Shown here in pieces: positions 1 to 64,000 of a stretch of 64,000 bases of DNA. The translations under genes and the position numbers were made by a program. Numbering within the stretch: position 1 is the first letter of the stretch; each line of letters begins with the position of its first letter. The notes under the pieces are model-generated. The model was not told the DNA's origin. It saw only the letters and a list, made by a program, of their open reading frames with translations, and made no database searches. The DNA comes from Pecten maximus (taxonomy: Eukaryota): the NCBI RefSeq assembly GCF_902652985.1, contig NC_047022.1, positions 43,710,001-43,774,000 on the forward strand, in the 5' to 3' direction.

Positions 1-1230
1 TAATGGTTTTCCGAAACGGTGGTAAATTAAGAAAAGAAGAAAAGTGGTTATATGACGGATGTGTATTAGAAACCGTAGATGAATTTAATTATCTGGGGAT
101 ACAAATGAATTTTAATGGTAAATTTAAGAAAACTCAACAAAAAATTGCTGAACAAGGAAGAAAAGCATTATTTTCAATTTCGGGAGTATCAAAGAAAATT
201 TTTTTTAACGTTGAAACCCAACTACATGTTTTTGATACATACGTCGGTAGTATATTTAACTATGGGGCTGAAATTTGGGGTTTTCATAAAGCACCGGATA
301 TAGAGAAAATCCACTTGCAGTTTTTAAAAAGATTATTGGGGGTTAAGAAAAGTACTTCTAATTGTATGATTTACCAAGAATTAGGGAGATTACCTTTTGT
401 AATAGTGAGGAAATTTAGAATTTTTAAATATTGGTTGAAATTAAAACAAACCAATAACTGTGTGTTAAATGCTTGTTATCAAGATATGTTAGAAAACGGG
501 AATGAATGGTTGAATGAAGTAAAAGAAGAACTGTATAGAATGGGTGTTGGGTATATATGGCAAAATGGGGATATTTATACAGCTGATTATATTATGAATA
601 TTGTTAAATGCAGACTATGTGATATATTTATACAAGAATGTAAAGAAAAAATCAATTCATCTTCCAAGTGTTCACTGTACAAGTTTATTAGTGAAAAGTT
701 CTACTTACAGCCATATTTATCAAAACCAATAGGTACTTCTAATTTAAAAGAAATAACTAGAATTAGATTGTCATCACATAAATTAAATATTGAAATTGGT
801 AGATTTAATAACTTAGAAAGAAATCAAAGAATTTGTTCCTATTGTAACAGTGGAGACATTGAAGATGAATTTCATTTTATTATTAAATGTGAATTTCATT
901 TAGACCTAAGAAAACGTTTTATTAAGAAATATTATTATAATAAACCTAGTATGTACAAATTTATTCAACTTCTAGAAACAGTAAACAAAAAAGATCTTTC
1001 AAATTTAGCAAAATATATTAAATACAGTAATAAACAAAGAACAGATTTTTTATTAGTATAAAAAAAAAATGTCCTTCTACACTCTACCTGTTGTACAATG
1101 TATGTGTTAGTCCGGTTGTGTGTGAGTGTGTGTATGGGAGTGTGTGGTTTTTGTATTGTATCATTTCTGTACATGTATATATTTGTTGAACCGATGAGCC
1201 GTAAGGCTCAAGGAAATAAAGAACTTGAAT
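1..1230 (+). mobile_element. 3' end of a non-LTR retrotransposon (LINE ORF2, RT C-terminus plus C-terminal Cys/His motif); 5' part lies outside the window
   Basis: Uninterrupted ORF 3..1061 with post-RT motifs (FNYLG, YGAEIWG, ELGRLP) and IEIGR..RICSYCNSGDIEDEFHFIIKC. The 3' UTR has the hairpin TGAGCC-GTAA-GGCTCA (~1195-1210), then AATAAA-GAACTTGAA. Clade not assigned with certainty. Confidence 0.9.
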
Positions 1231-1794
1231 TCATACCTGTTACATATTAATTACCCTGTGTGGTGTGGGTCACACCTGATCAGGCTGGTTTCCCCAATTA
1301 ACTCCAAGGGGGTCCATTTATAGCAGGCATTATACCAATACCTTATCTAACTATAGGTATCCTCTCATAATATGTAAGTTAATAATTGACAAGATGAATG
1401 TACCTGTAGTCAGGTTTCCTTAATACATCATTTACAAACATGAAATAAATATAAAACCAAACCACTAGAATGTCTGAAGATGGAATTTGATATTTCATAT
1501 TGTTTTAGCATAGTATTAAAAATACACATGTCATGCATCTAGCATGGATCGAATTCATCTGGCCTTTATACGTTAAGACTGACATTTTGACAGAATATAC
1601 AAATGTACATGTATTATATTTAAGTCTAAATAAGAAGTCTCTGTCAGCAAGTCTAAATTAGTACTGAGTCAGGTTTAATTGTGCTACATACACGAACATG
1701 GGTAGCTATACCTTCAAAACTTGACTTGCACACATAATATACAACACATCAAATCATATAGCTCATAACAACATTTACCCAAGAACTGAAGTGC

Positions 1795-1990
1795 ACATCA
1801 TAGTGCACATGGGTTAACATTGTAGTGCACTGGAGTTAACATCGTAGTGCACTGGAGTTAACATCGTAGTGAACTCAAGTGCACTACGATGTTTAGTCTA
1901 GTGCACTACGTTGTTCACTACATGTGCACTACGAAGTGCACTTGGTACCAAGTTTAGTTTGCTCCCAACTGTAGTAGTGCACTACATTTA
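1795..1990. repeat. Short palindromic/tandem repeat built on GTAGTGCACTAC; related copy at ~10365-10430
   Basis: Several gtagtgcact / agtgcactac units in both orientations; the same motif recurs at 10370-10420. Confidence 0.6.
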
Positions 1991-2789
1991 GCTACAGGTA
2001 AACTAGTATTGAACTACGTCCAGTCAGGTGTGACCACAAATCCCCTTATACAGGTAATGGACAGTGCCACTGGACACCTGTGTTAGATACCTGAAGTTGT
2101 CATATATACAGACCTGTGTAAATTGACTGCCTTATATCTGTCATCCTGACTTTTACCAGGTATATTTAGATGTTGATAAAATTTTATATTATATTAACTC
2201 AAAATAAAATTGGCTGCGGTTCTTATATGGTATATTGCACAAGAGGAATTAAAACTATATCAATTGGATTTGCAGTGGGTTTTTTTATCATTACATGTAT
2301 TTTTTTTTAAATATTCCATTATAGTGTAAAATTAAGGTTTATCTTCATGATTTCAAAATTTTGATGCTTTTCATTTATTTTTTTTAGATGGTATTATATA
2401 CATTTTATATTAATGATTAATTCTACCGTAGGCCTTGATGACTGTTTGTAGATTTTTTTCTCAAGTACACTGTATATGTACATATATAGTCTTAAGGTGT
2501 GCCTGCTTTAACACCTGGCTATAGTTTTGTCAAGTCCCCACTCACCCCCCCCCCCCCCCCCCCCCTATATATATATATTTACTTTTTTTTTTTTTTTTTA
2601 ATTTCAATATATGTTTTCAGCAATGTCTATATTAAGTTCAATAAAGTGCTACATATACATATATGTATAAGTGACCAGTGGCTTCTGCAATGTAAACAAC
2701 CGGCCAAACAACAACTACTTGAACTGTTACATTAACAATAAGCTGTTACACAGGTGTTTGGTAGGTTTTTTCATTGATGTTGTATTCTC

Positions 2790-5700
2790 GCTCTGGAGCG
2801 TTCACATCGAGTCGGCAAACCGGACCAGAACAGGGGGAAACCACGCCAAATCATCGCGCGACTAAATTCCGTGGACGCCAAGTTTGCTCTACTCAAGTCA
2901 AGTCGCGGGTTTCGCTCCAATGATACATTCAAGGGCATCACTGTGAACGAGGACCTTACTAGATATCGTGGTCGATTAGCCTATCTCGCGAGGAACCTAG
3001 TTAAGGCCAACCTGATACTGCAGACATGGACAACAAATGGTAAGGTTATGATTAAAGACAAATCGTCCAAAATCATTCAAATCCGACGGGAATCAAAACT
3101 CGAACCCTTCGGTCACCAAATGTGATATCACCTAGTCGGAGTCAGCATCGCTGGGCTGACATCCCGACAGTGATGTATGTCTATATATAAACATTATAAA
3201 AATAGTTCTATATGGGAAACTTTATAGACCCCCTGATGAACCCGTTTCTTCTCGGGACCATATTGCTCATTCTATTGAACTTGCTTTCAACACTGGAATA
3301 CCTAATATTGTCATAACCGGCGACTTCAATGCAAACTTATTAAACAATAACAATCACTCTGTTCACCTACTTATTACATACAACCTTAACCAGAGTGTTG
3401 ACAGCCCTACCTTCTTTACCGAATCTTCTTCTTCCCTTCTAGATATTGTATGTGCTAATGATCCGTCCCTTATAAACTTCTGTCATGTCGGCGAAAGCTT
3501 CCTAGACCAGCCCATTAGATATCATTGTCCTGTTTATAGCAGCCTCAATATTTCTAAACCAGTCCAATCATATTTCAAACGTAACATCTGGCTTTATGAC
3601 CTTGGTGACTACGACGACTACAGAGACAAACTTTCTAAAATTGACTGGGACAGCATTCTCCACATTCATGACGTAGAAAAAAGTACTGATCTACTAACCG
3701 ACATTAAGCTTAAGACGGCTAGAGAATGTATACCAAATAAGATTATAACTGTAAGAAGCAACGCTCCTGTATGGCTAAACAACACTATAAGGAAATTGAT
3801 TCGTAAAAGAAAATATTTTCATCGGAAAGCAAAGAAATCTGGTAAAATAGACGATTGGGCCAAATTCAGAAAATTTAGAAATACATGTATCAGCGCCAGT
3901 CGCAATTCCAAACGAATTTTTTTAACAAACTCTGTGATAAACTTAATCATAGTAATAATACTGGTGCTAAGGAATGGTGGAAAATTATCAATAGTTTTAT
4001 GTCCAACTCCAAAAGGAAAAGCGACATTCCTCCTATTTCTGACAATAACGATATTTTACATGACGACCTGGATAAGGCAAACGCTTTCAACACTGTTTTC
4101 TCTTCACAATCTACTATTGATGACACTTACATTGACCCCCTGTACTAAACCAGTCTCATACACATATACTTTCTGATATTGTAATATCTCGCCAGGACGT
4201 TCTTGATGCTATACATTCCCTCGACACGAAGAAAGCCTCTGGTCCCGACCTTGTAAGTCCACGTTTGATTAAGGAAGCTGCCGATATTTTAAGCTATCCA
4301 CTACAAGCAGTATTTAACCTTTCGCTCACTGCATGTATATTCCCATCATCTTGTAAAATTGCTAATGTTACACCAGTATATAAAAAGATGACCCATCTGC
4401 TTTAAGTAATTATCGACCTATATCACTACTGTCAATTGTTGGTAAATTGATGGAACGATGCGTATATAAATATGTTTACAACTATCTCGTTGACAAGTCC
4501 CTACTAACACCCTGTCAGTCTGGTTTCAGATCCGGCGACTCCACTATTTATCAACTCATATCTATTGCTAATGAAATCTTCTCCGCTTTGGATAAAGGTA
4601 AAGAAATCAGAATGGTATTTTGTTATATAAGCAAGGCCTTTGACCGGGTTTAGCATCGAGGCCTTCTTTCTAAAATAAGATCGTTGGGTATCACAGGAAA
4701 TCTTTTTACTTGGTTCACGGATTACTTAAAAAATCGTTGTCAGCGTGTTGTTATAAATGGTTAACAATCTTATTTAGCATATATCACAGCGGGAGTTCCC
4801 CAGGGATCAATTTTAGGACCATTACTATTTTTAATTTTCATAAATGATATTGTTCATGACATCCATTGTAATATAAAACTATTTGCTGACGATACGTCTC
4901 TATGTCGAAGTGGAGTCGCCGGGTCTGGCAATAAATTTGTTAAATAACGACCTAACCAAAATTCATGAGTGGTCTCAGACATGGCTTGTAAATTGTAATC
5001 CTAACAAAACTGTTACAATGACTGTAAGTAAGAAACATGACAAACCTATCCATCCACCCCTGATCATGAATAACATTTCCCTGACTGAAGTACCGTGCCA
5101 TAAACACCTCGGTGTATCAATATCTGCTAACGGCCAGTTGGACTAACAATATCCAATATATAACTAGTAAAGCCTCTAAAACCTTAGTTTACTTAGAAAC
5201 CTCAAATTTAGTATTGACAGGAAGTCTCTTCAAACTATTTATTATACTTTCATTAGACCCCTATTAGAATATGGTGATATTGTATGGGACAACCTATCTC
5301 TAGGCCAAAACCAGATTCTTGAAAATATACAGCTAGAATCGTGACTGGTGCAACTAAACTCACAAGCCACGATATACTTTATGTAGGAACCGGATGGGAC
5401 CCCCTTAGTGCTCACAGGAGAAAGCATAAGATTGTTCATGGTCAGTGTCCTCCTTATCTGAAAAACTTCCTACCTGCTCGTCATTCTGATATTCATACTC
5501 ATAACACAGAAGAGCTAATAATTTCTATCAAATAAACTGTAGAACAAAACTCTATAAAGATTCTTTTATAGCCCCTTCTGTTGATTTATGGAACACACTT
5601 CCTGAAAACATCAAATCCAATCCGTCCATAACTAACTTAAAAAAAAATTCTTAACTCCGACACTCTTTCTGCTCACTCTGTCCCTCAGCACTATTACCAC

Positions 5701-6305
5701 TGCAGAAGCAGACACGGCCAGACCCATCATTCACGTCTAAGAATGAATTGCAGCTCATTGAATACTCATCTGTTCGCTCGAACTTAGTTGATAGCCCGAT
5801 GTGTTCGTGTAATCTGTCTACGGAAACTACTGAACACTTCCTCCTCCATTGTGCCAATTACCGGCAGCTTAGACTTCAATGTTTTAATCGCCTTTCTCCT
5901 AACTATAATTTTATCCTTTTACTCCATGGTAGTCCAGAATTCCCTGTTCAGTTCAACGAAGTTATTTTTGATTGTGTTCAAAATTTCATCATTTAATCTA
6001 AACGTTTCTGAAATTACCATTACCTTTATGCCAGAAATCCTATTTATTGTCGCGATACTTATATACACTTTGTATGGCGCAAATTTGGTTAAGATTTTGT
6101 GTTTGTATTGTTTTACTCTATACTAATAGTAAATATTTACTGTACAGAAAATACATGTATAGTCCCAATACTTATATCATATAGTGTAAGAACATTTTTA
6201 TTATGAATGTTTGTTCCATTCTTGCACTTTTGATGCCAACCCCGATGCCACCCAGTAATCCCCAACCTGACCCCTGCACACGTTCTCTTTCTCTTCCCTG
6301 CACAT

Positions 6306-6343
<38 letters not shown>

Positions 6344-6510
6344 TATATATGACATATGTATTATTAATTTTGTCAATATCGGTCCATAGCCTATATCTAC
6401 ATCAGGAGACGGATTAATATAAGTACCAAGTACTTGTTTCTGTATCCTTATATTTGTATCATTTGTATGTACCATTGCTATAACCAAATAAAATACAGTT
6501 TAAACCAAAT
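2790..6510 (+). mobile_element. Degenerate CR1-like LINE (ORF1 C-terminus, partial endonuclease, RT, 3' UTR)
   Basis: ORF1 remnant LERSHRVGK..KPRQIIAR..ITVNEDLT..QTWTTNGKVMIK. APE motifs GNFYRPP and ITGDFNANL. RT motifs [49 protein letters not shown]-terminal CSC..ETTEHFLLHC. Many stops and frameshifts; tail AAATAAAATACAGTTTAAACCAAA at ~6487-6510. Confidence 0.92.
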
Positions 6511-9500
6511 ATATCATTAATGGCTTCATGTGTATCAACAGTGAAATGTCTATGTATACATTTGTTTTTATATTATTTCTATGATTTTAATCATTCCTAA
6601 AATTAAAATAATTACAACACAGAGCAACATGGTTAGGCACTCATTATATTATAATTTGAGACACAGATACTCGTCCGCAGGGGATTTTGTCCTACACTAT
6701 AGGTTTTTTTGTTTTGCGAATCATCATAAAATAATACATTTATATATACATTTTTCTTCACAATAAGGATATTCAATAAATATAGTTTATATGCTGATTT
6801 TCTTTCATTATAAGTAGAGGTAAAATCCCCATCAGTTATACATTTTAAGGTAAAAAACAATTAATCATTTTCTTAATGCAATAGGAAAAAAACTTAAATG
6901 CTGATCAAAATGTATCCCAAAATAAACAATTAAATATTATTTATTTAATTGCATTTATGACCTGTGCTTGTTGGTATATATTCTATATTGATATGTATTA
7001 GAATCGTGTTAAATTCTGACTAAGCTGGCTATATGTGTTCTATTACTCTGTAAATAGATACATGTTAATGAGGTATGTCATGTGAGCTGCGGATGCTGCG
7101 CAGTACAGGATTTACTCCTAAGGTCACGTGATCAAAACCACATAGCGTCACTTGGAAAAGATACACAAAGGCCAAAGGTAACACCGTTTTTTTAATTTAC
7201 ATACCTCCTTCCCAAAGGACCACTAAGTTGGTTCAATTTCTTTTGTTACTGCCTTTTTGTCTCTTTTCAATTGATGATTGTGTCAACTTAATAGATTTTG
7301 CATTTTGTTGAAAGTATAAAAACATGTGTATGCTTTATGCAACACTTGTTTTTGTTTTTATTGATACTCAGTTTTTTCTGTAACATTACATTTGTAATCT
7401 TGTATTCTGATAGTGTAGTGTGTTTATATGGGGCCTTTCCCCCCTTACCTACACTAGTCAAGCATACTTGTTAACCTTGCATTAATATGTAATACTATGG
7501 AAGTACATTGTATATGTTGTAGTCATGCTATGACATGATATTATGTAAGGTTGATATTTGATTATGAATGTCGTTTTAAATAAATGACCATTTCTATTCT
7601 ATATGAATGTGTTAAGTTGTTATTGACTAATGAACAAGCTGGCAGTTGACTGATGGTGTAAGAAACAAGCAGCTGAGCATACATTTTGTTTTTAAACAAT
7701 ATTGCAAACAAGAAATATCTTTTAAAAAGATAAACGACATAGTTTTAATGCCTGTGGTTATAATATAAATCTGCTGGTGAAATAAATAAACGAACTAATG
7801 TGGTTCAGTACAGATAACAAAATTATATCAGTTTGAATCATTTTTGGTGATAATAAAACTGCATTTTAATCAGGAATATAATTGTATTAATGTGTCATTT
7901 GAAAAGATACATCTTATTCAGCTTGCATTCAATCTTAACTTTGTTTAGTTTTTAACTGCATATCTGCATTTTGCATTGGCCACTACATTGACCAATCACA
8001 TACTTCATCTTGACCAGTAACGCCACCTGTCGCGTCATTTCCGGGCCAAAGAATATTAGACGGTTATGCCGAAAAATATGTTAACGTGAACTGTAAAAAA
8101 AGCTTTGGCTTAAGGTCCACATGATCCACATGTGTATATAATATATTTGTTAGCAGGTAACTTTATAGAAGAAAATTATGAAATTACAAATACAAGTGTT
8201 TTATAATTCAAGTGCCATGAAAACATGTATGCGTGTTATTTACTTCGCAGTTCATGTACCATTTGCACGAGGTTCACTTCCCTTCATCAGTCCATGCAAG
8301 CAACAAAATTGACAATCAATCCTTATATTAACGTTTACTAAATTAAAAACTTCGCCACCAGATTGCGAAATTCGGTCACAACGGTGTGACGTAAGTATGT
8401 CATTTTGTAACATTGTTATACTTATCGTACATGTGTGCACAGTAGGACTAGTGGAACAGCAGGCAATCAGCTATTCTCGTCGCCAAGGCAACACAAAATA
8501 TAGTCCCATACACGTTTTGATTATTACGATGTTAATACACATAAATACGATATTTTCAAGGTAAAATATTCATTTAGAACAAATATTTATGATATTGTAT
8601 AATAAAAACTTAGCAATACCCATATAAATACGAATTGAAAGTGCAGTGTTGACAGTATAGTAAGTGTGTCGAGACAACGGGACTCGGTTAAAAAAATGAG
8701 CACGTGACGACAGCTGTTCAGTAAAATATCACAACATTAAAAACAGAGTTTATATACTCTCTAAAGCCCTTGAAAAAAATTATTTAGTAAGGTTTTATAA
8801 TTTGAGTGAATGTTGGATTTTTAGTCTTTCGATTATTTATAGATGTCATATGTTACTCAAAATTTAACGCCGAACCCCTGTGACCGTATGTGATGCAGTC
8901 TAATAGCCGGGATATTCAGAGCTCCAGAAAAGTGTAACAATGTGAATTTTAGTCACAGGTTAGCTGATTATGTACATTGTGTTATTGAAATATTGGATTT
9001 CATTGTCGTACTGGCGTTTTGGGATGTAAATTCTGATAATAGTAAGTAAAGAAACATTGATTTGAAAATCACGGTATTCGACAGCTGGAAACTTGTGTCC
9101 TCCATATATGTTTAGATTAGGTCAAATTACGACAATAATGTGTCCCTGTGCTCGATATAGCATACTGCTGCTACAGTCTGTTTTGTGTTGTTAAATAGTG
9201 TTAAAATTGGGATTTATTTTCTGTGACCACTAAAATGGTATCCGAGTATGGCATTCGAGATACAGCTAACGTTAGACCTACTGCGCTACGTAGGTCATGA
9301 GCTCGGTGCTATCGGGAATGTCAGTGTTCTGTCGGATCCTGTTTTCTAAATTGTCTGCATTATACTGGCATTTTTATTAGCACATAAAGCGTCTATTCCA
9401 CTTGTGTTTATATACGTTGATAACAATGTTACACAATTCACAAAATGAAAGTGCATTCAAGTCTGAGGCGGTACGGCACTCGTTCGCCATTGTAAACTCA

Positions 9501-10451
9501 GTGAATGTATTCACACGCCGGCAAGAAAGTGATTCGTCTCTCAGAACAGAAGCACGCGACCCAAAATCTTCAACGGGAAATGAAGTGATCTCAGTTTACT
9601 ATGTTCATTGAGGCGGAGCAAAGTGAAAATGTAAATATATAAGCTTAAAACTGTTGCCCTCGCCTACCCCAAGTTTGCCAGTATATGTATTTCATGACAA
9701 AAAATACATTAATTGTTCCCTCAGGCCATTCTCTCATTCTGTGTTACCTGTAACTGATACATGTACCCGGAATCAGATCCAATATGTTAGATCTTCAAAG
9801 TATTAGATAACTGCACACGGGTACATGTACAGAATTTCAACTTTTTCAGTAAAGGAAGATGGAAGGTGTATTACAAGTAACATATACCTTTTATAAACTT
9901 AATATTTTGAAATGTAGTACTGTTATGATCACTTAATTACAAGTACATTCAAAGAATCTCTTTCTTTACATGTTAAATCAATGTTTAATTTCTTTGTGTT
10001 CAGGTTTCTTACTTCTTACAAAAATGAAATTATGAATATGCTGCTTAATTTAATCTGAAACCACAATATAAATTAAATGTATCAAATTGAAAATGTTCAA
10101 GTAACGATAATTGTTTTCAAATATTTTATTATATACTTTCATATGATGAAAACAAAATTACTGGAATTAAATATGGGAAATAAATAACTGATCAATCAAT
10201 ACAAAATATTAAGTACCTAAAGATAAATAAAACTTGGCTTGAACAATTTAACTTAGTTAAAGGATTTATAAAGTAAATCTGTCTAACTTAGTTACAGTGT
10301 ATAATTAACAAGAATAGAAAGGTTGAAATTACCTGTATGGGAGTTTTGCTGTTCATCACCTCTTAGGGTGTAGTGCACTACTAGTTTACCTGTAGTTTAA
10401 ATGTAGTGCACTACTAGTTTAAACGTAGTACTAGGTGTAAAGGTTAACTTA

Positions 10452-11142
10452 CACTCAACTGTATACTTATTTTCGATTCTTCCAGCCTTTCATGAAGTTC
10501 TTTTTTGTAACTTAATGACAGTTTTGAATTTTCCTCTATAACTATTTTACCCTTGTAAGTGGTTGAGCTATCATACCGTCAATCTCATGCTTACGTTTAT
10601 ATTTTACCCTTGTAAGTGGTTGAGCTATCATACCGTCAATCTCATGCTTACGTTTATATTTTACCCTTGTAAGTGGTTGAGCTATCATACCGTCAATCTC
10701 ATGCTTACGTTTATATTTTACCCTTGTAAGTGGTTCAGCTATCATACCGTCAATCTCATGCTTACGTTTATATTTTATCCTTGTAAGTGGTTCAGCTATG
10801 ATACCATCAATCTCATGCTTACGTTTCTTCGCCTTGTGTCTTTACTTCTGCTGCTTCAAGTTCAGAACTGACAGTATTTGTTTTCAGAATCTCTTGTGTA
10901 GCACTGATTTCTGGCTGAATTTGAAGTTCTTCTTGTTCGGTACCATTGACGTATTCCTCGATTTCCCGTTTGTCTTTAGGTCTCATTTCACTAAGTCTGA
11001 CAATGTCATGGGCCTTATGATACGCGGAAGCACATTTTGCACATACGGGATCCAAACACGATTTACAAAACCAGTCCACGGGGGTGCGAGGATGGTGGCA
11101 GCAATTCGTCTGACCCTCGGGACCGAAAAGGATCTCTGGCAT
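10452..11142 (-). pseudogene. B-box zinc finger + coiled-coil (tripartite-motif-like) exon, disrupted
   Basis: CCHHPRTPVDWFCKSCLDPVCAKCASAYHKAHDIV is a type-2 B-box, followed by heptad-rich sequence. There is a frameshift/stop at ~10820 and a 60-bp tandem expansion. Coiled coil resumes in another frame (NSYREENSKLSLSYKKELHERLEESK) up to a GTAAGT donor at ~10452. Confidence 0.75.
10543..10826. repeat. 60-bp tandem repeat, ~4.7 copies, inside the B-box pseudogene
   Basis: Unit tattttacccttgtaagtggttgagctatcataccgtcaatctcatgcttacgttta repeats at 60-nt spacing and encodes KRKHEIDGMIAQPLTRVKY on the minus strand. Confidence 0.95.
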
Positions 11143-11439
11143 TTCACTTTCACCTAATGCCTGTGGTGAAGGATGATGTCAGTTTGTATCTGTTAATCGT
11201 TTTCGTAAATACAATGTAAGTACCTGTATTGTGAGTTTACGATTCTTGTATCTTTGTTGTAAATTTTAATGATATGCGATGGAACGGTGCTTTAACATGA
11301 TTCCTTGGCCACGTTATGTTAACCGTACGAGATAAGGCCTCACATTTTACATATGAGTTCCTGGTGATAAAACATTTCCATTTCTGACCTTGGCCGTAAC
11401 TTTTGGTCCACTTTTAAAAAACTAACTTCGAATTTCAAC

Positions 11440-12260
11440 CCACTCAGCGGTATGCAACTCATGTCCAAGCTAGATGGATGCTGCACGACAGCAATGGAGG
11501 ATACTGTATCCTGGGCTAGAATGAAGTTCAAACCTGCTAAATCCAGAGGTCTCATCATGGAAATGGCCCGTGTGACAGGGCAGTTCCGTCTTATTATTCA
11601 GGGAGAAGAAATTCAATCTATTTAGGGCAACCTAATAAAAGGCATGGAACACAGAAGGCACCAACATTCCAAGGGACAGACACCATCAGGAAAAGCAAGA
11701 AATAACAAACTAGGGTTTCTTAGAGATTCAGAAGACTGGGAGATGCGAATGGATCTTGGTGATAGGAAATTGGTTTTCCCGGAGATCATGGAGACAACAC
11801 TGTGACCAGAAAAAGTGTTATCACCCAGCAAGATAAAACTAGTAATGGTGGAACTGACTGTCATGGGAGAAGAGGTGTGAATCAGCACATGAAAGGAAGA
11901 AGCGCAAGTATGCAGAGCTGACAGAGGAGTGTGGCAGAAAAGGCTGGTAGGTGTGGAACTTTACTGCGAAAATAGGCTGCAGAGGATACAAACATGATGG
12001 AGGACGTTCAGATCCCTCGGCATCATAGGTGTATGGGAAGCCGCAATTAGTGAGTTGGGACAGAAAACGGAGCGGGCATCACGATGGCTGTGGATGCGGC
12101 ATGGAGAAAGTAACTGGGTACAAATGGTCGGAGAGTTAGGAGGTGATCACCCCTGCTGATCCACCATCCGGAGAGAGTTCCGGGATAGGGGTTGAAACCT
12201 TCGACGACGGAAGGACCTGACTGATGACTACGACAGTTGAGCAACACTAACAGCTGCATT
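11440..12260 (+). mobile_element. HERO-like (restriction-like endonuclease) non-LTR retrotransposon remnant, internally deleted
   Basis: RT tail SWARMKFKPAKSRGL joined to an RLE region: EDWEMRMDLG..LVFPEIMETTL*P..VMVELTV..HERKKRKYAELTEEC..KGW..IGCRG. Multiple stops; structured 3' UTR. Confidence 0.8.
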
Positions 12261-12436
12261 ATGGTACTAGTTATCCGTAAACGTACATTAAGAAAAAGAA
12301 GAAAAAAATTTAACAGACAGTAAACCTTTTACAATAAAAGAAAAAACCTAGACAATAAACCTATATATCTATGAATACTTTTATCACAGGCGTCTGCTTT
12401 TGGTTAGTATTGATAGAAACAAAAATATTAGCCCTG

Positions 12437-12842
12437 CTCATACTATATCAACAAGGTGCAACACTCGAGAAACCGGAAGTGGGAATGAGCTTCGATTCAC
12501 TATGAATTTAAGTTCAATCCGAGTAAAATATCAAATTCACGTAAAGTTCAGTAACGTTGGTTATCCTTAACACTATCAATAAGTGTTATTCTTTTGTTGT
12601 ATGGCAATGATTTAAAGATAAGATGAATCAAAAGCGATCGTGATAGCCAACGATGCATCTTCTGTGGAACGGAAGTAGTCTGTATATTTTAGAGTAGTAT
12701 AAAGGGGAGCAATCTCATTGGTCGACAACTCGATAATCAATACTTATTATAATTGTCGACCAATCATGACTAGATCTACTTTCGTTCCACAGTCGATGCA
12801 TCGAAAATCTTCAAGTGTTCCACCTTGTTGATAAAGTATGAG
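12437..12842. mobile_element. Inverted-repeat MITE-like element
   Basis: ctcatactatatcaacaaggtgcaacactcga (~12437) pairs with tcaagtgttccaccttgttgataaagtatgag (~12811-12842). There are inner inverted pairs cgatgcatc..tgtggaacggaagtag / ctactttcgttccaca..gatgcatcg and attggtcgacaa / ttgtcgaccaat. Confidence 0.65.
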
Positions 12843-13076
12843 TTTATTTTTCTATTACTAGTAATACTAATATACCTACACATGAACCCTCACATATAAG
12901 CTGAACAAACCCTAACACACCCACATACCCACCACTACTCATAACCACCGCACATTCACGCCCTTACAAACACATATATAGTCTTTTCAATTTATTTGTA
13001 TTTCCCTTATGTCTGTGCATTTGAATTCCTATAGATTTGCCTTGTGATCATTTTGTTTCAAATACGACATTGTATT

Positions 13077-13335
13077 CATAGCATAGTATTTTGGTTTATG
13101 CTGTTTAACCTTATTCACCCATAGCATAGTATTTTGGTTTATGCTGTTTAACCTTATTCCCCCATAGCGTAGTATTTTGGTTTATGCTGTTTAAGCTTAT
13201 TCCCCCATAGCGTAGTATTTTGGTTTATGCTGTTTAACCTTATTCACCCATAGCATAGTATTTTGGTTTATGCTGTTTAACCTTATTCCCCCATAGCGTA
13301 GTATTTTGGTTTATGCTGTTTAACCTTATTCCCCA
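13077..13335. repeat. ~43-bp minisatellite, ~6 copies
   Basis: Repeated catagcatagtattttggtttatgctgtttaaccttattc(a/c)cc. Confidence 0.95.
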
Positions 13336-14529
13336 GTTTCGTTTTCTTCAGATTATTTTAAATCTGTTTGGTTGGGGTGACAATACTTTAGCAAAAGATC
13401 AATATGTTACCGTGTAGACAAAATTATCTGATCCGTGTCCGTAAGTACATATTTATAGACATTTACAGTCAGCTGTGTTTACCTTCTCAGTTACCTGTAC
13501 TCTGCGATACAAATATACAAGTGAAAGGTAAGATGGATATTTGTTTCTTTTCTAAAACGTAAACATGTACATACTTTAAAAAGTGATGATCGATGCGGTT
13601 TAGATTTCGACAATTTCGCTGTCCACAGAGTCCAGATTATCGTAAGAAATTAAGTGATTCCCACATTACCCGAGATCGTAGTTCAATAACGACCCGGCAA
13701 GTTTGTAGATCGTGCATGGCTAGTTGCACACATAACAAGGTCGACGGTAAAATGCGCATATACATATCCATTTCGTATTCCTTTCAACATATCATTAGCG
13801 CCTGCATCGCTCGCCTGGATAAAGAAAACAAAATAATATATTATATTAAATAGTATATTATGTGATAGTACAAAAAGTATATAAATACATAAACGGCTAC
13901 ATCAATGTTTACATCAATGGCGATGATTAATTCAGCTTTACAGTGTTATCAATAGAAAGTTCGCTATTTTTTCGAGAAATAATAGACAATTGTTTACATT
14001 GGATATGTCGTAGTTACCTAAAGTGGCATAACACGACAACAGAGAGAAGTGTATCATTATAGGGATTGGTTGACGTGATGGTCGGACGAAGATGAGTGCT
14101 GTTTTCTCTCCTTTTTTTGTCGTTGATAATTTCCCAATTGACTAGGACGAATTTCTTTGATTTTGTTTAGGTACAGACCAACTAGCTATCAAGTCAGGCT
14201 TTACCTGACTCGCCGTACGTGCGCACGCATGCTCATTACTATGCACATCCAACACGTCATCCAGGTGCATGAGTATTTGCTCGGAAACTGTCAGTGGATC
14301 AACAATGTTAGGGGGAATCTCGCACTCCGGACTAATAAGTCATTAATCGTTTTTACAACAAAACCACCCTCTTTAAGAGCAGACACATTGTTTTTTTCTC
14401 AAAAATACAGAAGTGGGCTTTGTAAAGAAAGGTATCTTGTAACCATGTCTCACAGTTTCAATTATGAACTCGCTACTACCAATGCCTTCCCAAAACTCAA
14501 TCTGCTCCTCACAGCTATATTTGCCTGAC

Positions 14530-15500
14530 CCTGTTAGTAATCATAATAATCTTCCGCAAACGCGGGCAGTTTATTAGCTACGTATCTTTCACAAACTGAG
14601 CTTCTTCACTGTGGATTTGTCCGCTGGTTGCTGCTGCCTTCCGCTGTGCAGGACCTTTGATTGGACGGATATTCATTCCTCCAGTGGTTAATGCAAGCAC
14701 ATAAATAGTATGTTCCGTGTTGTTGTAACATCTGTGTGCTGTTTTCGGAATTCGCATGGAAATCATTCCTTCCCCGAGGGTCCCAGACAGGGCTGTTGGG
14801 GTCCACCAGTATTGTTACCGCCATTCCCAATACACAGAACGATCGCGGGATTGTTTCTTGGTAGTAAGGGCCCTTGATTTCTTCTTCTTGATAGTCCTAT
14901 TTTCTGCTTTATTGATTTTCCTTTCATCTTCACTGTCGCTAGCAATGTTACTTACCTCTTACTGTCTCAGTCTCCCATCCACCCTCACTGCTGGAATCAG
15001 CTATATTAATAAATTTTCTCAAGCCCAAGCGCCTTGTCGAATTCTTCAAATTCAGCGTTAAAACCAAATTGTGCTTTGTTTCCTTCGTTTTTAAACTTCA
15101 AAACATGTTCAGTTTTCATATGCTTAACTTGCGACGTTACTGACACGGCCACACCCTTTATTTCCTCGCGAAGGTCTGCAAGCTCCCGGGACAACTTAGA
15201 TTATATTGTTTGAATGTTCTTAACCTGTGCTTTCAACGCGTACCAAATATCCCCGAGACCTGTTTCGGCAGTACGTGACGAATTGGAATAGTCTTCCATG
15301 TGAAAATTGTGTAGCACAATATACAGTACACACACAATTACAGCCGAACTAGCACAGGTGCTCACCTGTCAATGGGTTTTCGCCGAATGATATACGTACA
15401 CCGTACCCGCTTTCTCACTCGGAAACGCTTGGCACTTTCCACAACCCGATACTCGTGCGCGATAGGGCGGCTCTCTCCGAAATAGGAGAACACGATTTCA
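14530..15500 (-). mobile_element. DIRS/Ngaro-like tyrosine-recombinase retrotransposon gag remnant
   Basis: Decayed minus-strand ORF from ATG ~15299: ..LKFKNEGNKAQFGFN..IADSSSEGGWET..IASDSEDERKINKAENRTIKKKK, a motif string I recognise from invertebrate DIRS/Ngaro ORF1. Stops and frameshifts present; RT and recombinase not seen. Boundaries approximate. Confidence 0.65.
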
Positions 15501-16880
15501 TTCTTATGCATTCCATTTAAATGAATTAAAATTATATATATACTCTTCGTAAGCTGAGTGATGTAAATATCCTCACCTATTATTTGATTGGTGACAGGAA
15601 AATCACATTAGGAACAAGGAAAATCAATATTTTGCATGTCAGAACTTTGTCAATGTGGACATTATAGATAATGCTTACCCTTTTTTATTGAAACAATTGT
15701 GTAGTAAAATAGAGTTCATCCCATCAGACCTACAGCTAACTTCACAAGGAAATCATATTTCTGCAAACTCCCTGATATATATTCGTGATACAAATAAACT
15801 TGATTTCTGTATATACCTCTATCACTCACTCCCTAACAGCTATTCTCATTTCCATTTAATGAAAGATGTCCCTTCGATAACATAATGCTAAGTCAATAAT
15901 GCACAACTTTTAAATTAATGTCCGCGTCTTTGATCTTTCCAAACTAATATGGCACTTACTAAACGGAGATTTCAGAACGAAAGACACACGTAAACTTTGA
16001 ACAGTTAAAAATACGGAATGGTGGAGTGTCAGCTAATACGAGCTAGGAAACTCACTCGGTCTTAGAAAAACAATTTTTTATGAGTTTTCGTAAAAAAAGT
16101 TATTCTTGATGAATTGTAAATGAAGGAGACTTCCAAATATTCTCCACCAATGCACACTTCCATCTCTTCCCTTCCTTACATCTCTCTATCCTTCCTTACA
16201 TCCCATCTCTACCCTTCCTTACATCTCTCAACCTTTCCTGAAATCCCATTTTCTTAAATATGATCATTATATTTAAATTCTAATGTGATCTTGTGTAAAT
16301 TCTTATCAGCTGTATAATGTTTTGGGGAAATGACTTTATATTAGCTGGAAAACTTGTGCCTGATCCCCGTTGTATAATGATAGTAACATGAATATATTCA
16401 AATCGAAATCCTTTCAAAAGGATATATCTAACATATGTTTTTCCCATTAAATGAGATTAGGGAAAATTGTTACAAACGAGAAGTACAATGTTCATGTATG
16501 TAATCAACTTTGTAACATACTTCCAGATATTTTCTTTAAGTTAAAAAGTATGGTTTATGTAAGGATTTTATCAAACAACAAATGAATGTTTATACGTGAC
16601 GTTTCAATGATTAGTGCAGTATGTACACTGTACCTTTCATCAGACTAATGACCAGGGCAGATGTTACTTTGAAACATTTCAAAACAAATATATTAACGTA
16701 AATACTCTTTATCACTTAAGATCAATATATCTACATCGTTATCAATTCATGATCTTCGTGACATTTCCAAATGTTGTCCAATAGAATGTCTCTAACGGTT
16801 TACAGAAGGTATATTTTTTTAAGTTTCATAAAATTATCACAAAGTACTGGCCTAACCGACTCACTTGATCAGCGTGAAGA

Positions 16881-19417
16881 ATGGAAGGCGTATACTGTAG
16901 GAAGACCACGGCCGAGGACTACGATGACGTCATCTCTGTACGTGAAAACGTTTATAATGGACTGGATTATATTCCAAGTCGATATCATAAGTTTTTAGAG
17001 TTTTCCACTGGATTTGGTGGTTTTATTGACAATACAATGGTAAGTTTGCATTTTGTTCTTAAACTTTTAAGAAGGAAGACAATTTTAACAAATTATGATT
17101 TTCCTCTGCATGTGTAAATATTTTACTCTTAGGTTAAATCTCACAGCAATAAAATTCACATCACATGGAAATAAATTTAGTCTACTATAATGGACAATTT
17201 AAAGGTACATGTACATGTATACTAGTGATATGTTAAGAAGTATACAATATGTTATATGTAATATATTGTTCTACAATTGTCCTGCAATAGTTCTACAATA
17301 GTTCTACAGTTCTACAATTGTTCTACAATAGTTCTACAGTTCTACAATTGTTCTACAATACTTCCATAATAGTTCTACAATTTTTCTACAATAGTTCTAC
17401 AATTGTTCTACAATAGTTCTACAGTTCTACAATTGTTCTACAATAGTTCCATAATAGTTCTACAATAGTTCTACAATAGTTCTACAATAGTTCTACAATA
17501 GTTCTACAATTGTTCTACAATAGTTCTACAATAGTTCTACAATAGTTCTACAATAGTTCTACAATAGTTCTACAGTTCTACAATTGTTCTACAATTGTTC
17601 TACAATAGTTCCATAATAGTTCTACAATTGTTCTACAATAGTTCTACAATTTTTCTACAATAGTTCTGCAATAGTTCTATAATAGTTATATTGAATTACA
17701 ATACCATTGGTTTTATCTGGTATCTAATAATGGGCTTCTGTACACATCAGTCTAATTAAAATTAGACTTGTAATTTTCGCTCCTCTATGTATCGTAGAGG
17801 AGTGGAAATTACAAGTCTAATTTTTTTTTTTAAATTAAATTGCTGTACACATGTTCCATTCTTTGTTTTATTGTCGTGTTATCTTCAGTCGTGTCACTTG
17901 CACTCCGTCTATTTCTTAGCATCTAAAACTTGTCATACAAATGTACATTAGTTTGTTAACGGAATTTGATCAGAATCTCACTGTTGTTTCGTTTTCACTG
18001 AACATGGTCATTTGTTATTTTCATCTCGCTATATTATAGTGATATCTATTCATCGAATGTGAAGTGTTCATGACTTGGTTTAACAGGTCTGCCAGGTAGA
18101 CCTATTGTGGCAGGCTTTTCAGCAGACGTGGTATATCTATTTCAGGTCAGTTTTATGTTTGCAACTGTCATTAACGATGGCCAAAGCATTCTTACTCATT
18201 CGATGAGAATAAGAAAGGAGTACGAAAGACAAGGGCTGGCAACAAAGACGAGGAACTATTGCATGCAAAATATGTCCAGTGAAGCACATGAAAAAGTATT
18301 CGTTATTTTATCGTCATCCATCCTGGAAAAAGTATTGCGACAAACACCCGCACATGTTGTATTTCAGCGGGTGAGTATACATTTGATAGAATTGATAGTT
18401 AACCATGAAAACCTAAGAGCATATAAATATTGATGCTTGAATAAAACTGATTAATAGAAGAGAACCTCGTGCAAATAAAGTCAATTGCGAAGCAGTTCAT
18501 GCACCATTTGCACGAAGGTAACCTCCATTGATCAGCCGATGCATACAACAAAAACGACAATAAATACTTATATATATATATGTTGGCCAATATCCAATTC
18601 CATTCATTATTAGATTGCAAAATTCATTTGTGACAGAAGTTCAAGTTATCCAGTTCTGGTAAATTGGAACTGAATTCAATTATTAGAATAGTACATAGAT
18701 ACCGTAATTGACATGCTGTCTACCTTTAGGCACCTTCATCACTCAAGTTACGCGGACTTGGATTCGAAAATGAGCAATAGTCCTTGTTCTGGTAATTTTT
18801 TTTTTAAATAACAGCATAATTACCCAATTAGATTTAGAATCTTTCTACTATAATGATATTAAGCTTTGTTTCAGAATATTGCGACTTTCAAATCGACAAA
18901 GGCGGCCATACAAACAGTGAGCATGCCTAAAAGCATGTCAGCGTCTCTAAAGAACGTCGACGAGGCATATCTTAGAGACGTTTTTCGGCATCAACGTGCT
19001 TGTGCTTACTTGTTCCCTGAAAACAAAATGATATTGTCTCGTTTACCATACAAACTGATGCCATCAAACATCAAACACATCATCAGACCGGAGACTGAAA
19101 TTTTGGCTTCACCGAATGAACTCGCCTTTTGTAAAGATGGTTCCTTGATGATATCCGCCGCCATTAAAGACAAGTGCGCAGCTGGTACGACAATGTTTCT
19201 GGATATTTTCGGCGATATTTCTGACGAGAAAAATATCACGGAGCATGTTTTCGAACAGACCAAAAGATTATCGGTCAACTGTGATGAAGACAGTCTGATG
19301 ATGTATCTTACATTTCCGACACAGCAGAACTGTGACACACTTTTCCGTGTACTTTCTGAATATACATGGACGATGGTTGAACAGAATATAATGTATGGTC
19401 TAGAACAGTCCATTTGA
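16881..19417 (+). CDS. NAT16 / histidine N-acetyltransferase-like GNAT protein, 3 exons (16881-17039, 18146-18370, 18875-19417), 308 aa
   Basis: N-terminus RKTTAEDYDDVISVRENVYNGLDYIP matches the NAT16/HISAT GLDY-P motif; the acetyl-CoA motif RIRKEYERQGLAT is in exon 2. All introns are GT-AG, phase 0, and the spliced ORF is open. Confidence 0.85.
17265..17690. repeat. 11-bp minisatellite (ttctacaatag/ttctacaattg) in NAT16-like intron 1
   Basis: Direct reading, roughly 35-40 units with variants. Confidence 0.95.
17755..17827. repeat. Small near-perfect hairpin/MITE
   Basis: aaaattagacttgtaattttcgctcctcta..tagaggagtggaaattacaagtctaatttt. Confidence 0.75.
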
Positions 19418-20837
19418 AATGAATCATTGCTAGGATTATAAACAACTATATCTTATTATCTCATAAAAATTAATTTGTATTTCAACACTGTGCCCTATGA
19501 TGGTAAGGTCTGAATTCAATTCAACTATATAAGCAAGTCCGGTTTAAAAAAAAATTTAGACCATTGGCTTGGATTGATTCTGCCTAATATGACTTCAAAT
19601 GTAAACTTAGGGATCTATCTTAATTATGATTTCACTTCAATTAAATTGTTCTTTATCTTATGGCCTTTCCAAAGTTTTAATATGTTTATACTAATAGTAA
19701 TTATCTGTTTTGCTATCCATATACGTGAGTTCATTTCCTATAGTCATTATTAAGAGTTTCATTTGAAATTTGGAAAGTATCATATTACCGTGATATTCAG
19801 AATAATTCTGTAATGATATTCAAATAAAACATTTTATTAGTATAGCAGCTGTATATATCTATATGTTTAAAATAATAGTGATTTTCTCCAGTTACATCAT
19901 TTCCATAGGATTTTGATTAACATAGACATTTGTGGTGGGGCAAGTACTTGGACATAAATGCCATCGTCTGTCATCACAGACAGTACACATAGACATCTTG
20001 ATTGATTGAAATAATAAAACCTAATATTTACATTGTTTTTTTATACTGCTACCAAGGTGTATAAAACATTTTTGATCGTAAGTAAGTTATTATTGTTTGT
20101 TTAAAGTGTTTTATAATTTTAATTGCTACACGAAACTCCAATAGGAACTCAGTAATCATTATTACATGACGGGTCACTGTGTTCGGAAAATGTCTTCTCT
20201 CGGCCTATTGAGGGATAGTTCGTGAAACTAATCGACACTGAACGGTATGCGCTACACACATCGACCTCAGATAAGAAACATCCGGGTGTGATGTGCGTAA
20301 TGTTCTCCCTTTGTATCAATTGAACTACATTTAACGAGTTATGTCTCCACTGACAGATTCAGCCAAAATATAGTCATTTAACGAGTTAGGTCTCCCTGGT
20401 TAGCAGCATGTGTTAGCATCATATCTGTTTCTCGATTTTGGAATCGTCCCAAGAGCAATCATTATTCGCGGTGGCGTCTCGTTTTTCTTTGTAGCTATCC
20501 CGGATAAGCTCATGTTGTATTTGCTGTTCAACTAAAATAAAGTACCGAGATGAGAAAAAGATATTTTTTTTGGTTTCCACAAGTGTTTATCTACATCATC
20601 AGGGACAATAACTCCATTCCGGGACTTACCAACTAATTGCTCTACAGCTTTGGCACCGTGGCCATTTGTAGTTTTCTATGGTGTGTTTTATTGCTGAATG
20701 ATCACCAAAACACAATTTACAGCTGTGAGCCAACTTAAACTCAGGATTCCATAATGACGACATATTTTCTTACCGCGACGTTTTGGCGTTGTCTTAGCAT
20801 TTGATGATCGGCTTTCGAACCAACTGAAAATCCAGCG

Positions 20838-21088
20838 TTGTCAGTATAATGTGACCGGGTGGGGTGTGCTGCTGGGTGTCTTCGGCAGTATGCTTTAGTG
20901 AGGTAGCACTATAAATCGGCAAAAGTCCCGGCCTATCACAAGGAGACATAACACGAACATACCGCAGCCTCCCAAAACACACATACGCACTCACCACACG
21001 CATGCATGTCGCACACACGGGAGGCCGTCCTTAAATGACCTTAGATGTTAATAGGACGTTAAACAAAATAAACCAAACCGAACCAAAT
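20838..21088 (+). mobile_element. 5'-truncated SINE with Meta-domain-like core (MetaSINE); a tail-only copy lies at ~33850-33906
   Basis: tgtcagtataatgtgaccgggtggggt..gtgtcttcggcagtatgctttagtgaggtagcactataaa resembles the Meta domain as I recall it. The 3' end is ccgtccttaaatgacc..aggacgttaaac followed by (aaacc)n. Confidence 0.7.
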
Positions 21089-22799
21089 CTACGGGACGAA
21101 TTCCATGGAAACTCCTCATGATTTTCAGTCTCTCTGAAAACATCTATGTCCTTCTGTTCCATCAGTTGTAAAATTGCCACTGTCCCTTAGTCCCACACTT
21201 CAATAGAGGTATTTTCTGTAGGAGTGGTTTCGGGTTACGATTTAATTTTACAAACATTCCCTCGATAGTTATTGTATCATGTTTGCCCTTCAAAGGAAAT
21301 CAATTGTGCATGCTTCCATCTTTTTATCTGCAGGTGTACATCGGTAGCATGACTGATACAGCGGAGAAATTATTTCAACAAAAACTCACTGCTAGTGTTA
21401 CCCCCCCCCCCCCCCCCCCCCCCCCCCCCTTCCATGTGAAGTGTTGGTGTTGTTGGCTACGGCTGGGTAGATCGGGGAGGGGTCCAACCAGGAACAACTT
21501 GAGGTGCTGAGAAGTCACGTCTTTGCCTTGTAACATGTATCTCTCTCCTCAAACGCACCGTTTCCCCTCCATTGTAGGGCCGCCAACTCCGCTCTAGCTG
21601 GTCCAACACCGATTGTTCAATAGGCCGTTTACTCAACTATGCGATGGACGATATATGGAACCACGTCCCCGACCGCTACATAGGGTAACCTTTATATCAT
21701 CGGACTCGTTTACAGTTATGAATACCTGGTCAAGAATGTAGACTTCCAATGCTCAAACCTTGTCCGCTTCCGGTTCTGAGCAGTCGTCTGACAACTGCGT
21801 GGTCCCACTGCTGAACGAAATTGTCTTCATTTTTGTTAACTTTAAGATTTTCTTAGGAAGGACACTGCGGATAATTTGACTAACCACGCAGTACCGATGC
21901 TGCCACTGTGCCATGTTAATATGAACAATGTCCGCGTTTTAGGAAGTCGGAGATGAAGAGGTGACAAAGAATCTCTAGAGCCAACGCAACCCAAATATCT
22001 CAGTGGTAGTTTACCCCGGGATGTTAAAGGACCAGAATCGTTTGGCCTACATGTACGATTCTCAACATTGGAAGGAAAAGATGGGAGAATGGACGGGACG
22101 TTAGATAAATTGTAATCACTTCGCAGCTATAACGGAGTTCTCCGGAAGCTTGATATGAGTATGGAAAGGAAGGGCACTTCAAATATAATTGCCCCGATCT
22201 TCTGAAGATTTTGTAGAAGAAACAGATCAGGTAAATACTGTCGGAGGGAGACAAAGACGAGGGCGATACAAACGGGAATGGGGAGGGCAGAGAGGTAGAA
22301 ATCCTTGTACATATTATCTACAATAACCTTTATTGAAAATCCACCAATACATATAGAAACTAGAAATATATAATCATATCTCAACGTTATTTACACCGGT
22401 TTCATCTTCGGGAACTTCATCTACATGTATTTCAAAAGCACTGCTCGGACCGAGCATGGGATCTTCGCAATCTAACTCAGTAATTCAGTAAGTTGGGGTC
22501 ATCGTCAAGACATAGAGGTCGGTTTCGACCTCTTTGCCGCCCCGTTCCCATTTAAATAGAATCGTCTTCACCCTTGTCTCCCTCCGACAATCTTTACCTG
22601 ATCTGCTTATTCTTTCTTCTTAAGATCTGAACGATTTTGGGATCTCTTAACTATCCTCGATCGCTCGAAAATTACGCCCAGCTCTTGGCCCCACTGTACG
22701 AGTTGACAGGGATGACTCATTTTGAGTGGAGGAGTATTTAAGCATGGCGCCATCTTTAACCAGCTGGAAATTGCTCTCACCTCCATGCTGGTTTTGACC

Positions 22800-23335
22800 C
22801 TACCGACCAAGGTTTGTACCAGACACGGACTAATCAGACAAGTCTCGAGGAACTTCCTGCTGTAGTACAATGCATTTCCGACACTATTTACTCAGACAAA
22901 ACGTGGTGGTTTGGACTGATCATAGTAGTCTACAATGGCTCCTCAATTTTAAAGATCATCAAGGTCAGATTGTCCGGTGGATTGAGGAACTTCGTCAATA
23001 TCGTCTGGAAATACGTCATCACAGGGTCATAGACCACCAGAAGGTCCATTTGTTCTGTCAACAGCTCGAGGACCATAAATGTGGACATAAGACCAGTGTG
23101 GACCTTTCAGATTTTCCCTCTTGGGATGCCGATATCGTGAAAGAGCCCGTCACAATTGACAAAAGTTTGTCATTGGGACTGATGAAGCAGGTTATATTTA
23201 TTAGTGCCTTGTTATACTGTAGCTACAAGCAAAAGTGTCTTTTAGTCAAATGTTTTTTTCCGCTACAATAGTAGTTAGTGCGCAGTGTAATTGTATGCCC
23301 GGTCAGGACAGTCGGGGTATTTTGGGGGTGGCATT
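22800..23335 (+). mobile_element. Ty3/Gypsy pol remnant (RNase H C-terminus) with a PPT-like end
   Basis: HFRHYLLRQNVVVWTDHSSLQWLLNFKDHQGQIVRWIEELRQYRLEIRHHR; G-rich ggtcaggacagtcggggtattttgggggtgg at ~23300-23331. Confidence 0.8.
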
Positions 23336-23576
23336 TTTTTTTTATAATATACATGTACAAAAAATGTACATGGATAACTTTATATTCTTATTGATAGAAC
23401 GTTAACCTTCTGTAGTAGCCGGTAGCGAATTCCCCCTGATCATGGACCATAATCATGTGGTATTTGATACATGTTTTGAAATACATAATTAAAGGTTATC
23501 TAATTGATTTCCACATTTGAAAGTTACAAAAACATGTTGGGCGTCGTGAAATATATCTTTGCCTACCCAAATTTAC

Positions 23577-23880
23577 CATGCAGTTCAGATAAAGCAACAT
23601 TTGTCTCAGAATGTATTTGTGCTGCCGATTTTGAGGGAGTCTTCGTTGGATATGTCGATCAGAATGTTTATATATACATATCAGTGCTGTAGAATGCCTA
23701 AGAAAACGGACACCCTTCTTGTTTATCTGCCCCGTTGCACATTAAAATCGTGACAGGTCAATGTTATGGAAGGTGGGTAGCTGTCTTCGTCAATATGAGA
23801 GTCGAGCGCCATGTTGATCCCGCCGAATAACTTTTTTTGGAAATCTGTTAATATCGCATCGTTGTCAATATCAAAACTGA
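23577..23880 (-). pseudogene. Decayed paralog of exon 1 of the 394-aa gene at 28124-25287
   Basis: With frameshifts it reads TLT-PVTILMCNGADKQEGCPFS*AFYS and LPQNRQHKYILRQMLLYL, versus TLTPLEIINCNGADCQQGFTFPDAYCS and LPDNNQEKHILCKLLDYL in the intact gene. It ends at a GTAAAT donor (23576) at the equivalent position. Confidence 0.75.
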
Positions 23881-24104
23881 CCCTTCCCTGAATCTCGTTT
23901 ACAAGGTGCCTTACAACTGCTTCCTCCGTCTTTCAAAGCAGACAGCACACGCATTGAAGACATACGGCCTACTTGGACTAAGGGACCAATGTTAGAAATT
24001 AGAATATACATTTTGTATCCCGCTTACCAGAATGAAAATGTAACAAGTGCAATCAATGTATGTATTTATAAGCATGTCATTTTGAAATTGTATATCACAT
24101 AATA

Positions 24105-24427
24105 TCGCTCCTAGACCTCTAATGGATGTATAAACCAAATAAGAAGGGTGTGGACTTACAAGCTTTCCAAAACTAACCCCCAAAATCTCTAAAGTGAGTT
24201 TTGGCGCCAAACAAGTTGTCCACAAAGTGGTCAAATGCGGAAAAATCACAATTTTTTTTTCTACATGATTTTGCAATAACATCACTCCTAGACCTCAAAT
24301 GAATGTATAAACCAAATAAGAAGGACATGAGGTGTATACTTTTGTACTATACAAGCTTTCAAAAAACTTTAAAGTTTTGGGTTGGGACGCCGACACCTCT
24401 GTTACTCGTAACCGGTGAGCTAAAAAT
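24105..24427 (-). mobile_element. Helentron-associated (HINE/pearl-like) element fragment
   Basis: Ends in ggtgagctaaaaa, the reverse complement of the tttttagctcacc terminus at 58865. Internal duplicated core ctcctagacctc..atgtataaaccaaataagaagg. Confidence 0.6.
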
Positions 24428-25286
24428 AGACTACGGGAATTCCCTTCCTTTGACTTAAAGAACACCAAGTAGGGTTTGCAAACTGTTATCGACTACAGTA
24501 GTCTGATATAATGGTAGATCTTGCACTGGGACAAAATAGATTACGTGTATATCGTTTTTTGTTTTTGTTTTTTTTTTCTAAGTTGACATGAATTGCTTTC
24601 ATCCAAATATTGTTTAATACCAAACCACTAGTAATAAGAAACTGCTTCATCTTAGCTACAGTGCAGTGCATTATTTTCATTACAAAAAAAATTAATTTTT
24701 GAATATTTTTTTATTCCCAAGTTATGGTACACAAAACAATAAGAAAGAAAATAGATTGTAGTGTCTAGTGATTTAAGTGTCTGTACAGACCTTATAACTA
24801 ATACATTTACAAAAAGTTTAATACATACATCAATATCACTGAAGCATATGGAATCTCCCATACAATCATTTCGTGTGGGCATGTTACAAATCAGTAAACC
24901 ATTGTTATCATGAGGCTTCTAGAGTAGTAGTGTTTTCTACTAAATAATACAGATCAGTTTTTGATTCTCCAAAGGAATACCCTACATTTTAAGTCATACA
25001 TTTTTTTTCACGCATGTGAATATTCCAATAATTGCACAAGTTAAAACTTAGACTCTGCTAACTGGCAAAAACTTCTTGCAACACTTCAAGTTATTAATTT
25101 AGCTTAACAAACAAATGCTGCACATATGTCTGTATAAACGAACCTCTAGGACATAAAATTGAAGACATTTTATTGACATATAAATAACCACAAAAATTTG
25201 TCACATTATATTTATAAGTTCTCATGCATTGCATTGTCTATATGGTACAAGAACTGGTGATCATTCCCCATACAATATTGCTTCAT

Positions 25287-28124
25287 CTACAAAATGATGT
25301 GTCCACTTTGCTTTGCCTTGATCTTGTCAATGATTTCTCGTGACCCTTTAAGGATAGGATCACTGGCGTCTACCACATTACAATGTTTCCGAGAGCGAGA
25401 AGGTTCCCCAACGTTACCCAATTTTAAAGAATATTCATAAATGTCTAACATTGATCCGGCATGTGAGAAGAAGCCTGCCTTCTTGTCTGTTGATAACATT
25501 GACTCTGTAAGTCCGCTACATAAATACTTGTAATTAATGACCAACCAAGAAGCCAGAACAGCAACAAAGTTGATCCGGAATTCACCACCGGAATCTTCTA
25601 CAAGCAATGGAATAGGGGAACTTTCTAGAAGAACATCATTATCCGAGTCATAGAAAAAGAAGACCAAATCTTTGCCAGTCACTCCGATACAAGGAAACAG
25701 ATAATGGTCATCTTCAGAGTGTCTCTGCTTCTGAAGAAATGAAAACACTATTGTCTCTGCAATAATCTGCGGGTTGTTTTTTAAACTTGCTGGTTTCCTT
25801 TCTTCCAAGGAATTTCCATCTGTATTTTCTAAAGGTTTCACAACAATAACATCATCATTGATGATAATATCCAAACTGCCATGCCATACTTCTTCATTTC
25901 CTGTGAAATAAGCATGAAAACATAATTAGAAGATATAATGGTGCGAGTCTGTCACCAAATTAAATTCATACCCTAGTAGATCCAAGTTTTATAAGCACTA
26001 GCATACAGAAGATGCACACAGTAACTACAAACTACACATAAAGAAATTAATTAACAACAATAACTTAATAATTATCCACACTTGATAAAAATTCAACCAA
26101 CATATTTGGAATGTTGTGTTGGATTAAAATGACAACAGCATTAAAAGGGACATAATCCCACAAATTAAGTTTGGTGATACAGTGGTAAACCTTTTACCTA
26201 GCTAAAATATAAGCTGAATTAGATTCCACGGTCAGATGTGGAAAGCATCGAAAGGTCAGCTGTCTCGGACCTTCTGGGTTTTATCCAGATACCTATACTG
26301 TAGGCCGCCAAGAGTGATTTATAAAACTGTGATAACTTGTTTAGGAACTGTTGTAATATAAATCAAGTTGTGATAACTTGTTTAGGAACTGTTGTAATAT
26401 TAATCAAGTTGTGATAACTTGTACAGGAACTGTTGTAATATAAATCAAGTCTTGTGAACTGTACATATAGATATGTAAGTTTACCTGCACTTGTATCGCC
26501 GTACTGACCACTCAGTTTACAATCACTGATACAGCAGGGACACTCAGCGCCTCGTCTCCCCTTAGAGTGCCAGTCGATGGTATAGGACGGAGATGCTGCC
26601 AATTTCACAAACAGGTGATTTGCCAAAAGAACAGATACATCTGTCTCGGAAAACATTTCTGATTGTTCCAGCACAGCATGGGAATCTGAATTGATAATGA
26701 TACAATTAAAAGAATCTTACACCATTATTTGGCATTTAACTCATTACTGAAATAAGTACAGCAATTTTGAAAATAATGTACAGAGTGTGACCGTATGACT
26801 TTGTATATCAAGTATAGATTTTTGTACGTTAATGTTTTTGTACGTTTATGTTTTTGTACGTTTATGTTTGTATGAAAAATACATTAAACATTGTTAACAT
26901 ATATCAATGATATATCCTTCTCTAGTAGCAATGTGTCAGACCATTTGGTATCATGACATCACTTTAATTAAGATGTCATGTGAAAATTCTCTGTCTTATG
27001 CATGAAAAAGACCCACGTTTGATACAATTTGCTGGAGAATTATCCATTTTGGAAGCAGTCTTTGAAGAGTTTAACACATTTGACCCTTGTAGTCATGAAA
27101 GTTGGTAAAAGTAAACTTGGTAGCTCTTCACCCCAGCATGCTACTGGTCCAATATCTTGACTTGTAGTCTTTTAATTATTCGGATTTTTAAAAAGATTTT
27201 TACACATTTGACCCTCTGTGACCTTGAAAGTAGGTCAAGGTCATTCATTTAAGCAAACTTTCATTTGATGCCCTTCTTTTAGTTAATAAGAAGTTGTTAA
27301 AAGATTTTTGACATAATTGTCCCTTTATTGTGGCCTTGAAATTAGGTCAAGGTCATTGATTTGAACAAACTTTAATTTTTCGAGCCCTTCATCTTCTGGC
27401 CCAATTGTTTATTGAGAAGTACTAGTCGCTTACATTTTTTAACACTTTGACACCTGTGACCTTAAAGCACATTCATTCGAACAAAACAAGCATGATTCAT
27501 GATTTACCAGTGTTTACAATACATGTACTAAAATGGTGACCATATTTTATGTATATGCTTAACAATATTGATTTATTGATCACATGTTTGGGCAATGCCA
27601 GCTCAGTATTTGTCATGATAACACTATTCAGTAACTAATAGTTCTACTCTGTTGATTTTGTACAGTCTGTACAAGCTAATATAAGGTGTTAGGCAATTAT
27701 CAATAGCTACATGAGCTACTTGTAGATTTCTGCTAGAGTTTACTCTATTTTTACCTTTATCAACAAGGTAATCCAACAGCTTGCACAATATATGTTTTTC
27801 TTGATTATTATCTGGTAAAACATGGCCATCTAAATAGTGTAGAACCATATAGATTCCCTTTTCAAACACACTACCAAATACATGCAGCGGTTCTATAGGA
27901 CTAACACTGCAATAGGCATCCGGGAATGTAAATCCCTGTTGACAGTCCGCGCCGTTGCAGTTAATTATTTCTAACGGTGTTAATGTGTAACATGGGACAT
28001 TTAAGTCTGACAGAACACCCATACTGATCGCCGTTTTGAGTACAAGTTCGTCTGGGAATTCAGGAGTTGAAAAACGGGCCCTCTTTGCGGGCCCTCCATC
28101 ATCAAATGTTATCTTGGACGCCAT
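25287..28124 (-). CDS. Uncharacterised 394-aa protein, 3 exons (28124-27755, 26685-26485, 25900-25287); possible PD-(D/E)xK-like C-terminal domain
   Basis: ATG at 28124 (MASKITFD..). Two phase-1 GT-AG introns give 1185 nt of open frame to TAG. Motifs WHGSLDIII..EERK..PQIIAETIVFSF. The promoter side is interrupted by a MULE insertion. Confidence 0.8.
26328..26450. repeat. 41-bp tandem repeat, 3 copies (intron 2 of the 394-aa gene)
   Basis: tgtgataacttgtttaggaactgttgtaatataaatcaagt x3. Confidence 0.9.
27050..27490. repeat. Degenerate HINE-type core repeats (~140-bp period)
   Basis: Recurring acacatttgaccc..tgaccttgaaagtaggtcaaggtcatt..aacaaactt units. Confidence 0.55.
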
Positions 28125-29364
28125 GGTACTTGGACACCTCGGCCCTTGCGCATGTCGGTCGGGGCCGAGGTGACTAGACAATTTCGGCCTCTGTAAAAAT
28201 CGGCCCTACTCTATAATATACAGTGTACTGTATAAGTATCCATGTACGTATATATGTATTAAATATGTTAAAAAGGTTCATTTTACAGGGGAAAATGTTA
28301 TTAAATATCAATTTTGAAATATGTTTTGCCTTTGTTTGATTTTTTATGAGACGTATAATGTCTTATGTTTATACGTTTCCGATATATTGTGTTATTCTTA
28401 TTTTATCCTTAAGTGCTGTTTTAATTATTTATAATTTGAAATGACATCAATTCAAATGGTTAATCAATTAATTAATTAATATGAATTATCTTTATCCGGG
28501 CGCTTGGAGCTAAGGACGCAGGGGTTGTTGTTTTAATAGAGTACCTCTTATAAGAGTAGCTCAGTCAATTACCGCAAATCGATTAACCAATCAGTGAAAG
28601 GCACATGAGGTATATTAGTTAGTGAAAGTATAGAACAAATCACTTGATCATTTTCGATCAAATTATTATCTTTAATGATGTCTCGTCTGTGCCTCGCCTG
28701 TGCCAAGTCTGTTTTTACATAAAGTGCATAATTGAATATTATATATGTATTTTCTATATGAAAGAATACTGTTTACAGGAACTTTGACCTGTCGCCAGTC
28801 CGGATGAACTCGACGTTTGTTGTCCCCCCACCACCGGAGCAGTCGCTGAACGCCTCGTTTGACCTGACGGTACAGGATGACGATGATCCCGTCTGCATAT
28901 CGGAGAGGNNNNNNNNNNNNNNNNNNNNNNNNNNNNNNNNNNNNNNNNNNNNNNNNNNNNNNNNNNNNNNNNNNNNNNNNNNNNNNNNNNNNNNNNNNNN
29001 NNNNNNNNNNNNNNNNNNNNNNNNNNNNNNNNNNNNNNNNNNNNNNATTCAAAAATATAAAACAAATCTATGTAATTTCGCAGCTTATATTATAGTCCTT
29101 TATTATCCACTTAATCAACCTTTTCTTACAGTAATGAAGTATATACTGATTTACATTAATGGTGAGAAGTAACTAACTAAACTCCTTATTATTACAGATC
29201 TTTAGGTGATGCGCCCCTCACTGACACCGTCGTGGTAGACGAGGACACCACCTACGAGATCGTGGAGAGCGGGACCATCCGTCGCTGCCGGAAGCTGATC
29301 GCCACCGATGGCTATTCATACACGGTTAAGGTAATTAGAATGAATGGTAAATAATGATCGAGAT

Positions 29365-29802
29365 GATATCTAATATGAACCAATATCATAGCATATCTAA
29401 TATGAACCAATATCATAGCATATCTAATATGAACCAATATCATAGCATATCTAATATGAACCAATATCATAGCATATCTAATATGAACCAATATCATAGC
29501 ATATCTAATATGAACCAATATCATAGCATATCTAATATGAACCAATATCATAGCATATCTAATATGAACCAATATCATAGCATATCTAATATGAACCAAT
29601 ATCATAGCATATCTAATATGAACCAATATCATAGCATATCTAATATGAACCAATATCATAGCATATCTAATATGAACCAATATCATAGCATATCTAATAT
29701 GAACCAATATCATAGCATATCTAATATGAACCAATATCATAGCATATCTAATATGAACCAATATCATAGCATATCTAATATGAACCAATATCATAGCATA
29801 TC
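29365..29802. repeat. 24-bp minisatellite, ~18 near-identical copies, in a transposase intron
   Basis: atatctaatatgaaccaatatcatagc-type unit, giving the MILVHIRYA/NMNQYHSIS repeat ORFs. Confidence 0.95.
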
Positions 29803-30375
29803 AATAATAAGTACGATTATGATGTTCTTAATATGCATTTCTAAATGTCTTTCTGTAACAGAGCTCCAACCCCACCACAACTCAGTGGAGATGCGCTGTC
29901 CGGAACCGATCGACATGGTGCCGCGCTTCCGTCAGCCAGAGAGGAACCACGTTCACGCCCGGATCAGCAGACCACATCCACCCTCCTGACCATTCCACAG
30001 CCATGCTTGTCCGTGTCAAGAAACAGGTAGTTAACTGACTGAATGTTTATCACATTTGTGAAGGAGATAATTGTCACATAGACAGTCTTGCCATTGAACG
30101 AGTAACGATATTATCAATATTGTGCATTGAATTTGAAATAATTGTTCTAATTATTGTTTCAGATCTGGGAAGATGCCAACGCTCAGCCGTTTACATCTGC
30201 GCAGACGATAGTGGAGGAGAAGCTGCAGGCCAACGTTGATGACGACGACTTCGACTTGCCGAAGCCCGCCAACCTGATCCGGTTCGCCAACCGATGTCGG
30301 CAGCACATTCGCCCCGCAGAGCCGGTTGACCTGGACTTTGAGGTATTTACTATATGAAGATAAAGGCCAAAATGG

Positions 30376-30545
30376 AATATAACGACGTACATTTCTTAAA
30401 GTTGTTAAAGCCACGTAGAATATAACGACGTACATTTCTTAAAGTTGTTAAAGCCACGTAGAATATAACGACGTACATTTCTTAAAGTTGTTAAAGCCAC
30501 GTAGAATATAACGACGTACATTTCTTAAAGTTGTTAAAGCCATGT
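30376..30545. repeat. ~43-bp tandem repeat, 4 copies, in a transposase intron
   Basis: gaatataacgacgtacatttcttaaagttgttaaagccacgta x4. Confidence 0.9.
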
Positions 30546-33500
30546 AAACTATTCTGTATTAACATTATTGTTATTTTGATTATCAGGTGAATCGCGAGTT
30601 CCTGGACTGCGATGACTTCATCGTTGGTGACGTCCGTGTCGGCAGCCACCGTCATCTGATGTTTGCCACACCTACCCAGCTTCGGCTTCTGCAGGAGCGT
30701 GTTCCCGGGTGTGGACCTGAAGGGCTGCAGTTTTCACTGGGCCCAAGCTGTCCTCCGCAAGGTCGACAGTCTTGGACTTAGGGCCACCTTCAGGAAGCGT
30801 CAAGGTATTTACACATATAAGACGTTTAACGAAAACGTTATAAGTTACAATCAATCATCCAATGTATTTGTTTATTATAGTGTCATATATATCACAATTA
30901 CAAAATAATAAAATTACATAGTGTATAACAGTTATTTAAAACCATGCTTAAAATATATACTAGTAATATCTTATTACAATAAGCATTGTAAATATTGAAC
31001 TTTATTTCAATTTTTCAGGTGTTGCGGAATACATCCGGAAGTTGATGGCGTTGCCGTTCCTCCCGTCGCCTCAGATTCACGACGCCTTTGTGAAGCTGAA
31101 GCGTCTGGCCAACACCCCAGAGCTGACTCAGCTGGTCGATTACCTCGACAGGTAAAACTTCTAAATATGTGTTTGTTGTGAATCAATCTTATTTATCAAC
31201 AGTTTTTTTCTAATCGTTGAAAGAATTTACCGATAAAAATGTCCTGAAGCATACGATTTCCTGACATTACACGTGTCATTCCATTTATACTCTTATTTTA
31301 TAAGCAGTGTTCATACATTGAAACTCTTATGCATTGTTCCTTTGTACTTTTTAGATACTGGTTCAGGAGCGGTGTCTGGTCGACTGCGAACTGGTGCGTC
31401 CATCGACAGTCCGTCCGCACCAACAACGACGTAGAGGGTAAGTTGTACATATTAATGGGTGTCACAATACAGAAAGCAAAGCGATGCCTGATAGAACTAT
31501 ATTGTCATAATAAAAGTTCTTATTCATTAAAATAAGTCATATCTGATTATATATTTGTTAAATTGTTTTATGATCACATGATTAATCATTCATTTTGTTT
31601 ATAGGTTGGCATCGCAGGATCAACACCAAGGCTCGCCGGGCGAACCTCCCGTTCTACATGCTCGTCCCATTGCTTCACCAGGAAGGCCGCCTGGTCACCC
31701 TCCAGATGAGGCTGGTAGCCGAGCAGGCCCTGCGTCGCCAGCAGACTACAGTGTACCGCCGGATCCAGGGGAAGATCCAGACGTTGTGGGACCAGGTATG
31801 TAAAACTTATTGAATTGAAATCAGAATCATTGTTATTCACTTAAGATAAGCATATACTTCCATAATATATAAAAGAATATATAAAAGGAAATGCGTACAT
31901 TGTACATTTATTAGGCCTATCAATATGTTTTTTTTAAATGTAATTTTTTTTTAAATGTAATCACTTCTGTGTCTTTTTTTTTAGTATGCTGAGCAGGAGA
32001 TCTCGAGCTCGACCTTCCTGAAGACCGTCGGCAAGATCTACTGCCCAGCGACGGTCCGACCAACACCAGACGACGAATGAGGTAAGGATAGATATCAACG
32101 ATATACATAAAACAATACTAAAGTTATACATATAAAACAATACTTAAGTTATACATATCGGTCAAAATACCGCCATGCGAATGTTTCCTCGTATAATGAC
32201 ATTAAATTGGAAATATACCATTATCATTTGACTGTTATTTTAATTTAATTCGTTTCCATTTCAGGAGTATACCAACATCTCCGCGCCGACCAGTTCACAG
32301 TCGAACAAGGCCATGCCACACCCAGGAGGCAGGTCACACACACACAAAAAAAAAAAAAACAAAACATTTTGGTTCTTGAAAGAGGAGGCCTCCACGTGGC
32401 AAGAACTGGTAACGGTATACATCGTTTAAATGCATGCATATACATGCGACGAAATGATATATACCGGCTGACATCCTCTTATAACTTATATGCAATAAAT
32501 TGTTATGGCAGGGGAAGTAACCGCAATACAATATACATTTTAGTTCTTGCTAGTTACCTCCCCTATTAATAAAGCAGGAAATGATTTCAAAACAATAAAA
32601 TTATAAAATATTACCTCCATTATTAATAACATTCATTACATGTTACAGTATAGCCCGTCACACTATTATATATTATAAATAGAGGCCGAGGTGTCCAGGC
32701 CGAGAAAGTATTGGGGCCGAGGTGTCTTAGGCCGAGGACGGTACGGGGCCGAGGTGTCTCTAATTCGACGCCATGACACGGAGGACCCTAACCGCCTTAT
32801 TACCTATCTAGTTCGTAAGAATTTATCGACTATTTATGCAAAATACGGACCATTCAACGGGTCGTACTAAAAACGTGATTACGAGAGGAAAGGGACATAA
32901 CAACAAGCGAATACGGAACAGAGCAGACTGTAAAACAAAATCGAGAAAACGAGTCAAACTCGGTAAAAGAAAGATTATTAAAGAAGATAAAAGGGAATTA
33001 GATTAAGTGTTTTGATGTATCCATATTAAAGACATACAAAGTCAAGGATAGGCTGTCGCTTATTGCAGGACAATAACCTAGCTACTATATATATATAAAG
33101 AGGGATGGGCTTATTACTGAACACTTGAAGCTAGAAAATAAGTATAGGAATTCAGATATTGATACATGTCAACATGTCTTTCAGAACAGTCGTGTTTGGG
33201 CTATTAGCAAGAGTTTCCTCTAACCTTGACACCATGTCTGGTATAGGTCTCCTACATGTATACACCAGACATGGTGCCGGGTCAGAGGAAAGTTGGGCTC
33301 AGGGACTAAATATATGTAGCTCTTCTTCAGGTAATCTGTTTCTGAGGAATATTAGAACATGTCAGACTGTCCAGGGGCCTGTTTGTTTATGCGGACATCC
33401 GACAACCCGGCATGCAGGTTCATCAATTTTTAATGTTTGATATTTCGGGCACATATCTTGACGGACCTGCAGATATTACTACAGGCCTTGAAAGTCTTTA

Positions 33501-34454
33501 TCAAAGCTCGTCTCAAAACAACATAAAAATCAACAGGTCCGCCCTTATTTCATAAATGAACCACTCTGGTCTAACCATTTGGACAGCGATAAACGAAAAC
33601 GGCCCTGTACTGTCATGGCTGTATCCTTGTGTGCTCTGGATGGCCAAGTGACAAGCCTATGATATTTTGTTATGAGGTAGCCACCAACTACTACAACAAT
33701 GCCCTGCCTTCAAATGACTGGCTGTTCATTAGGGGCCATAAAGCAAGTAAACAAATTCCAAATGCTTTACTGCATGTCCTCACTTTATCAACTGCAGCTG
33801 ATCTTTCTATCTTAGTGTTCCCAGCAGTTAGTGTTCAGGTTCATCTCCTCAGGTCATCCGTCCTTAAATGACATTAGGGGTTGATAGGACGTTAAACAAT
33901 ACAAAACTTAACCCCAGGTTGTCTTGCCCCTCACATTTTTTGTTGTTTCCTATCATACATACTCATAGGGTCATTTACACCTTTAATTATTCTCTATTAA
34001 GAATCACACATATAAACTTGTTTTAAATTAATAATTTCAAACAACAAATAAGTCAATAAATATTACATATTAAAATAATTTATTGCCAAAAAGACATCTT
34101 AGAAATAATTATTTGGCAAAATATGTAGGATTCCAACAGTACCTGACATCAGTTTAATACTCATTAATTAGGTATACAGACTGCAGCAGTTTTGACATAT
34201 TTATCATAATGCATAGGTCTTTATTAAAAGATGAATGCCTGAATATTCAATTGAATATGAATTCTTTACTATATAAGCCACAGTTGGCTATAAGAACATA
34301 ATGTACATACTTATTTACATATTTACAACAAAAAGAATATATACACAAATGATAGGAACTACAATACCTAATTATACATAAACATCAGAAATTAAACTGT
34401 AGACAGCTGAAATATTTGTAAGCTACAGGTGATCACTTCTGATGAGTTTCTGTA

Positions 34455-34710
34455 AGTTTATAGAACAAATGTCTATAAGTATAAGTTTATAGAACAAATA
34501 AGTCTATATAGAACAAATGTCTATAAATCTATAGAACAAATGTCTATAAATCTATAGAACAAATGTCTATAAATCTATAGAACAGATCTCTATAAATCTA
34601 TAGAACAAATCTCTATAAATCTATAGAACAAATCTCTATAAATCTAAAGAACAAATCTCTATAAATCTAAAGAACAATTATCTCTACAAGTTTATAGATC
34701 AAATCTCTAT
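34455..34710. repeat. 20-bp minisatellite, probably in the EFCAB5 3' UTR or just downstream
   Basis: ctatagaacaaatgtctataaat-type units. Confidence 0.85.
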
Positions 34711-35889
34711 GATTAAGTCTATGTCCAGAGTTGGCAGTTGTTACAGTCGTCAGTCAAATACAAATGTATATTTTTTTACAAACTTTTTTAAATGATAGAA
34801 CAAAATCATATCAGTAAAACATTATTGTGTCATAAAGATTCACACAAACTTTTAACACCAATAATTAAAAATAAACAATATATTGATCCAGTCTTCATTA
34901 AAATATTTTATGATTAAAAAATACTGACGATAAAATCATATAAAAGCTTCATTTGGAAAAACAACAAGGCACAATGTGGAAACAGTAACAGGAACAAATA
35001 AATTAAAAGCACAATAAATAATGTGAAACCTGCATGCATTAATTTCAATTTTGTGTTCAATATCACAGATGTTTGGCCAGCATATCCCAGACACTACTTT
35101 CTCATCACAAGATCACAAGACTTACTACATTTTCCATCTTTAACCTTCAAATGTCTTAACTTTTAATTCCAGCAATAAATTCCCCCAAATATTTTTCATT
35201 GTTTGTCATTAAACACAATTCATCCCCTGGTTGTAACATTTCTCTCCTTGCAATTCAATTTTGTTCCCTTCCCAAACTTTCCCCTTTTCACTTCACTGGA
35301 ATGTATTTCTATAATCATACAGTTATCAAACACCAACTATCACAGTGTAAACAAAGTGTTTTCTAGTATTGTTACAGTACAGTATAGTATTCATATCAGT
35401 GTAAATCCACTTTTAACTGACTATACCCTAAAATCACAATTTGACATCACAGAAACTTGTAAACAAATGAAAATTAACTTTTATATTTTGTCATCATCAA
35501 TAAATTTTATCATCACAGATACTAATGACAAGTTATAAAGTAACAAATATTAATTTCTTCACATACAAGTACCTTGTCATCACAATTAACAAAGGACACC
35601 GACAAGTCTTTATCTTATTGACAGGTAAACAAGATCTCCTAAACATCATTATGTCGCTGACAGGACAGTTATATTTGTCAGTATCTTCTACATTTCCTGT
35701 CACAGGATAAACATTTGTCCTACCATATAGCATAGACAATTACATTTCAAGTCGCATTAGTGATTTCCACACCCAATTTATAGCGATGGTATGAGTACGT
35801 TCTTAATGACCTCCACACCTTATATGGCTGTGACCACACTAGGTCCTACTCTACAGTCTACACAAGCTGTGCTAGTTTGTCCACGATGC

Positions 35890-38800
35890 TCACGTCTCTG
35901 TTTGGGGTTCTGGTGCTGGTTCAGATCCTTTTGACTCCTCCTGCCCTGACGGAATAATGGCTCCTTCATCAGAATTCTTCCTCATCTTGAGTGTATGCTC
36001 GATTAGGGAGATACAGACGAATACCCAGTTGTACATATTCTGGGCGGGGATGGAGCCAAACTTGGCCACTTCACCGTGGGGAACATCTGAAGGGAAAAAC
36101 AAGAAGTCAGCTCTCTCAACAAACAACATGTCAGAACCAAACTCCAAAATATAATAAATACTGACAATTCCCCATCTGTACAAGCTCCATTGACTTGGAC
36201 AGAAAACAGCAATGAATTTAATCTGTATTATAATGAAATAGTCCTAGACTAATATTTTCTATTCCCAACCCCCATTCAATGGTTGAAATTATACATTTTG
36301 GGCATATAAATTCTGTGTTTGATTCTATACATAGCTCAAAAAATAGACTGTGTTTGGATTGGTAAAACATAATCCAGCAACATATATTTCTGTCTTACAG
36401 CAAGAATCGGCAAATCATACAATACAAAATGTATCCAGTATTTCCACGTTACCTTTGAGGAAGACTTCAATCTTGTCTGGTGCAATAAGTTCCTGGTTTT
36501 CAGTAGATGTAGGGATCATAATGCTCTATCTTTTGTAGAAGATCACCGTTGATTAACTGAAACAGATATAAGGCAAATTCACTGATTGTATACTGTAATC
36601 TACTTAGTGTTGTAGGCTTTATTTTCCCTCCAAGAAAAAACTGCAACTGCATGAAACACTGCTCGCTTAACAGATTAAATACTTTGTTTTTACTTCAAAT
36701 AAGACATATTTTCCATATCCTATTTCAACAGGGGTCTGACTTTTGACATCCACCATTATAAACAATTCCAAAACCCGTACACCAGGGACATTTAGCGATC
36801 ACACACTGAATTTAACCTTTCCTATATAATCCATGTTGTGTTTGGATATACAATGTACATAGCAATTTAAATCATACAGAAACAGAGTATACAGACATTC
36901 ACAGTCTATATCATTAATCTTCCCAAACAGATATGTCCTTACCCCTTTGAGTTCTCCCCAGTTGTCCAGCTCCCCAGAGACGACCTTCTCGTAGTAGAAT
37001 ATTGCACACACTGCTCTCACAATGTCATTGATAATCTTAGGTGGATCATTATAGCTTCGAAGCTCGGCGAAACCCTTGGCATCAATCTTGGACACGTTTT
37101 CTCGGAGTTCCATCAACATGAGGCGGTCAAACATGATGTCCATCCTGTTGTCATCGTCCTTCTCGGCCTCTGTTAGAAAACAATGAGATGTGTTTAATAT
37201 TGTGGGATCATTTACAGTGCAGGTACCTCCATAGCCATATCTGATGAAAAATGTTTTAATATGAAAAACAACCCTATGTATTTCTTTCTGTACATCAGGC
37301 TAAATAATCATAGGTATAAACACAGTGTACTTACCAAGCAATAGACCCAAGTCTGGTAACAACCCTGTCTATCGCAGTTCAGTGAAAATTCAAACAAATT
37401 TAATTATATTATTCTTTAATAAGTCTATTTCCTTCTTTGAGTCAAAGTGAATGTGCTTCCCCTTGTTTTATTAAAGGATAAATATATACATAAAGTTCCA
37501 TTGGAAATTGTATTGAAGCTTGGACAACTATACAGTTCTATCTGAAAGTAGTGAAACATGTCGACATGGACTTTAGATACTGATTCGTGTTTCTAAATGT
37601 CTGATAAATGTATTCATTGTCAAAGAGTCACAGGAAATAAATTTCAAATCTACTTATGTCCTCATCAACAGACTAATGATTCCTTATTGAATAAGTATAG
37701 CTGGGTTGTAAGAATCAATGTAATAACCTTGGAAAACTTTGATATAGAATTGTACCTTACACCAAAACTTTGATATAGAATTGTACCTAACACCAAAACT
37801 TTGATATAGAATTGTACCTAACACCAAAACTTTGATATAGAATTGTACCTAACACCAAAACTTTGATATAGAATTGTACCTAACACCAAAACTTTGATAT
37901 AGAATCGTACCTAACACCAAAACTTTGATATAGAATTGTACCTAACACCAAAACTTTGATATAGAATTGTACTTAACACCAAAACTTTGATATAGAATTG
38001 TACCTAACACCAAAACTTTGATATAGAATTGTACCTAACACCAAAACTTTGATATAGAATTGTACCTAACACCAAAACTTTGATATAGAATCGCACCCGA
38101 CACCAAAACTTTGATATAGAATCATACCTAACACCAAAACGTTGATATAGAATTGTACTTAACACCAAAACTTTGATATAGAATTGTACCTAACACCAAA
38201 ACTTTGATATAGAATCGCACCCGACACCAAAACTTTGATATAGAATTGTACCTAACACCAAAACGTTGATATAGAATTGTACCTAACACCAAAACGTTGA
38301 TATAGAATTGTGCCTTACACCAAGACTTTGATATAAAATTGTACCTAACACCAAAACTTTGATATAGAATCATACCTAACACCAAAACTTCGATATAGAA
38401 TCATACCTGACACCAAAAGTTTGATAGAGAAACATACCTAACACCATAAGTTTATCGTCGCCGGCCGATTCCCGTGTGATTTCCTTATGGGCCTGTTGTA
38501 ACAACCTCAGCATCCTTTGTACCTCCTTGTTTTCGTGGGTGGGGAGGTGTTTAAGCTCTCCAATACTGATGTCCACAACTGCCACTGCCTTCCCCCCATC
38601 ATTACGTAGGGGAAAACCAAGATGGCGCTGACCGTAGGCATCGGCCGATACACTCTCACTGTTATCCACACACTTAAATAGGTAATCCCTGAAACAGAAT
38701 TTCACTTTTATAGTTATAATACAACATAATTTTGTAAACAATCTAAATACCACAGTAATGACACATAACAGTATAAATATGATCCACAGGAAACATGTAA

Positions 38801-41800
38801 ACCTTAACATAAAAAACCTCTTGTATTTCAATCAAAAGGTGCATGCAATCTTTAATGTCATCTGTTAAATCAGTATTTTACTGGAAATTGAAAGAAGAGA
38901 TTTTATAAAGTCTTTGACAAAGTTTGATCTGTATTCCTCTGTTGGCCTTAATACACACTGCCTTCAACCTTTTGCACAAGGCCCTGACAGACCTTATCCA
39001 CACTGTCTAAACTTTTGCACACCCATACCTGTTGCACACAGCACTAACCTATTGCACACCCATACCTGTTGCACACAGCACTAACCTATTGCACACCCAT
39101 ACCTGTTGCACACAGCACTAACCTATTGCACACCCATACCTGTTGCACACAGCACTAACTTATTGCACACCCATACCTGTTGCACACAGCACTAACTTAT
39201 TGCACACCCATACCTGTTGCACACAGCACTAACCTATTGCACACCCATACCTGTTGCACACAGCACCAACTTATTGCACACCTCCCTTACCCGTTGCACA
39301 CAGCACTAACTTATTGCACACTCATACCTGTTGCACACAGCACTAACCTATTGCACACTCATACCTGTTGCACACAGCACTAACTTATTGCACACCCATA
39401 CCTGTTGCACACAGCACTAACTTATTGCACACCTCCCTTACCTGTTGCACACAACTCTAACTTATTGCACACCCATACCTGTTGCACACAGCACTAACTT
39501 ATTGCACATCCATACCTGTTGCACACAGCACCAACTTATTGCACACCTCCCTTACCTGTTGCACACAGCACTAACCTATTGCACACCCATACCTGTTGCA
39601 CACAGCACTAACTTATTGCACATCCATACCTGTTGCACACAGCACCAACTTATTGCACACCTCCCTTACCTGTTGCACACAGCACTAACTTATTGCACAC
39701 CTCCCTTACCTGTACACACAATCCTAATCTTCTGCACACCTCCGTAACTGTTTAAATCTGCCAAAGTATTTTGCGGACCTCCCTTACCTTTTGCACACTG
39801 CCCTTGCCCATTATGCACCTTCCTAACCTTTTGCAGTCATCTCCCTTTTCTTTTGCACTCCTCTATGTTACCTTTTGCACACATTCCTTACCTGTTGCAC
39901 ACTGCCCTAACCTTTTGCACAGTCAAACCTTCAGTGTTGCACACCTCCCTAACCTGTTGCACACTGCCCTAACCTTTTGCACAGTCAAATCTTCCATGTT
40001 GCCCACCTCCTAACTTGTTGCATCTTGCTCTTACCTGAACAAATTATCCTTCCTCTCCAGTCGTGGGGGGTTGGTCATGTTGACAACATTGCCCTTGACA
40101 TCAGTTGTCATCATCTTCCTGAGGACATAGTCCTTCTCCGTGCCCTCGGGTTCCACCATGTATGTGGTGATCTCGTGGACATGTGGACTCCGTCGGTGGA
40201 TCCATGACACAGCACTCTCTGTGATCCGCAGTAATTTCTTACTCATGTCGACGTGGTGGTAGGCTATACTGAAGGCTTTGGCTACACCCTGGTAGGAATA
40301 GAACAACAGATTGATTTGTGTGACATTTCAGCCTAACAAATATAATCTATACATACCAAACCATACAGGAATCTAGAATACAGACTAGGGTTTTATCTCC
40401 TATACTGATGGAGTGTTTAGTTTGAAACACTGTTCAAATTTAGATTTCGTACAAATAAACAATCATGATTGTTGCCCTCTAAGCTTAATTACAGAAAGCT
40501 AACACTTATAGGTTGTTAGAAACATTACTGTTTTGATATAAGGATAAAAAAATCTACCAATGTTAAGTGTTATATTTCAGCAGACATTTATAACTTACCT
40601 GGAAGAACTGAATCTCGTGAGTGATGAAGATGGTCTTTGTGTGTCGGTCGTTAAGTGTGTCGATACCTAGCAGTCCAAATACACGCTTCCTCTTGTCCAT
40701 CAGAGGCACCACAATGAACGACCCCTCACGGTCCTGGAAGAAACAACAAAAACATGTCACTGAGCTTAAGAGTTATGGCATTTCTAAATGTCAAATATAC
40801 AGATCTGTTAAAGGTTTAAATATGAGTCTTTAGATTAAAACTTAAAAAGCAGGCATTACCTCTTTAAATGTTTTTTTTTTTTTCCTTCTTTTTTTTTTTT
40901 TTTTTCACTCGGAGCCAAAAGTTTATGACTATCAGCCAAACAAAACTAGCCAAAGTCTATAGTGGTCTCGACTCTCTACAATTCTTACAATTTATACAAT
41001 ACACTACATGTTACATTCTTCATTGCTCACTTTCATTACTATAATTTCTTTATGTACTCGCTTACATGCTCATACATTCAAAAAAGCATGCATACATATG
41101 TACATACAAATACACAAATACTCATTCAATGAAACCCACTGTCCGACGCCTATACAGACGCAAAAAAAAAAAAAGACACACAGACATACGACAAACAGAC
41201 ACCATGGCAGACACTGACCGAGTTAAACCCTGTCACTGTTAGATATAAAGACAAACACACAATTCACTGAGAGCCTAATAAAACCCACACCATCATGACA
41301 GTCAGATACCCCTGTTCACTTCTGTAAGTGTGAGAGTTCCTAACATTGACAACTAATACGTGTAACAGAGGCTTAGAATGACTGTTTTCATCTGTATTGT
41401 ATATATCTCACAAGAAATGCAGACGTAAGAGATTTGTGGTTTGCCAAGGGTATAAGGGATAGATTGGGTGTCACATACAAACTTCCTCCCCACCAACATC
41501 ATTTGATTTGGTCTCCAAGAACACCTGTAGGACTACACACCTCTGGTACTCGGTAGGGGTTCCAGAACTGGATGTTTCCGTGGTTGTACACTCGGGGCAC
41601 ATGGATCGGCTTACCACTCTCAACGGATGAAAAACTGTGACAAGAAAAATCAAAGAGTTGATTGTCAATAATATGAAAACACTGGTCCTCTTACAATTAC
41701 TGTTAAGCTTTTTTTTCTTTTTTTTTTCAATAAATAAAACTTTTCATCTTACTGACACGTCGAAGCCAAAACAGTGATGAAAATTGTGAAGTGGACTGTA

Positions 41801-44800
41801 ATTTTCTCTCTTGATTTTATTGTATTGTGTGTCTTGTTTGCAATTTTATTCTATCCTCGAAAAATAGCCAAACATCAACCTTACTTAACAGTTATTGTTC
41901 TTTACGACAGTATATCATTGAAATTGACTGATAATTAAATCTAAAGGTAATCCAATGACATGCTAGTTAACTGTCCCACGTCCCTGACTGATAATTAAAT
42001 CTAAAGGTAATCCATCACATGCTGGTTAACTGTCCCACGTCCCTGACTGGGTGTAAACGTACCTGATCCCTTTCATGTCACTAAATAAGATTTTGCCCAG
42101 AAGGAAGTCAGAATCGTCCACTGTAGCAGCCACATATCGTAGACAGACCTCTCCACGAGTGGGGTCGAGGATATTACGCTCCAACATGGAGATGTTAGCA
42201 CTAATCCTCTTACCGCCACCGTGAGCTTCAGCATCCTAGACACCACAAAACCAAAGTAAGATATAAACATAGGCTAAAGGCTGATCTAATACTCCCACAT
42301 ATAAAATGTGGAAATCATTAAAGGGCCATAACTCCCATGTGAATCTTCAAATTAACAAAAAGGGTTTTAATCTTGGTTGATCATACACTTTAGTTTATAT
42401 CAAACTTAGAAATTGTCCACATCAACATGTCTATGACAAGGATTCAGTTTTTGTCAAACCCAGTTACTTATGAAACCCTGTTCCTTCAGTAACTTTGTAA
42501 AATGTTAAATTACCTTATACAGAGCGTTGAAGATGGCTTTATATACTGGCTCCATGCTGGCGCCACCGGTCTCCGCAGCATTCACCACATGTTGTAGCCA
42601 CTTCTTCCTGGCCTCTCCTCGGATACGCTCAGCGTAAGTCCTCTGTAACAGTTACCGAGATCATGTTAGTGACTTCTTACTTTAGTGAATCTACTTTACC
42701 CCATATATTATAGGAACTAAGGAATTGATTCTACATGCGAGTTACAAGGTTAGTAATGATAGACAAAGACAGAGACTGTCTCCCCCAATCACTAACTTAT
42801 GTAACTATACAGCTGAAAAGGGACTCGGAAACCATCATATTTTCCACTTAAATTAAAAAAAAATATTTCTCTAGGACCCCAGGACCCTGGCCCTCGCTAC
42901 TTTTCCAGACTCAGACATATTGCTGTGCTAGTTAGACATGTCTATTTCCTTCCTGGTAAAAACAAATGTCTAATATATCCTTGGTGGAAAATCAGTGTGA
43001 CATGTTACTATTTACAGTGCATTCCACTTAATTGGGTTGTTTATTTGCAGGGGCTTTTACCTGATTAACTGACTTATGCAATAAGCCGAAATGCATGTCG
43101 TCATCTTGCATTTGTATATCTAAACTGGAAGTTACATGTATATACTAGTAAAACTGATTTTGTGTTTGTATTTCAGCTTCCCAATTTTACTTGTTTAAAT
43201 TAATTAACACAAACAGAAAATTCTATCAGTGTTTTGCTGTGTTATTATTTGGTTTGAACAGAGATCACAATATAGGATTGAGATATCTGGTTTTAAGGAG
43301 AAGGGGGAAGACACTGACAAGCTTGGACATCTTACCTCGACACTGTTGACGAGGAACTCCACAAAATAATCGAAGCTGTCGGCTCCTGGTAGTTCATCCA
43401 CAACCAGCAACACAAACTGTCGGAACTCACGCCGACTCAGGCGATTGTCCTGTGAGTACTTAGCTTGTTTTTTCAGGCTCACCTTGGCTGTGAACAGACA
43501 CAGAACAGTTACAGTACTTACACCCTTCAATATATCTCAGTATTTGTTTTCTACCATTCTCTCTATGTTATTAACTTGTACTCTCTCAAGTTTTTCCTAG
43601 TTTTTCAACACATACTATTGCCAGAACCTCTCACAAGGTTCTCCTTATTCTAACCTCACCCCTTTCTAAGACCTGGTTCTCCATATTCTAACCTCACCCC
43701 TATCTATGGCCCAGTTCTCCTTATTCTAACCTCACCCCTTTCTATGGCCCAGTTCTCCTTATTCTAACCTCACCCCTTTCTATGGCCTGGTTCTCCTTAT
43801 TCTAACCTCACCCCTTTCTATAGCCCGGTTCTCCTTATTCTAACCTCACCCCTTTCTATAGCCTGGTTCTCCTTATTCCAACCTCACCCCTTTCTATGGT
43901 CCGGTTCTCCTTATTCTAACCTTACCCCTTTCTATGGCCCATTTCTCCTTATTCTAACCTTACCCCTTTCTATGGCCCAGTTCTCCTTATTCCAACCTTA
44001 CCCCTTTCTATAGCCTGGTTCTCCTTATTCTAACCTTACCCCTATCTATGGCCGGGTTCTCCTTATTCTAACCTCACCCCTTTCTATAGCCTGGCTCTCC
44101 TTATTTAAACCTTACCCCTTTCTATGGTCCAGTTCTCCTTATTCTAACCTCACCCCTTTCTATGGCCCATTTCTCCTTATTCTAACCTCACCCCTTTCTA
44201 TGGCCGGGTTCTCCTTATTCTAACCTCACCCCTTTCTATAGCCTGGTTCTCCTTATTCCAACCTTACCCATATCTATGGCCGTGTTCTCCTTATTCTAAC
44301 CTTACCCCTTTCTATGGCCCAGTTCTTCTTATTCTAACCTTACCCATATCTATGGCCCAGTTCTCCTTATTCCAACCTCAACCCTTTCTATGGCCCATTT
44401 CTCCTTATTCTAACCTCACCCCTTTCTATGGCCCATTTCTCCTTATTCTAACCTCACCCCTTTCTATGGCCCATTTCTCCTTATTCTAACCTCACCCCTT
44501 TCTATGGCCTGGTTCTCCTTATTCCAACCTTACCCCTTTCTATAGCCTGGTTCTCCTTATTCTAACCTTACCCCTTTCTATAGCCCAGTTCTCCTTATTC
44601 TAACCTTACCCCTTTCTATAGCCCAGTTCTCCTTATTCCAACCTTACCCCTTTCTATGGCCGGGTTCTCCTTATTCTAACCTCACCCCTTTCTATAGCCT
44701 GGTTCTCCTTATTCCAACCTTACCCATATCTATGGCCGTGTTCTCCTTATTCTAACCTCACCCCTTTCTATAGCCCAGTTCTCCTTATTCCAACCTCACT

Positions 44801-47348
44801 CCTTTCTATAGCCAGGCTCTCCTTATTTAAACCTTACCCCTTTCTATGGCCCATTTCTCCTTATTCTAACCTCACCCCTTTCTATGGCCGGGTTCTCCTT
44901 ATTCTAACCTCACCCCTTTCTATAGCCTGGTTCTCCTTATTCCAACCTTACCCATATCTATGGCCGTGTTCTCCTTATTCTAACCTCACCCCTTTCTATA
45001 GCCCAGTTCTCCTTATTCCAACCTTACCCCTTTCTATAGCCTGGTTCTCCTTATTCTAACCTCACCCCTTTCTATGTTCCAGTTCTTCTTATTCTAACCT
45101 TACCCCTTTCTATGGCCGGGTTCTCCTTATTCTAACCTTACCCCTTTCTATGGCCTGGTTCTCCTTATTCTAACCTTACCCCTTTCTATGGCCTGGTTCT
45201 CCTTATTCTAACCTCACCCCTTTCTATAGCCTGGTCTCCTTATTCTAACCTTACCCCTTTCTATAGCCCAGTTCTCCTTATTCTAACCTTACCCCTTTCT
45301 ATAGCCCAGTTCTCCTTATTCCAACCTCAACCCTTTCTATGGCCCAGTTCTCCTTATTCTAACCTTACCCCTATCTATGGCCCAGTTCTCCTTATTTTAA
45401 CCTCACCCCTTTCTATAGCCTGGTTCTCCTTATTCTAACCTTACCCCTTTCTATGGCCCAGTTCTCCTTATTCTAACCTTACCCCTTTCTATGGCCCAGT
45501 TCTCCTTATTTTAAACTCACCCCTATCTATGGCCCAGTTCTCCTTATTCTAACCTCACCCCTTTCTATGGCCCAGTTCTCCTTATTATAACCTTACCCCT
45601 TTCTATAGCCCAGTTCTCCTTATTCTAACCTTACCCCTTTCTATGGCCCAGTTCTCCTTATTCTAACCTCACCCCTTTCTATGGCCCAGTTCTCCTTATT
45701 CTAACCTCACCCCTATCTATGGCCCAGTTCTCCTTATTCTAACCTTACCCCTTTCTATAGCCCAGTTCTCCTTATTATAACCTTACCCCTTTCTATAGCC
45801 TGGTTCTCTTGTCCTTCCTTGTATTTCTGCATGACTGTTTCAACCTCGTCCAGATCAAGATAGCCAGCTCCATCATTGTCCCACTTCTCAAACAGGATGT
45901 CCATCTGATGTTTACGCTGGGATGACAGTGCCTCTTTACGGGCCTGTAACAAAAACATGCCACAGTAATCACACACCTCATAAACCTGTATACTGCAGCA
46001 TGATGTATTTGATCACATTAAACTGTTTGACCAAACTTTACCTTCATCAGTCTCTCCATTTTCTCATCTTCTGTCTCCTCGTATCCACCCTTGATAAACT
46101 TAGCGAGAGTCTCAAATGTAGCCTTTTCCACGGGATCTTCTCCGAGGAATGTCTCCGTCAGATGGACAAACTGTGATACATTCAGTGAGTTCTCATCAAA
46201 CGCTGAGGCACCAGAGGTCTTACTGATGTGGGTCATTGCTGAAAAAATCACACTTCAGTAGGTTTTTTGCCTTATTTAAGTTATTTAAGCAACAAATGGC
46301 TTACTTGCTTATATATCGATTTAAAAAAAAAAAGGATTTGATATAAGAATTGCTAAAAAAGCAAATAAGAAAAATCTATCATGGTAATACTAACATTACC
46401 GCTGAACAATCAAACACTGTATTACATTTCATCAGTCAGTCTAACAATAAGCTTGTTTACAGCAGCCATATAAGTGAGCTTACAAACTTTACAATATTAT
46501 CTACTCCATCAGGAAGTTTCTAGTATGTGGACTGGTACCTGTCTTTTCCCGACTAAACGTTGTGCCCAAAGCGAATGTGACAGATGTATTCTCAGCCGTG
46601 GCGGTCTTAGGTGGGTCTGTCTCTGGCACTGTTTCGGGCACTGCCTCTGTAATGCAGGTCAGAATCACAAAGGTCAAAGGTTAAATATGACTCGACAAAT
46701 GTATTTCTATTAATAACATCCATAATTAAAGTCATTATACATTTTTAATTAACATCTAATTTGGATAAATTAAATGACTCGACAAATGTATTTCTATTAA
46801 TAACATCCATAATTAAAGTCATTATACATTTTTAATTAACATCTAATTTGGATAAATTAAATTATGTTAACCACATTTTCTTTTCCCTGTAATTTTCTAA
46901 CAATACCTTCAGTAAATTAGATTGTTCAGTAAAAGTTCAATCATTGAACATGATGCACTTGTAATAAGAAATTATTCAAATTAAATGTTAGATAAACCTA
47001 TGTATCACAGAGAATATGGTAATTTCATTTCAAAAACTAATACAAAGTAGCTTTGTATTTCCTTTATTTACATTTATTAAGTAAGGTAAAAATTTGGCAT
47101 GCAATATTATATGACTGTACCGTAGTATATGTGTAACGATTACAGAACAAACAACAATAACATGTAAAAGTGTAGTAAATATGAAAGCTTGTCCATGTCA
47201 ATTTTTTTAATCAAGCGAAAAAAAAAATTGAGGTAAAGCATGAGGACAATTTGTAAAGTGCTGATATTTTCAGACTAAGGCACAGATATGATCTGGACAA
47301 ATTTCTTTTCCTTCCAAAAATCTGGAATGCCCCTGTCAAACATCTAAT

Positions 47349-47390
<42 letters not shown>

Positions 47391-50300
47391 CCATAGTCAT
47401 AGTGACAATGACCTTGACCAAGAAACCCTATAATTTTAACCTGTCAGAGATATATTCCTCAAAGTATGGAGCTGCCAGAGCACTGACAAGTGGGGTATAT
47501 ATAAGATGGAAGGAGAAGAAAACTATAGACACACCCAGTTTAACCAGCAGGCGACTAATTAGGTGTAGACCTATTTGACAGGTTTAAGCATTGTTATATG
47601 CATTTAAAGTACAGACATTGACATGGAGAGACTTTCATTATGTAAATGGCATGCTGGAAACAGTGAATTCAAACAACTTACAACGATTTGTGATGAAGTG
47701 ATCAGATAGAATCCTTATACATATCATACTTACAAAACAAATCTGTGATTTGGGAGCTGAGGATTATAATCAAGTGGGTGTGTGCATAAGCTCATTAGTG
47801 AAATAATGGTCTTGTTTTATGATGAATTAGCTTAAGGAGAATGCATTACACAGGGGAGGTATATAAAGCAGGATTTATCTGTAGTAACATTTGTTAGACC
47901 AGTACTAGATGTTAGAATGAGATGGTCACCCTCAGCCCATGATCACTACCTTCTTTAGGGGAAGTCTCCTCTCCTTCCTTCTCACCAGCCTCTTCAGCTT
48001 TTCCTTCCTCTTTCTTTTCTGTTGCTTCTTCCTCTGCCTTTTCTGTTGTTCCCTCCTCTGGTTTATCTGCGGTACCTTCCTCTGTCTGTTCAGTTGTTAC
48101 TTCCTCCGTCTTTTCAGTTGTTACTTCCTCTGTCTTTTCTGCTGGTGTTTCCTCCTTTTTCTCTATTTCCTGGTTGTCTGTCTCTGTTTTTGTCTGTCCG
48201 TCTGTTACTGTTTCTTCTGTCTTTTTCTGCTCTGTTTTTTCCTCTACCTTTTCTTCTTGGATGTCAGCAGGTTTTTCTTCTGATTGTTCAACTTTCTCCT
48301 CTGGTTTTTCATCTTGCTTCTCTTGTTTTGTCTCTGATTTTTCTTCATCTACCTTGACCTCCTCTTGCTTGACCTCTTCCTGTTGTGCCTCCCCATCAGC
48401 TGGCTTCTCTCCTTCAGTTGGCTTCTCTCCCTCAGTCGGTTTCTCCCCCTCGGTTGGTTTCTCTACCTCTGTCGGTTTCTCTCCCTCAGTCGGTTTCTCT
48501 CCCTCAGTCGGTTTCTCTCCCTCAGTCGGTTTCTCTCCCTCGGTCGGTTTCTCTCCCTCAGTCGGTTTCTCCCCCTCAGTTGGAGCCTCGGTCTCCGCCG
48601 TACCTTCCTCCTTGGGTTTGTCTCCCTCTGTAGCTTCAGCTCCGTCAGTAGTGCTCTGTTGTTGTACGACCTCCTTGTCTATCAGATTTATTGGTAACAA
48701 AGCAAAAATCAACAAAGGTAAGGTGCAACACAAGCAAAAAGAAACTTCTGTTAGGCCAGTCCAGTCAGTCATTACAGAGTAATTAAGATCTACAGCTATT
48801 GGTAACAGCTTCCTTTGTTTATAAACTATTGGTAACAGCTTCCTTTGTCTATAAACTATTGGTAACAGCTTCCTTTGTCTATAAACTAATTGGTAACAGC
48901 TTCCTTTGTCTATAAACTAATTGGTAACAGCTTCCCTTGTCTATAAACTATCGGTAACAGCTTCCTTTGTCTATAAACTATTGGTAACAGCTTTCTTTGT
49001 CTATAAACTATCGGTAACAGCTTCATTTGTCTATAAACTATCGGTAACAGCTTCTTTTGTCTATAAACTATCGGTAACAGCTTCCTTTGTCTATAAACTA
49101 TTGGTAACAACTTCCTTTGTCTATAAACTATCGGTAACAGCTTCCTTTGTCTATAAACTATCGGTAACAGCTTCCTTTGTCTATAAACTATTGGTAACAA
49201 CTTCCTTTGTCTATAAACTATTGGTAACAGCTTCTTTTGTCTATAAACTATTGGTAACAGCTTCCCTTGTCTATAAACTATCGGTAACAGCTTCTTTTGT
49301 CTATAAACTATTGGTAACAGCTTCCCTTGTCTATAAACTATCGGTAACAGCTTCCTTTGTCTATAAACTATCGGTAACAGCTTCCTTTGTCTATAAACTA
49401 TTGGTAACAGCTTCTTTTGTCTATAAACTATTGGCAACAGCTTTCTTTGCTTATAAAGATATTTCAAGATGGTTTTTATTTGTTTGAAGAGTTCTGATAA
49501 TAATTATCTTGCCATCCATTTTGTTGCAGTGTCTAATGAGGAGTAGATTATTGATTAACATCCTAAATAACTCTAATCTGGCTTCTTAATTGTCTGCAGA
49601 ATTTAGACAAATGATCAATATTTCATTTTCAGTCCCATTGAGATATGTTATGAAAAACTGTCTTTTCTAGGATAGTATATATGTATCATATCAAATAGTC
49701 TTGATCTACAACTATGTTACTGAGTTGACTAGTAATGATGAGTTAATGTCTGGATCATTGTTCGATCTAAGCTGACTTGAATCAAATAAACTTAATCCTA
49801 CTCCCAGGCAAAAGGCTGAATGGTTGAATTTTTTCCTTAATGTTCACATTTTATTAAAAGAAATATCATAATAGATCTCGATCTGACTGAAAAGGCTTAA
49901 CAAGATCTTGTAACATGGCAAAATAAACATTTCATGCAATAAAAAATAACCATAAACATTGAAGCATGCAAGAACAGGTAATAATATGTGTGCATCATCA
50001 TCCAGAGTAATCGTCAAATGTGCTGTTCATGCCTCGTCATAAATACATTACATATGTCACAGATTGTGTAGAAAATATCAGTGACGTTTAATATCAAACA
50101 TTTCAACAATAGACCAGGCAATAATTTCTACTTACTTGTCTTTTTGATTGGACTATTAATAAATTACTAAAATGTCTTTTATTTCAATAAAAAGTAGCGT
50201 GAAATAAATTGCTATAAATTCTTATGTATCCATTATGACATTATCTGTATATACTCATCAAAACTTAACGATATGATAGGATTTAGGATTTAGGATTTAG

Positions 50301-53300
50301 GATACAGTTAAAGTGAACTCTGTACCTTCTGTTTTCTGTTGAGTCTCTGGCTTTGTCTCTTCCTTCTTCTCAAATTCATCATCCTCAAAATAGTCGACCA
50401 CCTCATCCACCTCGGCCACTGGCCCTGAAACAAAACAAACAAAAGTATATTTCTATTTTACATTTTTTGGGAGTAGTCTGTATCATTTAAACCCACAAAA
50501 GGAAATCAAGAACAGCACTATATCAGTAATTTTAAATACAGCAGAGGAGATTGATAAATAACTGAGAAAGTTACTGACTTAGATGTATAGATAAAACACT
50601 AGAATAGAATCAAGGCAAGGTAGTGAGAATTCACATAATAAAAATAAACTACAAAGATAGATGGTATTGAGAATCAGTTAGGTGTAGTCCAGAGTATGGC
50701 ATCATTACAATCAACACATCTTTATAGTCATAAAAACATACATAATTACAATCAACACATCCATATAAACATACATCTCCTCGGATTCCTCAGGTTCCTC
50801 TTTATATCCTCCTTCAGAGTGTCCCAATAGGATTCAAACAGACTCAGAATTCTGTGTCTGTCCAGTAGTCCGATCTACAACAATAAAATCAGTATTACAT
50901 ATTAGTGTATGTGTGTATCAACAAATTCTATAAAACTGTAACTGTATTGATCTTTTTGAGGAATAAAACTAGAGTGTCAAGTTAACCATGTGACTATTAT
51001 ATAAACATGTAATCTGATTGGTTCATAAAACCTTAGTGTGTCTACATTTTCACCTCCAAACATGAATTCAAAGTCATGAAAAAAAAGAAAGAAAAATGAA
51101 AAAAAAAAAAAGAAAAGAAAAAAGATATAGCACTTCATTCAGTCATACATCTACTTTTCTTGGTTGTTCCCAGCGAAGTAGGCTTGTTATGATGCTGGTT
51201 TTGTTTGATTCTACTATGGATTTTAATAATATCAACTGATGATTATCAAAAGTGGGGTTCAGTAGTCACAGTATATTCACTGAGTGATGTTCTTTATGTT
51301 TCCTGGTCAAGTGTTGTAATGCAGATTCCAGATATCTATTTGGTCAAAGTAAAATAACAGATACCATTGGTTATTTAACTTAAGTATTTATTGGTCATAG
51401 TAACATAACAGTGACCACTGGCTATTTACTTTCGGACTGGTCACTGGTAAAGTCTGTACTTACTCCACTGTGGTCACATGTGATGAAGAGGTTGGTAAGA
51501 AGTATACGTCGTGCCTCACGACTAGCAGCCGCTCTATGAGAAGTTGCACACTTGGATAGATGTGTCATGAATTCATCAAAAATGTCTTTACTCAGCTCTT
51601 CTACAAACATCCCCATGTACTGTAAAGAGATAAGTACTGGTATAAGTCCTGGATAAACTACTTTGGGTAATACATAGAGGTTACACAACGAGTGGTTGTT
51701 GGATATGGAATTTATTTCACACGAGTAAGTTATTTTCTAAAAGTTACAAAGGACACGAGCTTTAGAGAGTGTTTTTTGCAACTTTTAAAAAATAACTTAC
51801 GAGTGTGAAATAAATTCCATATCCAACAATTTCGAGTCGTGTGACCTGTTTCTACCACAATAATATCGGCTTGAATCAAAAGGAAACGCAGGGAGTCCTA
51901 TATATATACATTAATCTGGGTAATACACTGATATATATCATATCAAAACCCTTTATACTGGCTTATACTCTCTCAGTCCTATATACATGTATATACACTA
52001 CTCTGGGTAATACACTGATATATATCATATCAAAACCCTTTATACTGGCTTATACTCTCTCAGTCCTATATAAATATATACAGTGTGTATATATATATAA
52101 ATAGATGGCAATGTATGTAAACAATATATAATATGCCATATAACAGCTAGCAAATGTTCATTGTATAAAAAGAATTGTTACAGTAGTTTTTTTTAATGTT
52201 ATTGCTTTGGGTCCATAAAAAATACAGCAAAATTAGGTCAATTTATGTAATGAAAAAACTCTTTATTTGATATGAAGTATCATCAAAAGTTTGTAATACA
52301 AACAAATTGTTTTGAATAATGCAAAAAAAATATTTAAATAAAAAACCTACAAATATTTCATTTTATGGTGTATTTTTTCTTCTATGCCATATCATATGAT
52401 CTACACAGAAATATTCTTTGGTTTAATACTATGAACAACAAAAATATTACACCTATATATGGGTGGGCTTATTACCAGGCATACACATATTTTCATATAT
52501 AAAGCATACATACCAATGTCATATCTTACAAAGACAATAACTAATGAATACACTGAATTTTATGATTAAGTTTTCAACAATTAAAGGTTTGTCTATAAGG
52601 ACACATACTCTAGCGAACTCCTTAACAGTCAGTGACTTCCCAGTCTCATCTGTTGGCTCTAGTGCATGGCTCAACTTGGCAGCATTTTGTAACTCTTCTG
52701 GGAAAGTTTCAGCAATTTCAACAAAGGACCGTAAAGCATTCTGGACCTGATCAAAATATAAGGAAAATGAGGATAGCAATGTAGGAAAATGAGGATAGCA
52801 ATGTAGGAAAATGAGGATAGCAATGTGTCTAGAAGTTTGTGAGAACATGTATTGTAGAATTTATAATTGAAAATGAACATTGATATGGACAAAAAAATAA
52901 TCGCATATTATTAAGGTACATTTGCTAAATCTTTTATCTTTAAGTTTAATTCTTAATGGTTCATTTTTTTTGTAGTTTTGCCAAATATTGCAAACAAAAA
53001 GGACAAATGGTACATTTTTTACAGAAATTTTGAAATGGATGTTACTTCCATTTTTTTAAAAGTGTTTTTATTTTGTTTTTAGTTTTTCCAGTTCTCCTTG
53101 AACTTAACTAAATGGTTCATATAACCCCTTGAAAACAACTTACCTGGTGTAGAGTATAAACTTGGGTTATAACAGTCCTCAAATATCTTAACTTATATCA
53201 CTTCCTCGGGACAATATAGAGTCAGAAAAAGCCAACTTGAGTTAAATGACTTACGATAGACAGTTCTACTCGGCCATCCGGTTGGATATTCCAGCTGCAG

Positions 53301-54648
53301 AACTGTTCCATGAAAGCTCCTTCCCTTCGCTCCCTTTCTTGTTGTTTGAGAAGTTCCAGTCGGTCTCTCTCTTCTCTCCTCCTCTTTGCCTCAGCCTTAA
53401 TTCTTGCCAATCTTAAAAGTCAATGTCAATTGTTTCATGACAATTTTTTCCCAATTTTTTTATTTTAAATTTATTTCCACAAACTATGATCACATTTCCT
53501 TCCATTTAGATTTTTGTAAGATATAATAGGATACAACATTTTTTTTCTGGGACAGCAAAGAAAAGGAATTATTAAGTAGAGTTTTTGAAAACAAAAACCT
53601 GACTCGTCATAAGACATTAAAAACATTTTGATTTTGGTGTTAAACCCAAAATTTCTTATTAAATCAGCCAGATTTCATGAATATATGTAATATGATTCAA
53701 TGAGGAAACATAAACATCATTAGTTAATGATTTTGGTCTAGGAAATGCTGCTAATGTCCGTATCTGCTCAGAGTAACCATATTGACAAAGGTGCTTTAAA
53801 ATCAGAATCATAGGAATAAAACTGTTTTTCTTGACCTAATGTTGTCTCTGTGGTACATGTATGCCTGTATCTCTGGCCTTTACAAAAGATGAATTGCCAT
53901 TATATGACACTGGTTGTTTGTGAGAACATTAAACCCCGAACAAACAATTAATATTGTGGAAAGATAAACAGATGTAGGAACCCCCCTCCCCAGATAGCCA
54001 TGAACAGCTTTCAATGTTGAATAGCTACATGTGCACTACATACCTGTTGTCCTCAATGTTAAACAGCTGTTTCTTGAGATCATCAGCCACCTCCCTCAGG
54101 CCTCTTACATATGGTGATGCCTCTGAGAGGTTACAATATCTAGGATTATTCCTCATCAGGTACTGAGCTAAGAAGTTAATGGGATTAAAATTTGGTGCCA
54201 TATCTTGCTCTTCTGCTAGTCCTCTATTGTCTGCCTCGTTAAGTAATTTCTCCACTCCCAGAATCAGGGTTGGTAACACTTTATCTACCAAGTATGCCCT
54301 AACTTCTAATGTTGCCTCATTGTTATTAAGCCATTCTTTAGCAAGAACTTCAATGGGGATTTTTCTGGCAACTTTCTTAGCATCATCTCTTGAGAGTCTA
54401 ACATTCTGTTTCTTTTCGTTCCGTATAACCACTAATTTTTCCATCATGTTCTGTTCGTGAAGTCTCTTCCACCTTCTGACAGCACTTCTGACAACAGGTT
54501 TTGAGTAATCCCCAGAGTTTGGTGTGCCTGGTGTTTTTCTCCCTGTAGCACTCCCATTGCGATTCTGATTATCCTTCCCTGCTGATAAAGTCACTCTCTT
54601 TTTTGGACTGCTTGGAGTGCTCGGCTTCACAGCTAAGGTGTCCGCCAT
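35890..54648 (-). CDS. EFCAB5: EF-hand calcium-binding domain-containing protein 5, 20 coding exons, ~1386 aa if the 1-nt frameshift in exon 19 is corrected
   Basis: Exons: 54648-54044, 53411-53255, 52746-52609, 51619-51464, 50874-50775, 50424-50326, 48678-47950, 46646-46539, 46238-46042, 45943-45787, 43487-43336, 42642-42514, 42235-42063, 41634-41541, 40733-40599, 40288-40035, 38688-38438, 37169-36943, 36556-36453, 36086-35890. All GT-AG and phase-consistent except exon 19. Signature [38 protein letters not shown]; EF-hand [18 protein letters not shown]; GAF-like segments. Confidence 0.92.
37734..38447. repeat. 31-bp minisatellite (~23 copies) derived from the exon 17 donor of EFCAB5
   Basis: Minus-strand unit TGGTGTTAG|GTACAATTCTATATCAAAGTTT versus true junction ATGGTGTTAG|GTATGTTTCTCTATCAAACTTT. 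Confidence 0.92.
39010..40037. repeat. ~37-bp (18-20-bp monomer) minisatellite in EFCAB5 intron 16, starting at the donor
   Basis: Minus-strand monomers CAG-GTAAGGGAGGTGTGCAA / CAG-GTATGGGTGTGCAA versus true junction CAG|GTAAGAGCAAGATGCAA; degenerate near the exon, homogeneous further away. Confidence 0.85.
43637..45808. repeat. 38-bp minisatellite (~57 copies) derived from the exon 10 donor of EFCAB5
   Basis: Minus-strand unit GAGAACTGGGCCATAGAAAGGG|GTRAGGTTAGAATAAG versus true junction GAGAACCAGGCTATAGAAAGGG|GTAAGGTTATAATAAG. Confidence 0.95.
48400..48582 (-). repeat. 18-bp coding repeat (PTEGEK)x~10 in EFCAB5 exon 7
   Basis: Translation [12 protein letters not shown]... within a 729-nt Glu/Lys/Thr-rich exon. 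Confidence 0.9.
48795..49457. repeat. 30-bp minisatellite (~22 copies) resembling the exon 7 acceptor of EFCAB5
   Basis: Minus-strand unit TGTTACCAATAGTTTATAG|ACAAAGGAAGC versus true acceptor TGTTACCAATAAATCTGATAG|ACAAGGAGGT. Confidence 0.9.
51688..51838. mobile_element. Palindromic MITE-like element (~150-bp hairpin)
   Basis: ttgttggatatggaatttatttcacacgagtaagttatttt..aaaagtt pairs with aacttttaaaaataacttacgagtgtgaaataaattccatatccaacaa. Confidence 0.75.
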
Positions 54649-55367
54649 GTTTCAAACTGAATGAGAAAATAAGTACATACATTATTTCATGAGAACCTGA
54701 TGCATTTTACGTGACGTTGAAAATAAGGACATTTTTGGATGAGAGATCCAAATCTTAATTCGAAATGAGGAACTAAATCTAATGTGCTCCGTATCCTTAT
54801 TTGCATTTTACTATTATTTCTCTCAGTTAAAGTTACATACATTTTACATGCATAAAATTCATCCCTGATTAATTTCCTGATCATGCAACGAGCACTGATT
54901 TAGGTAATTTCAGACGTTGTGTTTAGCGGATCTAACTACATGTTATTACATTTTATTATTGTAAAACTAATTGGTCACCCATCAGTAATTGTTTACACAT
55001 AATGGCATTGACAATGATAAAGTAATTAAAGCCAAAGATTGACAATACATATTATATGTCATATATTTACAATCATGTATCCGTTGGTCTGTTTATAGTG
55101 CCAATGAAACTGATCATCAATGTTGCAATCTATAAAGTTATGATAGGTCGATAGTATATGTAACGACCGATAACAATATGACAGTCCGTGATAAGCACAA
55201 CTAATATAGGTAGGTTCTATTGACATGGCTAAAGAGACTTATATGTATATGCATGCTACTGAGTGTGGCAGCAAGCACCTTGCTCAAAATAACAGGTCAT
55301 GAAACGTCAAAATCGAAGTTAATAAATAGCAAATCATTGCCACGACGATTTATTCTTTCCGACTTAC

Positions 55368-55646
55368 TTTTATGTTAACTTTCAATTTATCCTGATTTGA
55401 CGGAAATCACGAGACAAATATCCAGTTTGTGACGTTCACATCAGGAAAATGTTGCTATTCCGCCATTCGTTGCTAAGACGAAATCTTGGTCAGTTGTACG
55501 CTTCGTTTAAACTTCCGGTTTATAATGCGCATGTTGCGGAAATCTTTTGAGGAAGGAAGTGTTTGACGTTGTTCTTGGTTTCTTATATAGCCGTATATAA
55601 GTATATTTGGCAATGTGTTCTTAATATGGTGTGATTGCAGCGGAAT
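55368..55646. promoter_or_regulatory. Bidirectional promoter / 5' UTR region shared by EFCAB5 and SSH
   Basis: A minus-strand donor GTAAGTC at 55367-55361 marks a non-coding EFCAB5 exon (acceptor at 54657). Motifs: CGCCATT (YY1-like, 55461), CGTTGCTAAGACG (RFX X-box-like, 55468), ACTTCCGGT (ETS, 55511), ATGCGCATG (NRF1-like, 55525). The SSH ATG is at 55647. Motif function is inferred. Confidence 0.7.
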
Positions 55647-58600
55647 ATGGCTTTAGTTACCGTACAACGATCGCCAAGTCCAAGCAATTCGCCAGATTCG
55701 GTAAGTAAAACAAATACCGTGGTCTGGTTCCTATCTGAGAATCCAAATTCTGCTAGGCCTACACCTGGTTCGTAACTGAACTGTAGATAAGAGATAATTA
55801 AATATTTAAGCTATTTATCTACATTTATATCGCACAAACATATAAGAGAATAAACTAGATTACGGTTTTTGTTTACTTAAACAGCAATGTTTTCATATGT
55901 GTCGCTGTCATGTTGATGACTTAAATTTGGACCACATAACCTGTTCAGGGATGAATTAGTATTTGTTAGTTCTATTAGATGCACTCTCGTTTTCAATCAG
56001 AACTTGTTAGCCTTCAGTTTTGCACACTGTGTGTTGCCTTCCATGACAGAATTGAAAATGTGCTAAACAATTGATTCTAAAATCAATTCAACATGGATAT
56101 TATAATTGATAATAATTGTATCACTTAATTAATTTCAATACCAGTCAATTGAGTAGATGTGTCAGTAAAAGTTGAAGACTAATCAATGACACCAACAATG
56201 GTGAGTTATGATGGGAAGTTAACTTAGCTATATATATATGTAACAGGAGAGGAGAAAATGTAGCGGCCAGGTCGGGGTTCGAACCCGGGACCTCCGAACA
56301 CTAGCCGGATGCTCTTCCGATTGAGCTACCTGGTCACCGATGATCGACCCAGTCCAGTCCCGCTACACACCTCCCTCCTTTTTTTTTTCTCAAGTATACG
56401 CCTTTGAAGACACATGAGACCCTTATACCACCACCGCAGGTTTTTTAGTTGGGCACCAATTTTGTAACAGGAGAGGAGAAAATGTAGCGGCCAGGGCTGG
56501 GTTCGAACCCGGGACCTCTGAACACTAGCTGGATGCTCTACTGACTGAGCTACCTGGTCACCCATGTTCGACCCAGTCCAGTCTGCTAATAGAAACAGGA
56601 CGGCATTGGAAAATACCTCATAATTTAAGATTTTGTCCTTCCTGTAAAAATAATGTAGAAGATGAATACCATTTTTGATTTAAATGTCTCTCCTTTAACG
56701 ATCTTAGAATAAAATATAAAAAGCAACATTATCGGGTTAATCTTGCTGTCTATGAGTTTATCAATTTACTATAAACTGGTAATGTTAAAGAATTAAGTAA
56801 TCTGGGCCAGTTTTCATACCACCATATAGGTTCTACTCTGATGACTTCCATAGTAACTAGTAGTTTGATCCATACAATGCATTTAACTGTATTTAATCAT
56901 ATTATATATATATTATATAGATTCATATTATAATGTCATATGCCAATGGATTGCTCTACCTGAGCTGACTTGAATTGTATTCTATGAAATTGTACATGTG
57001 TCACAGTAGGAGCGGAAAAATGCACCCAGACACTCAGAGAGTCAAGAGAGTCTCGATTTTGTAAGACCATGTATATGTGATTGAGTGTGCCCAATATAAA
57101 ACATCAGTATATTTTATTAAAATCCACACATCTTTCTCTCATTATAAACAACTTTTTTTAAATTTTTTTTTTGATTTTTATTTGGAGTGTTAAAAAATAG
57201 CATTTTGAAAGGTATAAAACAAAAACAAAATCATAAAAAAATGAAAGCTATTCAAACAAAAGTTGTCAAATAGATAAAAGAGGTATGGTTTTCAATAAAA
57301 TATACCAAAATATGAAATTTTAATGTTTTATATAGGATGCACTCCATCATAAAATACTAATTAATATGAGAAGTCTCACAAATGGTTTCAACTTCTGTGC
57401 ATATATTTACAGTTTATTTTTGTCATCGGCCAGGGAAACCCAAACCAAAGCCTAAAACGTACCTTGTTGGTCTGGCTATGTTTGGTTTTCTGTGTACTGA
57501 CTTTGTACTTTTACACAGATTAGAAAAAAAAAAAATACATGCTACTACAAATGAAAACATATCGTTAATCTGGAACTTAATATATGCTTACATGCAATAT
57601 AATCAATCTTATTACATAATTATGACCATACAGTATTCCACATTTTCCATTTGTGCTAGTATTGAAATACTGGATAGAGAGGAACTTAATAAATGTTATT
57701 AAGATATATTATTTGCCCATATACAGCCCTAAAATGGGTAGAACAAATGTATTTTATGAATAGAACTATATCAAAATGCAAGCTAATCATCTTTAGTGGT
57801 CAGTTGAAGGGAGATAACTCTGATCACACAATACATGTTAAGGATATTTTTTCACTTTATTACATTGATAAGTTTTTTTCACTATTGTGAATTTCCCAAA
57901 CACTTTAGAAGTTGTTTCTTCATTAAATTTATAACAATTGATTGTTCATTAGTTAATTACTCACACACATATTATATAAACAGAGTAACAATATATTACA
58001 AATGTAAGCAATAATTATGATAGTATGATATATGACTATTCTGGAGGTGTCAGAACTTAATTAGGGATTTCAATTTTGGATGTAAATCCCTATTGTTATC
58101 ACTGGTTTTTTTTTCTTCCTCTTCTTTCTTCTTATTATTCTTAACACTTCTTGATAACACTTTCATTCAAAAACGAAAACAGTTGAAAAGTTATAATTTC
58201 TTAGTAGAGTACATGAAAGAGAACTATAATTTAAGCTGATTATTGACACTAACATTTTGGGGATCATAAGTTCAAAGGTCAAGGTCATCGATCTAAAATT
58301 AGATTTAAAAAAATGCTTTTTGAACGACAATAACTAAATTTATCAACATTCGTCGCTCAGTGTGTCATGTAGTTCATACTCGGGGCTAAATTTTCTCACT
58401 GTGGGTTCAAATTTAGGTCAAAAATTAAAGTCTCAAATTGAGTGATTTTTCTATCATATATGAACAAGCAAGTTTTTCCTGCCAAAATTTAAAAAATCAG
58501 GGGGAAAATGCACTTAGAATGTTTCAGCTCCTTAATCTATACACATACAGACTTGATATTTTGCTCAACATGTACAATAGTATGTAAGAGTGGCTACAAA

Positions 58601-60327
58601 AGAAGTTAATTTTCATTGACCTTGACCTTCATTCAAGGTCGACAAGGGTCAAATAATAAAATAATATATATTTTTTTAAATCTGCCAAATCTGGTTCTTT
58701 TTCCGATCGTTCTATTCCTTTAAAGCTATAAGTGCATTGTTTAGTGCATGGTCATGAACTTTTCTCCGTAACATGTTATCAGGAAATATGTCAATGTCAA
58801 GGTCAAAGTCCCAGTATGAAATCAAATAAAGGTCAAAAATAAAAAAAAATAAAAAATGAATAGTTTTTAGCTCACCTGGTCCGAAGGACCAAGGTGAGCT
58901 TATGCCATACCCTTGCGTCCGTCCGTCTGTCGTCCGTCCGTCCGTCTGTCGTCCGTCCGTCCGTCCGTCAACAATTGACTTCTTCTTCATAACCACACAT
59001 CAGAATTTGACCAAATTTGGTCAGAAGCATCCCTATGGGTAGGGGACTCAGAATTGTACAAATGATGGGGCTGACCCCCTGGGGGCCTCTGGGACGGGGC
59101 CAAAAGGGGTCATTTTTGCGCTATTGATATAAATGACTTCTTCTCTGAAACCAAGCAATGGCTATCACTCATATTTGCCTGGTTTCATTGAATACTAAAG
59201 AACATGATTCACTAGGATGAAATGTGCTAATTTTATGATAGTGCAATAAAAATTGGCGCAGAAATATATAATGGCATTTTGAAAAATAAAAATTGGCACA
59301 AAAATGTATAATGGCACTTTGAAAAATGTTCATTTTCCTGCCAAAATTCAAAATTCTCCCCAAAAAATGAGTGTTGTTTTCTGTTACCCCAGGATATCTT
59401 TACAAATTAGATATTTGACATACTGATAACATGTGCATTTTAACTTTTCATTGACCATGACCTTTGTTCAAGGTCACAGGGCCGGGGTCAAATGCTCAAA
59501 AATTCTTTTATAAACGGTTTATTTTGATCATATATAGAATAAAAATGCTCTTATGAAGATGCATGTTATTTTTCAAGGTCAAGTCATCAAAAATAACACA
59601 GAAACAGCAATTTGAAAAGCATTTTCTGGTCAAAATTCAAAATTATCCAAAAATACATGTACTATATATATAAGGAATATGACATTTTTTGACAATGCAT
59701 GATTATATTAGAGGTGTACCATAAATATACTTAAACATTGTCCATGTGGTCGGACATGGTCAGGAAGTATGGTGTATCTGATGTCTTCCTGGGGAAAGTT
59801 GTGGACTACAAAGATAGTACATAGTATGATATAGCTTGTATCATTAGGAGGAAACTTGAGGGTAGGCTGTGGCCCCAGAACACTTCCGTTGGGACAAGAG
59901 GTGGAACCTATTATGATTAGCAGCACAATTACGAACAATTATTAACCACAGAAACCAATATAAGATACAATGAACGCATCAATAGGTAGTTCTTCCAGCA
60001 TTACATACAAATTAACTCAATAGCCGTCAGACAGATTTGGGGGTCAAAGCCTTGGATTTTGAAAAGATCATAAGCAGGCGACCGGTCAGAATTTTGGAGT
60101 CTACGATTATGGTCAGTTTTACTTGTATAACATGTTGGATGGCGTCTATATTTCCCCACCAAATGACAGCAATGTTAATTGTGATGTACTGGGACCTTCT
60201 TGTCTCTGTAATAGTGGGAAATTTTATATGTTATTGTTTGGTGACATTTACAGGATGATGGTTTGGACGGGGAAGAGCCAGATGAATTAGATGATTCCAG
60301 TCTCAAGTCTCCAGGCCGACAGAGGAG
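55647..60327 (+). CDS. SSH: Slingshot protein phosphatase, exons 1-2 (55647-55700, 60254-60327); continues beyond the window
   Basis: Exon 1 = MALVTVQRSPSPSNSPDS|GTAAGT, matching the conserved MALVTVQRSP N-terminus of SSH2 / Drosophila ssh. Exon 2 = DDGLDGEEPDELDDSSLKSPGRQR(R/S), flanked by cag and gtacgt. Confidence 0.88.
56239..56588 (-). mobile_element. Miniature LTR retroelement with tRNA-derived LTRs (Helenus-type)
   Basis: Direct repeats 56239-56367 (TG..CA, 129 bp) and 56463-56588. Between them, on the minus strand, are a PBS TGGTGCCCAAC (56458-56448) and a PPT GAGAAAAAAAAAAGGAGGGAGG. Each repeat carries A box TAGCTCA-TC-G and B box GGTTCGAACCC. Confidence 0.85.
56589..56975 (+). mobile_element. 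3' fragment of a LINE related to the element at 1-1230
   Basis: IETGRHWKIPHNLRFCPSCKNNVEDEYHF.. parallels IEIGRFNNLERNQRICSYCNSGDIEDEFHF; ends in gacttgaattg. Confidence 0.75.
58060..59700 (+). mobile_element. HINE-like element with a nested younger HINE/pearl-like copy at 58865-~59185
   Basis: Outer element: hairpin tagggattt..aaatcccta, (CTT)n tract and caaggtca/tgaccttg cores. Inner element: tttttagctcacctggtccgaaggaccaaggtgagct, (GTCC)n microsatellite and a core repeat. Outer boundaries approximate. Confidence 0.7.
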
Positions 60328-61142
60328 GTACGTTCACATTGACGTACAATTATTGTTTGTGCTCACTGTTTCACATCATCACCATCGTTATCATTCACAT
60401 AAATCACTCATGTTTTTTTTATTCACTGTACTTATGTATTCATGATATTTGTCACTTGTGTTGTACATAAGTTGTTGTTCTGTTTTTGTTGCCGTTGTTG
60501 CATTTGTTCATGAAATACTGCGAGTTCATCTTCATAGGAAAACTCTGGAATTAGGTCAAGGTCACCTTCACTAACACCCTTAGATGGTTTTGTCATTCAC
60601 TGTAATGAACAGTAGCACTATGCATGGTGTCTGATCGGAGTTTAGAGTAGATTATCTAGCTGTCACAGAACGGGTCTACCGATTCATACAGCCATGTCAT
60701 AGATAATGTATACGTAATATACGTGTAATATTATATACTATTGTGATGTCACAAATATGATGTGACAATGTATCTGTGATGTAGAAGGGTACCATCTGAG
60801 CTGAAGTTTGCCTGTCTTTGATAGAAATAAACTGGAAAGTTTCTATGCATACTTAGACATAAATTTGCCTGTCTTACGTATAAAGGAATAAATTTATACT
60901 ACTACTGTAGCTAGCTGTTATAGTAGGGTATAAGGACAGTAACCTGACGCCTGTAGGAAGATTTTACTTGTGGAATGTCATACTGTGAAGGGTGGTCTGA
61001 CATCAAATGTACCTGAAGTACAGGTATTCTGTATAAGTTACCTGTTGATGTGAAGATCGAGGGTAGTTAAAGTTGTCTTCTGTGTTGCGTTCGATTGTAT
61101 TGAATCTTTAAATGCTATTATATTATAATCACATATTGTTCA

Positions 61143-61435
61143 TATCCCTTCTCATATACAAGTGTGTGACAGAGAAATTTAGTTATTTATCCCTTCTCAT
61201 ATACATGTGTGTGACAGAGAAATTTAGTTATTTATCCCTTCTCATATACAAGTGTGTGATAGAGAAATTTAGTTATTTATCCCTTCTCATATACATGTGT
61301 GTGACAGAGAAATTTAGTTATTTATCGGTTCTCATATACAAGTGTGTGACAGAGAAATTTAGTTATTTATCCCTTCTCATATACAAGTGTGTGACAGAGA
61401 AATTTAGTTATTTATCCAGTTTCTCATGTACAAGT
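61143..61435. repeat. 45-bp minisatellite, ~6 copies, SSH intron 2
   Basis: atcccttctcatatacaagtgtgtgacagagaaatttagttattt repeated. Confidence 0.93.
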
Positions 61436-62439
61436 CATCGTCAGTACCCCGCTGATGATTGGTTCACTTTTCGTTGTTACACACAATATTTCTTCAGGAA
61501 TTTTAACCAATAAGAAGACTGCTTTCTTAGGAGTTTCAGTAAGACTATATATGCAGTAATGGAGGCCTCCACAGATAACATTTCGATATAGTGAAAAAAC
61601 TTTTTCAAATACATAACCTTAAAGACTTTGACTTTGACTGACAGTATCCTGATTCCTATTGATGATCAGTTCCATTTTTGACCAGATAAATCAATTACTA
61701 GTATAGGTGCTGCTAACAGAGTTATTTCATGTAACTATAACATATATCATCCGTTGGAAATGGCATTACCCGATATTTAATGAAAGTTCTTAAAGCATGA
61801 ATACACAGGTAAAGCAATGAAATTAGTGAAGAAAACATGTTTTTGGTAGTGTGAGCAAACACTACATGGACCATCATGGATCAACATTTTACAGGTAAAG
61901 ATGTGGGCGGTCGACAGTTATGACAATATTACTGACTCAGTGAAGGTTTTCAGTCTGCGTCAGTCTTTTATTCTAGTGTTGGTGGCATGTTTATGTTGGA
62001 TCAGGATATGAGAAAAGTTCACTAACGTGTCTTCACCGTGTCTTGTCGTGGGAAAGTTTTCTGAGTTTTCCACAGATATTTCTGTATGAATCATATATAA
62101 TGATGCATCTCAGCAGAAATTATGATGCCTAATTTTAGATGATAAATCAAGAATTTTTCAAAACAGAAATTTGAGTTTTATGGATATTACATCAGTTTTA
62201 CTAGAAGGCCTGGCATCTATTGAATATTGGATGGCAATTAAAACATGAGTGAATTAAAAAGTGACATTAAAACTGTAGACAAGAAGTACTTTAAACTTAT
62301 AGACAAACATTTTTGTAATCAAAGTGTCTTGATGAAATCCAATAGTTTTGGTGTAACAACCAGTTCAGTCGACCACAACTATTAATTTAACACAAGGAAA
62401 TCAGTCCCAAATGTCTGAGAACAGATTCAATAAGTAATT

Positions 62440-62578
62440 AGGGATTGTACCTTTTTGACTGTATATGGTAGTATGCCCGCAGTCGCAACGGTTAGCGTGT
62501 TAGTACTCCATAGAGTACGTTCGTTGCCAACTGCGGTCATACTACTGTACACGCAGTCAAAATGAGGTACAATCCTTA
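62440..62578. mobile_element. Palindromic MITE-like hairpin
   Basis: ggattgtacct-tttgactg..gtagtatg-ccgcagt.gcaacg pairs with cgttgccaactgcggtcatactac..cagtcaaaatgaggtacaatcc. Confidence 0.7.
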
Positions 62579-63329
62579 TATTTATATCAAACAAATCATT
62601 TTAAATACAGTACAAAGAAAATAGAATCCAAAGTGTATTGCAACCTTGGTAACTACGGCATGCGGCTATTGTTGCTAAGATAATTTACGTAAAGACACCA
62701 GAATTGTTAACAAAATTAAAAGTTACAACTCAATATTTTTTGTTTAATATCTTAAATGTTTTTAATTAATTGATATATTTACAATCCACAATTTCTATCT
62801 CAGATTAACTATGGTTGTCAAGCACAGCGTGTATTGACACAGATTTAGTAGTGACGTGGTCAAATGTTCTCTTGGAAGTGCACACTTCAGACATCTGCTG
62901 CTAGCTTACCTCAAGGAGAAGTTAAATATGCACTCATTTCTGCAATATTCAGTTACATTTTTTTGACAAAATACTCATTTGACATTAGCTTTAATTTTTG
63001 TGCAGAGATAATCAGTAACAGGAGAAAACGCTAAAATTGCGTTGATCAGTCCTTTAAAAATGGCGCTGTCTAGTTGACGTTCTGGTAACATCACAAATAG
63101 CTAGACGACATCATAATTATTGTACTGATTCCAGCACTTATTAATCCGCTAAGGCTTTTCTCACTGCGTATAGGCTAATTTATTCGCAGTCAGAGTTTAC
63201 TTAGCTGAAGAAGGGAGAGATGTAAATATTTTATTATAAACTGCAGTACACATTTCTCTATATTTAAATTATAAACTGATCAAAATGCACATTTCTCTGT
63301 TTATAATCGATTACTAAATCTATTGAGAA

Positions 63330-64000
63330 ATTCTGATGATTATACAATCTTTGAGGTGATAAAGTGTTAATTTGATAACCGTACAATCTTTGAGGTGATA
63401 AAGTGTTAATTTGATAATCGTACAATCTTTGAGGTGATAAAGTGTTAATTTGATAATCGTACAATCTTTGAGGTGATGTAGTGTTAGTTTGATAATCGTA
63501 CAATCTTTGTGGTGATGGAATGTTAGTTTGATAATCGTACAATCTTTGAGGTGATGTAGTGTTAGTTTGATAATCGTACAATCTTTGAGGTGATGTAGTG
63601 TTAGTTTGATAATCGTACAATCTTTGTGGTGATGGAATGTTAGTTTGATAATCGTACAATCTTTGAGGTGATGTAGTGTTAGTTTGATAATCGTACAATC
63701 TTTGAGGTGATAAAGTGTTAATTTGATAATCGTACAATCTTTGAGGTGATGTAGTGTTAGTTTGATAATCGTACAATCTTTGAGGTGATGTAGTGTTAGT
63801 TTGATAATCGTACAATCTTTGAGGTGATGTAATGTTAGTTTGATAATCGTACAATCTTTGAGGTGATGTAATGTTAGTTTGATAATCGTACAATCTTTGT
63901 GGTGATGTAATGTTAGTTTGATAATCGTACAATCTTTGAGGTGATGTAGTGTTAGTTTGATAATCGTACAATCTTTGTGGTGATAAAGTGTTAGTTTGAT
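63330..64000. repeat. 39-bp minisatellite, at least 17 copies, running off the window end
   Basis: tttgataatcgtacaatctttgaggtgatgtagtgttag with three interspersed variants (gatgtagtg / gataaagtg / gatggaatg). Confidence 0.95.

What the first reader, a model, noticed from the sequence alone, without database searches (positions are those of the whole stretch)
28117..32775. Mutator transposon inserted exactly at a host start codon, duplicating the ATG and separating the gene from its promoter
Seen: the TSD GACGCCATG reads C-ATG-GCG-TC on the minus strand, i.e. the first codons (M-A-S) of the 394-aa gene. The upstream copy (32774) now reads ATG GCG TCG AAT TAG (MASN*). The downstream copy (28124) still opens the intact ORF in a good context (accATGG) supplied by the TIR. 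Known: Mutator elements make 9-bp TSDs and favour gene 5' ends. Inference: this is either a natural null allele, or the gene is now driven by an outward-facing TIR promoter. Excision leaving both TSD copies would add 9 nt and keep the frame.
Basis: partly seen in the sequence, partly recalled or inferred. Interest (0 to 1): 0.8.

Follow-up and report, generated by a model that had tools for sequence, protein, structure and literature searches.

The report
Jumping gene landed on a start codon
In this scallop genome a recently active, internally deleted Mutator-type jumping gene sits exactly on the start codon of a gene of unknown function, cutting it off from its upstream DNA; other individuals seem to lack the insertion, so this is an ordinary but tidy natural insertion allele.

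Summary
GACGCCATG stands at 28117-28125 and 32767-32775, flanking a 4,641-bp element (28126-32766). Its termini recur at 99-100% identity at eight or more other places in the genome, each with its own 8/9-bp duplication.

The element is Mutator-like (MULE). The window copy has lost about 1 kb that holds the catalytic core. It shares that deletion with a copy on another scaffold, so it is non-autonomous and was moved in trans.

The duplicated ATG is the true start of a three-exon, 394-codon minus-strand gene:
- An RNA contig confirms both introns.
- The Argopecten orthologue and the scallop paralogues begin at the aligned Met.
- Conserved N-terminal motifs lie just after it.
- An in-frame stop lies 12 codons upstream in the far flank.

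The N gap (28909-29046) is inside the element. Its two sides are 132-136 bp apart in sister copies.

Contigs from two other DNA samples and one RNA sample leave the reference exactly at 28125 and continue with non-element letters (709, 21 and 7). This points to an empty-site allele, but I did not see those letters.

Whether the insertion allele is null or driven from the element's end remains untested; I favour null or strongly reduced. It is a new member of a known kind, of modest interest.

The parts
28117..28125 (.). Gene-proximal copy of the target-site duplication GACGCCATG. On the minus strand it holds the start codon (28124-28122) of the intact ORF. Base 28125 may be the element's first base instead.
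32767..32775 (.). Promoter-proximal copy of the duplication. On the minus strand ATG (32774-32772) now opens a 4-codon ORF, MASN*, ending at 32760 inside the element.
28126..32766 (+). Internally deleted (non-autonomous) Mutator-like element, 4,641 bp including the N gap. Transposase remnants lie on the + strand, antisense to the host gene.
28126..28220 (+). Left terminal region: 7-8 nt, then the 13-nt core GACACCTCGGCCC (28133-28145), a second GGCCGAGGTG motif at 28163, and a TATA-like CTCTATAATATA block at about 28209-28220.
32669..32766 (+). Right terminal region: a TATA-like block, three direct GGCCGAGGTGTC motifs (32684, 32715, 32747), and the terminus ...CTCTAATTC.
28909..29046 (.). Assembly gap (N) inside the element. 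Its sides are 132-136 bp apart in sister copies. Not filled and not read.
29366..29806. 27-bp minisatellite (16.4 copies) inside the element. Copy number differs between copies. It made read laying refuse the whole stretch.
30375..30546 (.). 43-bp tandem repeat (4 copies) inside the element.
30694..30697 (+). Deletion junction with 4-bp overlap. About 1.0 kb present in copy C14 (about 0.62 kb in C2) is missing here. That stretch holds the exon with the W..DGTFK motif and the DFE motif of the catalytic core.
30698..30815 (+). Remnant transposase exon with the C-x2-H motif (GCSFHWAQAV, Cys-His at 30726-30737). The matching exon of copy C14 hits Pfam Transposase_mut.
27755..28124 (-). Host gene exon 1 (370 nt, M1 to K123 plus 1 nt). 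It encodes the conserved KRxR and F-S/T-x-F-P-E motifs. An alternative Met35 lies at 28022-28020.
26485..26685 (-). Host gene exon 2 (201 nt).
25287..25900 (-). Host gene exon 3 coding part (614 nt including the stop).
32776..33190 (-). Single-copy native upstream flank of the host gene, now 4.65 kb from the ORF. An in-frame stop lies 12 codons before the upstream ATG copy. The promoter and transcription start are not mapped. Repeats begin beyond about 33200.

Best explanation
A non-autonomous deletion derivative of a recently active Mutator-like (MULE) family inserted into the target GACGCCATG. It was moved in trans by a transposase made elsewhere in the genome. That target spans positions -1 to +8 of the coding sequence of a three-exon, 394-codon scallop gene of unknown function.

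Repair of the staggered cut duplicated the target, so an ATG stands at both junctions. The native upstream DNA now lies 4.65 kb away. It leads into MASN* and then into antisense element sequence. The intact ORF keeps its own ATG next to the element's left end.

The insertion is young and polymorphic. The reference carries it, and other individuals appear to carry the empty site and express the correctly spliced mRNA.

The most likely consequence for the carrier allele is loss or strong reduction of the protein. The structure, the family, the start codon and the deletion are shown. The empty-site allele is strongly suggested. The loss of function is inferred.
For: - **Duplication and copies:** exact 9-bp duplication at termini that recur with different 8/9-bp duplications in copies on C14, C2, C10, C77, C155, C12 and C17. 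Copies are 99-100% identical.
- **Non-autonomous:** the window copy lacks about 1 kb that in C14 encodes the DGTFK and DFE core. The C77 copy has the same deletion but different flanks and a different duplication, so the derivative itself has transposed.
- **MULE signature:** PF10551 at E=0.024 (profile positions 2-50) and PF00872 at E=0.052 (positions 236-298) on consecutive exons. Mollusc homologues give PF10551 at E=0.004-0.006.
- **Start codon:** the Argopecten isoform X1 and the scallop paralogues start at the aligned Met. KRxR and FPE motifs are conserved after it. The paralogue on C1 has a stop 4 codons before its ATG. The window has an in-frame stop 12 codons upstream in the far flank.
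- **Expression elsewhere:** RNA contigs confirm splicing and reach 28125.
- **Empty site:** X4 has a 1,490-nt contig covering 27345-28125 plus 709 letters unlike the element. X1 has 21 such letters and RNA run X14 has 7. The X5 contig stops exactly at 28125. No listed contig bridges 28125/28126.
- **Read-through is hopeless for translation:** a transcript read through from the native side would carry 114 ATG triplets and 9 AATAAA/ATTAAA signals before the real ATG.
Against: - I did not see the letters beyond 28125 in the other samples, so their identity with 32776 onward is inferred.
- All runs are contigs. They cannot show transcript starts or levels, and the one RNA sample may not carry the insertion.
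- Loss of function therefore rests on reasoning alone.
- The Pfam matches are below the curated cut-offs because introns split the domain.
- The native promoter is not mapped.
- The element's end gives the ATG a strong context and holds a TATA-like block about 90 bp away, so expression from the element cannot be excluded.
Confidence: 0.6

Rival explanations
1. The gene on the insertion allele is still expressed. Transcription starts in the element's left terminal region and reads outward into exon 1. This is what happens at Mu-suppressible maize alleles, and it would give a promoter-swap allele rather than a null.
For: - In maize, 20 of 33 Mu insertion alleles gave transcripts that start in Mu and read into the gene. 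Most of these start in the terminal repeat, in either orientation (bioRxiv 10.1101/2023.06.05.543741).
- Here a TATA-like block lies about 85-95 bp inside each end.
- The element supplies A at -3 of the ATG.
- A leader that starts within the last 28 nt of the element would contain no upstream ATG.
Against: - RNA run X14 has no contig on 28126-29365, and its exon-1 contig continues with letters unlike the element. That individual may simply lack the insertion.
- A start further in than 28153 adds an out-of-frame 14-codon ORF that overlaps the main ATG.
- This family's ends are short and unrelated to the roughly 215-bp maize Mu repeats, so the maize promoter cannot be assumed.
Confidence: 0.2
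2. The ATG at 28124 is not the working start. Translation normally begins at Met35 (28022) or in an unseen upstream exon. The insertion would then lie in the 5' UTR or an intron, not on the start codon.
For: Four of the five annotated Argopecten irradians isoforms (366 aa) begin at the Met that aligns with Met35.
Against: - Isoform X1 of the same Argopecten gene (406 aa) and six paralogues begin at a Met aligned with M1.
- The KRxR and F-S/T-x-F-P-E motifs between M1 and Met35 are conserved across the family.
- An in-frame stop lies 12 codons upstream in the far flank.
- There is no AG acceptor directly before the ATG in that flank.
Confidence: 0.07
3. The element belongs to another superfamily with 8-9-bp duplications (hAT, Merlin or P) and not to Mutator.
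For: Pfam matches are below the curated thresholds. The terminal repeats are short and imperfect. The duplication may be 8 bp.
Against: - The only transposase families hit are the two Mutator-type ones. They fall on consecutive exons, in the right order and at the right profile positions.
- The E-values are already corrected for 24,736 families.
- No hAT, Merlin or P family matched any piece.
Confidence: 0.05
4. The insertion is an assembly artefact, such as a chimeric join across the N gap, and not a real allele.
For: - An N gap lies inside the element.
- No listed contig of the DNA runs bridges 28125/28126.
- Contigs of X1, which may be the source sample, carry T at 27826 where the window has C.
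Against: - A perfect duplication at exactly the family's termini is the mark of real transposition.
- The copy is collinear end to end with the C77 copy, and the gap has the expected size.
- De Bruijn contigs normally break at the edges of repeats.
Confidence: 0.03

Closest known systems
Maize Mu insertions at gene 5' ends, e.g. hcf106-mum1 (Mu1 in the promoter/leader; Mu-suppressible alleles)
   Same: - A non-autonomous Mutator-type element with a 9-bp duplication at the very 5' end of a gene.
- The same question arises: null allele, or rescue by an outward-reading promoter in the element's end (10.1101/2023.06.05.543741; PMC2774946).
   Different: - This is an animal (scallop) family with short, imperfect terminal repeats: a 13-nt core plus repeated 12-mers, against about 215 bp in maize.
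- The insertion lies on the start codon itself, so the ATG is duplicated.
- No transcript evidence for an outward promoter exists here.
Two-component MuDR/Mu (and Ac/Ds) systems: deletion derivatives moved in trans
   Same: The window copy lacks the catalytic core and keeps both ends. A second copy with the identical deletion sits at another locus with its own duplication.
   Different: I did not identify an intact autonomous source copy. The longer copies I examined (C14, C2) carry other rearrangements.
MULE families catalogued in bivalves (PMC10294476)
   Same: The paper reports MULEs in all the mollusc genomes it analysed, and its curated library includes 39 autonomous MULE consensus sequences. 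The transposase exon here has homologues in Mytilus edulis.
   Different: That work is a census. It does not describe this family, its recent activity or this insertion.

Membership tests
Mutator / MULE superfamily of DNA transposons | Target-site duplication of about 9 bp (range 8-11) | tested here: met
   9 bp in the window. Eight copies show 9 bp (four of them plus an extra G), or 8 bp under the alternative reading.
Mutator / MULE superfamily of DNA transposons | Inverted terminal sequences shared by all copies | tested here: met
   GACACCTCGGCCC lies at nt 8/9-21 of both ends, with repeated GGCCGAGGTGTC motifs. The repeats are short and imperfect, unlike maize Mu.
Mutator / MULE superfamily of DNA transposons | DDE transposase matching the MULE / Transposase_mut profiles | tested here: inconclusive
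Sister copy C14: PF10551 E=0.024 (15.5 bits, cut-off 27.6) and PF00872 E=0.052, on consecutive exons. Homologues reach E=0.004. All are below the curated cut-offs because introns split the domain.
Mutator / MULE superfamily of DNA transposons | C/D-x2-H motif after the second catalytic Asp (criterion recalled from the literature, not re-read here) | tested here: met
   GCSFHWAQAV is encoded at about 30723-30752 and in C14.
Non-autonomous deletion derivative in a two-component system | Internal deletion of the catalytic region with both ends kept, and evidence that the derivative moved | tested here: met
   About 1.0 kb is missing relative to C14 at 30694-30697. The same junction occurs in C77, which has different flanks and a different duplication.
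Non-autonomous deletion derivative in a two-component system | An intact autonomous copy in the same genome | not tested
   I examined only five copies in full. None is obviously intact.
Mu-suppressible / outward-promoter allele (hcf106-mum1 type) | Transcripts that start in the element's end and read into the gene | not testable with these tools
   Only contigs were available. The one RNA run shows no element letters joined to exon 1, and the genotype of that animal is unknown.
Polymorphic transposon insertion (presence/absence allele) | An empty site in other individuals | tested here: inconclusive
   Contigs of X4 (709 letters), X1 (21) and X14 (7) leave the reference at 28125 with letters unlike the element, and the X5 contig ends at 28125. 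The letters were not shown, so the join to 32776 is inferred. The assembly holds no haplotig with the empty site.

The most novel reading that the evidence does not exclude
The scallop element's short terminal region works as an outward-reading minimal promoter, like maize Mu ends. The carrier allele would then stay expressed under the gene's own enhancers. That would be an animal counterpart of Mu suppression, in a MULE family that is still moving.
Probability: 0.12. Interest if true: 0.6.

Novelty: new member of a known kind. Interest (0 to 1): 0.35.

Why it matters
This is a clean natural allele in which a young transposon separates an intact ORF, start codon included, from its upstream DNA.

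With genotyped animals and existing RNA-seq it could show whether an animal MULE end can drive a neighbouring gene, as maize Mu ends do. It would also give a natural knock-out or knock-down of one member of a scallop-expanded, domain-less protein family.

It also documents a MULE family with near-identical copies, deletion derivatives that have moved, and presence/absence variation. That suggests DNA-transposon activity that is current or very recent in what is very probably Pecten maximus. None of this is unexpected in kind.

Tried and rejected
- **Conserved upstream block.** A 122-bp block (33440-33561) is 86% identical to DNA upstream of the C1 paralogue. It looked like a conserved promoter, but it is a high-copy repeat with 755 candidate matches, so I dropped it as evidence.
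- **Word search with exon 1** found nothing in its length range. The full HMMER search was needed.
- **Pfam on host exons and family members** gave no credible domain.
- **Pfam on the putative zinc-finger exons of the element** gave nothing.
- **Haplotig search.** I found no alternative haplotig with the empty site in the assembly.
- **Spliced models.** Both the host gene and the transposase were searched exon by exon only. I left out the joined-protein search.
Full report
**Observation.** The window reads GACGCCATG at 28117-28125, immediately followed by GTACTTGGACACC.... It reads GACGCCATG again at 32767-32775, immediately preceded by ...GTGTCTCTAATTC. On the minus strand the upstream copy reads ATG GCG TCG AAT TAG. 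The downstream copy opens the long ORF MASKITFDD..., with A at -3 and G at +4; the -2 and -3 bases come from the element.

**It is a mobile element, and the boundaries are real.**
- The first 375 bp and last 367 bp of the insert recur at 99-100% identity on contigs C14, C2, C10, C12, C77 and C391, and at 89-97% on others.
- At every copy where both ends were recovered, the sequence changes at the same two terminal nucleotides and is flanked by its own short duplication: GGGATAAAT, AGTGGGTCG, GGTCAGAGT, CATTCGGAA, GTTTTGACC and others.
- A G always precedes GTAC at the left end. In four copies it lies outside a 9-bp duplication.
- The window's duplication can therefore be counted as 9 bp, or as 8 bp plus the element's first G. 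Neither the duplicated ATG nor the inferred empty site depends on which.

**The gap.** The N run at 28909-29046 lies inside the element. In the collinear sister copy on C77 the two sides of the gap lie 132 bp apart, and in the C2 copy 136 bp, against 138 N here. I compared distances only and neither read nor filled the letters. The gap does not affect either junction or the host gene. The frame of the transposase remnant across it is unknown.

**What kind of element.**
- The + strand carries exon-like pieces of a transposase.
- Compared with the C14 and C2 copies, the window copy lacks about 1.0 kb and 0.62 kb respectively at 30694-30697, with a 4-bp overlap at the junction.
- In C14 the missing stretch encodes ...FATPTQLRLLQQARRWYCDGTFK... 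and a DFE-containing exon, which is the catalytic core.
- The C14 exon matches Pfam MULE (PF10551, E=0.024, profile positions 2-50). The next exon, also present in the window and carrying GCSFHWAQAV, matches Transposase_mut (PF00872, E=0.052, positions 236-298).
- Homologues of the first exon, including a Mytilus edulis protein, give PF10551 at E=0.004-0.006.
- These scores fall below the curated cut-offs because introns split the domain. But they are the only transposase families hit, and they come in the right order and at the right profile positions.
- The terminal repeats are short: a 13-nt core at nt 8/9-21 of each end, plus repeated GGCCGAGGTGTC motifs.
- The C77 copy has the same internal deletion but different flanks and a different duplication. 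The deleted derivative has therefore itself transposed and must have been moved in trans.
- MULEs are reported in all analysed mollusc genomes (PMC10294476).

**The host gene and its start codon.**
- The minus-strand gene has three exons, 28124-27755, 26685-26485 and 25900-25287, totalling 394 codons.
- One RNA contig of run X14 covers exon 3, exon 2 and the end of exon 1 with exactly these junctions.
- A profile of exon 1 and its paralogue found 64 relatives among 1.84 billion proteins. The named ones are uncharacterised proteins of about 400 aa from Pecten maximus and Argopecten irradians.
- One of them sits on a contig of 60,076,705 bp, the exact length of C1 of this genome. The genome is therefore very probably Pecten maximus.
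- In the alignment the Argopecten orthologue isoform X1 and six paralogues begin with a Met aligned to M1. A KRxR motif and an F-S/T-x-F-P-E motif follow within 25 residues.
- Four shorter Argopecten isoforms start at the equivalent of Met35.
- The C1 paralogue has the same three-exon structure and a stop 4 codons before its ATG.
- In the window's far flank an in-frame stop lies 12 codons before the upstream ATG copy.
- No Pfam family fits the protein.

All four runs are contigs.
- I checked how minus-strand records are numbered, using X4 record 20 and its 109-letter loose end behind 28713.
- On that basis, X4 has a 1,490-nt contig that matches 27345-28125 and carries 709 further letters beyond 28125 that do not match the element.
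- X1 carries 21 such letters and RNA run X14 carries 7. The X5 contig ends exactly at 28125.
- No listed contig bridges 28125/28126. An insertion-bearing haplotype alone should give contigs that run about 30 nt into the element.
- The X4 contig differs from the window at five sites. The X14 exon-1 contig differs at none.
- This is what an empty-site allele would give in several individuals, and what its expressed mRNA would give in X14.
The join to 32776 is inferred.

**Consequence.**
- A transcript from the native upstream side would meet MASN*. It would then cross 4.6 kb of antisense element carrying 114 ATG triplets and 9 AATAAA/ATTAAA signals before reaching the real ATG. It cannot serve the ORF unless the element is spliced out.
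- Expression would otherwise need a start inside the element's left end. A TATA-like block lies 85-95 bp in.
- A start upstream of 28153 adds an out-of-frame 14-codon ORF that overlaps the main ATG.
- In maize, 20 of 33 Mu alleles gave such outward transcripts (10.1101/2023.06.05.543741). But these scallop ends are unrelated to the maize repeats.
- The X14 RNA shows no element sequence, and the genotype of that animal is unknown.
- I therefore favour a null or strongly reduced allele (about 0.6) over promoter replacement (about 0.2). Neither was tested.

**Other checks.**
- An apparent conserved upstream block shared with the paralogue is a high-copy repeat, so I dropped it.
- The 100 bp to the left of the family's insertions have 31-51% G+C, and 8 of 12 are at or above 42%, against 36% for the window. 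This hints weakly at a preference for gene-like DNA.

**Verdict.** The finding is real and well read. It is a young, probably polymorphic insertion of a non-autonomous MULE exactly on a start codon. It is a new member of a known kind, and its main value is as a ready-made test of outward transcription from an animal MULE.

Noticed in passing
window 27007-27423: Intron 1 of the host gene holds a very high-copy short repeat. Contig depths reach 16,000-150,000 in the DNA runs, against about 10-60 beside it. Many joints and loose ends fall there.
   Followed up: no
window 33200-33300 and 33420-33580: Two high-copy repeats lie upstream of the host gene. One is a roughly 90-bp element that matches on both strands at 70 or more places. 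The other is a roughly 150-bp repeat with 755 candidate matches, and it also lies upstream of the C1 paralogue.
   Followed up: partly
window 29366-29806; L037, L038, L040: The 27-bp minisatellite inside the element lies between the two halves of a putative zinc-finger coding region (...GYSYTVK / WRCAVRN...C...H.H). Its copy number differs between otherwise near-identical copies.
   Followed up: partly
L038 (G000:C14) 2319-2882: In the C14 copy the DFE-containing exon region is itself tandemly repeated. A segment of about 50 aa recurs at least four times in shifting frames. This longer copy is therefore probably not an intact transposase gene either.
   Followed up: no
window 28610-29178 and 28713: Run X5 holds a joint that skips 28610-29178, matching the deletion seen in copy C14. 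Run X4 has a contig that leaves the element at 28713, the breakpoint shared by copies C2 and C10. The family's variants thus exist in other individuals too.
   Followed up: no
P0007-P0070; G000:C1 (L042 2928-6819): The host gene belongs to a scallop-expanded family of proteins of about 400 aa with no Pfam domain. Its N-terminal module also occurs 6-8 times in giant proteins (P0027 at 5,640 aa, P0060, P0063). Another note of this scan (s1-792467) suggests a PD-(D/E)xK site, which I did not test.
   Followed up: partly
window 27826: The window has C, but contigs of X1 (possibly the source sample) and X4 have T. This is either a haplotype difference or a residual assembly error.
   Followed up: no
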